From: Elusimicrobiota bacterium
GTDB lineage: Bacteria; Elusimicrobiota; UBA8919
Assembly (NCBI GenBank): GCA_041658185.1
Contig: JBBAAR010000001.1
Location: 44,405-108,404, forward strand
Direction of reading: 5' to 3'
Length of the DNA stretch: 64,000 nucleotides
The translations under genes and the position numbers were made by a program. Numbering within the stretch: position 1 is the first letter of the stretch; each line of letters begins with the position of its first letter. Positions 1 through 64,000 of the stretch are shown here, one piece after another. The notes under the pieces are model-generated. The model saw only the letters and a list, made by a program, of their open reading frames with translations. It did not search any database and was not told where the DNA came from.

Positions 1-122
1 TAATAGACACCCGTTGTTGCCAAAACTATTATCCCGATTGCAATCCATTGTTTCCAAGGACGACCTTGAATTCTATTCTCTGAAAGTTTTTTTTCTGTTT
101 GGTGCGTATTTTTTTTTGTCAT
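1..122 (-). CDS. partial CDS (first 40 codons only, runs off left edge); basic N-terminus plus one TM helix, function unknown
   Basis: ATG at 122..120 (minus) opens MTKKNTHQTEKKLSENRIQGRPWKQWIAIGIIVLATTGVY with no stop before position 1. It is absent from the ORF track only because the window edge cuts it. It overlaps the tail of the MscS-like ORF. Confidence 0.3.
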   Translation of the reverse strand, partial: MTKKNTHQTEKKLSENRIQGRPWKQWIAIGIIVLATTGVY

Positions 123-783
123 AATTTGAAAGTTCCTTTATTTCCGTGTTACGCCAGCCGATGTCAAAAACATAACCTTCCTGCCCGCCTTCCAGTTTAA
201 TGTAATCGCCCACCCTGAGCTGTTTTGAAAGCGTAATATGAAATCCGGCAAAAAGATTTGAAAGTGTGTCCTGCAAAGCGAGTGCGACTGCAAGTCCGCC
301 GACGCCCAACGCAGTGATGATGGGCGCGATTGAAATGCCGAGTTTTTCAAGCAGGATGAGAAAACCGACGACAATTACCGTCCACCTTGCAACGTTCTGG
401 GTTAAAGACGACATCCGGGGTGCGCCTTCTTTGCCCGTGACATAAACATTTATCACTCCGCCGATAATTTTGGCGGCAGCCAGCGTAAATGAAATTATCC
501 ACAGCGAAACCAGAATTTTATCGGCAAGTATAATGGTTTTGTCCGGGACTGACGTCGTTTTAATCGCGGCTGAAATTCCAATTATTACGCACCACAGCAT
601 AAACGGATTTTTTAGCGATTCTATTACGATGTCGCCTACATTTGTCTCCGTTTTTTTTGTGATTTTTTTCAAATACAAAAATAAAATTTTTCTGACGATA
701 ACTCCGGCAATTATCACTATAAACAAAACTGCAAGCGGGTTGAGATAAACCAACCAGTTCATTTTACGACCTCCGATATGCAA
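73..783 (-). CDS. MscS-family mechanosensitive channel, apparently 3'-truncated
   Basis: Pore-helix/beta-domain signature GVGGLAVALALQDTLSNLFAGFHITLSKQLRVGDYIKLEGGQEGYVFDIGWRNTEI. The ORF then ends after 18 more codons and lacks most of the cytoplasmic domain of canonical MscS. Confidence 0.7.
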   Translation of the reverse strand: MHIGGRKMNWLVYLNPLAVLFIVIIAGVIVRKILFLYLKKITKKTETNVGDIVIESLKNPFMLWCVIIGISAAIKTTSVPDKTIILADKILVSLWIISFTLAAAKIIGGVINVYVTGKEGAPRMSSLTQNVARWTVIVVGFLILLEKLGISIAPIITALGVGGLAVALALQDTLSNLFAGFHITLSKQLRVGDYIKLEGGQEGYVFDIGWRNTEIKELSNYDKKKYAPNRKKTFRE

Positions 784-784
784 G

Positions 785-2011
785 TCATTTTATCAAATCA
801 ATTGCTTTTGTAGCGAGCGATAATGTAATGAAAAACCCTGTTAAGTCGGTAATTGTAGTAAGTACGGGGCCTGTGGCGACAGCAGGGTCAACTTTTATAA
901 ACTTCAAAAATAAAGGAATCATTATTCCGACGAAACCCGCTATGTAAATGCTGCAGAACATCGCCGCACCGGCGACAAGCCCGAAATACGGATTCCATTT
1001 CCACAGATATGCAAGCAGGGCAACCTCAAGTCCTAAAACGATTCCGGTAATAAGTCCGAGAAGCGACTGCCTTTTAAAAATCTTCCAGAAATCTTTTGTT
1101 GAAATTTTTCCGAGTGCAAAACCGCGGACAATAAGCGTTAGCCCCTGAAAACCGGTGTTGCCGCTCATATCGGAAATAACAGGCATCAAAACTGCAATCG
1201 CAACAACCGCCTGAATTGTTCCCTGATAAATCGCTATGACGCTTACGGCGATTACATCTAAAAGCATATTAAATACAAGCCAAGGTAAACGCTTTTTTAG
1301 CGACAGAGATAACGGCGCATCAATTGAAAGGTCGTCGGAGGAAATACCGGTAATTCTAATCAAATCCTCTGTCGCCTCTTGTCTTACGGCTCTTGAAACA
1401 TCGTCGGCGGTTATAATGCCTAAAATACAATTTTTTTCATCTACAACAGGTATAGCAAGAAAATTATATTTCTGAAAAAAATTTGCCGTTGCTTCCCTGT
1501 CCAATATATGAGGGACGGAAATAACCGATTTTTTCAAAATATCTCTGATAACGGTCTGAGGCGGTTTTGTTATTAAATCCCGGAGTGAAATAACACCTAA
1601 TAAATGATTCTGGTCATCCACTACATAAATATAAAATGCGCGGTTTGTATCGGGCGAATCCTTTCTGATTTTGTCTATGACAAATTCAATCGCAACATTT
1701 TGATTGAAAGCGGAAAATTCAATCGCCATCATTCCGCCGGCGGTATCCTTGCCGTAAAGAAGAAGTTGGGAAACCTTTCTGGCTTTTTCCGTTTCTATGT
1801 TTTCAAGAATTTCCGCCTGTCCCGATTTCGGAAAAACTTCAAGAACATCTACCATCTCGTCGGAAGGCAAATCACCTATTATCTGTGCAATTTCGTCAGG
1901 CGGGACTTTTTTGAATATTTTTTTAATTTGTGAACTATCCGCAGAACGCAAAAAATCGCGCCTTTCCTGAACTGATAAATTTTTCAGATTTGTTATTTTA
2001 TAGTTTTGCAT
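785..2011 (-). CDS. mgtE: magnesium transporter MgtE
   Basis: MgtE N-domain (DEIAQIIGDLPSDEMVDVLE), two CBS domains (LLGVISLRDL, ILGIITADDV) and a C-terminal 5-TM domain (PWLVFNMLLDVIAVSVIA ... DPAVATGPVLTTITDLTGF). Confidence 0.9.
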   Translation of the reverse strand: MQNYKITNLKNLSVQERRDFLRSADSSQIKKIFKKVPPDEIAQIIGDLPSDEMVDVLEVFPKSGQAEILENIETEKARKVSQLLLYGKDTAGGMMAIEFSAFNQNVAIEFVIDKIRKDSPDTNRAFYIYVVDDQNHLLGVISLRDLITKPPQTVIRDILKKSVISVPHILDREATANFFQKYNFLAIPVVDEKNCILGIITADDVSRAVRQEATEDLIRITGISSDDLSIDAPLSLSLKKRLPWLVFNMLLDVIAVSVIAIYQGTIQAVVAIAVLMPVISDMSGNTGFQGLTLIVRGFALGKISTKDFWKIFKRQSLLGLITGIVLGLEVALLAYLWKWNPYFGLVAGAAMFCSIYIAGFVGIMIPLFLKFIKVDPAVATGPVLTTITDLTGFFITLSLATKAIDLIK

Positions 2012-2168
2012 ATATCGTCGGTATCGTCGGAGACGACAAACCTATTCAATCCCTAAAGGGACTCCCTGCGGTCGCTACTTTCGTCCCTAAAGGGATTTCC
2101 TTCGGTCACAACTACGCAACTACGAAAGTAGTTGACTACCAATTTTTTGATTTTCTTTTTTTGTTAAA

Positions 2169-3644
2169 TTATTTTATCAAAATCCCTGCAATTGTTGCCG
2201 TCATGAACGTAGCAATGGAACCGACTATCATCGCTTTCAATCCTAATTTTGCCAGATCGTGTCTCTTGTTCGGAGCAATCGCAGAAATTCCTCCTATTTG
2301 TATTGCTATGGATGAAAAATTTGAAAAACCGGCAAGCGCGTAAGTTGCAATCACGATTGAACGGTAAGACATATGCGTACCCTGTTTTAGCAGGTCCGCC
2401 AACTGAAGATACGCCACGAATTCGTTCACACCCGTCTTGACTCCAATTAACTTTCCTACCTGCCATGCGTCCTGGACCGGTACTCCCATCAACCACGCAA
2501 AAGGCGTTCCAATAACACCCAAAACGGTTTCAATGGTAAGTATAACAGGTGCATTAACCAGCCGGCACGTTCCGACAAGAATTGCATTCAGCAAAGCTAT
2601 CAATGCTATAAAAGCCAGAAGCATGCAGGCGACGTTCATGGCTAGCGCGAGACCTTCAGAAGCGCCGCGGGCAGCTGCGTCTATGACATTGGCATCTATT
2701 TTTTCGTGGACCATTTTTATATGAGAGCCGCCGGTAAGCGGTTTCTCCGTTTCAGGCATAACTATTTTCGCACAGGCTAAAGCCGCGGGCGCAGACATAA
2801 CCGACTGGGCAATCAGATGTCCGGCGATGTCCGGAAAATACTGACAGAGCATTCCTACGTAAGCCGCCAAAACTCCGCCCGCAGTATTGGCAAATCCGCC
2901 TACCATCACGGCAAGAAGTTCCGAGTTGGTCATATCCTTTACATACGGTTTGACGACCAGCGGGGCCTCGGTCTGGCCTACGAATATGTTCGCGGCGGTT
3001 GAAAGCGTTTCCGCACCGGAACACTTCATAGTTTTTTGCATAGCTATCGCGAATATATTGACGACCCACTGCATCGCTCCGAGATAATAGCCGACCGTCA
3101 TAAGCGACGAAAAGAAAATTATGGTGGGCAGTACATTAAAGGTAAAATTTACCATGCTACTGTCTATTTTACCGGAAATAAACGAACTGAAAAGAAAATT
3201 CGTACCCTGCTGGGAAAAGCCCAACAACGCCATTGCGCCGCTGTTCAATTTCTCAAACAGCCAAAGCCCTGGGCCGGTTTTCAGAACCAATATTCCGAAT
3301 ATGAATTGAAGACCTATTCCCCAAACAACCAACCGCCAGTTTATTTTTGAGCGGTTGTTTGACATCAGATAGCATATTCCCAAAAGCGCAAATAGACCGA
3401 AAATCGAGATTAACCGTTGCATAATGCTCAACGGTACATGTTCCTGCCGCATCTTTTCTATATGGTCCGCTATCGCCTGGGATTCCGCACTTTGGTTTTT
3501 GACGGTCGTCGTGGATACCGCCTTTCCGGCGTCCGCCTTAGTGCCCGACGCGAAAGAATTCATTACCACATATCCGACTGTCGCGCATAAAACGAAAAAC
3601 ACCCAAACCATACTCAGTTTCGTCCACTTTTTAGGCAGAATCAT
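2169..3644 (-). CDS. concentrative nucleoside transporter (NupC/CNT family)
   Basis: Typical CNT N-terminus (RLISIFGLFALLGICYLMSNNRSKINWRLVVWGIGLQFIFGILVLKT) and conserved core (FVGQTEAPLVVKPY, GFANTAGGVLAAYV, GFSNFSSIAIQIGG). 4-nt overlap with the upstream gene. Confidence 0.9.
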   Translation of the reverse strand: MILPKKWTKLSMVWVFFVLCATVGYVVMNSFASGTKADAGKAVSTTTVKNQSAESQAIADHIEKMRQEHVPLSIMQRLISIFGLFALLGICYLMSNNRSKINWRLVVWGIGLQFIFGILVLKTGPGLWLFEKLNSGAMALLGFSQQGTNFLFSSFISGKIDSSMVNFTFNVLPTIIFFSSLMTVGYYLGAMQWVVNIFAIAMQKTMKCSGAETLSTAANIFVGQTEAPLVVKPYVKDMTNSELLAVMVGGFANTAGGVLAAYVGMLCQYFPDIAGHLIAQSVMSAPAALACAKIVMPETEKPLTGGSHIKMVHEKIDANVIDAAARGASEGLALAMNVACMLLAFIALIALLNAILVGTCRLVNAPVILTIETVLGVIGTPFAWLMGVPVQDAWQVGKLIGVKTGVNEFVAYLQLADLLKQGTHMSYRSIVIATYALAGFSNFSSIAIQIGGISAIAPNKRHDLAKLGLKAMIVGSIATFMTATIAGILIK

Positions 3645-4354
3645 AATCCCTCCCTATGCGACTTAAAACGTATAATAGCCCATCCGGCTAAAAAAATAAG
3701 TTCAATCAAAGTCACTAAAATCCAAGGTTCTATTTTGTGCCATAAATTATTTTCGTAGATATAAAATAGCGGCGGAAAAGCCAAAACCAAAAGCAGCAAA
3801 TTCGTTTCATTTTTAAGAACTTTGTCCCAATTAAAAGGTCTTTCCGGTTTTCTGAAGTTTTTTATTCTCGGAAAAAACGCAGGAACAGATTTTTTGTAGT
3901 CATTGTATGCCGAGCCGAACTTATCCGACAGATATGATTCCTCCGCTTTTATTATGAAAAAATACTCAACGGCAAAGAAACCGACGATAACTGCGAAAAA
4001 ATATATTTCCCACCACATTACCGCTAATCCAAACCACATTAAAAAATTTGCGAGATAAAGCGGATTTCTGCAGACCTGATACATCCCATCGGTAACGACC
4101 TCTTTTACATCAATGTTCGTACCGCGTCCGCTTGTTCCCGGTCTCTTGTAGCCGATAACAACAACCCTTACAAAAAAACCGAGCAATGCGAGGATAAAAC
4201 CGAAAACATCAAAAAAAGCATCTGTAATTTTTGAGTCAAGCGATATTTGCGGACTTGTAAAAATTATTAGTATCAGCAAAATCGGAACAAAAAAATAACT
4301 CCTGTATTTGAAAAATATATTACCTATGATAACTGTCCAGTTTTGTTTTTCCAT
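3641..4354 (-). CDS. ICMT/PEMT-family membrane methyltransferase
   Basis: Multi-TM protein with the motif VTDGMYQVCRNPLYLANFLMWFGLAV, typical of isoprenylcysteine carboxyl / phospholipid methyltransferases. Confidence 0.7.
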   Translation of the reverse strand: MEKQNWTVIIGNIFFKYRSYFFVPILLILIIFTSPQISLDSKITDAFFDVFGFILALLGFFVRVVVIGYKRPGTSGRGTNIDVKEVVTDGMYQVCRNPLYLANFLMWFGLAVMWWEIYFFAVIVGFFAVEYFFIIKAEESYLSDKFGSAYNDYKKSVPAFFPRIKNFRKPERPFNWDKVLKNETNLLLLVLAFPPLFYIYENNLWHKIEPWILVTLIELIFLAGWAIIRFKSHREGL

Positions 4355-4365
4355 CTCAAAAATCC

Positions 4366-4387
4366 ATTATATCAAAAGCGATATAAT
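4366..4387 (-). promoter_or_regulatory. perfect palindrome ATTATATC-N6-GATATAAT (operator-like). Its minus-strand reading contains the extended -10 TGATATAAT, 11 nt before the ATG at 4354.
   Basis: Read directly; arms 4366..4373 and 4380..4387 are exact reverse complements. Confidence 0.5.
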
Positions 4388-4420
4388 TAAGCGCTTCAAC
4401 AATTTCATCGCTTTTGTTGA

Positions 4421-4443
4421 ATTATATCAAACGGCGATATAAT
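4421..4443 (-). promoter_or_regulatory. second copy of the palindrome ATTATATC-N7-GATATAAT (operator-like; also carries TGATATAAT on the minus strand)
   Basis: Arms 4421..4428 and 4436..4443 are exact reverse complements. Arms are identical to the copy at 4366..4387. Confidence 0.5.
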
Positions 4444-4489
4444 TCGGGTTTGACTTTGCCTCGCCTCTATAATTATAGGAAATTTAGAT

Positions 4490-5332
4490 TCACAACACAA
4501 CACTTTTTTTTCTTAATGCATGGCATTGTATATTTACCGCAACCGGAAGCGATGTAATATGCGTTGGTGCGGTTTCAATCAAAACTGCAAGAGATGTTGT
4601 TCTGCCGCCGAGCGCCATCGGGCCCAAACCCGTCTTATTTATATCGGCAAGAATTTCTTTTTCTAATTTTTGATAAATTTTTTTAGGGTTTTTAGAATCT
4701 AATTCTCTTAAAAGCGATTTTTTGGCAAGAAGTCCGACGGTATCAAAAGTTCCTCCAAGCCCGACGCCGACGACAACCGGTGGACAGGCGTTAGCGCCGG
4801 CGTTTTTAACCGTCTCAACTATAAAAATTTTTATATCCTTAACTGTCGCCGAGGGAGCAAACATTTTCAATGCCGACATATTTTCTGCGCCGCCGCCTTT
4901 GGCGAGAACAGAAATTTTTAATTTGCTTCCCGGAACAACTTCAGTATGTATTACGGCAGGCGTATTGTCGCCGGTATTTTTTCTTTCAAGCGGGTCAGCA
5001 ACAATTGAGTTCCTCAAATATCCTTTTTTATACGCCCGCCTTACGCCTTCGTTTATTACATCGGTTAAATTACCGCCGACAATTTGAATATCCTGACCGA
5101 CCTTCAAAAAAACAACCGCCGTGCCGGTATCCTGACAGAGCGGAATTTTTTCCCGGCGGGCAATATTTTCGTTTTTGAGGATTTGCTCAAAAATCATTTT
5201 CGCCCGCGGATTTTTTGCCTTGTTGCGTGCAATTTTTATTTTTCTCAAAACATCACGGGGAATTGAAAAATTCACATCAAGTAAAAGAGTTTCCACAGTT
5301 TCAGCAATTTTGCGAGCGGATATTCTACGCAT
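4490..5332 (-). CDS. Fe-S type hydro-lyase alpha subunit (class I fumarate hydratase / L-tartrate dehydratase alpha, TtdA-like)
   Basis: Conserved PLCQDTGTAVVFLKVGQD, NTGDNTPAVIH, AKGGGAENMS, CPPVVVGVGLGGT. No beta-subunit gene is adjacent. Confidence 0.85.
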   Translation of the reverse strand: MRRISARKIAETVETLLLDVNFSIPRDVLRKIKIARNKAKNPRAKMIFEQILKNENIARREKIPLCQDTGTAVVFLKVGQDIQIVGGNLTDVINEGVRRAYKKGYLRNSIVADPLERKNTGDNTPAVIHTEVVPGSKLKISVLAKGGGAENMSALKMFAPSATVKDIKIFIVETVKNAGANACPPVVVGVGLGGTFDTVGLLAKKSLLRELDSKNPKKIYQKLEKEILADINKTGLGPMALGGRTTSLAVLIETAPTHITSLPVAVNIQCHALRKKSVVL

Positions 5333-6830
5333 TCAGATATTCCTCATTAAATATATTTCCCTTGTTGAGAATGCCTTTCGGGTCAAGCACTTTTTTTACG
5401 GCAACCATCTGTTTTATTCCTTCTTTTCCATACATAATCTCTAAATACTGACGTTTGATTTTTCCGATCCCGTGCTCTGCAGAGACAGTGCCGCCGAGTG
5501 AAACAGCTTTTTTGGCAAAATCCAGATGAAGTTCTTTGGCTTTAAGAAACTCCTCATTATTCCTCGGAAGAATGTTCATATGGAGGTGATTTTCACCGAT
5601 ATGACCGAATATAGTGTTCTGCAACTTCATCGGTTCAAGTTTTGATTTATAATACGAAATCATTTCCAAAAAAAATTCAGCCGGCACTGCAATGTCTGCG
5701 GAAATTTTGTGAATTGCCGGATATTTTTGTTTTGTTCTTGCAAGAGTTTCGTTTATGGTCTCGGGAATAGCATGCCTGATTTGTCTTATTTTTTCAATGT
5801 CTTTTTTTTCAAAACCGCCCCAGGTATTATCCATTGAAGAATTATTTTTTTTTAGAAGTTCTTCTATCGCCGACATAGTATTTCCCAAATTATCATCGGT
5901 ATATTCAATTTCAAAAAAAATTGCGGCATTTTTATCCGAAGGTAAATCTGCAATTTTGGGTCTTAGAAGTTCAAACGCACCTTTGTCAAAATATTCAAAA
6001 ACGACTGCCGATGTAAGCATTTGCTTACATTCAAAAAAGAAATTCATTGCATTTTGTTCTTGCGGGAAAAAAGCAAGCAATGTCATTATATTTTCCGGTT
6101 TTTTTGTTAATGCAAGTTCTACTTCGGTTATCACTCCGAGCGTTCCCTCGCTGCCGATAAATAAATCTATTAAGTCCATATTTTTTTTCGCATAATAACC
6201 CGCTGCATTCTTAACGGAAGGCATTTTATATTGAGGAATTTTTATTTTTTTGATACTTCCGTCCGGTAATTTTATTTCCAAATCATAACCATTTGCAAAA
6301 ATCTTTCCTCTTTCAATTGATAAAACATTGCCGTCGGACAAAACAACCCGCAAAGACCGGACCCAGTTTCTGGTCGGGCCATATTTGAAACTTCTTTCCC
6401 CGGAAGCATTTGTAGAAACGGTGCCGCCGATTTTTGCGGTTGATTCGGTAACATCAACGGGATAAAAATATTTTTCGCCGGGGAAATTTTCGTTTTCCAA
6501 AAATTTATAAAATTCGTCAAGCGATACCCCGCTTTCAAGACGGACACGGTATTCGCTGCCGGTTTTTTTTACGCCGAAAATTTTATTAAATTTTTCAAGC
6601 GACATCAAAGCTCCGGCAACAGGCACCGCGCCGCCGACGACGCCCGTTTTGCCGTTGGAAATTGTAACGGTTATGTTTTTATTACGGCAGAATTTCAGGA
6701 ATTCGCAGACATCACTTTCATTTTCAGGGAAAGCCAGATATTCCACATCCCCGAATGAAAGTTTTGATTCGTCCTGTAAATATGCTAAAAATCCTGAAAT
6801 AATGTTTGCTTTTCCTTCAATAATTCTCAT
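5325..6830 (-). CDS. FAD-linked oxidase (GlcD / D-2-hydroxyacid dehydrogenase family)
   Basis: FAD_binding_4 pattern (ITVTISNGKTGVVGGAVPVAGALMSLEKFNKI) and C-terminal FAD-oxidase domain (SAEHGIGKIKRQYL). 8-nt overlap with the downstream gene and 4-nt overlap with the upstream gene. Confidence 0.85.
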   Translation of the reverse strand: MRIIEGKANIISGFLAYLQDESKLSFGDVEYLAFPENESDVCEFLKFCRNKNITVTISNGKTGVVGGAVPVAGALMSLEKFNKIFGVKKTGSEYRVRLESGVSLDEFYKFLENENFPGEKYFYPVDVTESTAKIGGTVSTNASGERSFKYGPTRNWVRSLRVVLSDGNVLSIERGKIFANGYDLEIKLPDGSIKKIKIPQYKMPSVKNAAGYYAKKNMDLIDLFIGSEGTLGVITEVELALTKKPENIMTLLAFFPQEQNAMNFFFECKQMLTSAVVFEYFDKGAFELLRPKIADLPSDKNAAIFFEIEYTDDNLGNTMSAIEELLKKNNSSMDNTWGGFEKKDIEKIRQIRHAIPETINETLARTKQKYPAIHKISADIAVPAEFFLEMISYYKSKLEPMKLQNTIFGHIGENHLHMNILPRNNEEFLKAKELHLDFAKKAVSLGGTVSAEHGIGKIKRQYLEIMYGKEGIKQMVAVKKVLDPKGILNKGNIFNEEYLNA

Positions 6831-8218
6831 AAGGGTTTTATCAGAAAATTGGGATTATCAACCACTGAAATCGTTTTATTGCCGAGATATTTTTCAAGCC
6901 ACAATTTTAACCGTTTTTCTACAGGTTCGGATTTATCACCCCAAAAAACAAAAGGCAAAAATTCGTGATCTTCTTCAATTATACCGTCTTGAATTATGTG
7001 TAAATTTCCCCATCCGACAAAATGCAATATCTGAAAAAGGTCAACCGGCTTTTGCTTGCCTATTTTAAAATCTTTTTTCACGGCATTTATCACGCGAACC
7101 AGCGCTTTTTTTATTCCTTTACTTTTATCCGGGTATCCGTTCAGTTCGCCCATCCCTACTTTCATAAGATTTTTGAATTCTTCATTGCCCCAACCCTGAT
7201 TGCACGGAGCGACATTAAGGACGATTCCGCCTTTTTTAACGGCGTGATATGCACAGTGGGTGGCCTTGCCCATCTGATAAAGATTTACCCCCCAGTGGCT
7301 TGCGCCGGAAATAACAATATCCGCGCGCGCTTTTATATTTACCGTCCAGACATTTTTAAGAACTTCCGCCGCTTTAAGATGGCTTTCAAATGTCTCGCCG
7401 CCGTTTAAGTAAACCAAATCACCGTCGGTATCAATGATTGATGTTATTGTATAGACCTCCCGTTTATTTTTTTTCAGCGTTTCAATAACCGCTTTTACGA
7501 TTTTTTTCTTCGTCTCAAAAACGGGATTGCCGTCTATACTTCCCAAATCAACATTGTGCGCAAACCCGCACTCGCCGAACATTTTTAAGTGCTCGTAAGT
7601 TATGGTCTCCATATCGCAAATTCCCGGACATAATGCCTTGGGACCGCCTGCGATACCGGCAAAATAATGGTTCTCTACATCGGTCAGCGGAATTATAATA
7701 TCGGAATTAAAAACTGTTTCGTTGATTTTTACCGTTAAGCCGTCAATTTTGCCTGCTTCAACATTATTTTCCCTGCATTTGTGAATTACATAATTTACCT
7801 TGCCGAACATTTGAACGCCTAAAATCTTTTTGAGTTCTTCGTCGGTAGACGGACGATGGGTGCCGGTTGCGATTACGACTTTAATTTTTTCGGAGGGAAT
7901 TTTGAATTTTACCGTGAGTTTTTCAACCAAAACCGGAAGGAGAAGCCGCGTGTGGATGTTCGGTCTGTCATGGTCGTCAACTATTATTGACAAATTTCCG
8001 CCGCGATAATTTTCTTTTATAAGAATACTTAAGGGCTTCTGGTTGCCGACCGGTTTTTCAAGCGCATCAGAGAGATTTTGCTCGACATTTTTGATAACGG
8101 GAAGTTTCTTAGGAAGAACTAAAGGCAGGAATTGCCCGTTATCAATCGCTTTTTGCGGAATGAAATCTGACAGGGTCTTTTCGCCGTAATGAAGTACGAC
8201 ATCTTTTGATTTAAGCAT
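6827..8218 (-). CDS. LarA-like nickel-pincer (NPN) dependent 2-hydroxyacid racemase/epimerase (DUF2088)
   Basis: IVDDHDRP, ATGTHRPS, NHYFAGIAGGPKALCPG and ITYEH match the positions of the LarA catalytic His residues, the NPN-tethering Lys and the Ni-ligand His. Confidence 0.8.
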   Translation of the reverse strand: MLKSKDVVLHYGEKTLSDFIPQKAIDNGQFLPLVLPKKLPVIKNVEQNLSDALEKPVGNQKPLSILIKENYRGGNLSIIVDDHDRPNIHTRLLLPVLVEKLTVKFKIPSEKIKVVIATGTHRPSTDEELKKILGVQMFGKVNYVIHKCRENNVEAGKIDGLTVKINETVFNSDIIIPLTDVENHYFAGIAGGPKALCPGICDMETITYEHLKMFGECGFAHNVDLGSIDGNPVFETKKKIVKAVIETLKKNKREVYTITSIIDTDGDLVYLNGGETFESHLKAAEVLKNVWTVNIKARADIVISGASHWGVNLYQMGKATHCAYHAVKKGGIVLNVAPCNQGWGNEEFKNLMKVGMGELNGYPDKSKGIKKALVRVINAVKKDFKIGKQKPVDLFQILHFVGWGNLHIIQDGIIEEDHEFLPFVFWGDKSEPVEKRLKLWLEKYLGNKTISVVDNPNFLIKPL

Positions 8219-8220
8219 TT

Positions 8221-9567
8221 TTATAATTTCTTGATTCTTTCCCAGAACTTTGCCGATAGTTCGCGGGATTGCCGGCAGATTTGTTCTTCGTTTATACCTT
8301 CAAGTTTTTTGTCTTTCATAAGAGTTTTACCGTTGCAGATAACCGTATCCATTGTCGCGTCAACCATTCCGAAAATCAAGTGTCCCAAGAAATTGTCTTT
8401 TGACAACGGTGTCGGCGGCGTATAGTCAAGAACAACCAAATCTGCGGGAGCGCCAACTTCAATTTTTCCCAGCTTTTTTCCGAAAATTATCTCCGAGATT
8501 TTTGAATTGTTCTGCAAAAGCATTTCTGGGGCTTCGCAGAAAGCGACTGTCGGGTCTTTTTTATTGTGACGGTGAATTAAGTAAGCACACCTCATCTGCG
8601 AAAGCATATCTGACGACATCCCGTCCGTGCCAAGCCCAACGGTAATGCCTTTTTTCATCATAGTAAGGACGTCTGCGCAGCCGACCGCATTATTCATATT
8701 GCTTTCGGGATTGTGCACCACATTAGTTTTTGTTTCCTTCATTATATCCATTTCTTTATCGTCTATGTGAATGCAGTGAATGAGTATCGTCTTTTCACCG
8801 AGGGCTCCGAATTTTTTCAGCCGCTCAACGATACGCATTTTGTATTTTTCAACGGAATCCTTTTCGTCAGCCAAGTCCTCGGCGCAATGGATGTGCATGC
8901 CTACATTGTATTTTTTCGCCAAAGCGGCGTGCGCTTCCAATGTGTCATTATTGACGGTAAACGGAGCGTGAAGTCCGACCATACCGGAAATAAGTTCGGG
9001 TTTCTCATTTTTAATTTTTGACAAAAATCTTTCGTTTTCTTCAAGCCCTTCTTTTCCTTTTTTGTACCTGTCTGACGACCCAAAACATAAACATGCGCGA
9101 ATTCCGATTTTTTCAACCGCTTTCTGAATCTCATCAAGCGAACCGATCTGGAATTCCTGCGATTCGTGATGGTCAATGAACGTTGTCGTGCCGTTTTTCA
9201 CGCACTCAATCAAAGGGATTAACGAGGAATAATAAATATCTTCCGCAGTCAAAACCCTGTCAAGTTTCCACCAGAGTTTTTCAAGGACTTCAACAAAGTT
9301 TTTTGCAGGGGTCCCCGGGATATACATCCCGCGGGCGAAAGTGGAATACAAATGGTGGTGCGTGTTGATAAATCCGGGAAGAATTATTCTTTTTTTTGCG
9401 TCAATAATTTTCAGCTGAATTTTATCACCCGATGTCTTGAAAACTCTTGACCTTACCTCGTCCGTCTTGCCTATATCCTTTATGAACCCGTCTTCAAACA
9501 AAACACCGCCGTTTTCAATAACTTCCGACGGCGTAATCACCGTCCCGTTACACAACAAAGTAAGCAT
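8221..9567 (-). CDS. TRZ/ATZ-family amidohydrolase, SsnA-like
   Basis: Metal-binding INTHHHLYSTFARGM, HIHCAED, GLGTDG. Length and layout resemble the SsnA/chlorohydrolase subgroup. Confidence 0.75.
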   Translation of the reverse strand: MLTLLCNGTVITPSEVIENGGVLFEDGFIKDIGKTDEVRSRVFKTSGDKIQLKIIDAKKRIILPGFINTHHHLYSTFARGMYIPGTPAKNFVEVLEKLWWKLDRVLTAEDIYYSSLIPLIECVKNGTTTFIDHHESQEFQIGSLDEIQKAVEKIGIRACLCFGSSDRYKKGKEGLEENERFLSKIKNEKPELISGMVGLHAPFTVNNDTLEAHAALAKKYNVGMHIHCAEDLADEKDSVEKYKMRIVERLKKFGALGEKTILIHCIHIDDKEMDIMKETKTNVVHNPESNMNNAVGCADVLTMMKKGITVGLGTDGMSSDMLSQMRCAYLIHRHNKKDPTVAFCEAPEMLLQNNSKISEIIFGKKLGKIEVGAPADLVVLDYTPPTPLSKDNFLGHLIFGMVDATMDTVICNGKTLMKDKKLEGINEEQICRQSRELSAKFWERIKKL

Positions 9568-9581
9568 AAAACCTCCATAGT

Positions 9582-9607
9582 GAAAAATTGTACCTGTCCC
9601 TTTTTTT
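9582..9607 (+). repeat. REP-type motif GAAAAATTGTACCTGTCCCTTTTTTT (copy a)
   Basis: The same 22-26-nt motif recurs at 37901, 58430 (inverted), 59191 and 61975. Core GTACCTGTCCC at 9590..9600. Confidence 0.8.
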
Positions 9608-9608
9608 C

Positions 9609-9962
9609 CTAATCTTTTATCATTACAAGAAGCATTTTGAATTTTATTTCCGCTTTGAGTGAATGCGGTTTGTTCGCAGGCATAATCACCGTTTCGCCTT
9701 TTTTTGCCGATAGAGGTTTGCCGGAAATTGTAATTTTCACTTTACCGTCAAGAATATAAACCATCGCATCAAACGGAGCGGTATGTTCGCTTAAACCCTG
9801 CCCTTTATCAAATGCGAAAAGCGTTACAGTCCCTGTCTTTTTATTGATGAGAGTGCGGCTTACGACGGAGTTTTTTTGGTAACTTATAAGATTTGCAAGT
9901 TTGAGCGACTTCGCTAAAAGAACTTCTTTTTTTTCATTTGCTTTTTCATTTTCTTTTCTCAT
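9609..9962 (-). CDS. cupin-domain protein
   Basis: Cupin_2 pattern GLSEHTAPFDAMVYILDGKVKITISGKPLSAKKGETVIMPANKPHSLKA. Confidence 0.7.
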   Translation of the reverse strand: MRKENEKANEKKEVLLAKSLKLANLISYQKNSVVSRTLINKKTGTVTLFAFDKGQGLSEHTAPFDAMVYILDGKVKITISGKPLSAKKGETVIMPANKPHSLKAEIKFKMLLVMIKD

Positions 9963-10069
9963 CTATTCTCCCCGACACTTACAAGGGTTATGTGAAGATT
10001 ATGTGAAGCGTCCCTATTTTCTATTTTCCCTTTTATCTTCTTGGAGAAATCAGAGCCGTCCCAATTATA

Positions 10070-10888
10070 TTATTTTAGACTGTTCTTCTTTTTCTCTAAT
10101 TCTATTAGTGCTTCAGTACAACTTTTTCTTACCATTGGGTCTTTATCATTAAGATATTCTGTAAGTATTTCAGATGCGTTTTCCGCTTTTGTATTTGCCA
10201 ATCTTTTTGCAGCCCTGTATCTTAAAGCTCTAATATTTGGATTATTCTCAGTAATTCCTAAAACGTCTACTAATACTGGACCATATTCTTTTTCTTTAAG
10301 CCTCCATGAATCCACAATAACATCCCTTGCCATTAACTTCAATTCTTTATTCTTTGAATAATATGCTGCAACTAATTTATTGGCTTTCAATTTATCATCA
10401 TTTATAGTTTCTATTTTTATTATCTCTTTTAACCCTTCAATGAAACTTTTTTCATTATGTTTTCGTAAATCAATTTTCCCTTGAAGTCCATGAAAAATTA
10501 TCATACCAGGTTCAAGGAAAAGTATTGCGGCTTCACCTGCTTGCGGATAAACAGCTGCTTGACAAGTAAATGGCTCATAAGTATCATTTGTTATTTTATA
10601 ATCTATCTGCAATATCTTTTTATTATAGATTCCTTTTAACACCTCTTTTACTTTATAATTGACATATCTACTATATTTTCTTGCACCACCTTTGGCTTTA
10701 TGACCTGTTTCAAAAGTATCGTAACTATTTGCATATTCTACTAAAACAATTAGATTAGAACGTTCTATTTTTTCTAGTAACGTAAAAATTCTTATCATTG
10801 CAATAATTTGAGTATTTAACAAAAACAAAACTATTGAAATTATTAAAATTCTTTTTTTCATATTATTAAAGTGTTGACTTCTGTTCAA
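10070..10888 (-). CDS. secreted HEAT-repeat protein, function unknown
   Basis: Signal peptide MKKRILIISIVLFLLNTQIIA. C-terminal HEAT/PBS-lyase-like repeats (NPNIRALRYRAAKRLANT, DKDPMVRKSCTEALIELE). Visibly more AT-rich than its neighbours. Confidence 0.6.
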   Translation of the reverse strand: MNRSQHFNNMKKRILIISIVLFLLNTQIIAMIRIFTLLEKIERSNLIVLVEYANSYDTFETGHKAKGGARKYSRYVNYKVKEVLKGIYNKKILQIDYKITNDTYEPFTCQAAVYPQAGEAAILFLEPGMIIFHGLQGKIDLRKHNEKSFIEGLKEIIKIETINDDKLKANKLVAAYYSKNKELKLMARDVIVDSWRLKEKEYGPVLVDVLGITENNPNIRALRYRAAKRLANTKAENASEILTEYLNDKDPMVRKSCTEALIELEKKKNSLK

Positions 10889-10980
10889 TTATGGAGTAAT
10901 CAGGCACAATCCAAAACTAATGATTTTCGCAAAAATCTAAATTTTATTGCTGCGGCTTTTCCGTTCCTCTTTAAATTCCT

Positions 10981-11103
10981 AAGCGAAGCAAGAAATTTGT
11001 AAGGAACCTTGAGGAGCGACTTCGCTTTCAGGAGCGACGAATAGAGCGAAATCCGACAGGGCGGTCGGATGAGCGTTTCCGACAAATTTGCTTGCGAGCG
11101 ACC
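10981..11103 (-). repeat. family-R intercistronic structured element, copy R3
   Basis: Shares the blocks TCGCTCG / GAAACGCTC(A/G)TC / (G/A)AGGTTC / ACAA / TTCGCT with 16167..16280 and 16601..16710. It starts 1 nt after the stop codon of the pseudo 3' end at 11105. Confidence 0.7.
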
Positions 11104-11104
11104 G

Positions 11105-11326
11105 TTAATCCTCTTTCAGGGCGGATTTTTCTGCGAAAGTTCTGTCGCGCATTGACAAAGCACCCGAGAAACATTTTTGGACGCAAATGCTGCAGCATAT
11201 ACATTTTTCCGCATCTGTCACAGGATGTTTGTCTTTATCAAGCGAGATTGACTGATACGGACACCTTGAACAATTACCGCAAATGAGATATATATCCGTA
11301 TTGCAATTTGTGATATCCGATTTTCT
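11105..11326 (-). pseudogene. displaced, diverged copy of the last ~73 codons (2x[4Fe-4S] tail) of the DPD-like gene
   Basis: Translates (minus) to RKSDITNCNTDIYLICGNCSRCPYQSISLDKDKHPVTDAEKCICCSICVQKCFSGALSMRDRTFAEKSALKED*. The intact gene reads ...KKISSCDTDVCLICGNCSRCPYQSISLDKDKHPVTDAEKCIGCSICVQKCFSGALSMRDRTPEEKSALKED*. There is no upstream coding continuation. Confidence 0.8.
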
Positions 11327-11848
11327 TTATCCCAAAAATCCTTTTATCTGCTTACGCGGTATTTGTAGTGGTTCAGGAGGATTTAATAAATTTTGTAGCA
11401 TTCTAAAAATATATTTTATCTGTGCGTCGTGTTCCTCAATTTTTTTCTGTAATTCTTTGTGGGTCACTAAAAATTCCCTTAATTTTACAAATGTTCTCAT
11501 AATTTGAATGTTCACTTGTATTGCTTTATTACTGTTTAATACACTTGAAAGCATAAGAATACCGTGTTCTGTAAAAACAAAAGGTTTATATCTTAAACCT
11601 TTTTTATCAGATTTGGAGGTGACAAATTGGCACCTCCAATTTGCAAATTCTTTTTCTGATAGTTCAAACATAAAATCAATAGGGAAGCGTTCTATATTCC
11701 TTCGCACCTGTCTTTTTAAGTATTTTACCTCAACTCCATACAACTCTGCTAAATCTCTGTCAAGCATTACTTTTTTGTCTCTGATTAATAAGATTTTACT
11801 TCCAATACGGTCTTCTGGAATACTGATTATTGAATTTTTCTTTTCCAT
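11327..11848 (-). CDS. ORF6N-domain (KilA-N-related) DNA-binding protein; inserted accessory gene
   Basis: ILLIRDKKVMLDRDLAELYGVEVKYLKRQVRRNIERFPIDFMFELS...KPFVFTEHGILMLSSVLNSNKAIQVNIQIMRTFVKLRE is the characteristic ORF6N pattern. Confidence 0.8.
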   Translation of the reverse strand: MEKKNSIISIPEDRIGSKILLIRDKKVMLDRDLAELYGVEVKYLKRQVRRNIERFPIDFMFELSEKEFANWRCQFVTSKSDKKGLRYKPFVFTEHGILMLSSVLNSNKAIQVNIQIMRTFVKLREFLVTHKELQKKIEEHDAQIKYIFRMLQNLLNPPEPLQIPRKQIKGFLG

Positions 11849-11919
11849 ATAATTTTATTTTACGATTTTTGACAAAAAAATCAAGACCGCTACAATTCGT
11901 GGATTTACATCCGCCGCTA

Positions 11920-14424
11920 CTAATCCTCTTTCAGGGCGGATTTTTCTTCGGGAGTTCTGTCGCGCATTGACAAAGCACCCGAGAAACATTTCTGGACACA
12001 GATGCTGCATCCGATACATTTTTCCGCATCTGTCACAGGATGTTTGTCTTTATCAAGCGAGATTGACTGATACGGACATCTTGAACAATTACCGCAGATA
12101 AGACACACATCCGTATCGCAGGATGAGATTTTTTTCACGGGCGTCAAATCCATAAAACCGGTAATCGGTTTCGGCAGCGCAATACCAATCAATTCTTTCA
12201 TTGATTTTATTCCGCGCTCTTTCATCAGGTAACTGGTGCCGTTGACAAGTTCATCAAAAACTCCGTAACCGTGTTTGGTTACAATGGTGCAGAACTGGAC
12301 CGTTTTTACTCCGAGCGCAAGAAAATTCATCGCCGATTTGTAATCCATAGGACCGCCGTTGCCGGAAACCGCAACACCCAAAGAAGATACGCTTGCAAGC
12401 GTGAGATAACTTATCGGAGTTACCCCGTCGCCGCTCATACCGACGACAATGCCTTCTTCCCATTCCTTTTTATTGCCCGGTCTGAAACACATCGTCGGAA
12501 AAGTATTCGCCAGAGTTATTCCGGCTTTTTTGTTCGGATATTTAGCAAAAACTTTTTTGATAGCATTCGCAATCGGGACTATGGACGTAACCGCAGCCGT
12601 AAGTTTGAAAAGTTTCGGGATTTCCGGGTCGCCGACCTCCATCACCCAGTCAATTATTTTTGCAGTCAGCGCGGCATTCTGCGAAACAATGTCGCCCTCA
12701 GTTCCGTCACCGCCCTGCGGGCAGGAAAGCGAATATTCTATTCCCATAACGCCGGACGCCTCAAGTTTTTTTGTATTTGACTGCCAGCCCTTTTTATCAT
12801 TTTCATCATTGCCGGTAACAGGCCCGCCGGTTGAAGCCATCGTCAGACGGTCGGGATATTCTTTAACCAGTTTTTGAATTTCCTTTACCACCCTGTCAAG
12901 ATGATGACCCGAAACATTGTCGCAGTTCCCGTAAGTCAAATCATTGAAAGCATGCATATATTCGCCGGGGATGTGAATAGGCACGTTGTCAAACGAGGTC
13001 TTCATTATGCCGCCCGACCAACCCGCTTCGTACGCTTTTTTCATCTGGTCGTAACCATCGGAAGGAGGTGCTGCGGAAAGCAAAAACGGCGTTGAAATTT
13101 TTCTGCCGAAAAAGTCGGTTTCAAGAGACACAGGAATTTGCGTGTACCCCTTCAGCACAACATCGCTTTTCACTTTATTTTTGAAAACAGGTTTTTTCAA
13201 CCCATTGATGTATGCATCAATTTCCACTGCCGTATTTTTTCCTGCGGCAGTCGCTTCCACGACGGTAGTCGGACCCTGTACGGAATCGCCGGCATAAAAT
13301 ACGGATGGGTTATCTGATTTTTCCTTTTTAGAACGAGCACCGATTGCAATTATTACCGTTGATACATCGTTTCTGACCTGATTTGTGCCCGGCACTTCTT
13401 TTATATCTTTGAGATTAAATTTTACGCCTTTTGGAAGCGAAACTTTTACCGTCTCAAGACCTGAAATATCTTTGCCTTTTTTAAGAATTGCCGTAACCCG
13501 CGTCCTTCCCGTTATTTCAATATTGTTTTCAAGAAGTTCATTCATCTCTCTGGGCGTCAGCGGCATTTCGCCGACAGTTTCCAGAGCGAGCATTTCAACA
13601 TTTGACGCGCCGCCTGCGGATTTCGCTGTCATCGCAGCGTCTGCGGCAGTCGCGCCGCCGCCGATAACCGCAACCTTGCCTTTAAGTTTATATTTTTTCG
13701 GATTTTTCAGATAATCCAATCCGACAATTGCAAGGTCTTCATTTTCAATACCCGCTTTTATCGGCTCGGTAAGACCTGTTGCCGCAAGAACTGCGTCATA
13801 GCCTTTTTTTAACAGTGTTTCCAGATTTTCTATCTCTGAATTTAATTTTATGTTTATATCGCCGAGTGTTGTCAGGAATTTTAGATCCTCTTTAAGCATC
13901 TTTTTTTCTAACCGGTATTCGGGAATCAGATTGCTCATTCCGCCTGCAAAATTTTCTTTTTCATAAATGTCAACTTTATAGCCGAGAGAACCGAGAACGG
14001 ACGCAGCGCCCAAACCGGCAGGTCCCGAACCTATTATCGCAACTTTTTTCCCGTTCGGTTTCGGCTTGGAAAATTCAGCGAGCCCGCCCAACTCCCTGGC
14101 TTTTTTTACAATTGTCGCCTGGACGGCAGGAATATTCACCGCAGAATCAAATTTTTTATGAACGCAGGCGGCAACACAAAACCTGTCGGGGCAGACCATG
14201 CCGCAGACGCCGCCGAACGGATTGTTTTTCATTATTTGGGCGGCAGACCTTTTTATATCCGAATTGCCGAAAACCCTTGCAGCCATAATAAAATCAGCCG
14301 CCGAACAGTCGCAGGGACACTTCTCCTTGCAGGGTTTCTCCTCGCAGAACTCGCATTTCGCAAATTCATTTTTTAATTGCGCATCCGTCAAAAAAAGCCC
14401 GTCATAAACAGATTTTTCAGCCAT
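11920..14424 (-). CDS. dihydropyrimidine dehydrogenase-like fusion (GltD/PreT-like FAD/NADPH module + PreA/DHODH-like FMN barrel + 2x[4Fe-4S])
   Basis: N-terminal Cys cluster CEFCEEKPCKEKCPCDC. Dinucleotide folds VAIIGSGPAGLGAA and VAVIGGGATAADAA. FMN domain PFLLSAAPPSDGYDQMKKAYEAGWSGGIMKTSF and LSCPQGGDG. C-terminal CLICGNCSRCP ... CIGCSICVQKC. Confidence 0.85.
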   Translation of the reverse strand: MAEKSVYDGLFLTDAQLKNEFAKCEFCEEKPCKEKCPCDCSAADFIMAARVFGNSDIKRSAAQIMKNNPFGGVCGMVCPDRFCVAACVHKKFDSAVNIPAVQATIVKKARELGGLAEFSKPKPNGKKVAIIGSGPAGLGAASVLGSLGYKVDIYEKENFAGGMSNLIPEYRLEKKMLKEDLKFLTTLGDINIKLNSEIENLETLLKKGYDAVLAATGLTEPIKAGIENEDLAIVGLDYLKNPKKYKLKGKVAVIGGGATAADAAMTAKSAGGASNVEMLALETVGEMPLTPREMNELLENNIEITGRTRVTAILKKGKDISGLETVKVSLPKGVKFNLKDIKEVPGTNQVRNDVSTVIIAIGARSKKEKSDNPSVFYAGDSVQGPTTVVEATAAGKNTAVEIDAYINGLKKPVFKNKVKSDVVLKGYTQIPVSLETDFFGRKISTPFLLSAAPPSDGYDQMKKAYEAGWSGGIMKTSFDNVPIHIPGEYMHAFNDLTYGNCDNVSGHHLDRVVKEIQKLVKEYPDRLTMASTGGPVTGNDENDKKGWQSNTKKLEASGVMGIEYSLSCPQGGDGTEGDIVSQNAALTAKIIDWVMEVGDPEIPKLFKLTAAVTSIVPIANAIKKVFAKYPNKKAGITLANTFPTMCFRPGNKKEWEEGIVVGMSGDGVTPISYLTLASVSSLGVAVSGNGGPMDYKSAMNFLALGVKTVQFCTIVTKHGYGVFDELVNGTSYLMKERGIKSMKELIGIALPKPITGFMDLTPVKKISSCDTDVCLICGNCSRCPYQSISLDKDKHPVTDAEKCIGCSICVQKCFSGALSMRDRTPEEKSALKED

Positions 14425-14436
14425 CTTCTTCTCCTC

Positions 14437-15789
14437 CTATCTTTTTAAAAATTTTCCGTAACTGCTAACCGACGTAAATTTGCCGTTATCATAAATTATT
14501 TTTCCGCGAAGCAGCGTCATAACCGTTTTGCCCGTGATTTTCATATTCTGATAAGGACTCCAGCCGCAGTTTGTATTAAGTTTTTTGTAATCAATCCGCC
14601 ACTTTACCTTCGGGTCAAAAATTGTTAAATCGGCATCGCTTCCGATTTTTATGCAGCCCTTTTTAGGATACAGCCTGAAAATTTTTGCGGGGTTTTGAGA
14701 TGTCACTTCCGTAAGTTTTTTCAGCGTTATTCTTTTTTTCACAACGCCTTCCGAAAATAAAATCGGAAACGATGTTTCAACCCCGGGCATACCGAACCTT
14801 AAATTCCTGAAATCATTTTTTGCTTTCTGCTTATCTTTTTTTGAAAATGCGCAGTGGTCGGTTGCAACCGTTTTCACGGTATCGTTTTTCAGACCGTCCC
14901 ACAACGCTTTATTATCAGACGGTAATTTCACCGGCGGACAGGTCGCAAAAAGATAACCGTCTTTTTTTTCGAAAACATTTTTATTCAGGACAAGATACTG
15001 CGGACAGGTTTCAATAATAACTTTAACGCCTTTTTTTCTCGCGGTCTCGGCAATTTTTACAGCGCCTTCCGTAGTCGTATGAACAACATAAAGATTTCCA
15101 TTAGATTTTTCAGCAAGAAATACCGCGTGATTTACTGCTTCTTCTTCCGCAATGTTCGGTCTTGTGTAATAAAAATTTGAAACGACCGTTTTTTTACAGT
15201 CAACAAAACTTTTAATAAATCCGTCTATAAGAGGGCTGCTTTCGGCATGAACTTCTATAAGTGCCGAAAATCTTTTTGACGCTTCCAAAATTTTCAGCAA
15301 CTCGTAATCGCCGACGCCCCAACCTTCCGTTTTCGGCATAAAAACCTTAAATGATGTGATGCCGTATTTTACAAGTTTTTTAAAATCGCTTTGACTCTGA
15401 TTGTTCCAGTTGACGATTTGCGAATGGAAAGAATAATCAATATATGATTTTTTGGCTTCAATCTTGCGGCGGGTCAGCGATTCAAACATCGTCTCGTTTT
15501 TTAGAGGAATTGCATAATCAATAACTGTTGTAACTCCGCCGGCAGCAGCGGATTTAGTTCCGCTTAAAAAATCATCCGAAGTTCTTGAACCATATGCTTT
15601 AAGACCAAAATGGGTATGGGCATCTATAACACCGGGGAAAATATATTTATTTCTTGCATCTATAATTTTGCAATTTTTCAGGAATTGGATTTTTCCGATT
15701 TTTGCAATTTTTTCACCGGATATAAAAATATCCGCATTAAATATTTTGTCAGCGGTTATAATTGTTCCGTTTTTTATAAGAAGGTTCAT
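14437..15789 (-). CDS. dihydropyrimidinase / D-hydantoinase
   Basis: Cyclic amidohydrolase signature PGVIDAHTHF, SFKVFM (carboxylated-Lys region), EVHAE, VVHTTT, ATDHCAF. Confidence 0.85.
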   Translation of the reverse strand: MNLLIKNGTIITADKIFNADIFISGEKIAKIGKIQFLKNCKIIDARNKYIFPGVIDAHTHFGLKAYGSRTSDDFLSGTKSAAAGGVTTVIDYAIPLKNETMFESLTRRKIEAKKSYIDYSFHSQIVNWNNQSQSDFKKLVKYGITSFKVFMPKTEGWGVGDYELLKILEASKRFSALIEVHAESSPLIDGFIKSFVDCKKTVVSNFYYTRPNIAEEEAVNHAVFLAEKSNGNLYVVHTTTEGAVKIAETARKKGVKVIIETCPQYLVLNKNVFEKKDGYLFATCPPVKLPSDNKALWDGLKNDTVKTVATDHCAFSKKDKQKAKNDFRNLRFGMPGVETSFPILFSEGVVKKRITLKKLTEVTSQNPAKIFRLYPKKGCIKIGSDADLTIFDPKVKWRIDYKKLNTNCGWSPYQNMKITGKTVMTLLRGKIIYDNGKFTSVSSYGKFLKR

Positions 15790-15791
15790 TT

Positions 15792-16145
15792 TTATTTTTT
15801 TAGGGGTCTGTTTTTTTCGTCGAGAAAAACAATCTTCGGTTTGTATTTTTTTGCTCTTTCTTCTTCAACAAACTCATTTGAAATAATTATAAGCTCGTCG
15901 CCGACTTCGCCGAGACGGGCAGCGCCGCCGTTCAACTCAATGCATCCCGAGTTTTTTTTACCGACAAGCACATATGTCTCAAATCTGGCGCCGGTGGTTT
16001 TGTTAACGACCAGCACGATTTCATAAGGATAGATATCGGCAAGGTCCATAAGGTTTCTGTCAATTTTTATGGAACCGAGATAATTCAGATTTTTGCCCGT
16101 AATTTTTGCCAACTGTATTTTTGACTTTGCCATCATTCTGAACAT
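15792..16145 (-). CDS. panD: aspartate 1-decarboxylase
   Basis: MFRMMAKSKIQLAKITGKNLNYLGSIKID carries the Gly-Ser self-cleavage site. 117 aa. Stop is 2 nt from the dihydropyrimidinase start. Confidence 0.9.
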   Translation of the reverse strand: MFRMMAKSKIQLAKITGKNLNYLGSIKIDRNLMDLADIYPYEIVLVVNKTTGARFETYVLVGKKNSGCIELNGGAARLGEVGDELIIISNEFVEEERAKKYKPKIVFLDEKNRPLKK

Positions 16146-16166
16146 TTTATCACCCCTTTAATAATA

Positions 16167-16280
16167 AGCGAGGGAGTTGTTGAGCAGAACCTCACGGAGT
16201 TCCGCATTCGCATTCAGCGGAACGAGTGAGAGCCCGCCTGCAGAGACGAGGCGTTTCTGCAAGACAATTCCCGAGCGACT
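16167..16280 (-). repeat. family-R intercistronic structured element, copy R1
   Basis: Starts inside the stop codon of the upstream gene (TAGtcgctcgg). Hairpin TGCAGA-aacgcctcg-TCTGCA. Closing helix gggaattgt/acaactccc. Confidence 0.7.
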
Positions 16281-16590
16281 ATTCAAGCATATAATCTTCA
16301 AACGGAATTTTTTTCTTTCTTAAATCCTCTTTCCATTTTTCAAGCGCAATAGGCATTTGTTCTTTTGACATTTTTACCCATTTTGAGTTAGGCGGAGAAA
16401 ATTGCTCAACCGACGTCTGATACCACACATATGCCATTTTCCAGTCATTTTTCCGGGCGGCTTTGTCCGCTTCCATATATGAGTGTTTGGCACGAAACCA
16501 TACATCAAGATAAATCATAATGTACATCGCTATAACGGTTAAAATTACGGCACCGGCAGAACGGACCCATTTTTTATTAAACATAATCAT
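16279..16590 (-). CDS. small membrane protein, function unknown
   Basis: One N-terminal TM helix (GAVILTVIAMYIMIYLDVWF). Strong SD (GGGGAGG) upstream. Flanked on both sides by family-R elements. Confidence 0.5.
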   Translation of the reverse strand: MIMFNKKWVRSAGAVILTVIAMYIMIYLDVWFRAKHSYMEADKAARKNDWKMAYVWYQTSVEQFSPPNSKWVKMSKEQMPIALEKWKEDLRKKKIPFEDYMLE

Positions 16591-16600
16591 TTACCTCCCC

Positions 16601-16710
16601 AGCGAAGGAGAAATTTTTGTAGAACCTCAATTTGCGACTTATTCGTTCCAGGAGCAAATTGCAGAGCGAGTTCTGACGAGCGTTTCAAAAAAATTTGCTC
16701 CGAGCGATTT
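16601..16710 (-). repeat. family-R intercistronic structured element, copy R2
   Basis: Fills the whole gap between the response-regulator stop and the next SD. Hairpin TTTTGA-aacgctcg-TCAGAA. Closing helix ggagcaaattttt/aaaaatttctcc. Confidence 0.7.
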
Positions 16711-17112
16711 TTAAACATCGTATCCCCCTAAAATTTTTTTTATATCTACCGCAAAAACAGCGGGGTCGAGCGGTTTGGAATAAAAACCCTTCACATTCGG
16801 TTGTGACTTTACAAAATCATAAGTCGTGCCGTCGGCAAATTTACCGGTAATAACAAATACCGGAATATTTTTTGTGTTTTCATTTTGCTGAAGCGATTTT
16901 AACACCTGAAACCCGCCCTGTTTAGGAAGCATAAGATCAAGTACAATGATGTCCGGTTGCGCTTCAGGAATTTTTTTAAGCGCTTCTTCGCCGTCTAATG
17001 CGGTAAAAACCTCAAGATTTTCTTTTTCAAGAATATGTTTAAAAAGTTCAACTATATTGGGGTCATCGTCAACAATAAATGCTTTTTTGTTCATAATTTG
17101 CAATTTTATCAA
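16711..17112 (-). CDS. stand-alone response-regulator receiver (CheY-like)
   Basis: AFIVDDDPNIVELF...PDIIVLDLMLPKQGGFQVLKSL...PVFVITGK, with the acidic pocket and phospho-acceptor Asp context. Confidence 0.85.
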   Translation of the reverse strand: MIKLQIMNKKAFIVDDDPNIVELFKHILEKENLEVFTALDGEEALKKIPEAQPDIIVLDLMLPKQGGFQVLKSLQQNENTKNIPVFVITGKFADGTTYDFVKSQPNVKGFYSKPLDPAVFAVDIKKILGGYDV

Positions 17113-17117
17113 TTTTT

Positions 17118-18188
17118 TTACTGTTTGTCAATCCCGCTTATGAAAATTTTAACGGACGGACTTTTCCCCGTATTTTCCCAGATGTCGGTTGCACAAACCC
17201 GAATAAAAAGTGCGGATGCGTCGCGCTTTTTGTTCTCATATCCGATATCTGCCGATAATTTTTTAGGATTTAGCGAAAATACATACGGAGCAGTGTAAAA
17301 AATTAAACCGTGTTTTTTCCAAATTTTTTTGTCTTGGGAAATTTCAAGCCAGACCTTCTGGATTTCGTTGGCAAGCACGGAAGCATAAATTACTTTTTTT
17401 TCGGCGAGCGTTTCGCCCTCTGTTATACCCATTAAACCGATTGTTATATTTTGTGATAATTCCGGGACAAATTTTATTGCGATAGCCGGTTCAAAAACAG
17501 TTATCGGCGATTTAAGTGTTGTCGTGCTGTAATGCTGCGGCGGGGCGCCTTTTATTTCGTCATTGATAAAACTGTTGGTATCCTTATTGCCCCAGGCAGC
17601 AGCGATTATCGGACTATTTGAAGAATCGGTTAAATATGCGGATGTTGACCAAAGAGCAATATAATTTTCGCCGCCGAAATTTATTTCGTCTGACCGGACT
17701 TCAGTCCAAAACCATCGGGATTCGCCGGCCTGCTCAATGGCAAGTTCATTATCGCCTTCAAAAGGAATATCATCGGTAGCTGTCAGAAATCCCCAATTTG
17801 ATTTTTTCCACGACGGTGTTGATGACACCGCCATAAAAATATCACCCGGAATTGCTTCTTTGTCAAGCGCGGGTTTTCCGTTATTATAAACTTGCTTTGA
17901 TTTCATCCGCCCGAGTTTGGCTCCGATAAAAATTTTTTTGTAATCTGAAAAATTCCCCGGTATGAATATTTTTTCTATCCAGACCCTGTTGTAACCGACA
18001 TACCAAAAACCGTCCCATCCTCCGCCGTTGGCAAAAAGCCGGTAATCATTCGGGTTTCCCGCAGCAGAAAGATAAAGAGGATATGAAATTGTCGTCTGAC
18101 CGTAAAAAAAAGTGAGAACGTGAAAAAGTAAGAAAGTGAGAAGGAAAAACCTAATGGTTTTTAAGCCACACTTTAACTGTCGCAGCAT
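17118..18188 (-). CDS. secreted protein, function unknown
   Basis: Long ORF with an N-terminal hydrophobic segment; I recognise no domain. It overlaps the upstream gene's end by 38 nt. Confidence 0.5.
   Translation of the reverse strand: MLRQLKCGLKTIRFFLLTFLLFHVLTFFYGQTTISYPLYLSAAGNPNDYRLFANGGGWDGFWYVGYNRVWIEKIFIPGNFSDYKKIFIGAKLGRMKSKQVYNNGKPALDKEAIPGDIFMAVSSTPSWKKSNWGFLTATDDIPFEGDNELAIEQAGESRWFWTEVRSDEINFGGENYIALWSTSAYLTDSSNSPIIAAAWGNKDTNSFINDEIKGAPPQHYSTTTLKSPITVFEPAIAIKFVPELSQNITIGLMGITEGETLAEKKVIYASVLANEIQKVWLEISQDKKIWKKHGLIFYTAPYVFSLNPKKLSADIGYENKKRDASALFIRVCATDIWENTGKSPSVKIFISGIDKQ
18112..18143 (-). repeat. 4 tandem 8-nt units (GTGAGAAC GTGAAAAA GTAAGAAA GTGAGAAG on +) encoding a signal-peptide core
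   Basis: Read directly. Encodes LLTFLLFHVLTF of ORF 17118..18188. Confidence 0.8.
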
Positions 18189-20292
18189 TTGAACCTCCCG
18201 GGTTTAATTGAATGTATTTCTGAAAATATTCTTTTGCTTCTTTGTTATTTTGCGATTGCGCATAAATCACGCCTATGTTGTAATAAATATCGGCGGACGA
18301 CGGTGTGTACTCAATCGCCTTTTTATATTCTGTAATTGCATCGTCAATTTTACCGTTCACAAAATTTTTATAACCTTTTCTCTGATAAATTTTTGACAGT
18401 TGTATCAGTGAATCCGAATCAGTTTTATCGTATTGGTACGCTTTCTTAAAATACTCAATTGCATTGTTGTCATCTTTTTTTTCCAGATACAAAAGCCCCA
18501 TATTATAATATGCCGGCGAATATGTTGAATCAAGTGAAATCGCATTAGATAAAGAATGTAAAGCGTCATTAAAATCTTTTTGCTGTCTTAAAATATCGCC
18601 GACATTATTGTGAAGCCAGATAAGTTCGGGACCAACTTTAAGCGATTTTTTTAATGCAAAAACTCCGTCTTTTTTATCGCCCGAATCAATTAAAAATTTT
18701 CCATAAAAATAAGAATATCTGGCAATAACTTCCTGTTCCCTGTATCCGTATTTTCTCGGCAACTCGCGAATTACATAAAAATCCCGGATGTTTTTGTTTG
18801 ACTTTTTTTCCGCCAGAGGCGAATCCGTCCATAACAAGCCGTTCAAATAAAGCGATTTATTTATTTTCGCCGTATTGACGGCAGAATAATATATTTTTGA
18901 GTTTCTGTCATGGGCTTTCAGCCCCCTTTTTGATAAAAATATATTGTTATATGAGTCAATTATTTCAACATCCGGCCTTTTTTTAAGAACATTTGTCAGA
19001 TAAGAAAGCGTAAAAATGGTTTCATCAACTTCCTCGTGAAGATATAGAACGCTGTTTCTCTCGACGGTTTTTAATATATTAACCGGATAATCGTAGGCAA
19101 TGAAATTATATCTATTTGGCGCAACTGTATAATAAAAACCGCTGAAATTAAATTTACTCCAAATAATTTGAAACGCCAATAATATTAAAACACCGTGTAA
19201 AAAAAATCTTACATTTCGCCATTCGCAAATTTTGTAGCCAGCCCAGAGCGCCGCCATAATCCATGCGGGAATATAATACGGAGTAAAAGCGTCAATATCC
19301 TGCGGCGTGAATTTGAAATTGAGTAAAATTATCAACCCGAGCGTGTTCGCCAGAAAAATAAAAACAGTAAGCAGGGCAAATTTAATATCTTTTTTAATCA
19401 AACTTATAAGTCCGAATACGGAGAGAACGGCAAATAGTCCGAAGTTTTGTACTAACTGACTAAAAAAATTTCTTATAAAAATAAGTTTAGTTGTAAATCC
19501 GACTTTTGCCGCCAACTCCAGTCCTTTGTATTGAAACCTTCCGATATGAGCAATAAAATTTTTGAGATTTTCGGGATTGCCCCAGTCAATCGGCGGATTT
19601 GCCGACGAACGAACAGGAAGATAAAGATATAAAAAAAGTCCGGGCAGAAAAAATATGAGTAAAGACAGTATCGTTTTCAAATTAAAAACTTTCGGATTTT
19701 TCCATATCAAATAAAACGCAAAAACCGGGCCGAAAAGAAACATAATGTAATGATTGGCAAGTGAAAGCCCGTAGATAAAAACCACAAGCCGTAAGTCGGA
19801 TTCAGTAAGTAATAAATAAATTATCAAAACGACAAAAAATGCGTTGAGCGTGTAGACCTCGGAAATTATTGACTGCGACCATAATGTTGATGAAAGGCAA
19901 AGTACTATCGCCGACGCCGATAAAGCGTGGGCGGCGGATAATTTTTTTTCATTATTTTCCTCTACTATAACTATTTTTTTAATTATAAAATAAAAAATAG
20001 CACAAGTACAGGCACCAAAAAACGCACTCATCAAATTGATACGGTAAGCGATATTTCCGAACGGAATTATTATGGTAAAAATTTTGCCGAGAATTGTCCA
20101 AAGCGGATATCCGGGCGGATGGGCAATCCCCAATGTATAGGCAGCAGTAATAAGTTCTCCGCTGTCACCGACCGAAATGGCAGGATGAAGGGTGAAAAGA
20201 TAAAAAAGAAAAAACGGAAAGACAAAGATAAAACCCGGCACGGACATACGACATATTTCGGAGTAAAAACGATTTGCATTTAATTTTATCAT
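18151..20292 (-). CDS. DUF2723 (PMT_2-like) membrane glycosyltransferase with C-terminal TPR repeats
   Basis: N-terminal GDSGELITAAYTLGIAHPPGYPLWTILGK, followed by many TM helices. The C-terminal ~200 aa are TPR-like (AISLDSTYSPAYYNMGLLYLEKKD..., YYNIGVIYAQSQNNKEAKEYFQKYIQLNP). Confidence 0.8.
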   Translation of the reverse strand: MIKLNANRFYSEICRMSVPGFIFVFPFFLFYLFTLHPAISVGDSGELITAAYTLGIAHPPGYPLWTILGKIFTIIIPFGNIAYRINLMSAFFGACTCAIFYFIIKKIVIVEENNEKKLSAAHALSASAIVLCLSSTLWSQSIISEVYTLNAFFVVLIIYLLLTESDLRLVVFIYGLSLANHYIMFLFGPVFAFYLIWKNPKVFNLKTILSLLIFFLPGLFLYLYLPVRSSANPPIDWGNPENLKNFIAHIGRFQYKGLELAAKVGFTTKLIFIRNFFSQLVQNFGLFAVLSVFGLISLIKKDIKFALLTVFIFLANTLGLIILLNFKFTPQDIDAFTPYYIPAWIMAALWAGYKICEWRNVRFFLHGVLILLAFQIIWSKFNFSGFYYTVAPNRYNFIAYDYPVNILKTVERNSVLYLHEEVDETIFTLSYLTNVLKKRPDVEIIDSYNNIFLSKRGLKAHDRNSKIYYSAVNTAKINKSLYLNGLLWTDSPLAEKKSNKNIRDFYVIRELPRKYGYREQEVIARYSYFYGKFLIDSGDKKDGVFALKKSLKVGPELIWLHNNVGDILRQQKDFNDALHSLSNAISLDSTYSPAYYNMGLLYLEKKDDNNAIEYFKKAYQYDKTDSDSLIQLSKIYQRKGYKNFVNGKIDDAITEYKKAIEYTPSSADIYYNIGVIYAQSQNNKEAKEYFQKYIQLNPGGSNAATVKVWLKNH
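20192..20233 (-). repeat. 6 degenerate tandem 7-nt units (GTGAAAA GATAAAA AAGAAAA AACGGAA AGACAAA GATAAAA on +) encoding the first TM segment
   Basis: Read directly. Encodes FIFVFPFFLFYLFT of ORF 18151..20292. Confidence 0.65.
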
Positions 20293-20397
20293 TTATGTTT
20301 TTCGAAATCTATGACGGTAAAATTCAACAATCTCTACGATCTTATAATATAATATTTCCCCTTAATTTGTCAAGTGCTTTTCTGTTTTATTTTTTAC

Positions 20398-20426
20398 TTG
20401 ACAATTTTTTGTAATTGCATTATAAT
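20398..20426 (+). promoter_or_regulatory. sigma70-type promoter TTGACA-N17-TATAAT
   Basis: TTGACA at 20398..20403 and TATAAT at 20421..20426, 33 nt before the ATG at 20460. Confidence 0.7.
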
Positions 20427-20459
20427 GAACATAAAAATGTAACTACAGGTTAAACCGGT

Positions 20460-21116
20460 ATGGCTGAAATTATAAATATAACGAATATCAGAGACAGGTT
20501 GCCGAAGACAATAGACGATATACAGCGGGATGGTGTAGGCAAAATAATAATTACAAAGGACTACAATACTGAAGCGGTCTTGATGGATATCTCGGAATAT
20601 GAAAGCAAATATTTATCCAAAAACCGGCGGATGCCGGCGTTAATGGTTCTGGGAGCAAAAAAATGCCCCGACACAGACGTTTCCAAAACAATAAACGTCC
20701 TAAACTTTGTATGCAAAAAATATTATTCAAAAATAATATTTGTTTACGGTAATGATACAAAAAAATATCGTTCTAACTTCAAAACAGACGATTTAAGAAT
20801 CGTTTATAACAAAAGAAGCAATTTACCTATTATTACTTCATTGAAATGCGGTATTACAGCGCTTTCGCTATCTGACAAATATTTCGTCGTAGTATTTCTT
20901 TCTCAGCCACAGGGTAAAAAGACACTGATTACAATGAGTAATGTCGCGATAAAAAGCGGCAATAAAATAATTATCTCTCGCAGAAATGGGAAACCAATCC
21001 ATCCAATAGCGTTTTCGGCGGATTGTAAAGATATACTGTTAAAAACAAGAAAAGAACTCGGAATACCGTATATAATAAAAAAATTCAAAAACGAAATAAA
21101 ATATATAGATATTTAG
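20460..21116 (+). CDS. fusion protein: Phd/YefM-like N-terminal domain + degenerate MobA/MocA-like (NTP_transf_3) domain
   Basis: N-terminus MAEIINITNIRDRLPKTIDDIQRDGVGKIIITKDYNTEAVLMDISEYESK is antitoxin-like. The C-terminal part keeps the MocA-like layout (ITSLKCGITAL, VVVFLSQPQ, IIISRRNGKPIHPIAF, LGIPYIIKKF). It lacks the LAAGxGxR nucleotide loop that is present in the bona fide MocA at 40892..41530. Confidence 0.55.
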   Translation: MAEIINITNIRDRLPKTIDDIQRDGVGKIIITKDYNTEAVLMDISEYESKYLSKNRRMPALMVLGAKKCPDTDVSKTINVLNFVCKKYYSKIIFVYGNDTKKYRSNFKTDDLRIVYNKRSNLPIITSLKCGITALSLSDKYFVVVFLSQPQGKKTLITMSNVAIKSGNKIIISRRNGKPIHPIAFSADCKDILLKTRKELGIPYIIKKFKNEIKYIDI

Positions 21117-21128
21117 GCGGAGGAAGAA

Positions 21129-22076
21129 ATGAAAAAGTGGTTTTTGGTTTTTGTGAGTTTTAGTTTGTGGATGGCGGCGCTTTTCTCTGAGGATACTTTT
21201 CCGACGATAAAGCCAACGGGATTTGCCAAGGTAAGATACACCGTTGATACAACCGCCGGGGCAAAAGACAGTTTTTCAATTGCTCAGGCAAGGTTTGGTC
21301 TTAAGGGTGACATCGCAAAAGAGATTTCTTACAAATTTACTATGGAAACAACAAACAAGGATACGGAAAACAACAAATCACTCTATGACGCTTATATGGA
21401 TATAAAATCAATTCCATATTTTGCAGTTCGTCTTGGACAATTTAAATATAAATTTTCACTTGAAAATACAACAGCCGACGAGGATTTAGAGTTAATAAAC
21501 AAATCTGATGTGGTGAACAATTTTATTAGTCCAACGAGAGATATTGGTATTGAAATATTAAAATCACTTTCTGTAAAGTCACTGAAATCGGACTTATCCG
21601 TCGGTGTCGTCAACGGTAGCGGTTCAAATTGTTCGGACGATAATGATAACAAGGCAATTATCGGAAGAATTTCCCTTTCACCCCTCAAAGATTTAAGTTT
21701 CGGCGGGTCAATGTATAGCGGTGCAACAGGTGTAAATACCACCGCAAAAGACAGATTGGGTTTTGAAATAAAATATGGGTATAAAAATATTTTATGCAAG
21801 GCAGAGTATCTGCACGGTAAAGACGGCTCAATTAAAAAAGAAGGCTATTATTTGACTGGCGGTTATGAAATTTTACCGAAGACGATTTTTCTTGCGAGAT
21901 ATGATATGTGGGATTCATCTCTTAAAGTTGCAGGGAACAACAATAACAGATGGACTTTTGGATTGAATTATTTTCTTGATAAAAACGTTTTAATACGGAA
22001 TAATTATGAAAGAAAAACGGAAGCGACGGCGGTAAAAAACGATTTGATTATGACTGAACTTCAAATTAGATTTTAA
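21129..22076 (+). CDS. outer-membrane porin, OprO/OprP (Porin_O_P) family
   Basis: Signal peptide. FSIAQARFGLKGDI...LYDAYMDIKSIPYFAVRLGQFKYKFSLENT matches the phosphate-selective porin pattern. C-terminal ...ELQIRF. Confidence 0.7.
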   Translation: MKKWFLVFVSFSLWMAALFSEDTFPTIKPTGFAKVRYTVDTTAGAKDSFSIAQARFGLKGDIAKEISYKFTMETTNKDTENNKSLYDAYMDIKSIPYFAVRLGQFKYKFSLENTTADEDLELINKSDVVNNFISPTRDIGIEILKSLSVKSLKSDLSVGVVNGSGSNCSDDNDNKAIIGRISLSPLKDLSFGGSMYSGATGVNTTAKDRLGFEIKYGYKNILCKAEYLHGKDGSIKKEGYYLTGGYEILPKTIFLARYDMWDSSLKVAGNNNNRWTFGLNYFLDKNVLIRNNYERKTEATAVKNDLIMTELQIRF

Positions 22077-22088
22077 GGATGTTATCAG

Positions 22089-22931
22089 ATGAAAAAAGTA
22101 TTTGCTGCTATAGGTATTTTGTTAGTTTTGGCTAATTTTGTCTATGCGGCGGAAGAATTGTTTTTCTTCTGCGGGGCGGCTGTTGCAGTACCTATGCGCG
22201 AAATCATTAAGAATTATGAGAGAGAAACAGGAGTAAAAGTTAACGTTATTTATGGAGGATCCGGAACGCTTCTTTCACAGATGGAGTTGACAAAAAGAGG
22301 TGATGTTTATCTTTGCGGCTCGCCAGAGTATATTGCTATAGGAATTAAACGCGGGCTTCTAATAGAAGGAACCGACAAAATCGTTTCATATCTTGTTCCG
22401 GCCATAATTGTTCCGAAGGAAAATCCAAAAAATATTCAAAAACTTGAGGATTTAGCAAAAAAAGATGTAAGAGTAGGAATAGGAAATCCGGAAACGGTAT
22501 GTTTAGGACTGTACGGAATAGGACTTCTTGATTACAACAATCTTCTTGAAAAAGTTTTGCCGAATGTCGTTGTGTTTGCCAAAAGCTGCGAGGATACCGC
22601 AACAATCTGTGTCTTAAAAAAGGTTGACGCTATAATCGGCTGGGATGTTTTTGAAAGTTGGAATCCGAGAGATGTTACGTGGATAAAAATTGATGCAAAA
22701 AAAATACCGCAACTCTCTTATATCCCGATAACGATACCCGTTTTTGTAAAAGACAGGAAACTTGCAGAAGAATTCATAAATTATGTCATAACATCCAAAA
22801 ACAGTAAAGAAATTTGGAAAAAGTATAATTATATTTCTGATATAAAAAAAGCAAGAAAATATGCACCTTATTCAAAAATCGGCAGTGACTATAAACTGCC
22901 GGAAAAATACTTTAAGTTTATAAAAAAATAG
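22089..22931 (+). CDS. modA: molybdate/tungstate ABC transporter substrate-binding protein
   Basis: Signal peptide. GAAVAVPMREIIKNYERETGVKVNVIYGGSGTLLSQMELTKRGDVYLCGSPEYI is ModA/WtpA-like. Confidence 0.75.
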   Translation: MKKVFAAIGILLVLANFVYAAEELFFFCGAAVAVPMREIIKNYERETGVKVNVIYGGSGTLLSQMELTKRGDVYLCGSPEYIAIGIKRGLLIEGTDKIVSYLVPAIIVPKENPKNIQKLEDLAKKDVRVGIGNPETVCLGLYGIGLLDYNNLLEKVLPNVVVFAKSCEDTATICVLKKVDAIIGWDVFESWNPRDVTWIKIDAKKIPQLSYIPITIPVFVKDRKLAEEFINYVITSKNSKEIWKKYNYISDIKKARKYAPYSKIGSDYKLPEKYFKFIKK

Positions 22932-23003
22932 GACACGGAAAAGACAGATAAAGATTTATCTGTGTAATCGCCTTTGAAAATCTGTGTAATCTGTGTTAAA
23001 AAA
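22932..23003 (+). repeat. family-E intercistronic element, copy E1
   Basis: gACACGGAaaaGACAGATAAagatTTATCTGTGtaatcgcctttgaaAATCTGTGTAATCTGTGTTaaaaaaATG. Hairpin ACAGATAA/TTATCTGT at 22944..22963. There is no SD before the ATG at 23004. Confidence 0.65.
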
Positions 23004-23792
23004 ATGAAGAATAAAATCTTTAAGATTGTTCTCTGGTCTTTCCTGGTATCGCTTGTTTTATTTTTTTTAATTTTCATTTCCGGGCTTTTCCAGCAGTTAA
23101 AAATTACATCTTTCCAAAAACAATTTGCGACGGGTGAAATACTTTTCGCGATAAAACTTACACTTCTAACAGCAACCGTTTCATCAACTATTGCCTTAAT
23201 ATTTGCGGTTCCTATTGCCTATATTTTGTCAAGATATAATTTCCCGTTGAAGAATCTTGTTAATTCAATCATGTATCTTCCGATTGTTATTTCACCGATT
23301 GCTCTCGGCGCGATGCTTCTTATTTTCTTTACTACACCTATCGGAAATTTTTTTGAAACACATCTTTTCAGAGTTGTATTTGAAGTCCCTGCGATAATTC
23401 TTGCACAGTTTATTGTAATTATAGGACTGGCGGTTTCACTTATAAAATCCGTTTTTGATTATATAAATCCCGAATATGAACTTATTGCAAGAACACTGGG
23501 TGCTTCACAATATCAGACATTTTTCCGTATTCTATTACCAACCGCTAAAAAAGGAATAATATCTGCATTTCTTCTCGTCTGGGCCCGAGCGGTCGGAGAG
23601 TTCGGCGCAACGGTTACGCTCGCGGGTGCTACTACAATGAAAACGGAGACATTGCCGGTTGCAATTTTTCTTTCCTTCGCATCATGCGATATCTACAATG
23701 CAATAATTTTAATACTCGTTTCGCTTTTTATAGGAATAGCAGTTTTATACGGGATACAACTTTATGCTGAAAATAGAAAACCTCAACTGTAA
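23004..23792 (+). CDS. modB: molybdate/tungstate ABC transporter permease
   Basis: ABC permease loop LIARTLGASQYQTFFRILLPTAKKGIISAFLLVWARAVGEFGATVTLAG. I moved the start from 22974 to the ATG at 23004 (MKNKIF...) because 22974..23003 lies in the E1 repeat. Confidence 0.8.
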   Translation: MKNKIFKIVLWSFLVSLVLFFLIFISGLFQQLKITSFQKQFATGEILFAIKLTLLTATVSSTIALIFAVPIAYILSRYNFPLKNLVNSIMYLPIVISPIALGAMLLIFFTTPIGNFFETHLFRVVFEVPAIILAQFIVIIGLAVSLIKSVFDYINPEYELIARTLGASQYQTFFRILLPTAKKGIISAFLLVWARAVGEFGATVTLAGATTMKTETLPVAIFLSFASCDIYNAIILILVSLFIGIAVLYGIQLYAENRKPQL

Positions 23793-24855
23793 AATTGGGA
23801 ATTTTTATCTGAAAAATATAAATCTTGAAATCAGGGAAACCGAGTATTTTGTTCTTTTGGGACCGACGGGAACCGGAAAAACTACTTTGCTAAAATGTAT
23901 TCTCGGATTGAACAAAATGACATCCGGCAAGATATTCACAGATGATAAAGAAATTACAAATTTTCTGTCTGAAGAAAGAAACATCGGTTTTTTGCCGCAA
24001 AATTATCTGCTGTTTCCAAATATGAATGTTTCCGAAAATATCGCTTTCGGATTGAAAATTAAGAAAAAATCAGACGAAACAAAAAATGAGGTCCTGAAAA
24101 TTGCAAAATTGTTGGATATAGAGTCGCTCCTTAATCGTGAAATAAAAAATCTTTCTGGTGGCGAAGCACAGCGTGTAGCACTTGCAAGAGCGTTAGTTGT
24201 AAAACCGAAAGTTTTGTTACTTGATGAGCCCTTCTCGGCAATTCACGAAGGATTGAAAAATGAATTATGGTTTGAGTTAAAAAACATATTAAAAAAATTA
24301 GGAACTCCGACAATACACATTACTCACAATCTTGACGAGGGTTATGCGGTTGCCGATAAAATGGGTATAATTATTGACGGCGAAATTATTCAGCAGGGTA
24401 CAGCAGAGCAAATTTTTACAAAACCAAAGAATGAAACAGCAGCAAAATTTCTCGGACTAAAAAATATCTTTGACGGAAAAATCATTTTGCAGAATAAACA
24501 GAATATTACTTTGGAATATAAAAGCATAAAAATAATTGTCAATAGTAACATCAAAAAACTTGAAATTGGTCAAAATATAAAATTTTGTATAAGACCCGAT
24601 GCGATAAAAGTGATAAAAGAGGATTATCCGATAAGAGAAGAACTAAAAGAAAATATGTTTGATGCAGAAATTATATCTTCCTATTTTTTTTCTGATACTT
24701 GTATGATGAAACTGCGAATTTTTTCTCATAACGAAGATGCCGTATTTTTTGCAAAGTTTCCCTCCCTTATTTATAAAAGATACGACCTCAGGGACGGATT
24801 AAAAATAAAAACAGCTTTTTGGAAAGAAGGAATAATAATTTTTGAAAATGAATAA
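23764..24855 (+). CDS. modC: molybdate/tungstate ABC transporter ATPase with C-terminal TOBE-like domain
   Basis: Walker A GPTGTGKTT, signature LSGGEAQRV, Walker B LLLDEP, then a ~120-aa C-terminal beta domain. Confidence 0.85.
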   Translation: MLKIENLNCKIGNFYLKNINLEIRETEYFVLLGPTGTGKTTLLKCILGLNKMTSGKIFTDDKEITNFLSEERNIGFLPQNYLLFPNMNVSENIAFGLKIKKKSDETKNEVLKIAKLLDIESLLNREIKNLSGGEAQRVALARALVVKPKVLLLDEPFSAIHEGLKNELWFELKNILKKLGTPTIHITHNLDEGYAVADKMGIIIDGEIIQQGTAEQIFTKPKNETAAKFLGLKNIFDGKIILQNKQNITLEYKSIKIIVNSNIKKLEIGQNIKFCIRPDAIKVIKEDYPIREELKENMFDAEIISSYFFSDTCMMKLRIFSHNEDAVFFAKFPSLIYKRYDLRDGLKIKTAFWKEGIIIFENE

Positions 24856-24862
24856 AATAATG

Positions 24863-24891
24863 TTGACAAAATAAAAAAATTATTATAAAAT
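24863..24891 (+). promoter_or_regulatory. candidate promoter TTGACA-N17-TAAAAT, ending 7 nt before the ATG at 24899 (leaderless or near-leaderless start)
   Basis: TTGACA at 24863..24868 and TAAAAT at 24886..24891. No SD between it and the ATG. Confidence 0.45.
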
Positions 24892-24898
24892 TACTTTA

Positions 24899-25744
24899 AT
24901 GAGCAATAATACCGTATATCTTCCTAAGAATCTACCTGAAGCGTTAAAAATACTTAATAACAGTAAGGAAAAGATTTTATTGCTTGCCGGCGGCACTACC
25001 ATTCTAATAAATCCAACCGAGAACGCTTCATACATAGAACTGGACGGACTGAATCTGGATTACATTAAATCAGACAAAAACAACATTTCGGTCGGAGCAA
25101 TGACAACAATCGGACAATTATCAGTTTGGCCGCAAGCCGCAAAATATTGGAACGGTTTAATCCGGAAATGTGCTATTACAATAGCATCAACGCCTAACAG
25201 AAATATGATTACGGCAGGCGGCAATATAGTTGGCTTACGACCATGGTCGGCGCTCGCGGGAGTTCTGCTTTTGCTGGACGGTAAAATAATCACGGCAAAA
25301 GGAAAAAATTATCCGGCAAAGGAATTTTTTTCCAAACTTCCGAAAACCATATTGGGAAAAGATATCGTTACTGAAATCAGAATTCCGCTGGACAGCAAAG
25401 ATTTAACCGGCGGATGGAAAAAGTTTTCTCTTACCGATACCGATTATCCTATTTTAAGCATGGGCGTACTTTATAAACTAAAAAACAAAAACACAATTGA
25501 AAACATAAAAATAGCCGTAACCGGACTGACAGTTCTTCCTCAGAGATTTATAAAAACCGAGAAACTGCTTAAAAACAAACAACTGACGGCTCATACGATA
25601 AAATTGCTGATAAAATCACTTCAAAACGAAGCGGTTATCGGCGCGGACATCCGTGTTGCATCAGAATATAAACGGGAAATATTAGGAGCAATCTTTCTTG
25701 AATTAGTCGCTCGCAAGCAAATTTCTTTGGTCGCTCCAAGATAA
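24899..25744 (+). CDS. xanthine-dehydrogenase-family FAD-binding (medium) subunit, enzyme 1
   Basis: CoxM/XdhB-like LLAGGTTILIN, GAMTTIGQL, ASTPNRNMITAGGNIV. The last 12 codons (VARKQISLVAPR) are encoded by an R-type repeat fragment. Confidence 0.85.
   Translation: MSNNTVYLPKNLPEALKILNNSKEKILLLAGGTTILINPTENASYIELDGLNLDYIKSDKNNISVGAMTTIGQLSVWPQAAKYWNGLIRKCAITIASTPNRNMITAGGNIVGLRPWSALAGVLLLLDGKIITAKGKNYPAKEFFSKLPKTILGKDIVTEIRIPLDSKDLTGGWKKFSLTDTDYPILSMGVLYKLKNKNTIENIKIAVTGLTVLPQRFIKTEKLLKNKQLTAHTIKLLIKSLQNEAVIGADIRVASEYKREILGAIFLELVARKQISLVAPR
25706..25744 (+). repeat. R-type repeat fragment forming the 3' end of the FAD-subunit CDS
   Basis: GTCGCTCGCAAGCAAATTT (25706..25724) is identical to the 5' end of element R3 (reverse complement of 11082..11100). 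Confidence 0.65.
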
Positions 25745-25758
25745 AAAAGGTTAAAAAA

Positions 25759-26229
25759 ATGAAAATTGAAACTACCGTAAACGAGCAGAAAAAAGAACTC
25801 AATGTAAAAAATTATACCGAACCTCTGCTTGATGTTTTAAGACGGCATAATTATCTCGGCGCAAAAGAAGGTTGTCGGCAGGGGCAATGCGGGGCGTGCG
25901 TCGTGCTCGTAAACGGTTTGCCTGTTAATTCCTGTATTTATCCGGCGGGGCGGACAAACGGCAAAAAAATCACAACTATAGAGGGACTCGGCAAACCGAA
26001 CAACCTGGATAAAATACAGCAGGCATATCTGGAAACAGGGGCCGTCCAGTGCGGATACTGCACGCCGGGAATGGTATTAAGCACCAAAGCGCTGCTGGAT
26101 AAAAATTCTATGCCGACGGAAGATGAAATAAAACTTGCATTAGACGGCAATCTTTGCAGATGCACGGGATATGTAAAAATTATTGATGCGGTGAAACTTG
26201 CGGCAAAAAGATACAAGAAAACTTCGTAA
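25759..26229 (+). CDS. xanthine-dehydrogenase-family [2Fe-2S] (small) subunit, enzyme 1
   Basis: CRQGQCGACVVLVNG and CGYCTPGM...CRCTGY cluster motifs. Confidence 0.9.
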   Translation: MKIETTVNEQKKELNVKNYTEPLLDVLRRHNYLGAKEGCRQGQCGACVVLVNGLPVNSCIYPAGRTNGKKITTIEGLGKPNNLDKIQQAYLETGAVQCGYCTPGMVLSTKALLDKNSMPTEDEIKLALDGNLCRCTGYVKIIDAVKLAAKRYKKTS

Positions 26230-26347
26230 CCACAGATGGACGCAGATGGACACAGATAAATTCAAAAGATAAAAATGATTTGTAGTTTTTTATCTGCGTA
26301 AATCGGCGACTGTCCCGCTTGCGGGATGTATCTGCGGTTAAAATTTT
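26230..26347 (+). repeat. family-E intercistronic element, copy E2 (long form)
   Basis: TAAccacagatggacgcagatggacacagataa...ttatctgcg...[tcccgcttgcggga]...gtatctgcggttaaaattttATG. Three tandem 10-nt words are followed by complementary words. No SD. Confidence 0.7.
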
Positions 26348-28666
26348 ATGGCAAATACTAAATTCAGTCAAGTCGGAAAAAGCAAAATAAAGGTTGACGG
26401 ACAGGCGCTTGTCACCGGCCAGCCGGTGTTCGTAGGTGATTTTATCATACCGGGCATGCTATGGGCGAAAGTTTTATGGAGTCCGCACGCCCACGCCAGA
26501 ATAAAAAAAATAGACACATCCAAAGCTGAAAAATTGCCAGGCGTAAAAGCCGTTCTCACATATAAAGACGTCCCGCGAATTCCGTTCACGACAGCAGGGC
26601 AGGGTGCGCCGGAGCCGTCGCCATATGATTCTTTCATATTAGATAATAAGGTAAGGTTCGTCGGTGATAGAGTGGCAGCGGTCGCGGCGGAAACGGAAGA
26701 AATCGCAAACGAGGCGCTGAGACAGATAAAAGTTGACTATGAGATTTTGGAGGCGATACTTGACCCGAAGAATTCCAGAAAAAAAAACGCCCCTGTAATC
26801 CACGACGAGAAAGAAGCCCACATGCCGCTGCCTCTTAAATATGACCCCAAAAAAAATATCTGCGCTCATATAGATATAAAAATCGGCGACGCGGAAAAAG
26901 CCTTGAAAGAATCTGACTATGTTATTGAGCATGAATACGATATTCATTACGCGCAGCACACTCCGATAGAGACACATATCTCAACCGCATATTTTGACGT
27001 TCACGGGAGAATGGTGATAATAACAAGCACTCAAGTCCCGTTCCACGTGCGCAGAATAGTCGCAAGATCGCTGAATATTCCGGTACAAAAAATCAGAGTG
27101 ATAAAACCGCGTATCGGCGGCGGTTTCGGAGCAAAACAGGAAGTTCTTATTGAGCCGTTAGTCGCCGCACTTGCGATGAAAACCAATCAGGCGGTATGCT
27201 TAAAATACACGAGAAGCGAGGAATTCGTATCCTCAAGATGCAGACATCCTCAGATAATAAATCTTAAAACCGGCGTAAAAAAAGACGGCACATTTTCCGC
27301 AATAGATATGAGAATACTTCAGAATAACGGAGCGTACGGTTCCCACAGTTTAACGATACTTTGCAACACGGGCAGCAAAATTCTTCCGCTATTCAAATGC
27401 AAGAATGTAATCTTCAACGGAGATGTTGTCTATACAAATCTTCCTGTTTGCGGAGCATACCGCGGCTACGGCGCTACCGAGGGATATTTCGCGATGGGAA
27501 TCCAATTGGACGAAATGGCTGATAAAATCGGCGTTGATATCGTGAACTGGTGCAAAAAAATTCACATAAAAGAAGGCGAGACATCACCCGTTTTTGCGGC
27601 GCTCGGCGAAGGAGTTGAAGGCGTTGAGCAGAATATTTCTTCCTGCGGACTTGATAAATGCATTGAATTGGGCGCGAAAGAAATCAACTGGTACCAAAAA
27701 AGAAGAAAAAAACAAACAGGCAGATACAGACGCGGAGTCGGAATGGTAATAATGATGCAGGGCTCGTCCATTCCGGAAATAGATATGGGCGCCGCATTTA
27801 TGAAAATGAATGAGGACGGCTCGTTTAATCTGCTTATAGGCGCAACGGACCTCGGAACCGGCTCAGATACTATTATGGCGCAGATTGCAGCGGAAGTTCT
27901 GGCTACTGAGACGGAAAAAATGATTGTTTATTCGTCCGATACCGACTTAACGCCTTTTGACGTCGGGGCATATGCGTCAAGCACAACATATCTTTCAGGG
28001 CAGGCGGTAATAAAAACGGCTCAAAAAGTAAAAGAACAGATACTGAAAGTCGCCGCGGAAATGCTTAAAGAACCGCTGGAAAATCTTAAAGCGGAACATT
28101 CTACGGTGATCGGGAAAAACGGAAAAGTTACCTTCTCTGAAATCGCAAATTATTCGCTTTACACAAAACATCAGCACCAGATAATGGCAGGCGAGTCGCA
28201 CATCACCCATAAATCCCCCCCGCCGTTTTCGGCTCACTTTGGCGAAGTGGAAGTAGATACTCTGACCGGCAAAGTGCGGGTTATAAAATATGTTGCGGCG
28301 GTGGATTGCGGAACTGCAATTAACCCGATTTCGGCGGAAGGTCAGACGGAGGGCGCGGTTTTAAACGGCTTGTCATATGCGCTCTGCGAAAGATACATAT
28401 TCAACGAAAAAGGCAAGATGTTAAATCCCAATTTTAATTATTACAAAATTTTTTCCACGATGGACCTGCCGGAACTTAAAACGATTTTGGTGCCGACTTA
28501 CGAACCGACCGGACCTTTCGGAGCGAAAAGCGTTTCCGAAATAGGAATTAACGGCCCGTGTCCGGTGATTGCCAATGCTATATATGACGCCGTCGGAGCG
28601 CGTCTATATAATGCCCCTTTCACGCCGGATAAAGTGCTTGCGGCAATAAAAAAAATCGCTCGCTAG
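26348..28666 (+). CDS. xanthine-dehydrogenase-family molybdopterin-binding (large) subunit, enzyme 1
   Basis: GGGFGAKQE, CGAYRGYGATEG and GAKSVSEIGING motifs; 772 aa. Confidence 0.9.
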   Translation: MANTKFSQVGKSKIKVDGQALVTGQPVFVGDFIIPGMLWAKVLWSPHAHARIKKIDTSKAEKLPGVKAVLTYKDVPRIPFTTAGQGAPEPSPYDSFILDNKVRFVGDRVAAVAAETEEIANEALRQIKVDYEILEAILDPKNSRKKNAPVIHDEKEAHMPLPLKYDPKKNICAHIDIKIGDAEKALKESDYVIEHEYDIHYAQHTPIETHISTAYFDVHGRMVIITSTQVPFHVRRIVARSLNIPVQKIRVIKPRIGGGFGAKQEVLIEPLVAALAMKTNQAVCLKYTRSEEFVSSRCRHPQIINLKTGVKKDGTFSAIDMRILQNNGAYGSHSLTILCNTGSKILPLFKCKNVIFNGDVVYTNLPVCGAYRGYGATEGYFAMGIQLDEMADKIGVDIVNWCKKIHIKEGETSPVFAALGEGVEGVEQNISSCGLDKCIELGAKEINWYQKRRKKQTGRYRRGVGMVIMMQGSSIPEIDMGAAFMKMNEDGSFNLLIGATDLGTGSDTIMAQIAAEVLATETEKMIVYSSDTDLTPFDVGAYASSTTYLSGQAVIKTAQKVKEQILKVAAEMLKEPLENLKAEHSTVIGKNGKVTFSEIANYSLYTKHQHQIMAGESHITHKSPPPFSAHFGEVEVDTLTGKVRVIKYVAAVDCGTAINPISAEGQTEGAVLNGLSYALCERYIFNEKGKMLNPNFNYYKIFSTMDLPELKTILVPTYEPTGPFGAKSVSEIGINGPCPVIANAIYDAVGARLYNAPFTPDKVLAAIKKIAR

Positions 28667-28689
28667 TAAATTTTTCCCTCGCTTGCGAT
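28655..28689 (+). repeat. R-type repeat fragment / imperfect hairpin overlapping the large-subunit stop codon
   Basis: ATCGCTCGCTAGtaaatttttccCTCGCTTGCGAT. The outer ATCGC/GCGAT arms pair. It supplies the terminal codons ...IAR*. Confidence 0.5.
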
Positions 28690-28702
28690 AAAAAATAGAA
28701 AT

Positions 28703-28948
28703 ATGAAATACACGATAGAATGTGAAGTTTTCGGGGCTTTGCAGAGAAAAAACAAAAAAAATAAATTTTCGTTGAAAATCAAGGAAGGAACTACCTACGA
28801 GCAACTCCTGACAAAATCTTTAAAATTCTCACCGGAACATTTAAGACATCTCACCGTTATTTCAAACAGCAAATCAATAGGCGACTTTTCGGAAAAAATT
28901 CCAAACAAAGCAAATATTAAAGTACTTATGGCCATCGGCGGGGGTTAA
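28703..28948 (+). CDS. MoaD/ThiS-family ubiquitin-like protein (C-terminal GGG)
   Basis: 81 aa with a beta-grasp-like pattern (YTIECEVFGALQ..., FSLKIKEGTTYEQLL). It ends ...IKVLMAIGGG*, like sulfur-carrier proteins. Confidence 0.6.
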   Translation: MKYTIECEVFGALQRKNKKNKFSLKIKEGTTYEQLLTKSLKFSPEHLRHLTVISNSKSIGDFSEKIPNKANIKVLMAIGGG

Positions 28949-28954
28949 GAAAAC

Positions 28955-29012
28955 TTAGAGAATTAGAGATTAGAGATTAGGAAAGCCCAAAACCTCAATC
29001 TCTTAATCTCTG
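28955..29012. repeat. imperfect inverted repeat built from tandem heptamers (TTAGAGA ATTAGAG ATTAGAG ATTAG ... CAATCTCTTAATCTCTG) between convergent genes
   Basis: AGAGATTAGAGATT pairs with AATCTCTTAATCTCT, giving 14 bp with one bulge. The 3' arm includes the xdhC stop and its last codons. Confidence 0.7.
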
Positions 29013-29827
29013 TCGTTACCCTGTATTCTTAAAGATTTTCCGGTGGTTTTGTTTTTCACTTTCAAAATTTCCGCGATAATGCTTAAGGCAATTCCGGCGG
29101 GAGTTTCGCTGCCGACATCAAGGCCTATTGGCGAATAAACTTTGTCTGTAATTTTTATTCTCTCTTTTTTCAGACGGTCAAAAATCGCCCCCACCTTGGT
29201 TTTGCTTCCTATCATACCGATATAATAAGCAGGAGTTTTCATCGCTGCTTTTATGCATTCATAATCATACAGATGCCCGTAAGTAATTATTACGATGGCT
29301 GTTGAGCCGGTTATTTCCGTCTCTTTGAGCGCCGAAGAAAATTTTTTACAAACTACTTTTGAGGCATTCGGGAACCGTTTCTCGTCGGCGAATTCCTGCC
29401 TGTTGTCAATAACGGCATATGAAAACCCCAAAATATCGCACATCACGGCAAGTTTTTCTCCTATATGCCCGCCGCCGCAAATTACCAGATCATTTGACGG
29501 GACCAGCGCCTCAAACATAATCTCCGCCTGACCGCCGCACAACATCCCCAGCGTAATCCCTCTTTCACTGTTCTTTTTTATCGTTAAATCGTAAGTAATC
29601 TTTACAACTTTGTTTTCACCCGATGCAAGAAGTTTCTGCGCCTCTCTCACCGCATTTTTTTCCAGACAGCCGCCGCCGATGGTCCCGAAAGTTTTACCGT
29701 CCGGCAGAATTATCACTTTTGCGCCGAGATGCTGCGGGACCGACTCGGAAGTATTCACCAGCGTCGCCAGAACAAACGGCTTATTCTCCTTCTGCAACTC
29801 CGCAATCTTTGAAAAAATATTCTTCAT
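29003..29827 (-). CDS. xdhC: XdhC/CoxI-family molybdenum-cofactor insertion chaperone
   Basis: PFVLATLVNTSESVPQHLGAKVII...GTIGGGCLE, plus a Rossmann-like C-domain LVICGGGHIGEKLA. Confidence 0.85.
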   Translation of the reverse strand: MKNIFSKIAELQKENKPFVLATLVNTSESVPQHLGAKVIILPDGKTFGTIGGGCLEKNAVREAQKLLASGENKVVKITYDLTIKKNSERGITLGMLCGGQAEIMFEALVPSNDLVICGGGHIGEKLAVMCDILGFSYAVIDNRQEFADEKRFPNASKVVCKKFSSALKETEITGSTAIVIITYGHLYDYECIKAAMKTPAYYIGMIGSKTKVGAIFDRLKKERIKITDKVYSPIGLDVGSETPAGIALSIIAEILKVKNKTTGKSLRIQGNDRD

Positions 29828-29969
29828 GCTTTATCCTGATTTTTTAAAAAACACCCCGTCACCGGTTTTGCCCGGGAATTGAAACGCCGACAGCATTACA
29901 CACCGGACGGACTTGGCGATAAATGATAAACCCGTCTGTTAAGTGCCGGTTTCAACAGTGTATTTCTAT

Positions 29970-30407
29970 TTAGAAATTCGCGTTGACGAGGACCATGAAA
30001 GGCAGAGCGCCTTTTTTAATTATATTGACAAGACCGATTTGGACACCATTCATGTATTCCGTTGAATTGATGAATCCGAGCTGCAAACCCGTCATATTAT
30101 CCGCTTGATTGTAGAAACCGTACTGAACTCCGGTGACCTCTTTCCCAATATCAACAAAACCCGCCTGAAGACCGACCATTTTCTCTTTGGTTCCGGAATA
30201 AATCCATGACAACTGTAATCCCTGAACTTCTTTGACATTATCCCCGATTAATCCGAGATTAAGTCCGTGCACTGTCTCCTGCGAGGGAATACCCACGGTC
30301 GGAACCAGTGAAACCTTGACGGGCGTCACATCGCCGGCCGCGTATGCTGCCATAAACCCAACTCCAACCATAACTGCAGTCAAAAAAACCACCGCACATT
30401 TTTTCAT
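29970..30407 (-). CDS. secreted repeat protein (LA_2272-like G-L/V-Q-x-G repeats)
   Basis: Signal peptide. Repeats VHGLNLGLIG, VQGLQLSWI, VGLQAGFV, TGVQYGFYN, TGLQLGFIN and NGVQIGLVN. The terminal residue is F. Confidence 0.55.
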   Translation of the reverse strand: MKKCAVVFLTAVMVGVGFMAAYAAGDVTPVKVSLVPTVGIPSQETVHGLNLGLIGDNVKEVQGLQLSWIYSGTKEKMVGLQAGFVDIGKEVTGVQYGFYNQADNMTGLQLGFINSTEYMNGVQIGLVNIIKKGALPFMVLVNANF

Positions 30408-30458
30408 ACTTACCCCCTTTTTTTCATTTTGAAATCCAATGCATAATTCCCTAAAAAC

Positions 30459-30487
30459 ATTATAGTTTATTCTTTATAATTTTGCAA
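30459..30487 (-). promoter_or_regulatory. sigma70-type promoter TTGCAA-N17-TATAAT
   Basis: Minus strand: TTGCAA at 30487..30482 and TATAAT at 30464..30459, about 50 nt before the ATG at 30407. Confidence 0.6.
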
Positions 30488-30600
30488 GCGAATTACTACT
30501 GGAGAAGAAAAGCGTGCATTTTCGCTGAAAAAATATTACTATTAAACTTGCGTCAAAGTTATAGAAATTAATCTTACATTACTAAACAGAACCGTCCCGA

Positions 30601-31776
30601 TTATCCTAACGAAGCCGCCGCAATTTCAAATTCAATTTCCGTTTTAGGCATACTTTTCTTACCGAATTGCAATTTAAATTTCTTATCCGCTCGGGCAACA
30701 AGAAACAGCAGAGTTCCTGTTGCTTCCGATTTGACGTCAAAATTATTTTCCATCTTATAATTCTCAAGCGGAATATTACCGCCGGACTCATTTATTAACC
30801 GGACTTCTTCGTCATAGAACATAATAACCTGCTTGTTGGAATTATTCTTGACCTCTAAGTTGAAGAGCAAGTATTCTTTCCCTTCCGGAGCATTTCTACC
30901 TTTCAACTCCATTCTTTTTTCTGCTGAAACAATCTTAAAATCAATCCCCTGGTAATTTGCTGTTTTGTTAATATCAACGATTTTGGATTTTGCCGCGGGA
31001 ATTGGTTTCTCTCCTGCCTTCACAGGTTTGAACTCGGGCAGATTGCTATCCACGGCATCATCATATTTCCACTCCCCAAATTCCTTTTGTTCTTTGAGCC
31101 ATTTTTGATACTTGGCAGGGTCGTAATTTTCTTTTCTTCCAGTCTTCTCTTCTATAATCTTTGCAAATTTCTGATACTCCTGAGCGGCATTCCTTTCCAG
31201 CATATCGCCATAGAGGAACTTCGCTTTGCTCTGTTCAAGCGTTTCCTTAAGTTTATACGCCTCTTTAAATCTCTGGTCAATGGCACTTGGCCCTAAAATA
31301 TCTTCCTGGGTAACCGCCACCTGCTGTTTAAAACCTATGGCAACACATTTTTTAGTTTTCTTATGCACGACTTCCATTGGAGAGGATTCAGAAGCAACAA
31401 CTACCGCACCATCTTTACCGACATCTATCCAGAACACAGCCATACCTTGTGGAAATCGCAATTCGGCGGTCGGAGTTATTACTTCCTTTTCTGTAGCGAT
31501 ATTAAAGAGTCCATTTACTAATTCCACTTTTTTTATCAAGCCCTTAATCCATAAAATAATCTCGCTTTTCGGAAAGATAGTAACCATTGTTCCGGTTTGA
31601 GTGTGCCCCGGTTTATCACTCAAATCAACCACATATGATGCAGCGCCGGTGATTATTTTGTCTCCGTCTTGCAATGTTACGGATTTCTTGAATGGTATCG
31701 CCTCAGCCGCTCTTTTTTTACCGTCTCTTACTAAAGAGACACCGCCGATTGTATAGGAAATTTTTACATCTGACAT
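30601..31776 (-). CDS. hypothetical protein (FecR-like N-terminal domain, DUF4352-like C-terminal beta-sandwich)
   Basis: N-terminus GGVSLVRDGKKRAAEAIPFKKSVTLQDGDKIITGAASYVVDL. C-terminus GKEYLLFNLEVKNNSNKQVIMFYDEEVRLINESG. No signal peptide. Confidence 0.45.
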   Translation of the reverse strand: MSDVKISYTIGGVSLVRDGKKRAAEAIPFKKSVTLQDGDKIITGAASYVVDLSDKPGHTQTGTMVTIFPKSEIILWIKGLIKKVELVNGLFNIATEKEVITPTAELRFPQGMAVFWIDVGKDGAVVVASESSPMEVVHKKTKKCVAIGFKQQVAVTQEDILGPSAIDQRFKEAYKLKETLEQSKAKFLYGDMLERNAAQEYQKFAKIIEEKTGRKENYDPAKYQKWLKEQKEFGEWKYDDAVDSNLPEFKPVKAGEKPIPAAKSKIVDINKTANYQGIDFKIVSAEKRMELKGRNAPEGKEYLLFNLEVKNNSNKQVIMFYDEEVRLINESGGNIPLENYKMENNFDVKSEATGTLLFLVARADKKFKLQFGKKSMPKTEIEFEIAAASLG

Positions 31777-31882
31777 TTTATACCACCTTAAAGGCTGGGA
31801 ACATATTGAACGGAGTTGAAATGGTTGAATTAATGAATTGAGGATTTACAGCCGGACGGGGCATATTCAACCGCCACAACAG

Positions 31883-32548
31883 TTACGTTATTTTTGTGCC
31901 GCATTCGCCGCAGAACTTTGTCTCAAGCTGGTTTTGCGCACCGCATTTCGGGCATTTATTCATACCTAACGTAACACCGCAGTTGTTGCAAAACTTACCT
32001 TCGCCGGCAGGTTTTCCGCATTTAGGACAAATCGTCTGTTTGCTTTCTATTTCGCCGGTGAAAACCTGGCTGGTCGCGGCTTTACCTTTGATATCGTCAA
32101 CCATTTTTTTGGCTTTTGCGGCGGCTACTTCCACATTAACCCGCGGAGCGTCATCAACGCATAAACCTTCCTGTTCGTTCCAATCGTTCTCGCAGACCCA
32201 GTGTTTGCATTTTGGACACCGTTTAAAATATCCTTTTGCTTCATTCTGCGCAAGTTCAAAAGCCGCTTCATGCTCTTTCTGCCAATCCGCAGTCATCCCG
32301 GTAAATTTTGCGCCTATGACATCCGCACCTCTTTCAGCGCCGTATCCGATATTGTACTTTCCGGTTATCTGGGCGACGGCGCCGATGATGCTTCCGATAC
32401 CCTTGATGAACTTACCTTTTTTACAGGTTTTTGATTCAACAAACTTCGTTTTGTATCCTTCCTTGCAGCAGTCGCAGTAAAATGTGAACTGAAAACCCTC
32501 CTGGGTGGAATTGTCCGCAAAATTGCTCGTGAACGCTTGCATTGCCAT
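31883..32548 (-). CDS. multi-zinc-ribbon protein, function unknown
   Basis: CDCC, CPKCKHWVC, CPKCGKPAGEGKFCNNCG and CPKCGAQNQLETKFCGECG. Strong SD AAGGAGG upstream. Confidence 0.6.
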   Translation of the reverse strand: MAMQAFTSNFADNSTQEGFQFTFYCDCCKEGYKTKFVESKTCKKGKFIKGIGSIIGAVAQITGKYNIGYGAERGADVIGAKFTGMTADWQKEHEAAFELAQNEAKGYFKRCPKCKHWVCENDWNEQEGLCVDDAPRVNVEVAAAKAKKMVDDIKGKAATSQVFTGEIESKQTICPKCGKPAGEGKFCNNCGVTLGMNKCPKCGAQNQLETKFCGECGTKIT

Positions 32549-32618
32549 ATCAATCCTCCTTTTAACGACAATTATATCTGATTACACAGATTTTTGAACA
32601 CTGATTACTCTCGTTTCT

Positions 32619-32687
32619 AAAAGAAAGTGTTGCATTTTTACTTCAAAATGATTATTGCCAAAATTGTTCAAAGATGGAGAAATCAAA
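32619..32687 (-). repeat. 69-nt conserved upstream element, copy 1
   Basis: 63/69 identical to 36998..37066. Lies 71 nt upstream of the ATG at 32548. Confidence 0.75.
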
Positions 32688-32771
32688 GTATTGGAACCCC
32701 ATACTTTTCCATACTTTTGTTTCACATTTGAGAAAATTAACTTGCATCTTCACTTCAATGTTCTTGAAATT

Positions 32772-34244
32772 TTATTTGATTGTTCTAAATTCATTCAGGA
32801 GTTTTTTAAGGTTAAAAACGGCTATAGTTGTGATACGGTCTGACATAGCGTATGGTAATATCAGATTTTGATTGTGAATTAATGCGCCGCAAGTATAAAC
32901 AACATTGGGTACATAACCCGCTCTCTCTGTTTCGTTCGGTATAATGAGCGGCTCTTCCAGCCGCCCTATGATACGCGAGGGGTCATCTCTATCTAATAGA
33001 ATCGCGCTGATACAGTATTTTCTGACAGGGCCGACGCCGTGAGTAAGAACAATCCACCCGTCATCAGTTTCTATAGGTGAACCGCAGTTGCCGATTTGAA
33101 CAAATTCCCATTCATAAGTCGGTTTCATTATAAGGCGCGCCTCATGCCAGAAATGAATATTATCTGAATACATTAAAAAAAGATTTTCGTTGTCCTGACG
33201 TGAAATCATTGCATATTTCCCGTTAATTTTTCTGGGGAACAATGCCATTCCTTTATTTTCCACAGCCCTGCCGTTAAGCGTTATCATTTTGAAATGACGG
33301 AAGTTTTTTGTCTCTAACAGCTGAGGTAAAATTGCTTTGCCGTCATAAGCCGTGTATGTCGCATAGTAGGTTTTACTGCCGTCATCATCCGTGAAAAGTA
33401 CAAACCGAGCATCCTCTATGCCGTTCTGTTCCGTCGGAGAAGCGGGGAATATTACAAAATCGGACAGTTCCTTGGATACTGGAATCTCGGCTTCATAGTT
33501 GGACAGGGCAAGCCACAAAATTTTATCGCTTGTAAATTTATCCGTTTGTGTTTTTTTCCTGTTACTGCTGAATGCCACTTTTTTTAAACTATCCGTTAAC
33601 TCCAAAAATGTAAATGTATCTTTCAGTAAATCTAATACAGCTAAAGAAAAATCATTTTCAAGCCTCATTTCAAAAAGTTTCATATAGAAACAATGTTTAT
33701 CATAAATCGGGTTCTGCACATGTATTGCGGGCACAGTATATTTTCCCGGACTATAAATAGTTATGGAGTTATTTCTATCAATAATACCGGTTCTGAAAGT
33801 TAACGACGAAATATGCCCCTCGCCTGTTGCCCTGAGGCTCATAATAAAACGCAAAGTTCCTTGCGGGAGATTGGATTGATCGGGATGGGGAACTATGGAA
33901 GGATTGAAAAGAGCGGCTGATTCAAAAGTGTATTCACCCGTAAAGTATGAACCGATTAATAATTTTCTTTCTTTAGACGGCTGCAAGTCGGTAAATAAGA
34001 ACGGACGGACTATTTCATAATGTTCAAGAAATATTGTTTCTATATTTTCATAGCGGCCTGAAAAATCATTCAATACTTTATTTAGTTGGTTTGTGACGGA
34101 ATCTTCGGGTAAAGCCATTACCCGCGAGATAATATTAATAACCTGCAATTCGTTCCTTGGTATAAAAGGTCTTTGTATTATTCTGGTTTGGTCAGGTGTC
34201 AGTAATATATTAGAATTTTCTGCAAATGACGCAATAGTTGCCAT
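32772..34244 (-). CDS. GH130-family glycoside phosphorylase/hydrolase
   Basis: GNCGSPIETDDGWIVLTHGVGPVRKYCISAILLDRDDPSRIIGRLEEPLIIPNETERAGYVPNVVYTCG is the typical GH130 C-terminal core. Confidence 0.75.
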   Translation of the reverse strand: MATIASFAENSNILLTPDQTRIIQRPFIPRNELQVINIISRVMALPEDSVTNQLNKVLNDFSGRYENIETIFLEHYEIVRPFLFTDLQPSKERKLLIGSYFTGEYTFESAALFNPSIVPHPDQSNLPQGTLRFIMSLRATGEGHISSLTFRTGIIDRNNSITIYSPGKYTVPAIHVQNPIYDKHCFYMKLFEMRLENDFSLAVLDLLKDTFTFLELTDSLKKVAFSSNRKKTQTDKFTSDKILWLALSNYEAEIPVSKELSDFVIFPASPTEQNGIEDARFVLFTDDDGSKTYYATYTAYDGKAILPQLLETKNFRHFKMITLNGRAVENKGMALFPRKINGKYAMISRQDNENLFLMYSDNIHFWHEARLIMKPTYEWEFVQIGNCGSPIETDDGWIVLTHGVGPVRKYCISAILLDRDDPSRIIGRLEEPLIIPNETERAGYVPNVVYTCGALIHNQNLILPYAMSDRITTIAVFNLKKLLNEFRTIK

Positions 34245-34260
34245 ATGTTTCTCCGAAAAA

Positions 34261-36555
34261 TTATTTAGATGTTGCTATTTTCTGGCTTTCAAGTGTATTT
34301 TGCATTGTTGTCATTTCTGCCAGCGAAATGTAAAAAGAAAGACTTGATTCTGCTCCTTCGTTCTGGTTGATACGGTCAACGTGGAGAGCATCACGGCATC
34401 CCCCTGTTGATGAATCATATAGAGAGCTATCCAGATCATTTCGTCCCATGAACCACTGAAATGCTTTTCGCGCTTCAGTATACCACATATGATCTCCGGT
34501 GGTACGAAAAGCCTCAAGGCATGCCGAAATCATCGTGTGAGTTTCGACCGGCTGCTGGTCGGCTATTGAAATTGTCTCTCCCCGTTTGTAGAACCCGTCA
34601 GACCCGACAGGACGGAAACGGTTTTTTGGCGAAGTTTGAATCTTAATCAGCCACAGAAGAGATTTAAGTCCGGTTTCAAGCATTTCTTTATTTTCAAGCC
34701 ACCTGCCGCTCAAGATAAGCGCCTGAGAAAGCTGTGCATTGCAATACGTAACAACCGGCTCGAACCATGGCCAATCCTTGTCGCTGTGGACACGGTAAAG
34801 TTCAAAGAGTTTTTTGGCTAATGTCTGGCGTATCTGACGGACACGGCGGTCTCCGTCAAAACATCTGAGATATTCGTGTATGCCTATGATAGCAAATGCC
34901 CATGCCCTTGGAGAAGAGAAATCACAAACAGGCGGTAATGCTTTTTCAAAAATTGTATTTGCAAAATTTCTGAATCCTGCGTTCGTAGTCCTGCCGATGC
35001 AAGTACCTAATGCCCAGACAGTCCTGCCATGAGAATCTTCCGAACCCATCCCGTTCACTTCATCTGCCCATGTCCGATTATAATTCATATAATTCCTGAA
35101 GCGGCAGGTTTTTGCGTCAAAAGCACTATTGAGGAATGCAAAGTATATAGTCGCCATATCCGTAAGTTTTGTCTTATCGCCTTTTTTAAGTTCATCAAGA
35201 TAGATTGTCAGAATAAGAGCCCGCGCATTATCGTCGGTACAATAACCTTCTGCAAGATTAGGTATATTGTATATCGCATGCTGTATAATTCCGGTTGAAT
35301 CAGTCATTCTGTATAAATGGTCAAGTTTAAAAGCAGGTAATTCCGGTAATTCCTGGTCAAGTGAGGGTAGGACAAGTTTTTTATAAATAAGTGTGGGATG
35401 TTTTAATCTGGCTTCTTTGAAAACGTCCAAGTAAAGCCTGCCTACATTGTTCCATATCATTTCTCTGCCGAGTATAAAAGCATTTTTTCGCAGAGCGTTC
35501 CGTTTATTGTCATTACGAACTAAGTCCAATACTTCCCTGGCTATTGCATCCGGGTCATTAAAAGGCACGATTATTCCTCTTCCTTCATCAAGCAATTCTG
35601 CAGCATGCCAATAGGGAGTTGAAATCACAGCATTACCGGCGCCAAAACAGTAAGCAAGAGTTCCCGAAACAATCTGTTTTTCATCAAGATAAGGGGTTAT
35701 GTAAATGTCAGCTGTAACAATGAATTCCTTTAATTCTTCCATCGTAACAAACCTGTTATAAAAAACCACATTTTTGGCAATTCCAAGTTCTTCTGCAATG
35801 TTCTGCAGTTTTAAACGATATATTTCACCTTCTTCACGTACAAGACTGGGATGGGTGGCTCCGAGAACCACATAAACAACATTTGGGTATTCTTTGACAA
35901 TGGAGGGTAACGCGTAAAGAACATTTTCTATTCCTTTATTAGGCGAAAGAAGTCCGAAGGTCAGCAGAACAAACTTACCGGTCAGGCCAAATTGGTCTTT
36001 GTAGAAATTAGAATCAATGAAGGGAATGTCCGGAATACCGTGCGGGATTAAACGAATCTTGTTTTCGGGCACTTTGTAAATTTCTTTTAAAAATTCAACT
36101 GATCTTTTAGTCATAACCACAAAGATATCTGATAATTCCGTTAATCCTTCCATGACATGTATTTGTTCGGAGTTTGGTGTTTTAAGAACAGTATGCAGAG
36201 TGGTAACCACAGGCATCTGTAATTTTTTCAGAAGTGTAAGGATATAAATACCTGCAGGGCCGCCGAAAATACCATATTCATGCTGCAGCGAAACAACGTT
36301 TACAGCATTGATATTGATATAATCTGCGGCACGCTTATATGAATCAATTTCCTGTTCCTTAATTTCAAATCTGACGCAATCAGGATAGTTATATCCTTCC
36401 TTAATGTCATTAACCGGAATAGCAAAACAATGAATATTATGGAATTGCTCCGCGATAGATTCATAGAGGGTAGCTGTAAATGTAGCAATACCGCATTTAC
36501 GGGGTAAGTAATTGCCGATAAAAGCAATCTTTTTTATTTCAGGAATATTATACAT
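34261..36555 (-). CDS. GT4-family glycosyltransferase fused to a C-terminal (alpha/alpha)6-barrel-like domain
   Basis: N-terminal GT-B fold (IAFIGNYLPRKCGIATFT ... PYWHAAELL). The C-terminal ~360 aa have helical-toroid features (CTDDNARALIL, HGRTVWALG, NEGAES). Confidence 0.75.
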   Translation of the reverse strand: MYNIPEIKKIAFIGNYLPRKCGIATFTATLYESIAEQFHNIHCFAIPVNDIKEGYNYPDCVRFEIKEQEIDSYKRAADYININAVNVVSLQHEYGIFGGPAGIYILTLLKKLQMPVVTTLHTVLKTPNSEQIHVMEGLTELSDIFVVMTKRSVEFLKEIYKVPENKIRLIPHGIPDIPFIDSNFYKDQFGLTGKFVLLTFGLLSPNKGIENVLYALPSIVKEYPNVVYVVLGATHPSLVREEGEIYRLKLQNIAEELGIAKNVVFYNRFVTMEELKEFIVTADIYITPYLDEKQIVSGTLAYCFGAGNAVISTPYWHAAELLDEGRGIIVPFNDPDAIAREVLDLVRNDNKRNALRKNAFILGREMIWNNVGRLYLDVFKEARLKHPTLIYKKLVLPSLDQELPELPAFKLDHLYRMTDSTGIIQHAIYNIPNLAEGYCTDDNARALILTIYLDELKKGDKTKLTDMATIYFAFLNSAFDAKTCRFRNYMNYNRTWADEVNGMGSEDSHGRTVWALGTCIGRTTNAGFRNFANTIFEKALPPVCDFSSPRAWAFAIIGIHEYLRCFDGDRRVRQIRQTLAKKLFELYRVHSDKDWPWFEPVVTYCNAQLSQALILSGRWLENKEMLETGLKSLLWLIKIQTSPKNRFRPVGSDGFYKRGETISIADQQPVETHTMISACLEAFRTTGDHMWYTEARKAFQWFMGRNDLDSSLYDSSTGGCRDALHVDRINQNEGAESSLSFYISLAEMTTMQNTLESQKIATSK

Positions 36556-36561
36556 CTGTTT

Positions 36562-36909
36562 TTACCTTAAAATGAAATTTAAAAAAATTTCTTTTTTTGC
36601 GTCATCCAAATGATTTTTTCTTTCTTCTTTGAATCTTGCTTTGATATATTTATCTATTTCCGCTTCACCCTTTTTTGTATTTCTTTTCAAAATATTTTTA
36701 GTTGCAATCATACCTCGAATATAATACTGAAAATAGTTTGCCTTTTTTTGCCCTTCAATCATTAGCAATATAGGAAGCGATAGAGATTCAAGCAACTGGT
36801 CAGCGCTAATTTTATAATTACCTAAAAGTCGTTTTAATCCCAACTCTTTTATTTGAGTAAAGCACTTTTCAATTTCTTCTATTTCAAAACCTACACTTCC
36901 TAAATCCAT
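36562..36909 (-). CDS. hypothetical protein
   Basis: ORF ends 6 nt upstream of the GT4 gene start. No recognisable domain. Confidence 0.4.
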   Translation of the reverse strand: MDLGSVGFEIEEIEKCFTQIKELGLKRLLGNYKISADQLLESLSLPILLMIEGQKKANYFQYYIRGMIATKNILKRNTKKGEAEIDKYIKARFKEERKNHLDDAKKEIFLNFILR

Positions 36910-36997
36910 ATTAAATACCCGCTAACATCTGAATTTATGCCGACATTATGGCGGCTAATAATCTTTCAAAATTTTTGTCTCTGATTTGTCACCATGT

Positions 36998-37066
36998 AAA
37001 AGAAAGTGTTGCATTTTTACTTCAAAATGATAACTGTCAAATTCGTTCAAAGGTGGAGAAATCAAA
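36998..37066 (-). repeat. 69-nt conserved upstream element, copy 2
   Basis: 63/69 identical to 32619..32687. Lies 89 nt upstream of the ATG at 36909. Its minus-strand reading contains TTGACA. Confidence 0.75.
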
Positions 37067-37153
37067 TTTACGCCACTTGCGACTTTAAAGAATTGAGGAC
37101 CGTTCCCAATTCCCCAATCTTTTTCTCATATCAGGTGTTTTTTTGTAAAAAAG

Positions 37154-37411
37154 TTAATAAGTTCTTTCACTTCTTCGTCTTATGAAGATGATTTCAATAA
37201 GTTTCTCTGTTGTGTCAAATCTGTAACCAATCCTAAAATCACCCTGTCTTATCCTGTAATAAGATTCCTTACCTTTTTTGATTTTATTCACTCCCACTGG
37301 TAACGGATTCAATTTAAGAGCCTTAATATTATCAGCAATCCGTTGGAGGTCATCTTTGTTGATATTTTCAATATCCTTTTTAACGCTTTTCTTTAAAATA
37401 AGATTAAACAT
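37154..37411 (-). CDS. RelE/ParE-family type II toxin
   Basis: 85 aa; ...ESYYRIRQGDFRIGYRFDTTEKLIEIIFIRRRSERTY is the RelE/StbE pattern. 8-nt overlap with the antitoxin gene. Confidence 0.8.
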   Translation of the reverse strand: MFNLILKKSVKKDIENINKDDLQRIADNIKALKLNPLPVGVNKIKKGKESYYRIRQGDFRIGYRFDTTEKLIEIIFIRRRSERTY

Positions 37412-37640
37412 TTATACCTTTATGCTTTAAGTATTTGTTCCATTCTGCTTCACTTATTGAGGATTCATTCTTCCGGGCCTCTATAATAGCAATATCTTCC
37501 GCTTCTTCTTTTGCTTCCCTGATTCTCTCGGCAACTGCCTCAGTAACAAAATGAGATATTATAGTTCCGTGTGTCTTACGAAGATTTTTTAGTTCTTCAA
37601 TAAGATTTACAGGCATCCTAACGGCCAATAATTTTGTCAT
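37404..37640 (-). CDS. ribbon-helix-helix antitoxin
   Basis: MTKLLAVRMPVNLIEELKNLRKTHGTIISHFVTEAVAERI is an RHH fold. I moved the start from GTG 37655 to ATG 37640, which is preceded by GGAGGTGG. Confidence 0.75.
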   Translation of the reverse strand: MTKLLAVRMPVNLIEELKNLRKTHGTIISHFVTEAVAERIREAKEEAEDIAIIEARKNESSISEAEWNKYLKHKGINV

Positions 37641-37661
37641 CTTTACCACCTCCACTATCTA

Positions 37662-37690
37662 ATTATAACATAGTATAACAATTTTGTCAA
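37662..37690 (-). promoter_or_regulatory. sigma70-type promoter TTGACA-N17-TATAAT for the toxin-antitoxin operon
   Basis: Minus strand: TTGACA at 37690..37685 and TATAAT at 37667..37662. Confidence 0.7.
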
Positions 37691-37722
37691 GTAAAAAATG
37701 ATTGTTGTGAATCTTTTTATTT

Positions 37723-38055
37723 TAAAGTAAGGTTTTACCACAACCAACACTTTTCAGTCGGCCAAAAAAGAAAGAACTTTTTGGCACGCCGTAGTATTTT
37801 AGGGTATTTATTTTTGGGCTGGAGTTTCTGCGGGTAGACCGTGCCGCACCAGTAAGATAGGGAAAACCGGACGGGCCTATTTCAATCATGTAATCGTTGA
37901 GAAAAATTGTATCTGTCCCCTTTTTCCCTAGGAATAAGGATACCGCAGGCGGTAATTGATTTTTTCAATTCTTCCAATTTTTCTTTGTCTTCTCTCCCTC
38001 TTAAAAGCGGACTGGCAAAATTTAATTTATCCAGCCGGATTTGCACAAATTCCAT
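37723..38055 (-). pseudogene. small ParB-like (ParBc/sulfiredoxin-fold) gene interrupted by a REP insertion
   Basis: ATG at 38055 gives MEFVQIRLDKLNFASPLLRGREDKEKLEELKKSITACGILIP. Reading then runs into the REP copy (..REKGDRYNFSQRLHD*). A shifted frame continues IEIGPSGFPYLTGAARSTRR..., with a ParB-box-like Y-L-x-G-x-x-R. Confidence 0.45.
37901..37928 (+). repeat. REP-type motif, variant GAAAAATTGTATCTGTCCCCTTTTTCCC (copy b)
   Basis: One mismatch in the core (GTATCTGTCCC). Lies inside the ParB-like reading frame. Confidence 0.75.
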
Positions 38056-38065
38056 AAATCATCCC

Positions 38066-38395
38066 TTATTTTAACGGTTTCCCGCATTTTACGCATTGAG
38101 CGCCGCTCGGCGGTTGTTCCGTTTTGCATTTCGGGTTATTACAGGTAACCAGCAGGCGTTCGCCGCACTGACTGCAATAATCGCCGAAGAAAGTTGTTTT
38201 GCCGCATTTCGGGCAGGCAACTTCAAGCAATAGTCCGCAGTTGGAACAACTCTTCCAGTTATTTTCAACCGGGTTTTTGCATTTCGGGCATCTTTCGGGT
38301 CCCAAGGGATTAACTTTACCGCATAATGGGCAAACGTTTGATTCGGCTGGCGTGAGTCCTGAGCAGTAACGACAGGGGTGCTTGTATCCGGGCAT
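38066..38395 (-). CDS. multi-zinc-ribbon protein (about ten CxxC pairs in 109 aa)
   Basis: CRYC, CPLCG, CPKCK, CSNCG, CPKCG, CSQCG, CNNPKC and CVKCG. Confidence 0.6.
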   Translation of the reverse strand: MPGYKHPCRYCSGLTPAESNVCPLCGKVNPLGPERCPKCKNPVENNWKSCSNCGLLLEVACPKCGKTTFFGDYCSQCGERLLVTCNNPKCKTEQPPSGAQCVKCGKPLK

Positions 38396-38440
38396 AAATA
38401 TAACCTCCGTTATGACAACTTTTGCTGATGTACCATCGGA

Positions 38441-39775
38441 CTATCCGTTTTTCGTCCATCTTTCGGAATCATTTTTTGAATCAACGTTGAATTTCAGGAG
38501 GTCCGACACGTCTTTTTTCCACTGGTCAAAAGAGGAATGAATAATTCTTCCGATAAAAAGCTCGCGCAGGGTTCTTAACTCCGGAAGGCGTGCGATTGAA
38601 AAATTATACCGCATATATTTCGGGTCTTGCAGTTTTTCTTCGGTTAAATAAATCGGTTCCCGACGGAAATTTATCGCAATCATGCACGAGTTTATGGTTT
38701 TTAATAATTTATCGGCTTCTTTATCCATGAGTCCGGCATCTTTCATATTCGCGTAATCTTTTCTCGGACATATCCTGAAAAAATAAGTTGCCTTCCCGCC
38801 TTCTTCCTCGGAAATTGCTTCCATCGCGACTGCATTTCCGCCGGCATTACCGGATTTTTTTGAGAGGTCGCCGCATATCGGGAAAAGAAACCAGACGTAG
38901 TCGCCGGTGAGTGCGCCCATTAAACCCCTTTTAAGTCCTATGCAGAGTTTATCCCGGCTTGAAAGATTTTTCAGAAAATCATATTCATTCCAGAAATCAA
39001 GGCTTTTTACCTTTCTTTCAAGTTTCTCCCATAACGCCGGCGAAACCGAATCTATGTTTTTCTTGGATACTGCCTTTCCGTCTTTCATAAGCCGTGCGGC
39101 TTTTCTTATGCTTTGAGAATCTATATCCGGCGCGAGTTCCTTTAAAAGCGACTGGGCTTTAAGCGAAAGTTCGTTTATTGCGTCTGCGAGTTCTTTTTTA
39201 ACGGAGTCATATTTATTTCCCAAACTTGAAAATATGAATTTGTCGCCGGAATCGCACGTGATGGTAATTTTATAATCTTCCGCCGAAAATTCCAGTATGC
39301 CGCTGTAGGGTATCCTTGTGATTTCCGCTTTTTCCGGCGTAAAAACAAGAGACGTTTCAAGGAGTTTTATTTCGCACTCAAGGTTACCTCCCCGCAGTTC
39401 ATTTAAGACGTACCTTTCCACTTCGGCTTTTATACCGGATTTTACTATGGATTCGCCGATAAGCATATCCTTTTCTATCAGTTCGTTCCTGAGTTTGTTC
39501 AGGTATCTTATGAAATCTTCGTATTTATAGCCGAGACCGTAAAGTTCAAGTTTCTCGCCGGACGAAGTAGGGATATGCAACTTATAATCTTTTGGTGAGA
39601 TTTCTATGAGTTCGCGGTATGTGAACATCAGGGGTTCGCCGGTTTCCGGCAGTATGGAAAGTTCCTCTTTAGAAAGTTTTGATGCGGCTTTTCCTGAAAC
39701 CGGTTTTTCGCTGCCTGATTCAAAAAAGGAATATTCCAAAGAAAATTCTGCTACGGCATCGTTATCATCAGCCAC
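38441..39775 (-). CDS. hypothetical protein with an internal tandem duplication (PH-like modules?)
   Basis: Two related segments: LSILPETGEPLMFTYRELIEISPKDYKLHIPTSSGEKLELYGLGYKYEDF and TSLVFTPEKAEITRIPYSGILEFSAEDYKITITCDSGDKFIFSSLGNKYDSV. The rest is unrecognised. Confidence 0.5.
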   Translation of the reverse strand: MADDNDAVAEFSLEYSFFESGSEKPVSGKAASKLSKEELSILPETGEPLMFTYRELIEISPKDYKLHIPTSSGEKLELYGLGYKYEDFIRYLNKLRNELIEKDMLIGESIVKSGIKAEVERYVLNELRGGNLECEIKLLETSLVFTPEKAEITRIPYSGILEFSAEDYKITITCDSGDKFIFSSLGNKYDSVKKELADAINELSLKAQSLLKELAPDIDSQSIRKAARLMKDGKAVSKKNIDSVSPALWEKLERKVKSLDFWNEYDFLKNLSSRDKLCIGLKRGLMGALTGDYVWFLFPICGDLSKKSGNAGGNAVAMEAISEEEGGKATYFFRICPRKDYANMKDAGLMDKEADKLLKTINSCMIAINFRREPIYLTEEKLQDPKYMRYNFSIARLPELRTLRELFIGRIIHSSFDQWKKDVSDLLKFNVDSKNDSERWTKNG

Positions 39776-39818
39776 AAAAAAACTCCTTATTCACAGCGCC
39801 GATTTATGAACCTATAAC

Positions 39819-39910
39819 TTTTTTATTTTTATTTTCAAGCGAGCGAGTGAAAAGCAAACTTGTTTGTTTTTCCGAGTGAGCGCTGAAAACAAAGGGTTAA
39901 ATACCCTTTA
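39819..39910 (-). repeat. family-R4 repeat, copy a (follows a KK-stop)
   Basis: The core ttcaagcgagcgagYgaaaagcaaacttgtttgtttttccgagYgaRcgctgaaaacaaag is shared with 48961..49046, with 3 mismatches. Confidence 0.8.
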
Positions 39911-40783
39911 TTTCTTTTCTACTTTATCGTTTTGTTTGATATCTTTTCCGTCTACGATTTTTGCTTTTGAATATTTTTCCTTTACCTCGGTTATTTTTAT
40001 CTCGCCGATTTCAGAGTCCTCGCCGCCCAGCGACTCCCCCGTTTCCGGGTCTTTCATTTCCTCGCCTTTTCTTATTACCTTAAAAACATCGTTAACTTTG
40101 ATATCTGCGTTTGTTCCGCCGTTGATAGTTACCGACCCGTCCGCGACTTTGATGATGGCACCTCTCCATCTTCCGCCGAGATTTTTGGTTATCTTTTCAA
40201 CTGCGTCTTCAACGGCGCCTCTGGTTGCCTGTCCGATAAGAGAAGTTGCAAATTCCGGGCTTCCTACTTTAACATCCGTCGGGAACAGGTCTCTGTTGCT
40301 TAAGCCGACTGCTTTCGTACTTTTTTTACACTGGCCTGTCGCGGCAGTGGTTATTTCAGCCGTTGTTGTGTTAATTACTCTGATATCAAGCCCTACCGAT
40401 GCCGTATGGTTTATCACCTGAACGCCAAAAGCGCTGGTTTCGGAAGATTTGAGTCCGTATTCATTAACGCTTCCTATAATCATGTACTCTACACCAAGAA
40501 TCTTGCCGACGGCAGCAGCTGTCTGAGCGGTTATTGTCCCGGACAAACCGAGTTTTTGTTCCTCCATAACTTTATCCAACTCCGCTCTTTCTATTACTTT
40601 GAATTTTTTTGTTTCAACTAATTTTGTGACTAACATATCCGCAGTACCGCCCTCAAGATCATTCAACGACCCACGGTATGCTGTCTTATTCTCAAGTTTC
40701 ATAACAGCAATGCGGGGTAAAGCAGCAAACACCTGCGATGATACAAAAAACGACAAAACTACGGATAACATCACTCTATTCAT
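39908..40783 (-). CDS. CsgG/LpoB-like periplasmic protein
   Basis: Signal peptide. PRIAVMKLENKTAYRG...TADMLVTKLVETKKFKVIERAELDKVMEEQKLGLSG...GKILGVEYMIIGSVNEYG is CsgG-family-like. Confidence 0.65.
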   Translation of the reverse strand: MNRVMLSVVLSFFVSSQVFAALPRIAVMKLENKTAYRGSLNDLEGGTADMLVTKLVETKKFKVIERAELDKVMEEQKLGLSGTITAQTAAAVGKILGVEYMIIGSVNEYGLKSSETSAFGVQVINHTASVGLDIRVINTTTAEITTAATGQCKKSTKAVGLSNRDLFPTDVKVGSPEFATSLIGQATRGAVEDAVEKITKNLGGRWRGAIIKVADGSVTINGGTNADIKVNDVFKVIRKGEEMKDPETGESLGGEDSEIGEIKITEVKEKYSKAKIVDGKDIKQNDKVEKK

Positions 40784-40847
40784 AACTGTTTCCTCCCTGA
40801 AAAATTTTGTGTCGTCCCATCCGAAAAAGTGACAGGTCCTTTTTTTA

Positions 40848-40875
40848 ATTATAGTTTTAATTTATAATTTGTCAA
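40848..40875 (-). promoter_or_regulatory. sigma70-type promoter TTGACA-N16-TATAAT
   Basis: Minus strand: TTGACA at 40875..40870 and TATAAT at 40853..40848, about 65 nt before the ATG at 40783. Confidence 0.6.
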
Positions 40876-40891
40876 GAAAAATTATTTAAAA

Positions 40892-41530
40892 TCATGGTTT
40901 TGGGTTTTTTAAACCGTATTTCTGGAAATCCCCCGTACTATCAAAATCATTCACTGTGCCGGGGTCGTGAACGACGACATATTTCACTTTTTCAGGGTAT
41001 TTTTTAATTATGGCGCGGGCGCCGCCGGCGAGCTTTTCAGTTAAAATTTTTTCAAATATCCCTTTCGGAAATATCGCCGGATGACCTTTGCGGTAATTAA
41101 AACTGGGAAGACAAATTTTGTTTTTGTCTTTTTGGAAGGCGGACAAAAGTTTTTTATATGTTGTTAATTTAACCAGCGGGTGGTCAACTGGCGTAAAAAT
41201 TATACCGGCGCAATTTTCGGGCAGATTTTTTATCGCTAACTTCAAAGATGTCAGTTGCTGCGAATTGTAATTACGGTTGACAAAAACATTTATGGACATT
41301 TGTCCGTTTATTATTTTTTTTTCTTTAAGATATTTTTTAACGAGGTGGGCTTTGTACCCGAGAACGATAACGACATTTTTAATTCCGGATTTTTCAAAAT
41401 TTGAAATGATTGTTTCTATAAATGTTTTTTTGCCGGTTTTAAGGAGCGATTTTACTTTGCCGCCGAGCCGGAGGCCTGAGCCTGCGGCAAGAATGATTCC
41501 CGTTACGGAGAGATTTTGAGAACTATCCAT
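40892..41530 (-). CDS. mocA: molybdenum cofactor cytidylyltransferase (MocA, NTP_transf_3)
   Basis: GIILAAGSGLRLGGKVKSLL nucleotide loop, FTPVDHPLV and RKGHPAIFPKGIF. Confidence 0.8.
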   Translation of the reverse strand: MDSSQNLSVTGIILAAGSGLRLGGKVKSLLKTGKKTFIETIISNFEKSGIKNVVIVLGYKAHLVKKYLKEKKIINGQMSINVFVNRNYNSQQLTSLKLAIKNLPENCAGIIFTPVDHPLVKLTTYKKLLSAFQKDKNKICLPSFNYRKGHPAIFPKGIFEKILTEKLAGGARAIIKKYPEKVKYVVVHDPGTVNDFDSTGDFQKYGLKNPKP

Positions 41531-41534
41531 TAAA

Positions 41535-42410
41535 TCAGTCCTTTACAATTTCATTTAATGCCTGTTCAAATAAAGGACAGATAACTTCTTTTCTATACTC
41601 GGCGGTGGAGCGAAAATCATCTATCGGAGAGGCGAGTTTGCGGATTTCATCTTTGCATTTTTCCGTTAATTCCGGCGAAACCTCGTAACCTGCTAAAATT
41701 TTTGATATGTTTTTTACTTCAATTATCTTAGGTCCTACGGCGCCGAGCGACACGCTGATATAGTCCACTGATTTATTTTTGACGCCGGCAAAAACCGCCA
41801 CGGACGCTTTGGCGATTATATGTGATGAGCGTCCGCCGATTTTTTTAAAAGTTCCGGCGAGGAGGAAACCGTCTTTTGCGCTGATTTTCGGGATAATAAC
41901 TGCTGTAATGAGTTCACCGTTGGCAAGTGTTGTCTTTTTGGGACCTGCAAATACATCTAATATATTAATCAACCGGCTGACTTTTGGATTGGTAATTTCA
42001 ACTTTTGCAAAATGAGCCGCAAGAGGAGGAAGGGCGTCGCCGGCAGGAGAAGCATTGGCAATATTCCCGCCGATAGTCGCCCTGTTTGCTATCTGCGGAG
42101 TCCCCATCACTTTTGCCGCAGCAACCAAATCAGGACAATATTTTTTCAATAATTTGCTTTCTGAAATACTGCTGAAAGTCGTAAATGCGCTGATTTTTAT
42201 ATTTCCCATTTCTTCAACTATGCCGTTCGCTTCGGCGCCTTTCAGCAAAGTGATATCAACAAAACAACTATTTTCGGCATCTACCAGCCCGTCTCTTAAA
42301 TAATTAAATAAATCGGTCCCGCCGGCAAGGAAATAAATTTTCTTATCCTGCGGTATTTTGCTCCATAAATCGGTTAATGAAACCGGCTGAATGTATTGCG
42401 GGTAAATCAT
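41535..42410 (-). CDS. xanthine-dehydrogenase-family FAD-binding subunit, enzyme 2
   Basis: FLAGGTDLFNY and GTPQIANRATIGGNIANASPAGD. I moved the start from 42482 to ATG 42410 (MIYPQY...), which overlaps the upstream stop by 4 nt. Confidence 0.85.
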   Translation of the reverse strand: MIYPQYIQPVSLTDLWSKIPQDKKIYFLAGGTDLFNYLRDGLVDAENSCFVDITLLKGAEANGIVEEMGNIKISAFTTFSSISESKLLKKYCPDLVAAAKVMGTPQIANRATIGGNIANASPAGDALPPLAAHFAKVEITNPKVSRLINILDVFAGPKKTTLANGELITAVIIPKISAKDGFLLAGTFKKIGGRSSHIIAKASVAVFAGVKNKSVDYISVSLGAVGPKIIEVKNISKILAGYEVSPELTEKCKDEIRKLASPIDDFRSTAEYRKEVICPLFEQALNEIVKD

Positions 42411-42907
42411 TTTTTCCCTCTTAAAAATACCGCCGCTTTTTTTACTGCGCTGAATATTTTTGAATAACCGGTGCAGCGGCACAGATTACCGGAAATCGCG
42501 GCGCGTATTTCTTCGGAAGATGGCGTTAAAGTCCTGTCAAGCAAAACCGAAGCTGCAAGTATTATGCCGGGAATGCAGAACCCGCACTGGACGGCGCCTT
42601 CTTCAATAAAAATCTTTTGGAGCGGGTGAAGTTCGCCTTTTTTAGATATGCCGGCAATCGTAATAATGTTTTTGCCTACCGCCTGACCAACCGGAAAGAT
42701 GCAGGAATTTACTATTTTGCCGTCTATAATCACGGTGCAACTGCCGCATTCACCCTGCTCGCAGCCCGCTTTCACTTCAATATGATTAAGGTCTTCGCGC
42801 AATACTTTTAGCAGCGTTTTGAGCGGATTGCAGAACACCGTGACCTTTTCGCCGTTCAAGATAAATGATAAGTCCCTCGCTTCACTCGGGACAAGTTTTT
42901 TTTCCAT
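42407..42907 (-). CDS. xanthine-dehydrogenase-family [2Fe-2S] subunit, enzyme 2
   Basis: CEQGECGSCTVIIDG and CGFCIPGI...CRCTGY. Confidence 0.9.
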   Translation of the reverse strand: MEKKLVPSEARDLSFILNGEKVTVFCNPLKTLLKVLREDLNHIEVKAGCEQGECGSCTVIIDGKIVNSCIFPVGQAVGKNIITIAGISKKGELHPLQKIFIEEGAVQCGFCIPGIILAASVLLDRTLTPSSEEIRAAISGNLCRCTGYSKIFSAVKKAAVFLRGKK

Positions 42908-42911
42908 AATT

Positions 42912-45209
42912 TTATTTTTGTCTTTTTATATCCAGCAGCACTTCGGGCGTTGCGGGTAATTTATTCGTCCGCCACCCCGTGGCATTATAAATTGCATTCG
43001 CTATAGCCGTAGCCGGAGTAATCATCGGCGGCTCGCCGAGCCCTTTTGCGCCGTAAGGACCGTCGTGATACGGTTCTTCAACGATTATCGGAATAATTTC
43101 GGGAATATCGGACGATGTCGGAATTAAATATCCCGCGAAACTCGGATTTATTATTACGCCGTTTTTAAGCACGAGATTTTCCGTTAAAGCATAGCCCATA
43201 CTCTGAATAACGCCGCCTTCAATCTGACCTTCGCAGAGCTGCGGATTTATCGCCTTGCCTATGTCATGCCCGCTGACCAGTTTTTTTACGCTCACCTCGC
43301 CGGTTTCCGTATTAACTTTTACAATTGCCGCAGTCGCCGAATACGAATATGCATAATACGCCTTGCCCTGACCGTTTTCCTGAGAAAAAGTTACATCTTC
43401 GCCGGCGTACCAGCCGTTTGAAGTAAGATTTATTCTTTTACCGTAACATTTTTTGACAACGTCCTGATAACTGACTTTCTTTTTAGGGGCGGCTGATAAA
43501 AAATAATTTTTACCGTCGGATTTAACGACTCCGCTTTTTACATTAAGCATTTCCAGAACCATTTTATCTATTCTTGAACGAATAATTTCCGCTGCGTTTT
43601 TTACGGCATTACCGGACATCAGCGTTGACCTTGATGCGACCGTAGGTCCGCTGTCCGGAACACGGGTGGTATCCGGCTTCATCACCCTTACAAAGTTATA
43701 CGGAGCGCCGAGCGTTTCCGCGGCAATCTGCGAAATAACCGTAAACACGCCCTGTCCGAGTTCAGTGTTGCCGATGGCTATTAAAACGGTGCCGTCTTTT
43801 TGGACCTGGACATAACTTCCCGCGCGGTCTAAATATTTTCCGCCGGCGCCGAGACCCACCCCATAAAAACTTGCCGCAATGCCTATGCCTGTGCGAATCG
43901 TGCCAGTGCGTAATTCCGGAGGCAAATATATTTTATCCCAGTCCGATTTTTTTACGACTTGCCTGACGACTTTCTCCAGTCCGCAGGAACGTGTGATTTT
44001 CTGGCCGGTGGCAGTCCGGGAACCGATTCTCATCATATTGAGCCGTCTCAATTCCAACGGCGAAATGTTCAATTTAACGGCTAATTCGTCAATCAGCGAT
44101 TCATTGGCAAAAGTCACCTGCGGCTGGCCGAAACCGCGGAACGCGCCGCACGGCACTTTATTTGTGGCAGCGCAAATCGCTTCAATTTTAACATTGGGAA
44201 TATTATAGGGACCGGCCGCATGAACGGCGCCGCGCCATAAAACCACCGGACTTAAAGTTGAAAACGCACCACCGTCTAAAATATATCGGACATTAGCCGC
44301 GGTTATTTTTCCTTTTTTATCGGCGCCATATTTTATTTCAATGTAACTGGGATGGCGTTTTGACATTGACTGAAAGTCCTCTTCGCGGGAATAAATAATT
44401 TTTACCGGTTTTTTGGATAAATAAGCCGCAAGTGCGGCGTGCCCCGCAACTATTGAAGGGACGTCCTCTTTACCGCCGAAGCCGCCGCCGGTTGTCACCT
44501 GTACTATCCGCACTTTATTTTGCGGAACATTAAGAATATGAGATATTGCATCGTGGATATAAAACGGACACTGCATAGAACCGTAAATAACAACTCCGCC
44601 TTCCGGCGTAGGATCCGCTATCATCCCCTGCGGCTCAAGGTAAGCATGCACTTGATAGTTAGTGGTATATGTCCCGCCGACTTCAATATAGGCATTCTTA
44701 AACGCCTTTTCCGCATTGCCTCGGACAATATCGTATTTCCTGAAAATATTATCGGTGCCGAAAATTTTAACAGCATCTTTTTTTAACGACTGATGAACAT
44801 CGGTAATAGCCGGCAGTTCCTGGTATGTGACCTCCACTTTTTTGGCGGCAAATTTTGCAATCTCCGGCGTTTTTGCGACGACGAGCGCAATCGGCTGACC
44901 GTGAAATAATACCCTGTCAGAAGCTAATAGCGGATAATCATTTAACACAAACGGGACTTCATTTTTGCCGGGAATATCCTTGTGCGTATAAACCGCTACA
45001 ACACCGTCTATTTTTAAGGCAGGAGCGGAATTTAATGACTTTATATTTCCGTGAGGTACCGTTGAACGGACAGTGGCGCCGTAAAGCATATCGCCGAATT
45101 TATAATCGTCTATGTATTTCGCGATGCCCGTGACCTTTTCAAATACATCGTTTCGGGTTACGGACTTACCTACTGAATGGAAATTATCTTTAGATATGTT
45201 TTTTTTCAT
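42912..45209 (-). CDS. xanthine-dehydrogenase-family molybdopterin-binding subunit, enzyme 2 (most XDH-like active-site signature)
   Basis: GGGFGGKED, CGAFRGFGQPQV and GAKGLGEPP motifs. Confidence 0.9.
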   Translation of the reverse strand: MKKNISKDNFHSVGKSVTRNDVFEKVTGIAKYIDDYKFGDMLYGATVRSTVPHGNIKSLNSAPALKIDGVVAVYTHKDIPGKNEVPFVLNDYPLLASDRVLFHGQPIALVVAKTPEIAKFAAKKVEVTYQELPAITDVHQSLKKDAVKIFGTDNIFRKYDIVRGNAEKAFKNAYIEVGGTYTTNYQVHAYLEPQGMIADPTPEGGVVIYGSMQCPFYIHDAISHILNVPQNKVRIVQVTTGGGFGGKEDVPSIVAGHAALAAYLSKKPVKIIYSREEDFQSMSKRHPSYIEIKYGADKKGKITAANVRYILDGGAFSTLSPVVLWRGAVHAAGPYNIPNVKIEAICAATNKVPCGAFRGFGQPQVTFANESLIDELAVKLNISPLELRRLNMMRIGSRTATGQKITRSCGLEKVVRQVVKKSDWDKIYLPPELRTGTIRTGIGIAASFYGVGLGAGGKYLDRAGSYVQVQKDGTVLIAIGNTELGQGVFTVISQIAAETLGAPYNFVRVMKPDTTRVPDSGPTVASRSTLMSGNAVKNAAEIIRSRIDKMVLEMLNVKSGVVKSDGKNYFLSAAPKKKVSYQDVVKKCYGKRINLTSNGWYAGEDVTFSQENGQGKAYYAYSYSATAAIVKVNTETGEVSVKKLVSGHDIGKAINPQLCEGQIEGGVIQSMGYALTENLVLKNGVIINPSFAGYLIPTSSDIPEIIPIIVEEPYHDGPYGAKGLGEPPMITPATAIANAIYNATGWRTNKLPATPEVLLDIKRQK

Positions 45210-45262
45210 AATCTGACGAGAATGCCGAAATTATCCTTCAGCAATCTTGGGATTTACAATTT

Positions 45263-45727
45263 TTATATTTTTTTAACTTTGACTTTTTTGAATGCTTTGA
45301 ATATGGCATCGTATCCCGTACACCTGCACAGATGACCGCCGAGCGCTATTTTTATGTCATCGTCGGTGGGATTTTGCGTTCTCTTAAACAGGGCTTCGCC
45401 GGCCATAATAAAACCGGGTGTGCAGAAACCGCACTGCACGGCGCCTTCTTCAAGCATTGACTTCTGCAACTCCGTAATACCTGCGTCGGAAACGGCTTCA
45501 ACGGTGATTATTTCGCTGCCGGACGCTTCAACTCCCAAAATGAGACAGGAGCGGACTGGCTTGCCGTTCATAATTACAGTGCAGGCGCCGCATTCGCCGT
45601 TGCCGCAGCCGCACTTCGTGCCGGTGAGTTCAAAGACATCCCGCAGTACTTCAAGTAGCGTCATATTAGGGACGAGCTCGGCAGTTTTTATCTCACCGTT
45701 TAATTTGATTTTTATATTATATTTCAT
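45263..45727 (-). CDS. xanthine-dehydrogenase-family [2Fe-2S] subunit, enzyme 3
   Basis: CGNGECGACTVIMNG and CGFCTPGF...CRCTGY. Confidence 0.9.
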   Translation of the reverse strand: MKYNIKIKLNGEIKTAELVPNMTLLEVLRDVFELTGTKCGCGNGECGACTVIMNGKPVRSCLILGVEASGSEIITVEAVSDAGITELQKSMLEEGAVQCGFCTPGFIMAGEALFKRTQNPTDDDIKIALGGHLCRCTGYDAIFKAFKKVKVKKI

Positions 45728-46593
45728 TAAAACGTTACCCCGAAAATTTTAGAAATTCCGGTTTTCAGAAAATACTCTACCATAAAGCGTTTGTATTCCG
45801 GAGTGGCACGCAGAGATGTTGCCCTCGGATTTATCTCGGAATTTATAACGGCTGCCGCCTGTTTTATCAAATCCAAAGTGATTTTTTTGCCCGACAAAAT
45901 CTCCTCCGCTTTTTTTGACCTGTAGGGCGTGGGCATAACGGTTCCGAATGCCGCACGCACCTGACACTCCCCAATATTTTTTAAATTCACAACCAGAATA
46001 GAGCAATTGACCGATGCCAGGTCCATACCTTTCACTCGCTGTCTCCTCATATAATAACCTGCCGTCAACTGCGGGTAAAAAGGAAGAATTATTTTTGTTA
46101 CTATTTCGCCGCGCGCAAGCACCGTATTGTTGGGACCCGTAACGAATTTATGGAGCGGAATGAGTTTTTTGTTATTATTGCTGGAAACTTCTACCGACGC
46201 ATGAAGTGCTGTAAGAGGCGTAAGTGTCTCGGCGCCGGGCGAGGCGTTTATTATGTTGCCGCCGACGGTAGCCCTGTTCCTTATTTCATAACATCCCATA
46301 ATTTTTGCGGCATAACTTAAAAGCGAGTACGGGCCTTTGAGCAGAGGTGATTCGGCCAGTTCGTTCATAGTCGTAAGCGGACCTATTTCTATGCCTTTGT
46401 CGGTTTTCGCCACGCCGGAAAGCCACTTGATTTTTTTCAAGTCCACAACGACTACGGGTTTTATTTTACCGGAACGGATGTTGACGATGACATCGGTACC
46501 GCCGGCAAGTATGCGGGCGTTTTCATTACGGTTTAACGCCGTGAACGCTTCGTTTAACGTCTGAGGTGCAAAATAATCAAACCGCGAAAACAT
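45727..46593 (-). CDS. xanthine-dehydrogenase-family FAD-binding subunit, enzyme 3
   Basis: ILAGGTDVIVNI and IRNRATVGGNIINASPGAE. Confidence 0.85.
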   Translation of the reverse strand: MFSRFDYFAPQTLNEAFTALNRNENARILAGGTDVIVNIRSGKIKPVVVVDLKKIKWLSGVAKTDKGIEIGPLTTMNELAESPLLKGPYSLLSYAAKIMGCYEIRNRATVGGNIINASPGAETLTPLTALHASVEVSSNNNKKLIPLHKFVTGPNNTVLARGEIVTKIILPFYPQLTAGYYMRRQRVKGMDLASVNCSILVVNLKNIGECQVRAAFGTVMPTPYRSKKAEEILSGKKITLDLIKQAAAVINSEINPRATSLRATPEYKRFMVEYFLKTGISKIFGVTF

Positions 46594-46595
46594 AT

Positions 46596-48878
46596 CTATT
46601 TTTCCTTTAATTTTATAAGCAATTTATCGGCTGTCATAGGCAATTCAAAAAACTCAATGCCTGTTCCGTTGCTTACAGCGTTGCCAACCGCCGACGGTAA
46701 AGCCACAATTGCATGCTCCCCTAAACTCCTGGCGCCGAACGGGCCGCCTGCCTCCGGCGTCTCAACAAAAATTACATCCATCTCGCAATGGAAAATATCT
46801 TCAGGAGTCGGGATTTTATAATCGGTGAAATGGTCGGTTCTCATTTTGCCGGTATCGGAATAAATTATACTTTCGTATATTGCGGAACCCAACCCCTGAA
46901 CCATCGCACCGACAATTTGTCCGCGGGCAAGTTTGGGATTTATGATTTTTCCGGCATCTATCGCAGTTACCATTTTCAGCGGAGTTATAACGCCGGTTTC
47001 CCTGTCAATTTCTATTATAGTCGCCTGGCAGCCGCCGGTCCATTCGCCCACGCATCTGCCCTGTCCGGTTTCCCTGTCTGCTGTCTGGATGTTAGGCATA
47101 AAATAACCGTAGCCGACGACAGGTCCCCCTTCGGTATGCCCGTCCTCAAACATATAACCGTGTATAATCCGCTCTATCGGAATTTTCTTTTTCGGTTTGT
47201 TTTTTACAAAAACTAAGCCCTTTTCATAAACCAGATTTTTCGCAGGCGTCTTAAAAACATAAGCCGCATTTTGTTTTATTTTTTCTATTGCGTCCTCGCA
47301 GGCGGTAACTATCGCATTTCCGACCGACCATGTGCCGCGGGAAGCGACCGTCTGCCACTCGTAAGGAGAGAACTGCGTGTCGGTTTCCCTCGCCATATGT
47401 ATTTTTTCAAACGGGAGCTGCAGTTTTTCCGCGCAAATCTGGCTAAGCACCGTTAATGCGCCCTGCCCGTAGTCAATAGTTCCCATAGAAAGATTGATTG
47501 AACCGTCCGGCGCAAATTTTACTATCGCGCAAGAGGCGGCATTAGTTGTCATAACAGGCGACTTCATAAAACAAGCAAGTCCTTTCGCGATGATTTTATT
47601 TTCTCTGACAACTTTTCTGTCTTTATCAAATTCAATTGCAGCCGCTGCTTTTTTGATGCAGACATCCAGCCGTCCATTGTGTTTTTGTATAATCTGACCT
47701 ATCTGGTTTGTCCCGCCCGGTTTCCAGCAGTTTTTAAGACGAATCTGAACGGGGTCAATGCCAAGTTTTTTTGCGATGATGTCAAGTTGCCGCTCCGTCA
47801 TCCAATTACCCTCGGGATGACCGTACCCGCGGAATGCTCCTACGAAAGGCAGGTTTGTATAAACGCCGTAAGCGTCTATTTTGATATTGTCAATCATATA
47901 GGGCCCGCAAGCGTTCTGACCGCCGCCGCAGACGACAGGCAGGCAGTAATCCGCATATGCGCCGGAGTTAAAATACATCTGTATATCAACCGCAACTATT
48001 TTTCCGTCTTTTTTCACGCCCGTTTTTATTTTCCCGCGCATCCCTCTGCCTAAGAGCGAGCCGTAAAACGCTTCTTCTCGCGATAAAATCAGGCGGACGG
48101 GACGGCCGGGGACGAATTTTGAAATATAAGCGACGAGAGGTTCTATGGTTACGTCCGATTTGCCGCCGAACCCGCCGCCGACATAAGGCACCCGCACCCG
48201 GATTTTGTTGTGAGGCAGTTCAAACATTTTTGCGAGCACTTCCCTGAGGACAAACGGCGATTGACTGGACGCCGTTATCTCTATAAATCCCTCTTTTTTC
48301 CACAAGGCAACGCAGGAATGGGTCTCTAATTGTGTGTGACTTATATGCGGAAGCGAGAAATCGTTGGAAAGTATAAGGTCGCAGTCCTGGAATCCTTTTT
48401 CTACTATACCTTTTTTCAATTTGTAGTGATGAAAAATATTTGTGCCGGCGGCGGAGTGTACGAGCGGCGCATCTTTTTTTACCGCATCATAGACGTCAAA
48501 AACGGCAGGCAGCGGCTCGTATTCAATTTTGACAAGTGAAGCGGAATATGCGGCAATCTCTTCGTCGTCTGCAATAACCGCCGCGACCGGCTCACCGACA
48601 AACCTTACTTTTTTAACTGCAATCGGCGACTGGTCGCCGGTAATTACTTCTATTTTTTTATCGCAGGAGGCGCCTGTAACTATTTTTTTTACACCTGCTA
48701 TTTTTTCCGCGGCAGAAATATCTATTTTTTTTATCCGGGCGTGTGCGTGAGGCGAACGTATAATCTTGGCGGTAAGAAGCCCTGCAAACTTGAAATCCGG
48801 TGTGAACTGCGCTTCGCCGGTCACTTTTTCAAATCCGTCGGAACGCATAATATTTTTACCAACAGTATTAAATTTCAT
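46596..48878 (-). CDS. xanthine-dehydrogenase-family molybdopterin-binding subunit, enzyme 3
   Basis: GGGFGGKSD, VGAFRGYGHPEG and GARSLGEHA motifs. Confidence 0.9.
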   Translation of the reverse strand: MKFNTVGKNIMRSDGFEKVTGEAQFTPDFKFAGLLTAKIIRSPHAHARIKKIDISAAEKIAGVKKIVTGASCDKKIEVITGDQSPIAVKKVRFVGEPVAAVIADDEEIAAYSASLVKIEYEPLPAVFDVYDAVKKDAPLVHSAAGTNIFHHYKLKKGIVEKGFQDCDLILSNDFSLPHISHTQLETHSCVALWKKEGFIEITASSQSPFVLREVLAKMFELPHNKIRVRVPYVGGGFGGKSDVTIEPLVAYISKFVPGRPVRLILSREEAFYGSLLGRGMRGKIKTGVKKDGKIVAVDIQMYFNSGAYADYCLPVVCGGGQNACGPYMIDNIKIDAYGVYTNLPFVGAFRGYGHPEGNWMTERQLDIIAKKLGIDPVQIRLKNCWKPGGTNQIGQIIQKHNGRLDVCIKKAAAAIEFDKDRKVVRENKIIAKGLACFMKSPVMTTNAASCAIVKFAPDGSINLSMGTIDYGQGALTVLSQICAEKLQLPFEKIHMARETDTQFSPYEWQTVASRGTWSVGNAIVTACEDAIEKIKQNAAYVFKTPAKNLVYEKGLVFVKNKPKKKIPIERIIHGYMFEDGHTEGGPVVGYGYFMPNIQTADRETGQGRCVGEWTGGCQATIIEIDRETGVITPLKMVTAIDAGKIINPKLARGQIVGAMVQGLGSAIYESIIYSDTGKMRTDHFTDYKIPTPEDIFHCEMDVIFVETPEAGGPFGARSLGEHAIVALPSAVGNAVSNGTGIEFFELPMTADKLLIKLKEK

Positions 48879-48891
48879 ATTTTATATCTAT

Positions 48892-48919
48892 ATTTTAGAA
48901 AAAAAATATTATTTTGCAA
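48892..48919 (-). promoter_or_regulatory. candidate promoter TTGCAA-N16-TAAAAT, 13 nt before the ATG at 48878 (near-leaderless)
   Basis: Minus strand: TTGCAA at 48919..48914 and TAAAAT at 48897..48892. No SD before the ATG. Confidence 0.45.
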
Positions 48920-48960
48920 GTGGTTTCTGCTGTTTCTAAAAATTTTTATTTGTTTTGAGG

Positions 48961-49046
48961 TTTTTTATTTTCAAGCGAGCGAGCGAAAAGCAAACTTGTT
49001 TGTTTTTCCGAGCGAACGCTGAAAACAAAGAGTTTACTATCCTTTA
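48961..49046 (-). repeat. family-R4 repeat, copy b (follows a KK-stop)
   Basis: See 39819..39910. It begins at the stop codon of the HEAT-repeat gene. Confidence 0.8.
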
Positions 49047-49919
49047 TTTTTTTGGGCTTGCTAACTTTTCTATTGCCTGTTTAACTGCCCCGATAACTTC
49101 CGTATTTTCATCTTCAACCATGACCGCTTTTTTAAGCGGCTCAATTGCCGATTTATCCCCTATCTCTCCGAGTGCTTTTGCAGATTCAGCTCTTACTGTC
49201 GGGTTAACATCAGTAAGATTTTTTATCAAATTCACAACGGCAGATTTAAGTTTCAGCGAGGATACCGATTGAATCGCCGTAAGACGGACGCCTTCGGCTT
49301 CGTCGTTAAGATGCTCAACTATAATTGATTGTACCTCCGGTTTATCGGAAAAAACCATCAGTGTTTTCAATGCCGTAATCCTAACGACAGGACGACCGTC
49401 GGTAAGAAGTTTTTTCAACGAAGGAATGGAAGAGTCGTCCTTAAATTTTGCAAGCGAATTTGCACTATCAATAATCATTCCGCCGTCAGCGTCGTTAAGC
49501 GATTTGAGCAAATGCGGAACTGCCTGTTTATCGCCGATTTCACCGAGTGAAACAGCGGCGCACCGGCGGACCTCTGTATTTTGGTCTTTGAGCAAACTGA
49601 TTAAAGGTAACACAGCATTTTTATTTTTTTCGGTTCCAAGAGAAATTGCGGCGTTTCTTCTTATGAGCCAGTTTGCATCTTTTAGTTTTTGAACATTTGT
49701 CCTTTTGTCGGTTTTCGGTTTTTCGGTTTTAACGGGCGCTGGCGTTTTTTCGGCACGAGCCGGAGCGGTTACATGCCCCGTAGATTTTTTTGCTTCATAT
49801 TTAGGAGACACTTTGGTTACAGCATCTTTTTTCTCTTCTGCGGAAAGGACAGTGAGAAGTAAAAAGTGAAAAGTGAAAAGTAAAACCATAAACTGAGAAA
49901 TCTTCTGTCTGTTTTTCAT
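49044..49919 (-). CDS. secreted HEAT-repeat protein
   Basis: Signal peptide MKNRQKISQFMVLLFTFHFLLLTVLSA. PBS-lyase-type HEAT repeats (WLIRRNAAISLG, TEVRRCAAVSLGEIGD, PTVRAESAKALGEIGD). I moved the start from 49991 to ATG 49919 to remove the overlap with the upstream gene. Confidence 0.65.
   Translation of the reverse strand: MKNRQKISQFMVLLFTFHFLLLTVLSAEEKKDAVTKVSPKYEAKKSTGHVTAPARAEKTPAPVKTEKPKTDKRTNVQKLKDANWLIRRNAAISLGTEKNKNAVLPLISLLKDQNTEVRRCAAVSLGEIGDKQAVPHLLKSLNDADGGMIIDSANSLAKFKDDSSIPSLKKLLTDGRPVVRITALKTLMVFSDKPEVQSIIVEHLNDEAEGVRLTAIQSVSSLKLKSAVVNLIKNLTDVNPTVRAESAKALGEIGDKSAIEPLKKAVMVEDENTEVIGAVKQAIEKLASPKK
49852..49886 (-). repeat. 5 tandem 7-nt units (GTGAGAA GTAAAAA GTGAAAA GTGAAAA GTAAAAC on +) encoding a signal-peptide core
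   Basis: Encodes LLFTFHFLLLT of the HEAT-repeat protein. Confidence 0.85.
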
Positions 49920-49930
49920 ATTGCCTCCAG

Positions 49931-51307
49931 TTACTCCAACATTTTTTTTGCAATTCTGTTTGTCTTTTCGTAAAGTTTTTGCTCGTCGCAATTTACCAAT
50001 TTTCCATTTTTAACTACTATTTTACCGTTGACTATGGTCGTATCAACAATATCCGAATCGCCGCAAAAAAGCAAAGATGCAAGAACATCGTGAATACCGC
50101 CGGCATAACCGATTTTTTCAACGTCAAATAAAACAATATCCGCTGCCTTACCCGACTCAATTGCGCCTATGTCATCCCGTCCTAAAACCTGAGCGCCGCC
50201 GCGGGTTGCCATCCATAAAACATCTTCGGCAGGCATTGATTTTACGCCTGATTTCAAACGATGAACCAAAAGACATGTTTTTAATTCCCGGAGCATATTT
50301 GAGGAATCATTTGATGCGGAACCGTCTACCGCAAGGGAAACGGGGACTCCGTTTTCAATCATCTTTCTTACCGGCGCAATACCGCTTCCTAACCGTAGAT
50401 TTGAAACTGGACAATGCGCAACGCCAGTTTTTGTTTTCCCCATCAATTTTATTTCATCGTCATTAAGATGGATGCAATGAGCAAACCAGATATCATCTCC
50501 TAACCAGCCGACTTTTTCCATATAAGCGAGTGGTTTTAAGTTGTGTTCTTCCAGACAAAATTTTTCTTCATCAATCGTTTCGGCGATATGCGTGTGACAT
50601 TTTATTTTTTTCTTGCGGGCAAAATTTACCGTCTCCTTTAGTAACTCCGTTGTAACTGAAAACGGCGAGCAGGGAGACAGGGCAATCCGGCACATTGAAA
50701 ATTTCTCGGAATTGTGATATTTGTCCACTACCCGTTCGGAGTCCTTCATTATCTCGTTTTCCGTCTGAACCACATCGTCCGGCGGAAGACCGCCTTTCGA
50801 CTGACCTCGCGACATTGAACCGCGGGTAGGATGGAATCTAATCCCGATTTCCGATGCCGCTTTAATTTCAAAATCCAACAAATCCTTTGGCTGGTTTTTC
50901 GGAAAAATATAAAACTGGTCGGTTGATGTAGTGCATCCAGTCAGCAGCAGTTCACCCAAACCCACAATCGCCGATGTATAAACCGCATCCGGAGTGATAT
51001 TTTTCCAGACGGTATAAAGATATTTTAACCAGTCAAAAAGTTCGGCATCCTGGACTTCCCGGATGTTTCTGTAAAGCGTCTGGTACAAGTGATGATGAGT
51101 GTTGACAAATCCCGGAAGCACAACGCATTTTGAGGCATCAATAATGGTACAGGCAGAAGGCAGCGGGTGTAGGGTGGACGGTAAATTTTTACCGACGAAT
51201 TTTATTTCATTATCTTCTATGAAAATATTACCGCCGGCGATTTTTGTTCTCTTATTGTCCATTTGAACAACAAGTTTTGCATTTTTAATCAGAATGTTTT
51301 TTTTCAT
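49931..51307 (-). CDS. TRZ/ATZ-family amidohydrolase (guanine / 8-oxoguanine deaminase-like)
   Basis: FVNTHHHLYQTLYRNI, HTHIAET, LAVDGSASND. I moved the start from 51373 to ATG 51307 (MKKNILIKNAKLV) because 51310..51391 is repeat E3. Confidence 0.8.
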   Translation of the reverse strand: MKKNILIKNAKLVVQMDNKRTKIAGGNIFIEDNEIKFVGKNLPSTLHPLPSACTIIDASKCVVLPGFVNTHHHLYQTLYRNIREVQDAELFDWLKYLYTVWKNITPDAVYTSAIVGLGELLLTGCTTSTDQFYIFPKNQPKDLLDFEIKAASEIGIRFHPTRGSMSRGQSKGGLPPDDVVQTENEIMKDSERVVDKYHNSEKFSMCRIALSPCSPFSVTTELLKETVNFARKKKIKCHTHIAETIDEEKFCLEEHNLKPLAYMEKVGWLGDDIWFAHCIHLNDDEIKLMGKTKTGVAHCPVSNLRLGSGIAPVRKMIENGVPVSLAVDGSASNDSSNMLRELKTCLLVHRLKSGVKSMPAEDVLWMATRGGAQVLGRDDIGAIESGKAADIVLFDVEKIGYAGGIHDVLASLLFCGDSDIVDTTIVNGKIVVKNGKLVNCDEQKLYEKTNRIAKKMLE

Positions 51308-51309
51308 TT

Positions 51310-51391
51310 TCGTAACCGCAGATACACACAGATTGTCGCAGATAAAATCTTTTTTGAACTTATCCGCGTTCATCTGCGTTCATCTGTGGTT
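51310..51391 (-). repeat. family-E intercistronic element, copy E3 (short form)
   Basis: Minus strand: TGAaaccacagatgaacgcagatgaacgcggataagttcaaaaaagattttatctgcgacaatctgtgtgtatctgcggttacgaaaATG. Confidence 0.75.
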
Positions 51392-53011
51392 TCACTTTTT
51401 AGATAATTCCTGCAGTCTTTCGGTTGCTTTTTTAGCCCACTGGGTATCACTATATCTTTTTTTCACAATTTCATAATTTTGTTTTGCATCTTTAATAAAT
51501 CCTATTTCTTCCGATGCGCGGGCAGACATGTAATGGGATTCCGGGACATATTGTGAATCGCTGAAAAGATAAACCACTTTCAGATATTCTCGCGCAGCTT
51601 CCTTGTATTTTTTCTGCATGAAATAACAATCCGCTGCCTTTTTCTGCGCAATAGCGCCCATATCCTCGTCCGCTGTGCTCAACAATCCGTTCGTCTTCTC
51701 GGCCTTGCCGATACCTTTATTTTTAGAAATGCTTGCGGCAAGTTCATAGTTCTCAATCGCAGCAAAATAATCGCCGCTCCTTTCAAATTCGCTGCCCCGC
51801 CTAAGATACATTTCAGCAGCAGCAAGCGATTTCGGATACCTGTAAAGTATCTCGCTGTAGCATTTCTCTGCCTCAAGTGTATTACCAGTTTTTTCATAAG
51901 CAACGCCACTGTTATATTTCATCATCGCAAAAATTTCCGAGTCGGATGTTTCAAGTTTAAGTCCGATATTATAACTCTCAATTGCTTTGCGATAGTCAGA
52001 CGACTCAAGGTAACAATTTCCGATATAAAACATCGCCTCGGCATAATTTTTTGATAACGGATATTCTTCAATAAACTTTTGAAATGAATTTATGGCGACA
52101 GCCGGCACGCCGGTTTTGTAGTAAATTTTAGAGCGCAAGAAATTTGACTCTTCCGCAATATTATGCTCTGGAAAATTAGATGCAATCTGTTCAAAATATT
52201 TTGCGGCTTTATCATAATCTTTTTTTTTGTAAAAATATTCGGCAACTTGATAGGTAATTTCCGGCGAGAGTTGCGACTTCGGATATTTTTCGGAAAACTG
52301 GATGTAGACCGCCATTGCATCAAAAACGGCTCCCTCAGATTCATATACGCGGCCGACGGAGTAAAGCGCAAACTCTGCCGGCGTTGATGCAGGATATTTT
52401 GTTAAAACTTTTCTGTATGAATTTCTCGCCTGCTTGTATTTTTTTAGATTGAAATAACTGTCGCCGAGACGAAGCCATCCGTCGGCAGCATAATCGGATT
52501 TCGGATAATTCCGGACAAGCGCGGTAAAAGAAACGGCAGCTTTTTTAAAATTTTTGTTTTTGAAGTGGAGCATCCCGACCCAGTATTGTGCATCGTCGGT
52601 TATTTTTGTACCGGGGAACCGTTTTACAAAATTCAAAAAATAGTCGCGGGCTTTTTCGTAACTGTTTTTTTTATAATAAACAAGTCCGATACCGAGCCGC
52701 GCAAGCAAGGATTCGTTTGTATTGGGAAATTTTTCTGTTATGCGAACATATTCTTTAAGTGCGTCATCAAGTTGCAAAAGTTCCGACATAGAATCCGCTC
52801 TATAAAGATATGCCTTTTTCAGAAAATCTTTATCTTTCTTTGTAGCGGTAGAAATTACGGCATCAAAAGACTCAATAGCAGATTTACAGTTGCCATCTTG
52901 AAACTGTTTAACGCCTGTATTATATATCTGTTCAATGTGTGACTGGGCATAAAGACAGCAGATAGCGAATAGGAAGTAGAAAATAGCAAGAAACAATAAA
53001 CTTTTTTTCAT
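51392..53011 (-). CDS. secreted TPR-repeat protein
   Basis: Signal peptide, then more than 10 TPR-like units (e.g. AQYWVGMLHFKNKNFKKAAVSFTALVRNYPKS). Confidence 0.7.
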   Translation of the reverse strand: MKKSLLFLAIFYFLFAICCLYAQSHIEQIYNTGVKQFQDGNCKSAIESFDAVISTATKKDKDFLKKAYLYRADSMSELLQLDDALKEYVRITEKFPNTNESLLARLGIGLVYYKKNSYEKARDYFLNFVKRFPGTKITDDAQYWVGMLHFKNKNFKKAAVSFTALVRNYPKSDYAADGWLRLGDSYFNLKKYKQARNSYRKVLTKYPASTPAEFALYSVGRVYESEGAVFDAMAVYIQFSEKYPKSQLSPEITYQVAEYFYKKKDYDKAAKYFEQIASNFPEHNIAEESNFLRSKIYYKTGVPAVAINSFQKFIEEYPLSKNYAEAMFYIGNCYLESSDYRKAIESYNIGLKLETSDSEIFAMMKYNSGVAYEKTGNTLEAEKCYSEILYRYPKSLAAAEMYLRRGSEFERSGDYFAAIENYELAASISKNKGIGKAEKTNGLLSTADEDMGAIAQKKAADCYFMQKKYKEAAREYLKVVYLFSDSQYVPESHYMSARASEEIGFIKDAKQNYEIVKKRYSDTQWAKKATERLQELSKK

Positions 53012-53044
53012 ACTGAGAAATTATATAAAAAATTGGGAAATTTG

Positions 53045-54310
53045 TCAAGGCGAGCAAACAGGATTTGTAGATTCCTTTGCGATAGAACTGATTGATTTCT
53101 GATCGGTGCCGTTGGCATACATACTGAAAAGTTCATATTTACCGGTCCTGTCGGAAGAAAATATTATACGCCGGCCGTCACTGGAAAATGAGGGGTTTTC
53201 GTTTGAGCCGGAATTTTTCGTCAGTTGATATTCCTTGTTTGTGCTTACATCCATAACGTAAATATCAAAAAGCGAGCCGGTTCTTTTTGCAAATGCAATC
53301 GCACCGCCGACGGGAGACCAGCAGGGCGAATCATTATATCCGCCGTGTGTAATTTTTCTCAAATTTGTACCTTCTATATCCATAATATACAACTGCGGAT
53401 TGCCACCTCTATCGGAAACAAAAGCAAATTCATTGGAGTTGGGTGAAAAAGATGCGGCAGTATCTACCCCCCTTGAATATGTAAGCCGCTTGTTAATTTT
53501 ACCTTCCGCCGTAAAGAGATAAAGTTCAGGGTCGCCGTCTTTTGAAAGAGTGGCTATAAAATACTTGCCGTCGCAGGATGCGGAACCGGTAATGTTTAAT
53601 CCCTGATATGTGATAAAAGGAACGGATCTGTTTTTTTCGAAATCATATCTGAATATATCCGGATTGCCGTCTTTGTATGTAGTGTAATAAATGTATTTTC
53701 CGTCGGAAGAAAACTTAGGCAAAACGGAAATTGAATTATTGTAGGTAAGCCGCGTAAGATTTTTGCCGTCGTAATCAACGCACCATATTTCTTTGCTGCC
53801 AGACATAGTGTTTGAAAATGCAATTTTGGAAGAAAAACTTATCTTCTGGCCGGTAAGCGATTTTATTATATCCTCTGAAAAATTATGGGCAAGTTTTCTT
53901 GTTTCATAGTCGGCATATTTATATTCTTTGTCAAAAATTTTTTTAACAGAGACAACATCCCAGCAGTATCCGGAAAGCGTAATTTTGTTTGATTTTATTT
54001 TTGATTCAAATTTCACTATGGTATCTATTCCGTTTGCGACGGAGATATCACGGTCTGTTTTGTCAAAATCAAGTTTTTTCGCGAATAATTGATCCGGCGG
54101 CAGAGAAATTAAATTAAAAATTCCGGAATAAACAAGGTCTTCGGAAACAATTTTCTGAATATCCGAAGAGAGTTTTGAGTTATCCGTAGGGTAAATAAAA
54201 ATGTTTGTTTTTCTACCGCCGGATTTAAGTTGCAAAAAAATATCGGCACCGGAAAGGCAGGTTAAAGGTATAAGGTTAAAGGTTAAAATTAAAAAGTAAA
54301 GTTTTTTCAT
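53045..54310 (-). CDS. tolB: Tol-Pal system beta-propeller protein TolB
   Basis: Repeated PxFSPDG-type propeller blades (PKFSSDGKYIYYT, ASFSPNSNEFAFVSDRGGNPQLYIMD, PCWSPVGGAIAF, PSFSSDGRRIIFSSDRTG). Start set to ATG 54310 rather than GTG 54325. Confidence 0.85.
   Translation of the reverse strand: MKKLYFLILTFNLIPLTCLSGADIFLQLKSGGRKTNIFIYPTDNSKLSSDIQKIVSEDLVYSGIFNLISLPPDQLFAKKLDFDKTDRDISVANGIDTIVKFESKIKSNKITLSGYCWDVVSVKKIFDKEYKYADYETRKLAHNFSEDIIKSLTGQKISFSSKIAFSNTMSGSKEIWCVDYDGKNLTRLTYNNSISVLPKFSSDGKYIYYTTYKDGNPDIFRYDFEKNRSVPFITYQGLNITGSASCDGKYFIATLSKDGDPELYLFTAEGKINKRLTYSRGVDTAASFSPNSNEFAFVSDRGGNPQLYIMDIEGTNLRKITHGGYNDSPCWSPVGGAIAFAKRTGSLFDIYVMDVSTNKEYQLTKNSGSNENPSFSSDGRRIIFSSDRTGKYELFSMYANGTDQKSISSIAKESTNPVCSP
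54261..54302 (-). repeat. 6 tandem 7-nt units (GTTAAAG GTATAAG GTTAAAG GTTAAAA TTAAAAA GTAAAGT on +) encoding the TolB signal peptide
   Basis: Encodes LYFLILTFNLIPLT. Confidence 0.85.
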
Positions 54311-54415
54311 ATATTTTTTAGCCACGAATTAACACTAATTTGCACGAATAAATTCGTGCCTACAATCTTTATTATTCGCGGCCATTCGTGTCCATTCGTG
54401 GTTTATTTTTTTCAT
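54311..54415 (-). repeat. family-E intercistronic element, copy E4 (word-swapped: CGAAT/ATTCG instead of CAGAT/ATCTG)
   Basis: Minus strand: ...aaaccacgaatggacacgaatggccgcgaataa...gcacgaatttattcgtgc...ttaattcgtggctaaaaaatatATG. Confidence 0.75.
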
Positions 54416-55111
54416 TCAACTTCCTGAAAGTTCAAACATAAAATAAACACCGAGATAATCGTCGGCATAACCGGCAGGTAAAGGCGGAAACGGCGCCGAA
54501 TTCGTAATCGCTCTTATTGCTGACCTGTCTATAAAAGAAACGCCGGCGGATTCTTTTACCGTCAGATTTTCCACTTTGCCGTCTTTTAATATCTTAAAAT
54601 ATACCAAAACTTTTTTTGGGATGCTTGACGGATACGGCTCCGGATTCCAGTTTTGTGCAACCTTGTTTCTTAAAATGTTGACATAGCCCATATACGGGAA
54701 ATTGCCGGCATCAACGCCGATACCCGTGCCGTTGCCTGTGCCGCTTCCCGAAACCGTGCCGGCGCCCTCGCCTTTTCCTGTTTCTTTCTCCCACTTCAAA
54801 ACATCTTTTTTATCTATTTTTGACTTCTTTGAAACAACTTTACCTGCCACAATATCACCGGGTTTTACAACATCCCCAGATTTTTTCGCCGCCGGTATTT
54901 TTTCTGCAGAAATACCGCGGCCCGCAGAACTTCCACCTTCGCCGCCGTTTCCGCCTAAACCACCGGAGCCGACGCTACCGTAACTTGAACCGATTACCTG
55001 TATGGGAATATAATAAATTTTTGACGATGATTTGGAAACGCGGGATAAAACTAAAAAAAACAAAAAATGAACTGATATGGAAATAATAAAACCGAATTTT
55101 ATGTCTGTCAT
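54416..55111 (-). CDS. TonB/TolA-like energy-transducer (TonB_C domain)
   Basis: N-terminal TM helix, Gly/Ser-rich linker and C-terminus YMGYVNILRNKVAQNWNP...VYFKILKDGKVENLTVKESAGVSFIDRSAIRAITNSAPFPPLP. Confidence 0.7.
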   Translation of the reverse strand: MTDIKFGFIISISVHFLFFLVLSRVSKSSSKIYYIPIQVIGSSYGSVGSGGLGGNGGEGGSSAGRGISAEKIPAAKKSGDVVKPGDIVAGKVVSKKSKIDKKDVLKWEKETGKGEGAGTVSGSGTGNGTGIGVDAGNFPYMGYVNILRNKVAQNWNPEPYPSSIPKKVLVYFKILKDGKVENLTVKESAGVSFIDRSAIRAITNSAPFPPLPAGYADDYLGVYFMFELSGS

Positions 55112-55836
55112 TGAGATTTTTTGAGAGAAGAAAGATAATTCGCTGACTGTCTGGCTTCGGAGGTTTTTGGATAATTTTTAACAATATCTTCAAATAACAT
55201 AATTGCTCCCGATTCTTTTTTAAGTTTCAGAAGTGAATATGCCTTTTTCAGTTTTGCCGAGGGTATTTTTTCCGATTTCGGATAGTTTGCAATCAGTTTG
55301 TCAAAATTTTCAACTGCTTTTTCGTAATCGCCTTTATCGTAAAAACATACACCTATCCAAAACTGTGCATTTGAAACAAGCGTGCCGTTCGGATACTGCT
55401 GAATATATTCCTGAAATCCTCCGACTGCCAAATCGTAATTTGTCATAGTATAATCGGTATAGGCAGCACCGTAAATCTGGGTCGGAGTCGGCTTTGTTTC
55501 TTCCAATTTTTTTGTAACTTTTTCGGATAACAACGAAAGTTTATTTGTGAAATCCACATTCGTATCTTCAAGTTTTTGACCGAAAATCACAAATCGTTCG
55601 TTGGTCTCCTCTATTTTTGAATTTAGTGTTTTTATATTGGCATTCAGGTCTTCCATCTGAACGGATAAGTCCGCCTGATTTTTCTGCATTTCGGAAAGTT
55701 GATTCTGGAGTTTTACTATGTCAGATTGAAGATTTATAACATCTTTTTGTGTCGCAACACAACCGGAAAAAGAAAGGTAAAAAGTAAAAGGTAAAAGATA
55801 AAAGATAAAGCGGAAACCAAGAAATCTATTTCTCAT
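55108..55836 (-). CDS. cpoB: CpoB/YbgF-like lipoprotein (coiled coil + TPR)
   Basis: Lipobox LSFSGC. Coiled coil (DVINLQSDIVKLQNQLSEMQKNQADLSVQMEDL). C-terminal TPR (AQFWIGVCFYDKGDYEKAVENFDKLIANYPKS). Confidence 0.7.
   Translation of the reverse strand: MRNRFLGFRFIFYLLPFTFYLSFSGCVATQKDVINLQSDIVKLQNQLSEMQKNQADLSVQMEDLNANIKTLNSKIEETNERFVIFGQKLEDTNVDFTNKLSLLSEKVTKKLEETKPTPTQIYGAAYTDYTMTNYDLAVGGFQEYIQQYPNGTLVSNAQFWIGVCFYDKGDYEKAVENFDKLIANYPKSEKIPSAKLKKAYSLLKLKKESGAIMLFEDIVKNYPKTSEARQSANYLSSLKKSQ
55777..55810 (-). repeat. 5 tandem 7-nt units (GTAAAAA GTAAAAG GTAAAAG ATAAAAG ATAAAG. on +) encoding the CpoB signal peptide
   Basis: Encodes FIFYLLPFTFYL. Confidence 0.85.
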
Positions 55837-55862
55837 TTTAATTTTTTAACCTTTAAACTTAA

Positions 55863-56417
55863 CTATTTCTTTACAGGTTCCGTCTTCTCGGATTTTGTGC
55901 TTTCCGGGATTCTACCGAGCATATCTGCACGCCGGTTTTTTGACCAGGCCGCTTCGTCATGACCTGAGTCAACCGGTCTTTCCTCACCATATGAAATTGT
56001 CGCCATGCGGTTCCCTTTTATGCCGAGTTTCATCAGATAACTTCTCACCGATTTTGCGCGGCGGTCGCCCAATGCAATATTGTAATCCGTCGTTCCTCTC
56101 TCGTCACAATGTCCCTCAACAATAATTTCCACATCTTTATTTTCTTTAAGCCACTTTGCGTTTTGGGCAAGTATGTTTCTTGCATCAGAGCGTAATGTCG
56201 CATCATCGTAATCAAAGTAGACCGTCTCAAGTTGTGTAACCTTTTTATACTCTTTTCCCCTTAAAGACGGCTCTTCAACTACTTTTTCAACCACCTGTTG
56301 AATCGGCTCCGGTGGTCTCACAATTTTTTTCTTGGCGCAGCCGGTAAATACAGTGAATAGTGAGTAGTGAATAGTGAACAGCAAAAACAAAATTAACAAC
56401 TTGACCGCTTTTTTCAT
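55863..56417 (-). CDS. pal: peptidoglycan-associated lipoprotein Pal (OmpA_C domain)
   Basis: Lipobox VFTGC. VYFDYDDATLRSDARNILAQNAKWLKENKDVEIIVEGHCDERGTTDYNIALGDRRAKSV. Confidence 0.85.
   Translation of the reverse strand: MKKAVKLLILFLLFTIHYSLFTVFTGCAKKKIVRPPEPIQQVVEKVVEEPSLRGKEYKKVTQLETVYFDYDDATLRSDARNILAQNAKWLKENKDVEIIVEGHCDERGTTDYNIALGDRRAKSVRSYLMKLGIKGNRMATISYGEERPVDSGHDEAAWSKNRRADMLGRIPESTKSEKTEPVKK
56352..56379 (-). repeat. 4 tandem 7-nt units (AGTGAAT AGTGAGT AGTGAAT AGTGAAC on +) encoding the Pal signal peptide
   Basis: Encodes LFTIHYSLFT. Confidence 0.85.
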
Positions 56418-56513
56418 AAAACACCTCCAAAATTTATGTTTAATTCTTGTAGGATGATTTTAACTAATTTTTGAGATTTTGTCAAGAAGAATCGGGTTAA
56501 ATAATCTGTTTTT

Positions 56514-58292
56514 CTAACTTGACGGATTTTTTGCCGAGACGAGTTCTGCGAGTTCATTTTCTAATTCCGGCGGAAATTTTTTCCCGAACTGTTTGAAAAA
56601 TTTTCCGGTATCCTCTAATTCATTTTTCCAATCGGCGATTTTTACCTCAAATAGTTTTTCCAGATTTTTTTTAGGTATGTTCATGCCGCTTGTATCCAAA
56701 TCTTCTAAATCGGGCACAAGACCTACGGGTGTGGAAACCGCTTTCACTTTGTTATCTACACGGTCAATAATCCATTTCAAAACCCTGATATTATCTCCGA
56801 AACCGGGCCAAATAAACGAACCGTTTTCATCAGTCCTAAACCAGTTGACGGAAAATATTTTCGGCGGATGTGATAATTTTTTTCCTACATCAAGCCAGTG
56901 TTTGAAATAATCGCCCATATTATATCCGCAGAAAGGTAACATTGCCATCGGGTCTCTTCGTACGCCTGCTTTCAAACCTGTAGCAGCAGCAGTCGTTTCG
57001 GAACCCATTCTTGCACCCAAAAACACACCATTCTGCCAGTTGAAACTTTCAACTACGAGTGGTATAAGTTGCGATCTTTTTCCGCCGAAAATTATCGCGG
57101 ATATCGGAACACCTTTGGGATTGTCAAACTCTTTTGAGAGTGTAGCAGAATTATAAACTGAGACGGTAAATCTTGAGTTCGGATGCGCCGCTTTCGTCCC
57201 GCTTTCTTTTGTCCATTTGTTGCCCTGCCAATCAATCATATTTTCAGGCACCGCACCGTCAAGCCCTTCCCACCAAGGTTCGTTTTTGTCCAAATCAACA
57301 CCGGTATTCGTAAAAAGCGTCGGGAAAAATTTTCCCGCTTTAAGCGTTTTAATCATATTCGGATTTGTTTTAAGCGCCGTACCGGGCGCGACGCCGAAAT
57401 ATCCGGTTTCAGGATTTATCGCCCAGAGCCGCCCGTCGGGACCTATATTCATCCATGCTATATCGTCTCCGATAGTCCACACTTTGTAGCCGGGAAGTGC
57501 TGACTGCAACATCGCAAGATTTGTTTTTCCGCAGGCAGACGGTAATGCCGCAGCGATATATGTAATTTTTCCTTGCGGGTCTTCTACCCCGATTATCACC
57601 ATATGTTCGGCAAGCCAGCCCTCTTTAAGTCCGAGACAGGAAGCGAGACGCAAAGAAAAACATTTCTTTCCTAAAAGTGCATTCCCTCCGTAACCGGAGC
57701 CGATACTCCATACGAAACTCTCATCCGGAAAATGCATGATGAACCGTTTGTCCGGGTCAAAATCACCGACGGAATGAAGCCCTTTTACAAAATTTTCAGA
57801 GTTGCCTATTTTTTTGATAACATCGCTGCCCAACCGCGTCATTATTCTCATACTTACCGCGACATAACTCACATCCGTTATTTGAACGCATGCTTTGGAA
57901 TAAGGAGAATCAGGATGACCCATCATATACGGAAGAACATACATAGTCCTTCCTTTCATACAGCCGTCTGAAAGTTTTGTAAGTTTCATCTTCGCTTCGT
58001 CAGGGCGCATCCAGTTGTTGTTAGGTCCTGCCGTTTCTTTGTCGGGGTGGCACACAAATGTTAATTGTTCCGTTCTTGCAACATCAGTCGGGTGGCTTCT
58101 GTGATAGTATGCATTAGACCATGTTTTTTGATTTAACTCGGTAAATACCGGCTCGTCGTTGATTTTTTCTTCCCGCATTCCGATTCCAACGATTTCCCTT
58201 GCCTCTTTTTCGGAACCGTTACACCAATAAATTCTCTTTGGCTTTGTAAGTTCCGCCTGTTTTTCAACCCATTTCTCAAGTGGTGTGGACAT
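56514..58292 (-). CDS. pckG: phosphoenolpyruvate carboxykinase (GTP)
   Basis: 592 aa. GSGYGGNALLGKKCFSLRLAS, SACGKTNLAM kinase loop, FGVAPGT, NWFR. Confidence 0.9.
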   Translation of the reverse strand: MSTPLEKWVEKQAELTKPKRIYWCNGSEKEAREIVGIGMREEKINDEPVFTELNQKTWSNAYYHRSHPTDVARTEQLTFVCHPDKETAGPNNNWMRPDEAKMKLTKLSDGCMKGRTMYVLPYMMGHPDSPYSKACVQITDVSYVAVSMRIMTRLGSDVIKKIGNSENFVKGLHSVGDFDPDKRFIMHFPDESFVWSIGSGYGGNALLGKKCFSLRLASCLGLKEGWLAEHMVIIGVEDPQGKITYIAAALPSACGKTNLAMLQSALPGYKVWTIGDDIAWMNIGPDGRLWAINPETGYFGVAPGTALKTNPNMIKTLKAGKFFPTLFTNTGVDLDKNEPWWEGLDGAVPENMIDWQGNKWTKESGTKAAHPNSRFTVSVYNSATLSKEFDNPKGVPISAIIFGGKRSQLIPLVVESFNWQNGVFLGARMGSETTAAATGLKAGVRRDPMAMLPFCGYNMGDYFKHWLDVGKKLSHPPKIFSVNWFRTDENGSFIWPGFGDNIRVLKWIIDRVDNKVKAVSTPVGLVPDLEDLDTSGMNIPKKNLEKLFEVKIADWKNELEDTGKFFKQFGKKFPPELENELAELVSAKNPSS

Positions 58293-58307
58293 TTATATAT
58301 CTCCTGT

Positions 58308-58352
58308 GAAAAAAGCCAATACCAAAAACATAAATCCTTTATGATATTGGCT
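58308..58352 (-). terminator. terminator-like hairpin plus U-tract inside the pckG leader
   Basis: Minus strand: AGCCAATA-t-CATAAA-gga-TTTATG-tttttgg-TATTGGCT followed by TTTTTT, then cacAGGAGatatataaATG. Confidence 0.55.
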
Positions 58353-58363
58353 TACGCAGTTTG

Positions 58364-58392
58364 ATTATACAAAAAATCTAAACAAATATCAA
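58364..58392 (-). promoter_or_regulatory. sigma70-type promoter TTGATA-N17-TATAAT upstream of the pckG leader hairpin
   Basis: Minus strand: TTGATA at 58392..58387 and TATAAT at 58369..58364. Confidence 0.6.
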
Positions 58393-58462
58393 GTTTTTTT
58401 AGTAAAATTTAAAAAAGGGACATAAAAAAGGGACAGGTACTTTTTTGTGTTTGTGTTTTCGT

Positions 58463-59152
58463 TCATTTCGCAGCCGCGCTTTTCTTCTTTGGTCTGCCTT
58501 TATGCGACCACAAAGATTTTAAACCCGATACTTTCATTGCTTCCACAAATTGTTCGCTCCCATAAGCACCAGATCTAAAAAATCTTTTCAATTGACGTTT
58601 TTCTTTATGTCCGGATGCGACAAAATCACGATATAATCGTCGTCTTTGTTCCGCAGTATCGCCCAACCCAAGATACTCTGGACTCAAATCCGTTATACCA
58701 TCATTTTTTCCTAATGCATACACCGTATAACTAGACCATTTGTAATCTTCCGGTTTACTGACCATTCCCGCTCTTACCGCATTTAGTTCAATATACCGCC
58801 CGCATTCAAGTAGATATCTACCGCTTTCAATAATAAAATTTTTAAATCTTTCCTCCCAAAGATGCCCGGTCCCACCATACTTTTTTCTGTAATATTGCGC
58901 ATAGAGAAGTTTTATACTTTTCAGTGCATCGCTCAATTTTTTGCCGGTTTCCGACTCAATTATTGCGTGAAAGTGATTGCTCATCAATTTATAATGATAA
59001 ATTTTAAGTCCATATCTTCGTTTGTAATACTTCACTAAACTTAAAAACTGCTTAAAATCTTTTTCATCGTGAAAAACTACTTGGCGATTATTCCCTCTGC
59101 TTAAAATATGGTAAATCCCGTTTTCTATCGTGAATCTTGCTCTACGCGGCAT
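58463..59152 (-). CDS. REP-associated tyrosine transposase (IS200/IS605-like Y1, RAYT)
   Basis: YHILSRGNNRQVVF, HUH motif LMSNHFHAII, GHLWEERFKNFII, catalytic-Tyr region GRYIELNAVRAGMVSKPEDYKWSSY. Confidence 0.8.
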   Translation of the reverse strand: MPRRARFTIENGIYHILSRGNNRQVVFHDEKDFKQFLSLVKYYKRRYGLKIYHYKLMSNHFHAIIESETGKKLSDALKSIKLLYAQYYRKKYGGTGHLWEERFKNFIIESGRYLLECGRYIELNAVRAGMVSKPEDYKWSSYTVYALGKNDGITDLSPEYLGLGDTAEQRRRLYRDFVASGHKEKRQLKRFFRSGAYGSEQFVEAMKVSGLKSLWSHKGRPKKKSAAAK

Positions 59153-59185
59153 TTTCGTTTCCCTCCGTATTAAAAATTCAAAAAC

Positions 59186-59683
59186 TCATAAAAATTGTAC
59201 CTGTCCCCTTTTTCTCAAATCAATATTTTTGCCGCCGAGAAATTCAAAATTGTCAGTTAACGAACCATGAGGAATATTCACTGCATGAGGAGGAACTGCC
59301 TGGTCTTGTGTCAGATGACAAATGTTACCCATGTAATAATAGACACCAATCTTTTCTCCGGAAAATTTATATTGCTCTTCATATAAATTTTTTAAGATTT
59401 TAATTTCCCATAAATCTTTTAAATCTTTAACATTAGCACCCATAGGAGTAGTATGCGCACTTTCTGCATCAAAACCATTACTACCATTTACAATGTCATT
59501 TGAAAATTTAACTATATCCGGATATTCACCAAGCTCTGATAAGAGACTGATAGATTGTTGAGCAAGAGGACCATGTGTATCAGGTAAAACAGCATTCCAA
59601 CCAAATGCTGAAATTTTCAATCTAAATAATATCCAAGGGACTAAAACAAATAGAAATAAAAAATTTCTTTTTTTAATAATCAT
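59186..59683 (-). CDS. secreted zinc-dependent phospholipase C / S1-P1 nuclease-fold protein, probably 3'-truncated by the REP
   Basis: Signal peptide, then GWNAVLPDTHGPLAQQSI (W...H start of the fold), FDAESAH, ICHLTQDQAVPPHAVN. The last 8 codons (KRGQVQFL*) are encoded by the REP copy at 59191..59215. Confidence 0.45.
   Translation of the reverse strand: MIIKKRNFLFLFVLVPWILFRLKISAFGWNAVLPDTHGPLAQQSISLLSELGEYPDIVKFSNDIVNGSNGFDAESAHTTPMGANVKDLKDLWEIKILKNLYEEQYKFSGEKIGVYYYMGNICHLTQDQAVPPHAVNIPHGSLTDNFEFLGGKNIDLRKRGQVQFL
59191..59215 (+). repeat. REP-type motif AAAATTGTACCTGTCCCCTTTTTCT (copy d)
   Basis: Core at 59198..59208. Confidence 0.8.
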
Positions 59684-61071
59684 TTCTTTTGGGGAATATA
59701 ATCTTTTCTTCTCAAAGAAAGACCTTCTAATGCGAGATCTATCTCTTGTTGAACTCCTTTATCTTTTTCAGTTTTGCGAAGGTCTTGTAAAATACGTATT
59801 ATTTTTTCTCTCGCAAATTCTCTACCAATATCTCCTAAAGAACTTATTGCAGAATTTCTATTTTCAGTATTGTCATCAGTTTTAATAACTTCTAATAAAA
59901 TATTAATTGATTCTTCGTCTTTAATGCATCCCAATTGTATTATTGCACTATCCTGTTCACGCGGAAGTTGCATAAGTCTTTTTAAAAAAGGAATGGCTTT
60001 CTTGGAACCACTATATCCGATAGCGGATATAATGGTCCATTTTAGAGAACCTCGGTCCCTACCTATTTCACCAAGTTTTTTATCTCTTTCATAAAATTCA
60101 TAAAGTTTTATTAAGTTATTCAAACTATCTTCATCATTAGTTTTTCCAATTATATAGCCAATTGATATAACAGCATCTTCTCGAATTTGTATATGCTGAT
60201 TGTCATCCTTAGCTATTTCAAATAATTGTGGAATTGCTTCCTTGTCTCTAATTCTTTTTATCACCGAACCAATGTTTTGCTTGGTTTCTTCATTTGATGT
60301 TTTAGCAATTTCTATTAACTTTGGTAAGATTTCTTTACCATAATAACCAAGTGTTTCAATTAGAGTCAGTGGCATAGTACCTTCATAATAATCTCTTGGT
60401 TGTTTATGTGAATCTATTTCTTTAAACTGTTTTAGTAAGATTGGTAAAGCTTTTTTTGATCTAATAACCCCACACATTTTTATTCCTATAAATTGTGCAC
60501 TAAATTTAGTGTCACGAAGCATTTTTACAAAAATTGGTTCTAACTGTTTATCTTCTGGAGTTATCTTTTCTAACACTTTGTATGCAGTTTTTGTCATATC
60601 TACATCATTCATTGTTAGCATATTTGTTACAAGTTTAACTTCTTTTTCTGTTTCTGGCTTTTTTTCTGCTAAAATTTTTAATAATTTATCTTTTTCTTCT
60701 TTTACTTTTCGTATTTTTTGAAATTCTTGCCTATTATCTTTTTCAAATTCCAATGCTTTATTACTATATGTTTCTTTGGAAAGACCACTAACACCTTGCA
60801 TTTGCTCTTTCCATTTTTTTCCTATGTTTTCTTCCAATTTATCCACATCTTTATTCATTTCTTTCCATCTATTCAGTTCTGTTACTATTTCGTCCATCGT
60901 GTATTTATTTACTTCCGTTTCTGGAATCGTTTGCACCGACATGGTAGATGATAAAATCGTTTCTTTACTTTTAACGTTTTTCGTTTCATCTTTAACGACC
61001 CTTGTTGAACTCTCCCCCCACCCCAACCCGACACCCACCACCATCACAACCATTAAAATTATTTTTCTCAT
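59680..61071 (-). CDS. secreted coiled-coil + HEAT-repeat protein, function unknown
   Basis: Signal peptide MRKIILMVVMVVGVGLGWG. Lys/Glu-rich coiled region. HEAT-like repeats (QIREDAVISIGYI, NRNSAISSLGDIG). Confidence 0.55.
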   Translation of the reverse strand: MRKIILMVVMVVGVGLGWGESSTRVVKDETKNVKSKETILSSTMSVQTIPETEVNKYTMDEIVTELNRWKEMNKDVDKLEENIGKKWKEQMQGVSGLSKETYSNKALEFEKDNRQEFQKIRKVKEEKDKLLKILAEKKPETEKEVKLVTNMLTMNDVDMTKTAYKVLEKITPEDKQLEPIFVKMLRDTKFSAQFIGIKMCGVIRSKKALPILLKQFKEIDSHKQPRDYYEGTMPLTLIETLGYYGKEILPKLIEIAKTSNEETKQNIGSVIKRIRDKEAIPQLFEIAKDDNQHIQIREDAVISIGYIIGKTNDEDSLNNLIKLYEFYERDKKLGEIGRDRGSLKWTIISAIGYSGSKKAIPFLKRLMQLPREQDSAIIQLGCIKDEESINILLEVIKTDDNTENRNSAISSLGDIGREFAREKIIRILQDLRKTEKDKGVQQEIDLALEGLSLRRKDYIPQKK

Positions 61072-61107
61072 AAATTCTTAACCTCCAACATGTTTTTTAA
61101 TTTTTAG

Positions 61108-61545
61108 TTATACTAAATTTGTCTTTGAATTCCTATAACAGTTATTTATCAACCCGTCATCTATCTTGTCATTATTATTAGCGTCTATGTCAGGAGAGAA
61201 GTTTTTATCACCGTCTTGAACCTTTACCCATAGTGTATATTCGCCTTTGCGAAGGGCTTCCCCTTTTACTGCACCTGTCCAGTTAATATTAAATTCTCTC
61301 TCCCGATTGAGATTCAGCGGATACCTTTTCGTGTTCAATTTTATCATACCAAATTTTATTATTTTGTCAAAAAAAATCATAGCAATTGTGGAAAAGAAAT
61401 CTTTTTTCACTAATACTAACGGTGTTACTATTGTTTGTTCTGCAACCTCCATCGGCTGAATAAAAGATTTTTCACACCAGTGGCAAATTTGTTCTTCATC
61501 AGGGCAATAGTTCTTACAATGCGAACATTGCTTACTCATATACAT
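61108..61545 (-). CDS. hypothetical protein with N-terminal zinc ribbon
   Basis: CSHCKNYCPDEEQICHWC followed by a hydrophobic stretch and a beta-rich C-terminus. SD GGAG 8 nt upstream. Confidence 0.5.
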   Translation of the reverse strand: MYMSKQCSHCKNYCPDEEQICHWCEKSFIQPMEVAEQTIVTPLVLVKKDFFSTIAMIFFDKIIKFGMIKLNTKRYPLNLNREREFNINWTGAVKGEALRKGEYTLWVKVQDGDKNFSPDIDANNNDKIDDGLINNCYRNSKTNLV

Positions 61546-61560
61546 ACACTCCGTAAAAAC

Positions 61561-61720
61561 AAAAAAGCCAAGTTACCTAAAACAACTGTGCCCAATTATT
61601 GAACACAGCATTATCTTCGGTAACCCGGCTAACTTTTATCCTTCGGCAACTCGGCGAACTCTCAAAAAGTCCCGTGGTTTTGCGTCCCCGACTCGCGTCG
61701 GCTCTGGCTTTTGCCAGAGG
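61561..61720 (-). promoter_or_regulatory. probable GEMM-I (c-di-GMP-I class) cyclic-dinucleotide riboswitch with intrinsic terminator
   Basis: Minus strand: UCUGGC-AAAAGCCAGAG-CCGAC-GCGA-GUCGG-GGACGCAAAACCACGGGAC...GUUAGCCGGGUUACCGAAG. It has a GNRA-capped hairpin, the ACGCAAA(G/A)CC-CGGG core and the AGCCGGGUUACCGA 3' strand. AGCCGGGUUACC (61630..61619) can alternatively pair with GGUAACUUGGCU (61577..61566), which is followed by U6. Confidence 0.6.
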
Positions 61721-61926
61721 GTCTTCTCCCGCCTAACGGCAGGTCAGACCGTGTGCCTTTATCGTGTTAACTTTATCTAATTTTCAAAGAAACAAAAAGC
61801 CCCTGACTTTTTCGCCAAGGGTTTATAAGGGTATTATGTTCTGAATTTATTTACTTGAACGTAAGAGTAGGTATTATTACACTTCACTACTGCTCCCTTA
61901 CTTTTACTTCTTTTACATCCGCTATA

Positions 61927-61955
61927 AGTATAAAGTATTTTAGGCGTTTTGTCAA
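61927..61955 (-). promoter_or_regulatory. sigma70-type promoter TTGACA-N17-TATACT upstream of the riboswitch leader
   Basis: Minus strand: TTGACA at 61955..61950 and TATACT at 61932..61927. Confidence 0.6.
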
Positions 61956-61974
61956 GCACTTTTTGCACTTTTGG

Positions 61975-62000
61975 AAAATTGTACCTGTCCCTTTTTTATT
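61975..62000 (+). repeat. REP-type motif GAAAATTGTACCTGTCCCTTTTTTAT (copy e)
   Basis: Core at 61981..61991, immediately 3' of the uvrA stop. Confidence 0.8.
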
Positions 62001-62001
62001 T

Positions 62002-64000
62002 TTACAACATTTCTTTTAGGTATTTCGTAGTATAAGATTTTTCGGATTTAAGTATATTTTTGAGAACGCCTTGATACACAACCTCGCCGCCCTTGTCGCC
62101 GCCGTCAGGACCCAAATCAACGAGCCAGTCGGCAGTTTTTATCACATCTAAATTGTGCTCAATAACAATAACTGTATTGCCCGCATCAACGAGACGGTGC
62201 AGAACCTCCAAAAGTTTATGAATATCAGCAAAATGAAGCCCCGTCGTCGGCTCATCCAAAATATAAACGGTCTTTCCTGTCGCCCTTTTTGTAAGTTCCG
62301 ACGAAAGTTTTACCCTCTGCGCCTCGCCGCCGGAAAGCGTTGTCGCCGACTGACCCAATTTCATGTATCCCAATCCGACATCGTAAAGTGTGAGCAGTGT
62401 CTTTTTTATCTGCGGAATATTTTCAAAAAATTTCTGCCCCTCCTCAACGGACATATTTAACACTTCCGAGATATTTTTGTTTTTATATTTTACGGAAAGC
62501 GTTTCCTCGTTGAATCTGGCGCCCTTGCAGACCTCGCATTTTACATAAACATCCGGTAAAAACTGCATCTCTATTTTAATAGTTCCGTCGCCGCCGCACG
62601 CCTCACACCGGCCGCCTTTCACATTAAAAGAAAATCTGCCCGGCGTATAGCCCCTCATTTTTGATTGCGGAAGTTTGCTGAATAAATCCCTTATATGCGT
62701 ATAGACGCCGGTGTATGTCGCGGGGTTGCTCCGGGGCGTTCTTCCTATCGGCGATTGGTCCACTATAATAACTTTGTCAATGTTTTGCCAACCCAAAATA
62801 TCTCTGTGCATTCCCGGAATTTCTTTTGAGTTGTAAATTTTATGCGTCAGTGATTTGTATAAAATTTCGTAGATGAGAGTTGATTTTCCGCTCCCCGAAA
62901 CGCCGGTTATCGCCGTAAAATTTCCCAGCGGAATTTGGACATTTATGTTTTTTAGATTGAACTGCGCGGCGCCTTTTATCTCTAAAAATTTTTTAATTTT
63001 TCTTTTTGATTTTTCCGGAATGGGAATTTCTAATTTGCCGTTTAAGTATTTTGCCGTCAGAGATTTTTCATTTTTGAGGAAATCCTCAATTTTGCCTGCG
63101 AAAACAATCTCGCCGCCGTTTTCTCCGGCACCTGGACCCAAATCAATAATATAGTCGGCGGACCGAATCGTTTCTTCGTCGTGTTCAACCACAATTAGTG
63201 TATTACCGAGATTTTTTAAATTTGAAAGCGTGTCCAAAAGCCGCCTGTTATCCCTCTGGTGAAGCCCGATGGTCGGCTCGTCCAAAACATACAAAACACC
63301 GACGAGACCGGAGCCTATTTGAGTCGCTAACTGTATCCTCTGCGACTCGCCGCCGGCAAGTGTGGATGACTCCCTTCCCAATGTGATGTAGTCAAGCCCT
63401 ACGTTTTCCAAAAATGAAAGCCGGGCAGTTATTTCTTTTGTTATTTCTTTTGATATAAATTTTTCGGTTTCGGTTAATTGAACATTTTTAAAAAATTCAA
63501 GCGCATCTTTTATTGACATTCCGGTAATTTCTGAAATATTTTTCCCGCTGAAGGTAACTGCGAGCGATTCGTCTTTGAGACGATGACCGCGGCATTTTTC
63601 GCATACTTTTGAACGCATAAATTTTGTGAAAATTTCTTCGCGGACATATTCCGACTCCGTTTCTTTATACCTTCTTTCAAGATTCCCGATAACACCCTCA
63701 AATTCACTGTCGCCGTATAGCAAAAATTTCTGATTTTCGTGGGAGAGTTTCTTAAAAGGAGTATCAAGCGAAAAATTATGACGGCGGGCAAGAGCGCTTA
63801 AAAGAGAAAAATAATAATTTGACCAGGCACCCGACCAGCGATGCCTTTTTGTTGTGATTGGTTTTGACCACGGAAGAATTGCACCGTCATAGACGGACAA
63901 ATTTTTATCCGGCACAACAAGTCCTTCGTCAACCTCTATTTTTGTACCGAGCCCGTCACATGTAGGACACGCACCGTAAGGAGCGTTAAATGAAAAAAAT
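62002..64000 (-). CDS. uvrA: excinuclease ABC subunit A (C-terminal ~665 aa; N-terminus beyond the right edge)
   Basis: Two ABC modules ([44 protein letters not shown]) and zinc-finger cysteines ([14 protein letters not shown]...CEVCKG). The frame stays open upstream of M63915 to position 64000. Confidence 0.9.

Follow-up and report, generated by a model that had tools for sequence, protein, structure and literature searches.

A miniature palindromic repeat at a gene junction of an Elusimicrobiota genome, and its membership of a cross-phylum repeat family associated with GxxExxY nuclease-family genes

Bacterial miniature inverted-repeat elements (MITEs), such as Correia/NEMIS of Neisseria, ERIC/IRU, RUP and BOX, are short (under 200 nt), non-coding, multi-copy and intergenic, with terminal inverted repeats that fold into a long hairpin in mRNA. 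Their presence varies between strains, and a larger relative shares the same ends and carries a gene. These elements are restricted to one genus and their gene-bearing relative encodes a DDE transposase; a general review is available (PMC3184786). REP and REPIN elements, 20-40-nt imperfect palindromes with a conserved GTAG or CGTC head, are likewise intergenic and hairpin-forming, and many short copies coexist with a rare unit that encodes a RAYT (Y1) transposase and is flanked by the repeats in inverted orientation, the enzyme being presumed to act in trans on ORF-less copies (PMC3733652). In IS200/IS605 and their palindrome-associated miniature derivatives (PMC6006769), mobility depends on DNA hairpins at the ends, there is no target duplication and miniature ORF-less derivatives exist. 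Two further systems are similar in form. Intervening sequences of 23S rRNA that carry a small ORF of the four-helix-bundle 'S23p' type are excised by RNase III; a tiny ORF without a promoter of its own fills the space between two complementary arms that form a long stem in the host transcript, and their patchy distribution suggests mobility. In eukaryotic foldback (FB) transposons the terminal inverted repeats are themselves arrays of short tandem repeats and many copies consist of little more than the two arms.

Here we describe an 84-base hairpin-forming insert, E3, between two genes of an Elusimicrobiota bacterium (assembly GCA_041658185.1, contig JBBAAR010000001.1, positions 44,405 to 108,404; this 64,000-nt stretch is the window to which all coordinates refer unless stated). 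It is a gene-less copy of a repeat found in many bacterial phyla, and it looks like an undescribed kind of selfish or mobile DNA rather than a local control signal. Compared with the MITEs above, its arms are built from three tandem 10-nt words, the same words recur across phyla and in one archaeon, the gene-bearing relative encodes a PD-(D/E)XK protein of approximately 120 aa, and no consistent target-site duplication was found. Compared with REP elements, neither E3 nor the family consensus has a GTAG or CGTC head, the associated protein has a PD-(D/E)XK and not an HUH/Y1 fold, and the sequence is conserved across phyla rather than being lineage-specific. IS200/IS605 use sub-terminal hairpins at each end and an HUH enzyme, whereas here one end is complementary to the other and no TnpA or TnpB is present. 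From rRNA intervening sequences it differs in both host site (rRNA helices) and protein family; E-type elements sit in intergenic regions of mRNA-coding DNA, and their excision from RNA has not been shown. Foldback transposons are kilobase-scale with unrelated enzymes, and the resemblance is one of form only.

Structure of E3 and of its sister copies

The original prediction described a minimal element folding as three nested word/anti-word helices, which starts at the stop codon of a TPR gene, ends shortly before an amidohydrolase ATG that lacks a Shine-Dalgarno (SD) sequence, is translated as a false N-terminal extension, and is collinear with a second element (E2) some 25 kb away on the other strand. 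This observation is correct in each of its specific claims, and the minus-strand sequence is exactly as it was given. The features are as follows.

51311-51394, minus strand: E3, the whole element as delimited by the covariance model, reading TGAAAC, three words, loop, three anti-words, GTTACG.
51362-51389, minus strand: 5' arm on the sense strand, C followed by words CACAGAT (51388-51382), CGCAGAT (51378-51372) and CGCGGAT (51368-51362) with canonical GAA spacers; it carries ATGA twice and GATAA once, giving stops in all three frames.
51344-51361, minus strand: 18-nt loop AAGTTCAAAAAAGATTTT, which shares TTCAAAAGA with the E2 loop.
51316-51343, minus strand: 3' arm on the sense strand, anti-words ATCTGCG (51343-51337), ATCTGTG (51333-51327) and ATCTGCG (51323-51317) with spacers ACA and TGT, then G; the spacers have diverged from the canonical TTC, so the stem is broken into three helices.
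51371-51373, minus strand: ATG inside word 2, the start of the spurious 480-aa ORF (N-terminus MNAD...) and the same word-encoded start that GxxExxY genes use.
51392-51394, minus strand: TGA stop of the TPR (CpoB/YbgF-like) gene, within the TGAAAC outer end of the element.
51305-51307, minus strand: true ATG of the 8-oxoguanine-deaminase-like amidohydrolase (458 aa).
51390-51398, minus strand: left copy AAAGTGAAA of a candidate 9-nt duplication of the original junction.
51302-51310, minus strand: right copy AAAATGAAA of the candidate duplication, holding the amidohydrolase start.
26228-26340, plus strand: E2, a sister copy with three canonical words, an expanded loop and an interrupted 3' arm, between the 2Fe-2S and Mo subunits of a hydroxylase.
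22928-23001, plus strand: E1, a decayed copy flanked by the direct repeat TAAAAAAAT (22921-22929 and 22997-23005).
54317-54406, minus strand: a fourth element of the same architecture but with the word CACGAAT, in the TolA(TonB_C)|TolB junction.

Words and anti-words all lie on a 10-nt period. The minimum-free-energy RNA fold of the sense strand reproduces the three nested helices, with the predicted G-U pairs and one A.C mismatch, at -39.1 kcal/mol against -15.8 +/- 2.8 for shuffled sequences (z = -8.2; 0 of 200 shuffles as good), while the antisense strand gives -31.2 kcal/mol. The window contains three 3-word arrays on both strands, against 6e-7 expected from base composition. Between 6 and 9 nt separate the stem from the amidohydrolase ATG, depending on whether the AACC/GGUU pairs are counted. 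There is no SD-like 4-mer before this ATG, although about half of the genes in the window have one (25 of 48 against 7% background).

Conservation of the extended N-terminus among orthologous amidohydrolases had been specified in advance as the outcome that would overturn the prediction, and it was not observed: orthologues start M-K-(K)-x-(I/L)-L-I-K-N, 2-7 residues before the ILIKN motif, and only 1 of 53 has a longer N-terminus. Hence the 22-residue extension MNADKFKKDFICDNLCVSAVTK, which the public ENA record includes in a 480-aa gene, is not conserved; it is the repeat translated. E2 is collinear with E3, its extra 30-40 nt or so being two pieces, a 17-nt loop expansion and a small GC hairpin that replaces part of the middle anti-word.

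The interpretation placed on these features was supported, being incomplete rather than wrong. The three nested helices are a slightly decayed form of what is normally a continuous stem of approximately 30 bp; in most copies elsewhere the GAA spacers pair with TTC. Nor is the repeat specific to this genome, as the following section shows.

Distribution of the word arms and their link to GxxExxY genes

The pattern CAGATGRACRCAGATGRAC matched at least 120 genome stretches, from Cyanobacteria, Planctomycetota, Verrucomicrobiota, Acidobacteriota, Proteobacteria, Latescibacterota, NC10, Chloroflexi, Treponema, Alicyclobacillus and Methanoperedens, at GC contents of 36-69%; isolates that carry the words include Dolichospermum, Scytonema PCC 10023, Wenzhouxiangella and Alicyclobacillus mengziensis. 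Among the matched stretches are 74 word/anti-word pairs, of which 55 have 3+3 words, while 112 arrays have no partner arm. Word spacing is 10 nt in 770 of 824 cases and three words is the commonest array size. The arm consensus is TGGAAC followed by the words CRCAGAT, CRCAGAT and CRCRGAT with GAA spacers, which the 5' arm of E3 matches; the outer consensus is TGRAAC. We define members by two inverted arms, each of about three CRCNGAT words on a 10-nt period, with outer TGRAAC-C and G-GTTYCA, and E3 conforms to this definition with 3+3 words and outer TGAAAC-C and G-GTTACG. A covariance model (R1), built only from copies in other phyla and without any window sequence, recovers E3 as the best hit in the window (58.5 bits, E = 2.6e-13), together with the fourth element (43.2 bits, E = 3e-9) and E2 (32.6 bits, E = 2e-6); E1 scores only 10.9 bits (E = 1.6), so its membership is weak. 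The fourth element folds at -27.5 kcal/mol (z = -4.0). Overall pairing in the arms is 92.5%, although position-specific compensatory covariation is weak.

Loop lengths are bimodal, at 13-170 nt and 355-490 nt; short copies like E3 carry no ORF, whereas copies with 355-490 nt between the arms enclose a GxxExxY protein of approximately 120 aa. E3, with its 18-nt loop and no ORF, belongs to the short class and does not itself enclose a gene, as full-length members do. Of the nine longest pairs, five enclose an ORF of the GxxExxY family (TIGR04256, E = 1e-43; PF13366, E = 1e-41), a PD-(D/E)XK nuclease family of unknown function, and 5 of the 6 GxxExxY genes in the word-selected loci are exactly bracketed by arms. 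In the converse test, 53 of 70 GxxExxY genes chosen by protein alone have flanking inverted repeats that score above every shuffled control, and nearly all of these are word arrays. An in-frame ATG lies inside a word in 47 of 77 GxxExxY genes, most often encoding MNAD, MNTD or MDTD. In 5' arms ATG falls in at least two frames in 77 of 92 cases, but in only 1 of 92 3' arms, and stops fall in at least two frames in 74 of 92 5' arms; however, only 20 of 92 arms have ATG in all three frames and 32 of 92 have stops in all three. The variant word families CGCCGATGAA, CACTGATGAA, CGCAAATGGA and CACGAATGGA all keep the ATG. The catalytic D...E-x-K residues, D66, E76 and K78 in alignment numbering, are intact, and the predicted structure (pLDDT 93) has a PD-(D/E)XK fold; a fold search returned only generic PD-(D/E)XK neighbours at TM 0.4-0.6, the nearest being a restriction-endonuclease-like protein, Cas4, lambda exonuclease and Hjc, and a sequence search of the PDB found no solved close relative.

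Some comparisons count against the explanation adopted below. Protein similarity tracks word type only weakly (0.589 within types against 0.573 between types, with 19 of 500 permutations as high), and GxxExxY gene orientation relative to neighbouring genes is only moderately biased (22 co-directional, 8 opposite, 21 mixed). A search for remnants of GxxExxY coding sequence in miniature copies gave one weak hit in 38, and these copies carry no recognisable remnants of the gene. A phage vector was considered and rejected: among 2.9 million viral contigs there were only 34 hits, none carrying the gene.

Insertion of E3 was apparent from an empty allele. Contigs in two groundwater metagenomes, with flanks approximately 98-99% identical, join 51310 to 51425/6 and lack the element; they read ...QERLQE(L/I)(G/E)KK*, with the TPR stop overlapping the amidohydrolase start (ATGA), and the junction ...AAAAAAATGAAAAAAAAC has one copy only of the candidate 9-nt duplication. 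More distant orthologous junctions, four in all, are 33 nt, 11 nt or overlapping and lack E3, and those orthologous to the fourth element are 0-5 nt long and also empty. Word depth over the arms rises 8- to 3000-fold above the flanks in those metagenomes. No empty sites for E1 or E2 were found in the four metagenomes examined. Direct repeats of 9 nt flank three of the four window copies (E1, 9 of 9; the fourth element, 9 of 9; E3, 8 of 9), but these are A-rich, with a chance of roughly 3-4% each, and direct repeats flanking 91 elements from other genomes match the control distribution; a general target-site duplication is therefore not supported, and whether these particular copies made one is left undecided. 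With terminal inverted repeats, small size, no coding capacity, four copies in 64 kb and presence/absence polymorphism at orthologous sites, E3 conforms in these respects to a MITE.

Interpretation and alternative readings

We conclude, with moderate confidence, that E3 is an ORF-less, non-autonomous, MITE-like copy of a widespread palindromic element, inserted at a translationally coupled gene junction, and that full-length copies of this element enclose one GxxExxY / PDDEXK_3 gene. Our data demonstrate that E3 is an insertion, that the same arms occur in many phyla, that GxxExxY genes sit between such arms and that the start codon of the gene usually lies inside a word; the mechanism of mobility, and what the arms do, we have only inferred. 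In this view, the nuclease, supplied in trans from a full-length copy elsewhere in the genome, would recognise the word arrays or the hairpin or cruciform they form, and mobilise both full and miniature copies. No GxxExxY gene was found in the approximately 81 kb of this genome examined, nor in approximately 30 kb of relatives, so that a trans-acting source in this organism is unproven; moreover, although partners with the same arms exist and encode GxxExxY, no nuclease or transposition activity of any GxxExxY protein is on record, and their standing as autonomous partners is accordingly undecided. The 5' arm may act as a stop/start cassette: because ATGA recurs every 10 nt, successive copies fall in different reading frames, and the arm would close an incoming host frame and offer a start codon that a terminating ribosome can reuse, letting the promoter-less gene ride on host expression. 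In E3 itself the inferred consequence is passive, in that the element supplies or preserves the TPR stop codon, separates by 84 nt two genes that were translationally coupled, places a -39 kcal/mol hairpin, a likely double-strand RNase substrate, 6-9 nt before an SD-less start, and misleads gene callers into a 22-codon extension.

Two alternatives seem unlikely to us but are not without support. E3 might be a host-selected regulatory hairpin, acting as an intercistronic mRNA stabiliser, RNase III processing site or translational insulator between the Tol-Pal/CpoB and amidohydrolase genes. The sense strand does fold better than the antisense, because two of its three imperfect positions are G-U, and across co-directional contexts there is a weak excess of G.U over A.C on the sense strand (61 against 45, p = 0.14; miniature copies alone, 44 against 28). 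The stem, at about 28 paired positions, is long enough for RNase III, for which at least some 20 bp of mostly paired RNA is required, but cleavage was not measured here and no RNA data exist for this organism; metatranscriptome contigs of Dolichospermum cover a word array, showing only that it is transcribed or contaminated by DNA, and no RNA runs hold the Wenzhouxiangella locus (L017). Against regulation stand the absence of E3 from the near-identical strain and from all four more distant junctions, and the occurrence of the same sequence at unrelated junctions and in unrelated phyla, including convergent and divergent regions (28 co-directional, 12 convergent and 8 divergent miniature copies). 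In arms of mixed word types, same-position agreement (63%) barely exceeds cross-position agreement (55%), and there is no U-tract, terminator call or Rfam family. With Rfam 15 the only match at gathering threshold in the window is the c-di-GMP-I riboswitch at 61616-61718, and an E-value search of 51250-51450 matched only generic miRNA-hairpin models, at 14-19 bits against thresholds of 70-100. The words might instead be duplex-DNA binding sites for a conserved DNA-binding protein, three sites one helical turn apart on one face of the helix, as in iterons or centromere-like sites, with the hairpin potential incidental. The 10-bp period, the 112 unpartnered arrays and the tolerance of variable R positions without position-specific compensation are consistent with this. 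However, no candidate binding protein other than GxxExxY is linked to the arrays, and most arrays come as inverted pairs whose palindrome extends 2-9 nt beyond the words with variable sequence, which argues for the paired form or for transposon-like ends; the reading overlaps our own if GxxExxY is the protein that binds the element ends.

It is very unlikely that E3 is a REP/REPIN-type element moved by the RAYT-like Y1 transposase encoded 7 kb away (58463-59152, minus strand). This single-copy gene scores 78.3 bits on the REP-associated tyrosine transposase model, whose cut-off is 80, and in the same metagenome one E-type arm lies next to the repeat that flanks it (loose end at 26339). Yet the gene is flanked not by E words but by inverted copies of a different repeat, AAAAAGGGGACAGGTACAATTTTT (GGGACAGGTAC repeats), with five copies in the window, and E words are shared across phyla and tied to GxxExxY. 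A rho-independent terminator or chance low-complexity palindrome is all but excluded, and is refuted as far as sequence can show: a strong stem does lie directly after a stop codon, but the loop is 18 nt, the tail is ACGAAAAUGAAAA with no U-run, a terminator scan makes no call, the arrays far exceed expectation and homologous copies exist in more than 100 genomes.

Implications for GxxExxY proteins and for annotation

A further reading, which we offer tentatively and consider somewhat less likely than not, is that the word-arm elements and their GxxExxY cargo are a previously undescribed class of prokaryotic selfish element spanning many phyla. The unit would be a promoter-less PD-(D/E)XK nuclease gene of approximately 120 codons packed between two arms of approximately 30 nt, able to land at or near the end of a host gene in either orientation, close the host frame and borrow its ribosomes, and the nuclease would mobilise both itself and a roughly 13-fold excess of gene-less miniatures. 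Literature searches on the words, on the protein family and on intervening-sequence, MITE and PD-(D/E)XK elements found no description of this family in the searchable literature, GxxExxY being mentioned only in passing. If true, this reading would assign a function to a family with 28,062 cluster representatives at 50% identity (E <= 0.001) and more than 7,500 close homologues, which is as yet annotated only as 'GxxExxY protein', with function listed as unknown (PMC3424549); the fixed genomic context gives the first testable handle on what it does. Mobility by a minimal PD-(D/E)XK nuclease, if confirmed, would add a possible new transposition chemistry and a very compact DNA-recognition module.

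The insertions land in very tight junctions (ATGA and TAAATG) of core operons such as Tol-Pal, so they can uncouple translation of neighbouring genes, and they provide strain-level markers. The arms also explain a large class of spurious annotations, including false N-terminal extensions and 'hypothetical proteins' made of MNAD/TDEHR/ICVHLR-type peptides, which masking of word arrays would remove. Approximately 17 kb of the same contig beyond the window held no further full E copies and no GxxExxY gene, only a one-word CGCGAAT hairpin (19140-19180 of the stretch L210). In plasmids of cultured strains, distant GxxExxY genes have reduced arms (Treponema, one word each) or direct repeats (a Fusobacteria plasmid), and the three-word architecture is therefore not universal across the whole protein family.

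The E3 element and its genomic context

On the minus strand, the interval running from the stop codon of the upstream gene to the start codon of the downstream gene (window 51394-51305) reads TGAAAC-CACAGAT-GAA-CGCAGAT-GAA-CGCGGAT-AAGTTCAAAAAAGATTTT-ATCTGCG-ACA-ATCTGTG-TGT-ATCTGCG-GTTACGAAA-ATG, and words and anti-words sit on a strict 10-nt period. The sense strand folds into the three nested helices described in the original prediction, at -39.1 kcal/mol compared to -15.8 +/- 2.8 for dinucleotide shuffles (z = -8.2), while the antisense strand gives -31.2 kcal/mol. Three 3-word arrays occur in 64 kb, where 6e-7 are expected from composition. The observation is confirmed and was correctly described, and its interpretation, that the apparent N-terminal extension of the downstream protein is simply the repeat translated, is supported. 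The features of the window to which we refer are as follows.

51394-51305, minus strand: E3 and its junctions, from the TPR stop codon to the amidohydrolase ATG
51307, minus strand: true start of the amidohydrolase
54317-54406, minus strand: a previously unlisted palindromic three-word element between the TolA-like and TolB genes
58463-59152, minus strand: a 229-aa Y1 transposase gene
9590, 37909, 58430, 59197 and 61981: copies of the repeat associated with the Y1 gene
26309-26330: a small GC hairpin within E2, a sister element of E3
61616-61718, minus strand: a c-di-GMP-I riboswitch aptamer (50.2 bits, gathering threshold 35)

The organism is an Elusimicrobiota MAG from a landfill metagenome (ENA contig k141_333455, 197.6 kb). 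Upstream of E3 lie OmpA/Pal-like, TonB_C/TolA-like and TolB genes and a 539-aa TPR (CpoB/YbgF-like) gene; downstream lie an 8-oxoguanine-deaminase-like amidohydrolase, a HEAT-repeat protein and a molybdenum hydroxylase. Conservation of the extended N-terminus among orthologous amidohydrolases had been named in advance as the result that would overturn the original prediction, and it was not seen: orthologues start MK(K)x(I/L)LIKN and only 1 of 53 has a longer N-terminus. The true start is therefore 51307, and the 480-aa ORF called in the public record carries 22 spurious residues, an extension that begins MNAD from an ATG inside word 2. About half of the genes in the window have an SD-like motif (25 of 48, against 7% background), but the genes after E1 (a further, decayed copy), E2 and E3 do not.

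Comparison with related genomes shows that E3 is an insertion. Orthologous TPR|amidohydrolase junctions are 33 nt (84% identical protein), 11 nt with a GGGGG Shine-Dalgarno (82%) and overlapping (79%). The closest relative (90%; GCA_017973775.1, locus L003, 3824-4000) has a 177-nt insert built from quite different repeated words (AATCGCTCGCAAA, AGTCGCTCGGAAG, GGTCGCTCTGCAA, TTCGCTCTGCGAG), and the same junction has therefore been hit independently by a different repeat family. Contigs in two groundwater metagenomes (X2 and X3) match the flanks at about 98-99% and join 51310 to 51425/6; on the minus strand they read ...CAGGAATTAGGAAAAAAATGAAAAAAAAC, the TPR gene ending ...QELGKK* with its TGA overlapping the amidohydrolase ATG. 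The ancestral state was therefore a translationally coupled ATGA junction, and E3 now separates the two codons by 84 nt. AAAGTGAAA on the left and AAAATGAAA on the right look like a 9-nt duplication of that junction, although the left TGAAAC is also the outer consensus of the family itself, so that the exact boundary is not fixed. The last 34 nt of the TPR gene (window 51392-51425, minus strand) differ at about 9 positions between the filled and empty alleles, while the surrounding flanks are ~98-99% identical, forming a local patch of divergence right next to the insertion.

A cross-phylum family associated with GxxExxY genes

E3 belongs to a family that extends across phyla. The tandem word CAGATGRACRCAGATGRAC was found in at least 120 stretches of species-representative genomes, spanning many bacterial phyla and Methanoperedens, at GC 36-69%. 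Within those loci we found 74 word/anti-word pairs, of which 55 have 3+3 words, with arms lying 4-466 nt apart (one is 1053 nt). The consensus is TGGAAC-CRCAGAT-GAA-CRCAGAT-GAA-CRCRGAT and its complement, and the palindrome usually runs 2-9 nt beyond the words with copy-specific sequence. Spacing is 10 nt in 770 of 824 cases, and three words is the commonest array size even in loci chosen without reference to the words. In most copies the GAA spacers pair with TTC and the stem is continuous; the ‘three helices’ of E3 result from drift of the 3' arm spacers.

A covariance model built from 18 short copies of other phyla finds E3 as the best hit in the window (58.5 bits, E = 2.6e-13), followed by the element at 54317-54406 (43 bits), E2 (33 bits) and, only marginally, E1 (11 bits). 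The element at 54317-54406 uses a different word, reading CCACGAAT-GGA-CACGAAT-GGC-CGCGAAT ... ATTCGTG-CAA-ATTAGTG-TTA-ATTCGTGG, and ATGAAAAAA occurs on both sides of it. In three relatives this junction is 0-5 nt (TAAATG, TAAaTTG, TAGaaacaATG), and the element makes the TolB ORF look 5 codons too long (GTG at 54325 against ATG at 54310). A one-word hairpin, ACACGCGAAT ... ATTCGCGTGT, lies just before a CODH/ACS gene on the same contig, ~7 kb beyond the window start (L210, 19140-19180), and may be a minimal or decayed relative of the CACGAAT element.

Arm-to-arm distances are bimodal, at 13-170 nt and 355-490 nt. Five of the nine longest pairs enclose a ~120-aa ORF, which is a GxxExxY protein (TIGR04256, E = 1e-43) of the PD-(D/E)XK superfamily (PF13366, E = 1e-41), and five of the six such genes in the word-selected loci are exactly bracketed by arms. 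The converse test used 80 metagenome loci chosen only by the protein. Of these, 29 have at least two exact words upstream and at least two anti-words downstream, and most of the rest carry variant words (CGCCGAT, CACTGAT, CGCAAAT, or a 9-nt GCAGAAC type) in the same layout; among the 70 loci with enough flank, 53 have a flanking inverted repeat that scores above every shuffled control. The ORF fills the space between the arms, and in 47 of 77 genes an in-frame ATG lies inside a word (CAG-ATG-AAC-RCA-GAT = MN(T/A)D). Among GxxExxY representatives (P0241-P0247 and others, and P0197 and P0211), some are 250-295 aa with two full domains, being tandem copies or two adjacent genes read through as one, while some end in ...TDKRK or ...TDEHR, which is read-through into a word array.

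The protein family is large, with more than 7,500 homologues at E < 1e-10 and 28,062 representatives at 50% identity. Its function is recorded as unknown, with ‘multiple transfers, mixed clades’ (PMC3424549), and no activity is known for the protein. The predicted structure (pLDDT 93) is a minimal PD-(D/E)XK fold with intact D...ExK, and the nearest solved structures are a restriction-endonuclease-like protein, Cas4, lambda exonuclease and Hjc, at TM 0.4-0.6. No GxxExxY gene was seen in the ~81 kb of this genome that was examined. More distant GxxExxY genes in cultured strains have reduced or differently arranged repeats: on the Fusobacteria plasmid pZRK30-1 (L248) and Treponema saccharophilum pTS1 (L249) they are flanked by 22-nt direct repeats (CAGATTTAATCCGTGTACCTAT) or by single-word inverted arms (CACACGGATTC / GAATCCGTGT). 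The CACGGAT word persists, but the architecture varies.

Coding content and pairing of the arms

Each canonical word contains ATGA and, with a 10-nt period, successive words shift the reading frame by one. The 5' arms carry ATG in at least two frames in 77 of 92 elements (three frames in 20), and stops in at least two frames in 74 of 92 (three frames in 32), while 3' arms, read on the same strand, carry ATG in 1 of 92. Because the arms are each other's complement, either orientation presents the stop/start-rich arm first to an incoming ribosome. The variant word families keep the ATG while changing the 5' part of the word. Host genes often end in the outer triplet of the element (TAA, TAG or TGA at -4 to -6), as in E2 and E3, although spurious ORFs would also stop in the words and this count is not interpretable on its own. 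We propose, by inference only, that the 5' arm is a stop/restart cassette that lets a promoter-less gene ride on host translation.

Overall, 92.5% of arm positions pair in the 18-copy alignment and 11 pairs change on both sides. This mostly reflects the use by each element of one word type in both arms; in elements with mixed words, same-position agreement (63%) barely exceeds cross-position agreement (55%). The excess of G.U over A.C on the sense strand is a non-significant trend (61 against 45), and 112 arrays lack a partner. An RNA hairpin, a DNA hairpin or cruciform, and duplex binding sites are not distinguished by these data. No RNA data exist for this genome. In Dolichospermum circinale AWQC310F, a solo three-anti-word array between a gene end and ilvD (L050, 6185-6217) is covered by metatranscriptome contigs, of which one of 2.2 kb runs straight through it, and several RNA contigs with other flanks share the array.

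Mobility and alternative explanations

Mobility is supported by presence/absence at E3 and at the 54317 element, by multiple copies, by the very high depth of the arms in metagenomes, and by the ratio of about 13 miniature copies to each full copy in word-selected loci. Against a classical cut-and-paste model, there is no general target duplication, and the three 9-nt repeats in the window are A-rich and individually about 3-4% likely by chance. The words are rare in viral contigs (34 stretches, none with the gene). We consider E3 to be a gene-less member of a widespread palindromic element family, apparently undescribed, at least among open-access papers and preprints, and tied to GxxExxY nuclease genes; E3 is inserted at a coupled gene junction. 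Its membership of this family and its insertion are well supported, whereas mobilisation and the hijacking of host translation are hypotheses as to mechanism.

Other explanations account less well for E3. A dedicated regulatory hairpin is unlikely, given the empty allele and the spread of the same sequence across loci and phyla, and a terminator is excluded by the 18-nt loop and the A-rich tail. A REP/RAYT relationship is contradicted, since the RAYT-like Y1 gene in the window (58463-59152) is flanked by a different repeat, GGGACAGGTAC. This gene scores just under the cut-off for REP-associated tyrosine transposases (78.3 against 80 bits) and is flanked by inverted copies of AAAAAGGGGACAGGTACAATTTTT, a motif with five copies in the window against 0.27 expected, and it looks like a separate REP/RAYT-type system. 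In E2, the middle anti-word is replaced by a small GC hairpin (GTCCCGCTTGCGGGAT; window 26309-26330) containing CTGTCCC, which resembles part of the GGGACAGGTAC repeat read on the other strand.

Follow-up and report, generated by a model that had tools for sequence, protein, structure and literature searches.

The minus strand of a 64,000-nt stretch of DNA from an Elusimicrobiota bacterium (hereafter the window) had been predicted to carry a GEMM-I cyclic-dinucleotide riboswitch that turns on the operon behind it, and the locus therefore raises the questions of whether such an aptamer is present, in which direction it would switch the operon and which ligand its pocket would accept.

Class membership, leader and operon

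A cmscan run over the whole 64-kb window with Rfam 15, which includes the RF01051 check named in the original prediction, returned a minus-strand match to RF01051 (c-di-GMP-I) at 61718..61616 (50.2 bits; gathering score, 35; E = 7.6e-7). The match is full length, covering model positions 1–87, so that the predicted GEMM-I identity is borne out. RF01051 is the sole Rfam family at or above its gathering score in the 64-kb window. For c-di-GMP-II (RF01786) no Infernal match was obtained in 61400..62100, even at E <= 10, and RF03167 (c-di-GMP-I-GGC) reaches 46.9 bits, below its gathering score of 59, with an A at position 47 and not the defining G. Judged by sequence similarity, which is far above chance, the locus is a genuine class I c-di-GMP (GEMM-I) riboswitch, and the minus-strand RNA 61767..61615 fits the c-di-GMP-I class model; it is an ordinary GEMM-I member except for two structural elaborations, a four-way junction and a duplicated 3′ strand. 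The strings from which the riboswitch had been recognized (CCGAC-GCGA-GUCGG, GGACGCAAAACC, AGCCGGGUUACC, GGUAACUUGGCU with its U-run, GGAG and the ATG at 61545) all lie on the minus strand where they had been placed. A close relative, L025, from a JGI metagenome, serves as the main comparison below, and all features described are on the minus strand.

The leader transcript likely starts, as far as its sequence tells, at a sigma-70-like promoter, TTGACA-N17-TATACT (61927..61955), which had been named in the original prediction, matches the consensus at 11 of 12 positions and is conserved in L025 (26/29 identical); the 105 nt that follow it are only 33% identical there. A possible small ORF of 17 codons with a GTG start and an AAGGGAG Shine-Dalgarno sequence was read from the sequence at 61834..61887, and its status is uncertain; the corresponding position in L025 holds an ORF of 23 codons, and N-x-T-Y at residues 4–7 is common to both peptides. 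Between the promoter and the aptamer sits a terminator-like hairpin that the original prediction had passed over, T1 (CCCUUGGC-GAAAAA-GUCAGGGG followed by CUUUUUGUUU; 61790..61821), which was found by a terminator scan, folds with −13.4 kcal/mol and is 84% identical in L025, with compensatory changes in the stem. T1 counts against an ON switch in that it separates the sole recognizable promoter from the aptamer, and neither a sequence scan nor the comparison with L025 revealed a convincing or conserved sigma-70 promoter downstream of T1 and ahead of the aptamer; the simplest reading is that RNA polymerase would read through T1. Pairing of the T1 3′ arm with the 5′ strand of the second aptamer helix (strand A below; inverted repeat I2) was considered and set aside, as it is not conserved in L025 and is likely due to chance.

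At the other end of the leader lies an intrinsic terminator, T2 (61555..61630), composed of a hairpin at 61630..61566 with a folding energy of −35.2 kcal/mol and the U-tract UUUUUGUUUUU (U5GU5; 61565..61555), which the hairpin abuts 15 nt before the ribosome-binding site. The base of T2 is a 12-bp helix between AGCCGGGUUACC (61630..61619), which is part of the distal copy of the aptamer 3′ strand (B′), and GGUAACUUGGCU (61577..61566), the T arm, whereas its interior comprises a 6-bp middle section and an 11-bp inner hairpin (61609..61585). The T arm is identical at 11/12 positions in L025, and the base and U-tract are conserved, whereas the inner part is only 60% identical. The terminator overlaps the distal 3′ strand exactly as had been predicted, and T2 has the make-up expected of an ON platform, with an essential aptamer strand as its 5′ arm and a U-tract upstream of the start codon.

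Translation signals (61537..61552) consist of the Shine-Dalgarno sequence GGAG (61552..61549) and an ATG at 61539, from which the gene call gives a 143-aa product; the ATG at 61545 originally taken as the start is present and in frame, but the gene caller picks 61539. Three genes form the operon (59186..61539), namely a 143-aa zinc-ribbon orphan with an N-terminal CxxC...CxxC (61539..61108), a 463-aa HEAT-repeat protein (Pfam HEAT_2; 61071..59680) and a 165-aa protein that a profile search relates to phospholipase C (59683..59186), the last two with signal-peptide-like N-termini. No meaningful homologues of the 143-aa and 463-aa proteins were found among 5.8 billion sequences. An exact-protein look-up gave nothing beyond the source contig, the ENA metagenome contig ERZ27247322 k141_333455 (197.6 kb), and two near-identical places. 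An exhaustive HMMER search gave 93 distant relatives of the 165-aa protein; W29, H37, H123, D127 and H133 are invariant in the family alignment, and the family profile matches phospholipase C of known structure (8cqm_A, E = 1.9e-5; also 1ah7 and 1olp). With two signal-peptide-like N-termini and one phospholipase-C-like product, the earlier label of an unknown secreted-protein operon was a fair one. Upstream of the leader uvrA ends at 62002, and the operon is followed by an IS200-like transposase and then by PEPCK. The 64-kb window holds no GGDEF, EAL or HD-GYP motifs and no diguanylate cyclase or phosphodiesterase genes, a result that is uninformative for the whole genome; a single HDxGK match in the window falls within a molybdopterin oxidoreductase.

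The duplicated 3′ strand and the direction of switching

The second helix of the aptamer has one 5′ strand and two candidate 3′ strands, a duplication that is absent from the original reading. The junction GGACGCAAA and strand A, AACCACGGGAC, occupy 61669..61687 (placed by RF01051 and by the covariance model R1 described in the next section; 95% identical in L025), and strand A can pair with either strand B, the proximal copy, GUUCGCCGAGUUGCCGAAG (61641..61659; 17/19 identical in L025), or strand B′, the distal copy, GUUAGCCGGGUUACCGAAG (61615..61633; C92 at 61620; 18/19 identical in L025). B and B′ form a direct repeat of 85% identity, and only B′ doubles as a terminator 5′ arm. G83, C92 and the closing-helix tail are kept in both copies; in the window B carries one A-C mismatch and has CG instead of AG. 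The models differ in the copy that they select: B is the 3′ strand in the RF03167 and R1 alignments, and B′ in that of RF01051.

A metagenome collection was searched for a GEMM-I junction followed by two 3′-strand motifs, and the 18 loci retrieved comprised 16 distinct genuine GEMM-I loci, one duplicate (L022, of L021) and one spurious match (L027). The 16 genuine loci and the window make up a 17-locus set, a sample that is biased in that the search pattern fixed parts of both B and B′. Across this set the share of paired cells is 94.7% for A:B and 96.7% for A:B′, values reached by 0/500 shuffles, with slid controls at 15–48%, and compensatory A-U / U-A / G-C changes occur at one pair outside the search pattern. 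All four strands, in the order A-B-B′-T, are also present in the 16 metagenomic loci other than the window, with co-variation in support of either pairing. B′ is the 5′ arm of an intrinsic terminator in 12/17 loci; in L028 the terminator overlaps the tail of B′ only and not its second-helix part. A mismatch or non-consensus bulge is found in B in 15/17 loci and in B′ in 5/17. The compact B-based aptamer is preferred by cmscan in 13/17 loci, with 60–74 bits, whereas RF01051 opts for B′ in both the window and L025. Simple ON platforms without a strand B were seen in L005 and in the second aptamer of L026.

Taken together, these features make it probable, though by no means assured, that the locus is a transcriptional ON riboswitch of the c-di-GMP-I class, in which the ligand blocks the terminator ahead of the three-gene operon. 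In such a switch the transcript would probably start at the 61955..61927 promoter and would then have to pass T1. Without ligand the RNA would settle as A:B plus B′:T, so that the terminator would form and transcription would stop. Binding of c-di-GMP at the junction of the A:B′ fold would lock the second helix, C92 and the closing helix (C61764-G61618 and G61763-C61619), T would be unable to invade the locked A:B′ fold, and RNA polymerase would read into the three genes. B would act as a trap for strand A (an anti-antiterminator) and could keep the default state tightly OFF despite the very stable second helix. Folding energies were taken from thermodynamic models, which are blind to tertiary contacts and kinetics; by these, pairing with B′ rather than B stabilizes the second-helix core by an additional 4–11 kcal/mol in 17/17 loci. 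With the full 5′ strand included, the two ligand-free states in the window lie about 1 kcal/mol apart before T is made, which suggests that the switch is poised, and once T is made the terminator state is favoured by > 20 kcal/mol.

The ON direction is favoured by the preference of RF01051 for B′ in the window and L025, by the cleaner state of B′ (defects in 5/17 loci versus 15/17 for B) and by the genes downstream of such loci, most of which encode signal-peptide proteins, subtilases and adhesin-like proteins, with one pilin-like protein. Exported proteins, subtilases, adhesins and pilins are typical of c-di-GMP-induced functions. A point against the ON model is that the compact A:B aptamer scores well with cmscan; B thus shows no plain sign of being disabled, and an A:B fold occupied by ligand would promote termination. 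The missing A of the AG bulge in B had been considered as proof that B is a decoy, an argument weakened by the second aptamer of L026, which also lacks that A, and the A is not among the highly conserved positions in a conservation survey (PMC3764141). A closed-pocket helix of GGCA with UGCC of B is uninformative as a discriminator, as the G at position 91 is the Rfam consensus too. A pseudoknotted ON state, with T sequestered by B, was weighed and set aside; it is feasible topologically, but B and T match no better than the resemblance between B and B′ predicts, and in L028 they match poorly.

The good scores of the A:B fold (46.9 bits with RF03167 in the window, 60–74 bits in 13 loci) also speak for the opposite sign, an OFF switch in which c-di-GMP binds the compact A:B aptamer and frees B′ for T, with unliganded A:B′ as the antiterminator. 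Such a switch would profit from the transcription of B before B′ and from the greater stability of the core with B′ in 17/17 loci, as an antiterminator requires, and the two copies are equally well conserved in L025. We nevertheless regard an OFF switch as unlikely. A free toehold is open to T both on the tail of B′ and on the inner hairpin, and B can recapture A; unliganded A:B′ would thus be displaced readily, and an OFF design would terminate with or without ligand. The terminator of L028 makes no contact with the second-helix part of B′, and as it touches the tail of B′ only, regulation there would be possible only for a sensor fold that uses B′. The copy that an OFF sensor would depend on is the one flawed in 15/17 loci (against 5/17 for B′), and B′ is the choice of RF01051 itself for the window and L025. 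In Cd1, a GEMM-I riboswitch of the OFF type, the switching strand joins the aptamer 3′ strand in the antiterminator fold (PMC9262584), and this switching strand is read as a complement of the aptamer strand and not as a copy of it. Within the preferred ON reading, the exchange of partners (A:B plus B′:T versus A:B′) may tentatively be put forward as a distinct and recurrent GEMM-I ON expression-platform design that is apparently undescribed, a proposal we hold with distinctly less confidence than the ON direction itself.

Ligand pocket and four-way junction

The nature of the ligand depends on where the 5′ strand of the aptamer lies. A unique pattern and the covariance model R1, the latter with high posterior probability, place it at CACGAUAAAGGCACAC (61751..61766), which contains the P1 5′ strand (C61764 and G61763), J1/2, G20 (61757), G21 (61756), C22 (61755) and C26 (61751). 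The canonical 5′ junction strand within it, CGAUAAAGGCACAC (61764..61751), has a single occurrence in the window, and the pattern CGATAARGGCAMAC is likewise found once (61764..61751) and also at the 5′ ends of 9 other GEMM-I loci; CACGAUAA(A/G)GGCACAC, immediately 5′ of the next hairpin, is kept in L025 and fits the GEMM-I 5′ consensus cacgaaAAAGGCAAAc. Three arms follow. The first inserted arm, H1 (61720..61750), folds with −18.0 kcal/mol, is 94% identical in L025 and aligns to H1 of the model built from L023 and L024; the second, H2 (CUCUGGC-AAAA-GCCAGAG; 61702..61719), folds with −11.3 kcal/mol, aligns to H2 of R1 and has a loop-closing pair that is C-G in the window and A-U in L025. H3 (CCGAC-GCGA-GUCGG; 61688..61701) is the canonical first hairpin in the RF01051 and R1 alignments, is 100% identical in L025 and carries a GNRA (GYRA) tetraloop, in keeping with the GNRA-capped first hairpin that had been noticed. 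The GCGA loop has no 11-nt receptor in the window, and we take it to resemble the GYRA type with a helical receptor.

H1 and H2 together insert 49 nt. The same order of 5′ strand, hairpin, hairpin, GNRA hairpin and GGGACGC is seen in L023 and L024, two unrelated metagenomic GEMM-I RNAs in both of which cmscan bridges the insertion. R1 was trained on L023 and L024 alone with a four-way-junction structure; it scores 54.2 bits at 61767..61639 of the window and 52 bits in L025, with CACGAUAAAGGCACAC, H1, H2 and H3 all aligned. Its register restores the pairs G21-C46 (G61756-C61682), C22-G45 (C61755-G61683) and C26-G41, and the short closing helix (P1) consists of C61764-G61618 and G61763-C61619. 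In the first-helix domain, the 5′ strand and the arms H1, H2 and H3 meet in a four-way junction.

Within the junction GGACGCAAA, C44 is at 61684, G45 and C46 are at 61683 and 61682, and A47 is at 61681, so that the pocket in the corrected register is formed by G20 (61757), A47 (61681) and C92 at either 61620 (B′) or 61646 (B). The roles of G20, A47 and C92 and the list of highly conserved GEMM-I positions are those of PMC3764141; C22, A23, A25, G42, C44, G45 and A47-49 are all present in the window by the R1 alignment, as are the nucleotides of the C44/G83 inter-helix pair, and B and B′ both carry the G that belongs to the AG/CG bulge. Position 20 is a G in the window and in L025, and the A20 that defines cGAMP binding is absent. 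As read from these residues, the pocket is of the c-di-GMP type rather than the cGAMP type, and the choice between G20 and A20 that had earlier been left undecided falls to G. The unusual four-way junction could still be taken to mean a ligand other than c-di-GMP, be it 3′3′-cGAMP or another compound, as GEMM-I variants with altered pockets do exist (RF03167, RF03168-type variants and the Geobacter cGAMP class; PMC9262584) and L030, a related contig of the same sample, has a weak GEMM-I match with an A at position 20. The presence in the window of G20, A47, C92 and the remaining conserved positions (PMC3764141) and the lack of A20 make another ligand quite improbable.

As G83, C92 and the closing-helix tail occur in both 3′ strands, and the ligand-free states of the window RNA have almost equal energies, both folds might bind c-di-GMP in turn. 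At high ligand concentration an early A:B complex would then lead to termination, whereas at intermediate concentration a later A:B′ complex would permit read-through, and a kinetically filtered or band-pass response could result. This scheme is purely inferential, the defects of B argue that the A:B fold would bind ligand poorly, and we know of no natural single-aptamer riboswitch with such band-pass behaviour; we accordingly give it slightly less credence still than a different ligand.

The corrected register departs from the anatomy that was first proposed, in which AAAAGCCAGAG was an atypical junction with G61708 as position 20, UCUGGC paired with GCCGGG as P1, and an upstream hairpin and a competing anti-aptamer hairpin added further layers of control. 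That register is the one used by cmscan's own RF01051 alignment, in which the 49-nt insertion has put the junction on the wrong strand; it leaves two non-standard pairs (C-C at pair 21-46, and G-G), both of which are mended in the R1 register, and the melting of H2 that it demands costs about 12–13 kcal/mol. L025 has a U at that supposed position 20, yet keeps the upstream GGC, and R1, trained on other GEMM-I RNAs with a four-way junction, picks the upstream strand. We had initially accepted the cmscan register (G20 at 61708, with the C-C pair) and abandoned it on the comparison with L025, the unique 5′ motif and the R1 alignment. A genome scan did find genuine GEMM-I variants with G21 changed to C and a C-C mismatch, four cases in four other phyla, which lends the first anatomy some precedent; these variants keep AAA after GCC, and a shifted register giving A20, and thus the cGAMP type, was dropped as well, the true junction being upstream. 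AAAAGCCAGAG is instead the loop and 3′ arm of H2, the real junction CACGAUAAAGGCACAC lies 35 nt farther upstream, GCCGGG is taken up by the second helix as its 3′ strand and cannot close P1, and the two supposed control hairpins are the aptamer arms H1 and H2. The first anatomy is, in consequence, very hard to sustain.

Between the window and L025, structural elements are 84–100% identical and linkers 33–60%, a mosaic of conservation that indicates purifying selection on every structural element. A decaying, non-functional relic beside an insertion sequence, which the lack of meaningful homologues of the first two downstream genes and the IS200-like transposase after the operon might suggest, has next to no chance of being correct given that stems and strands stand at 84–100% against 33–60% for the linkers.

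Significance and comparison with known systems

The riboswitch would point to c-di-GMP control of exported proteins in an uncultured Elusimicrobiota lineage, and the product resembling zinc-dependent phospholipase C provides a handle on the role of c-di-GMP signalling in this phylum. For annotation, the locus illustrates that a junction misplaced in an Rfam alignment by a 49-nt insertion can mislead calls of ligand specificity. The duplicated-strand platform, present in 17 loci, appears to be a natural way to build a switch around a very stable aptamer helix and may be of interest for the design and study of co-transcriptional switches. In the literature searched, we found no report of a c-di-GMP riboswitch in Elusimicrobiota and no description of a GEMM-I RNA with a four-way junction or a duplicated 3′ strand, which does not prove that these are undescribed.

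With Vc2 of Vibrio cholerae, the RF01051 prototype, the window shares the junction AAAGGCA.AC, the GNRA-capped first hairpin, GGACGCAAA, the tail (A/G)CCGAA, a second helix with a bulged A and an AG bulge, the pocket G20/A47/C92 and the nucleotides of the C44/G83 pair, and with the c-di-GMP-I class at large it shares its position in a 5′ leader on the coding strand. It differs from Vc2 and the class in its four-way junction with two extra hairpins (49 nt), its duplicated 3′ strand, its GCGA tetraloop without an 11-nt receptor and its host, an Elusimicrobiota metagenome-assembled genome. The four-way junction and the second copy of the 3′ strand are not peculiar to the window; other metagenomic loci show such elaborations too. 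RF03167 can be aligned over its full length to the compact A:B fold found here, but the 46.9 bits fall short of the gathering score of 59, and the nucleotide at position 47 is A and not G.

In the ON-type GEMM-Ib riboswitch of pilM in Geobacter metallireducens, the aptamer and terminator folds exclude each other, as the aptamer 3′ strand lies in a terminator hairpin whose formation is prevented by the ligand (PMC9262584), and the window would follow this ON logic. The pilM riboswitch senses cGAMP with a protonated adenine in its pocket (PMC9262584), where the window has G20, and no duplicated 3′ strand is described for pilM, a distinction drawn from its description and not from its sequence. 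The adenine ON riboswitch of pbuE (ydhL) in Bacillus subtilis has in common with the window the logic of ligand-gated strand invasion, in that a nucleating inner terminator hairpin extends into the closing strand of the aptamer unless ligand is bound (PMC7707468). It belongs to another aptamer class, and with its weak closing helix and single switching strand no trap strand is needed. Attenuators of the trp-leader type, with four segments that pair as 1:2, 2:3 and 3:4, share with the window the four strands and the two exclusive pairing schemes, one of which contains the terminator. In the window the alternative pairing is 1:3 (A:B′) and not 2:3, because strands 2 and 3 are copies and not complements of each other, and the decision would fall to a small-molecule ligand rather than to the ribosome.

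A conserved leader module upstream of the riboswitch

The c-di-GMP-I (GEMM-I) riboswitch on the minus strand of the window is preceded by a conserved module (61790..61955, minus strand) that comprises a promoter, a possible small ORF and T1, a terminator-like hairpin. The possible ORF lies at 61887..61834 (minus strand; MKCNNTYSYVQVNKFRT), and L025, a close relative of the window riboswitch from a JGI metagenome, has a 23-codon ORF (MSVNRTYPRMVFWFFVGVTSHIC) at the matching place. The two peptides have N-x-T-Y in common at residues 4-7, and the third-base differences are synonymous. In L025 the stop codon lies 2 nt upstream of T1, a spacing that suggests either attenuation coupled to translation or a separate small gene.

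Downstream genes and signs of rearrangement

The genes downstream of the riboswitch module differ between the window and L025. The third gene of the window operon (59186..59683, minus strand) encodes a 165-aa protein whose family is without a Pfam model and occurs as an N-terminal domain in proteins of 129 to 4630 aa. This family exhibits the zinc-dependent phospholipase C pattern W/H/D/H/H/D/H/H/E, and its profile matches solved phospholipase C structures. Directly after the operon lies a gene for an IS200-like Y1 transposase (58463..59152, minus strand).

At L030, on a second contig (k141_381934) from the ENA sample that also contains the window, a borderline RF01051 match (L030:1950-2030, plus strand; 35.5 bits versus 35) sits directly 3′ of a promoter resembling that of the window, and a gene paralogous to that of the TPR membrane protein lies downstream. 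Position 20 of this match is A, making L030 a candidate cGAMP-type variant. An IS200-like Y1 transposase gene (L030:4399-5091, plus strand) adjoins the TPR gene, and the presence of such transposases beside both this gene and the window operon hints that the riboswitch loci have been rearranged. The window also contains the start (∼120..1, within 1..783, minus strand) of a paralog of the riboswitch-controlled TPR membrane protein of L025; no riboswitch precedes this start. An MscS-like ORF ends right against it, leaving zero intergenic space, and the boundary may have arisen by fusion or truncation.

Other GEMM-I loci and model cross-matching

RF03167, the model of the c-di-GMP-I-GGC variant, exceeds its own gathering score at 14 distinct loci with A, not G, at position 47 (loci given: L011-L021, L026 and L028). 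The model cross-hits compact canonical aptamers, a pitfall for annotation. In four GEMM-I aptamers, from Gemmatimonadetes, Thermodesulfobacteriota, Woeseiaceae and Rossellomorea genomes (L003, L005, L006 and L010), C replaces G21 (AAAGCCAAAC ... GACGC), leading to a C-C mismatch that adjoins the ligand pocket. L026 (263-506, minus strand) holds a tandem pair of GEMM-I riboswitches with one terminator apiece; the first carries its 3′ strand in duplicate, and its neighbour is predicted to be of the simple ON type.

The A-rich stretch at the terminator

Within 61566..61640 (minus strand), an A-rich stretch (GAUAAAAG) lies directly 5′ of T2, the intrinsic terminator of the window riboswitch, and can pair with the U-tract. 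In the minimum-free-energy fold this pairing lengthens the T2 hairpin, much as happens in bidirectional terminators.
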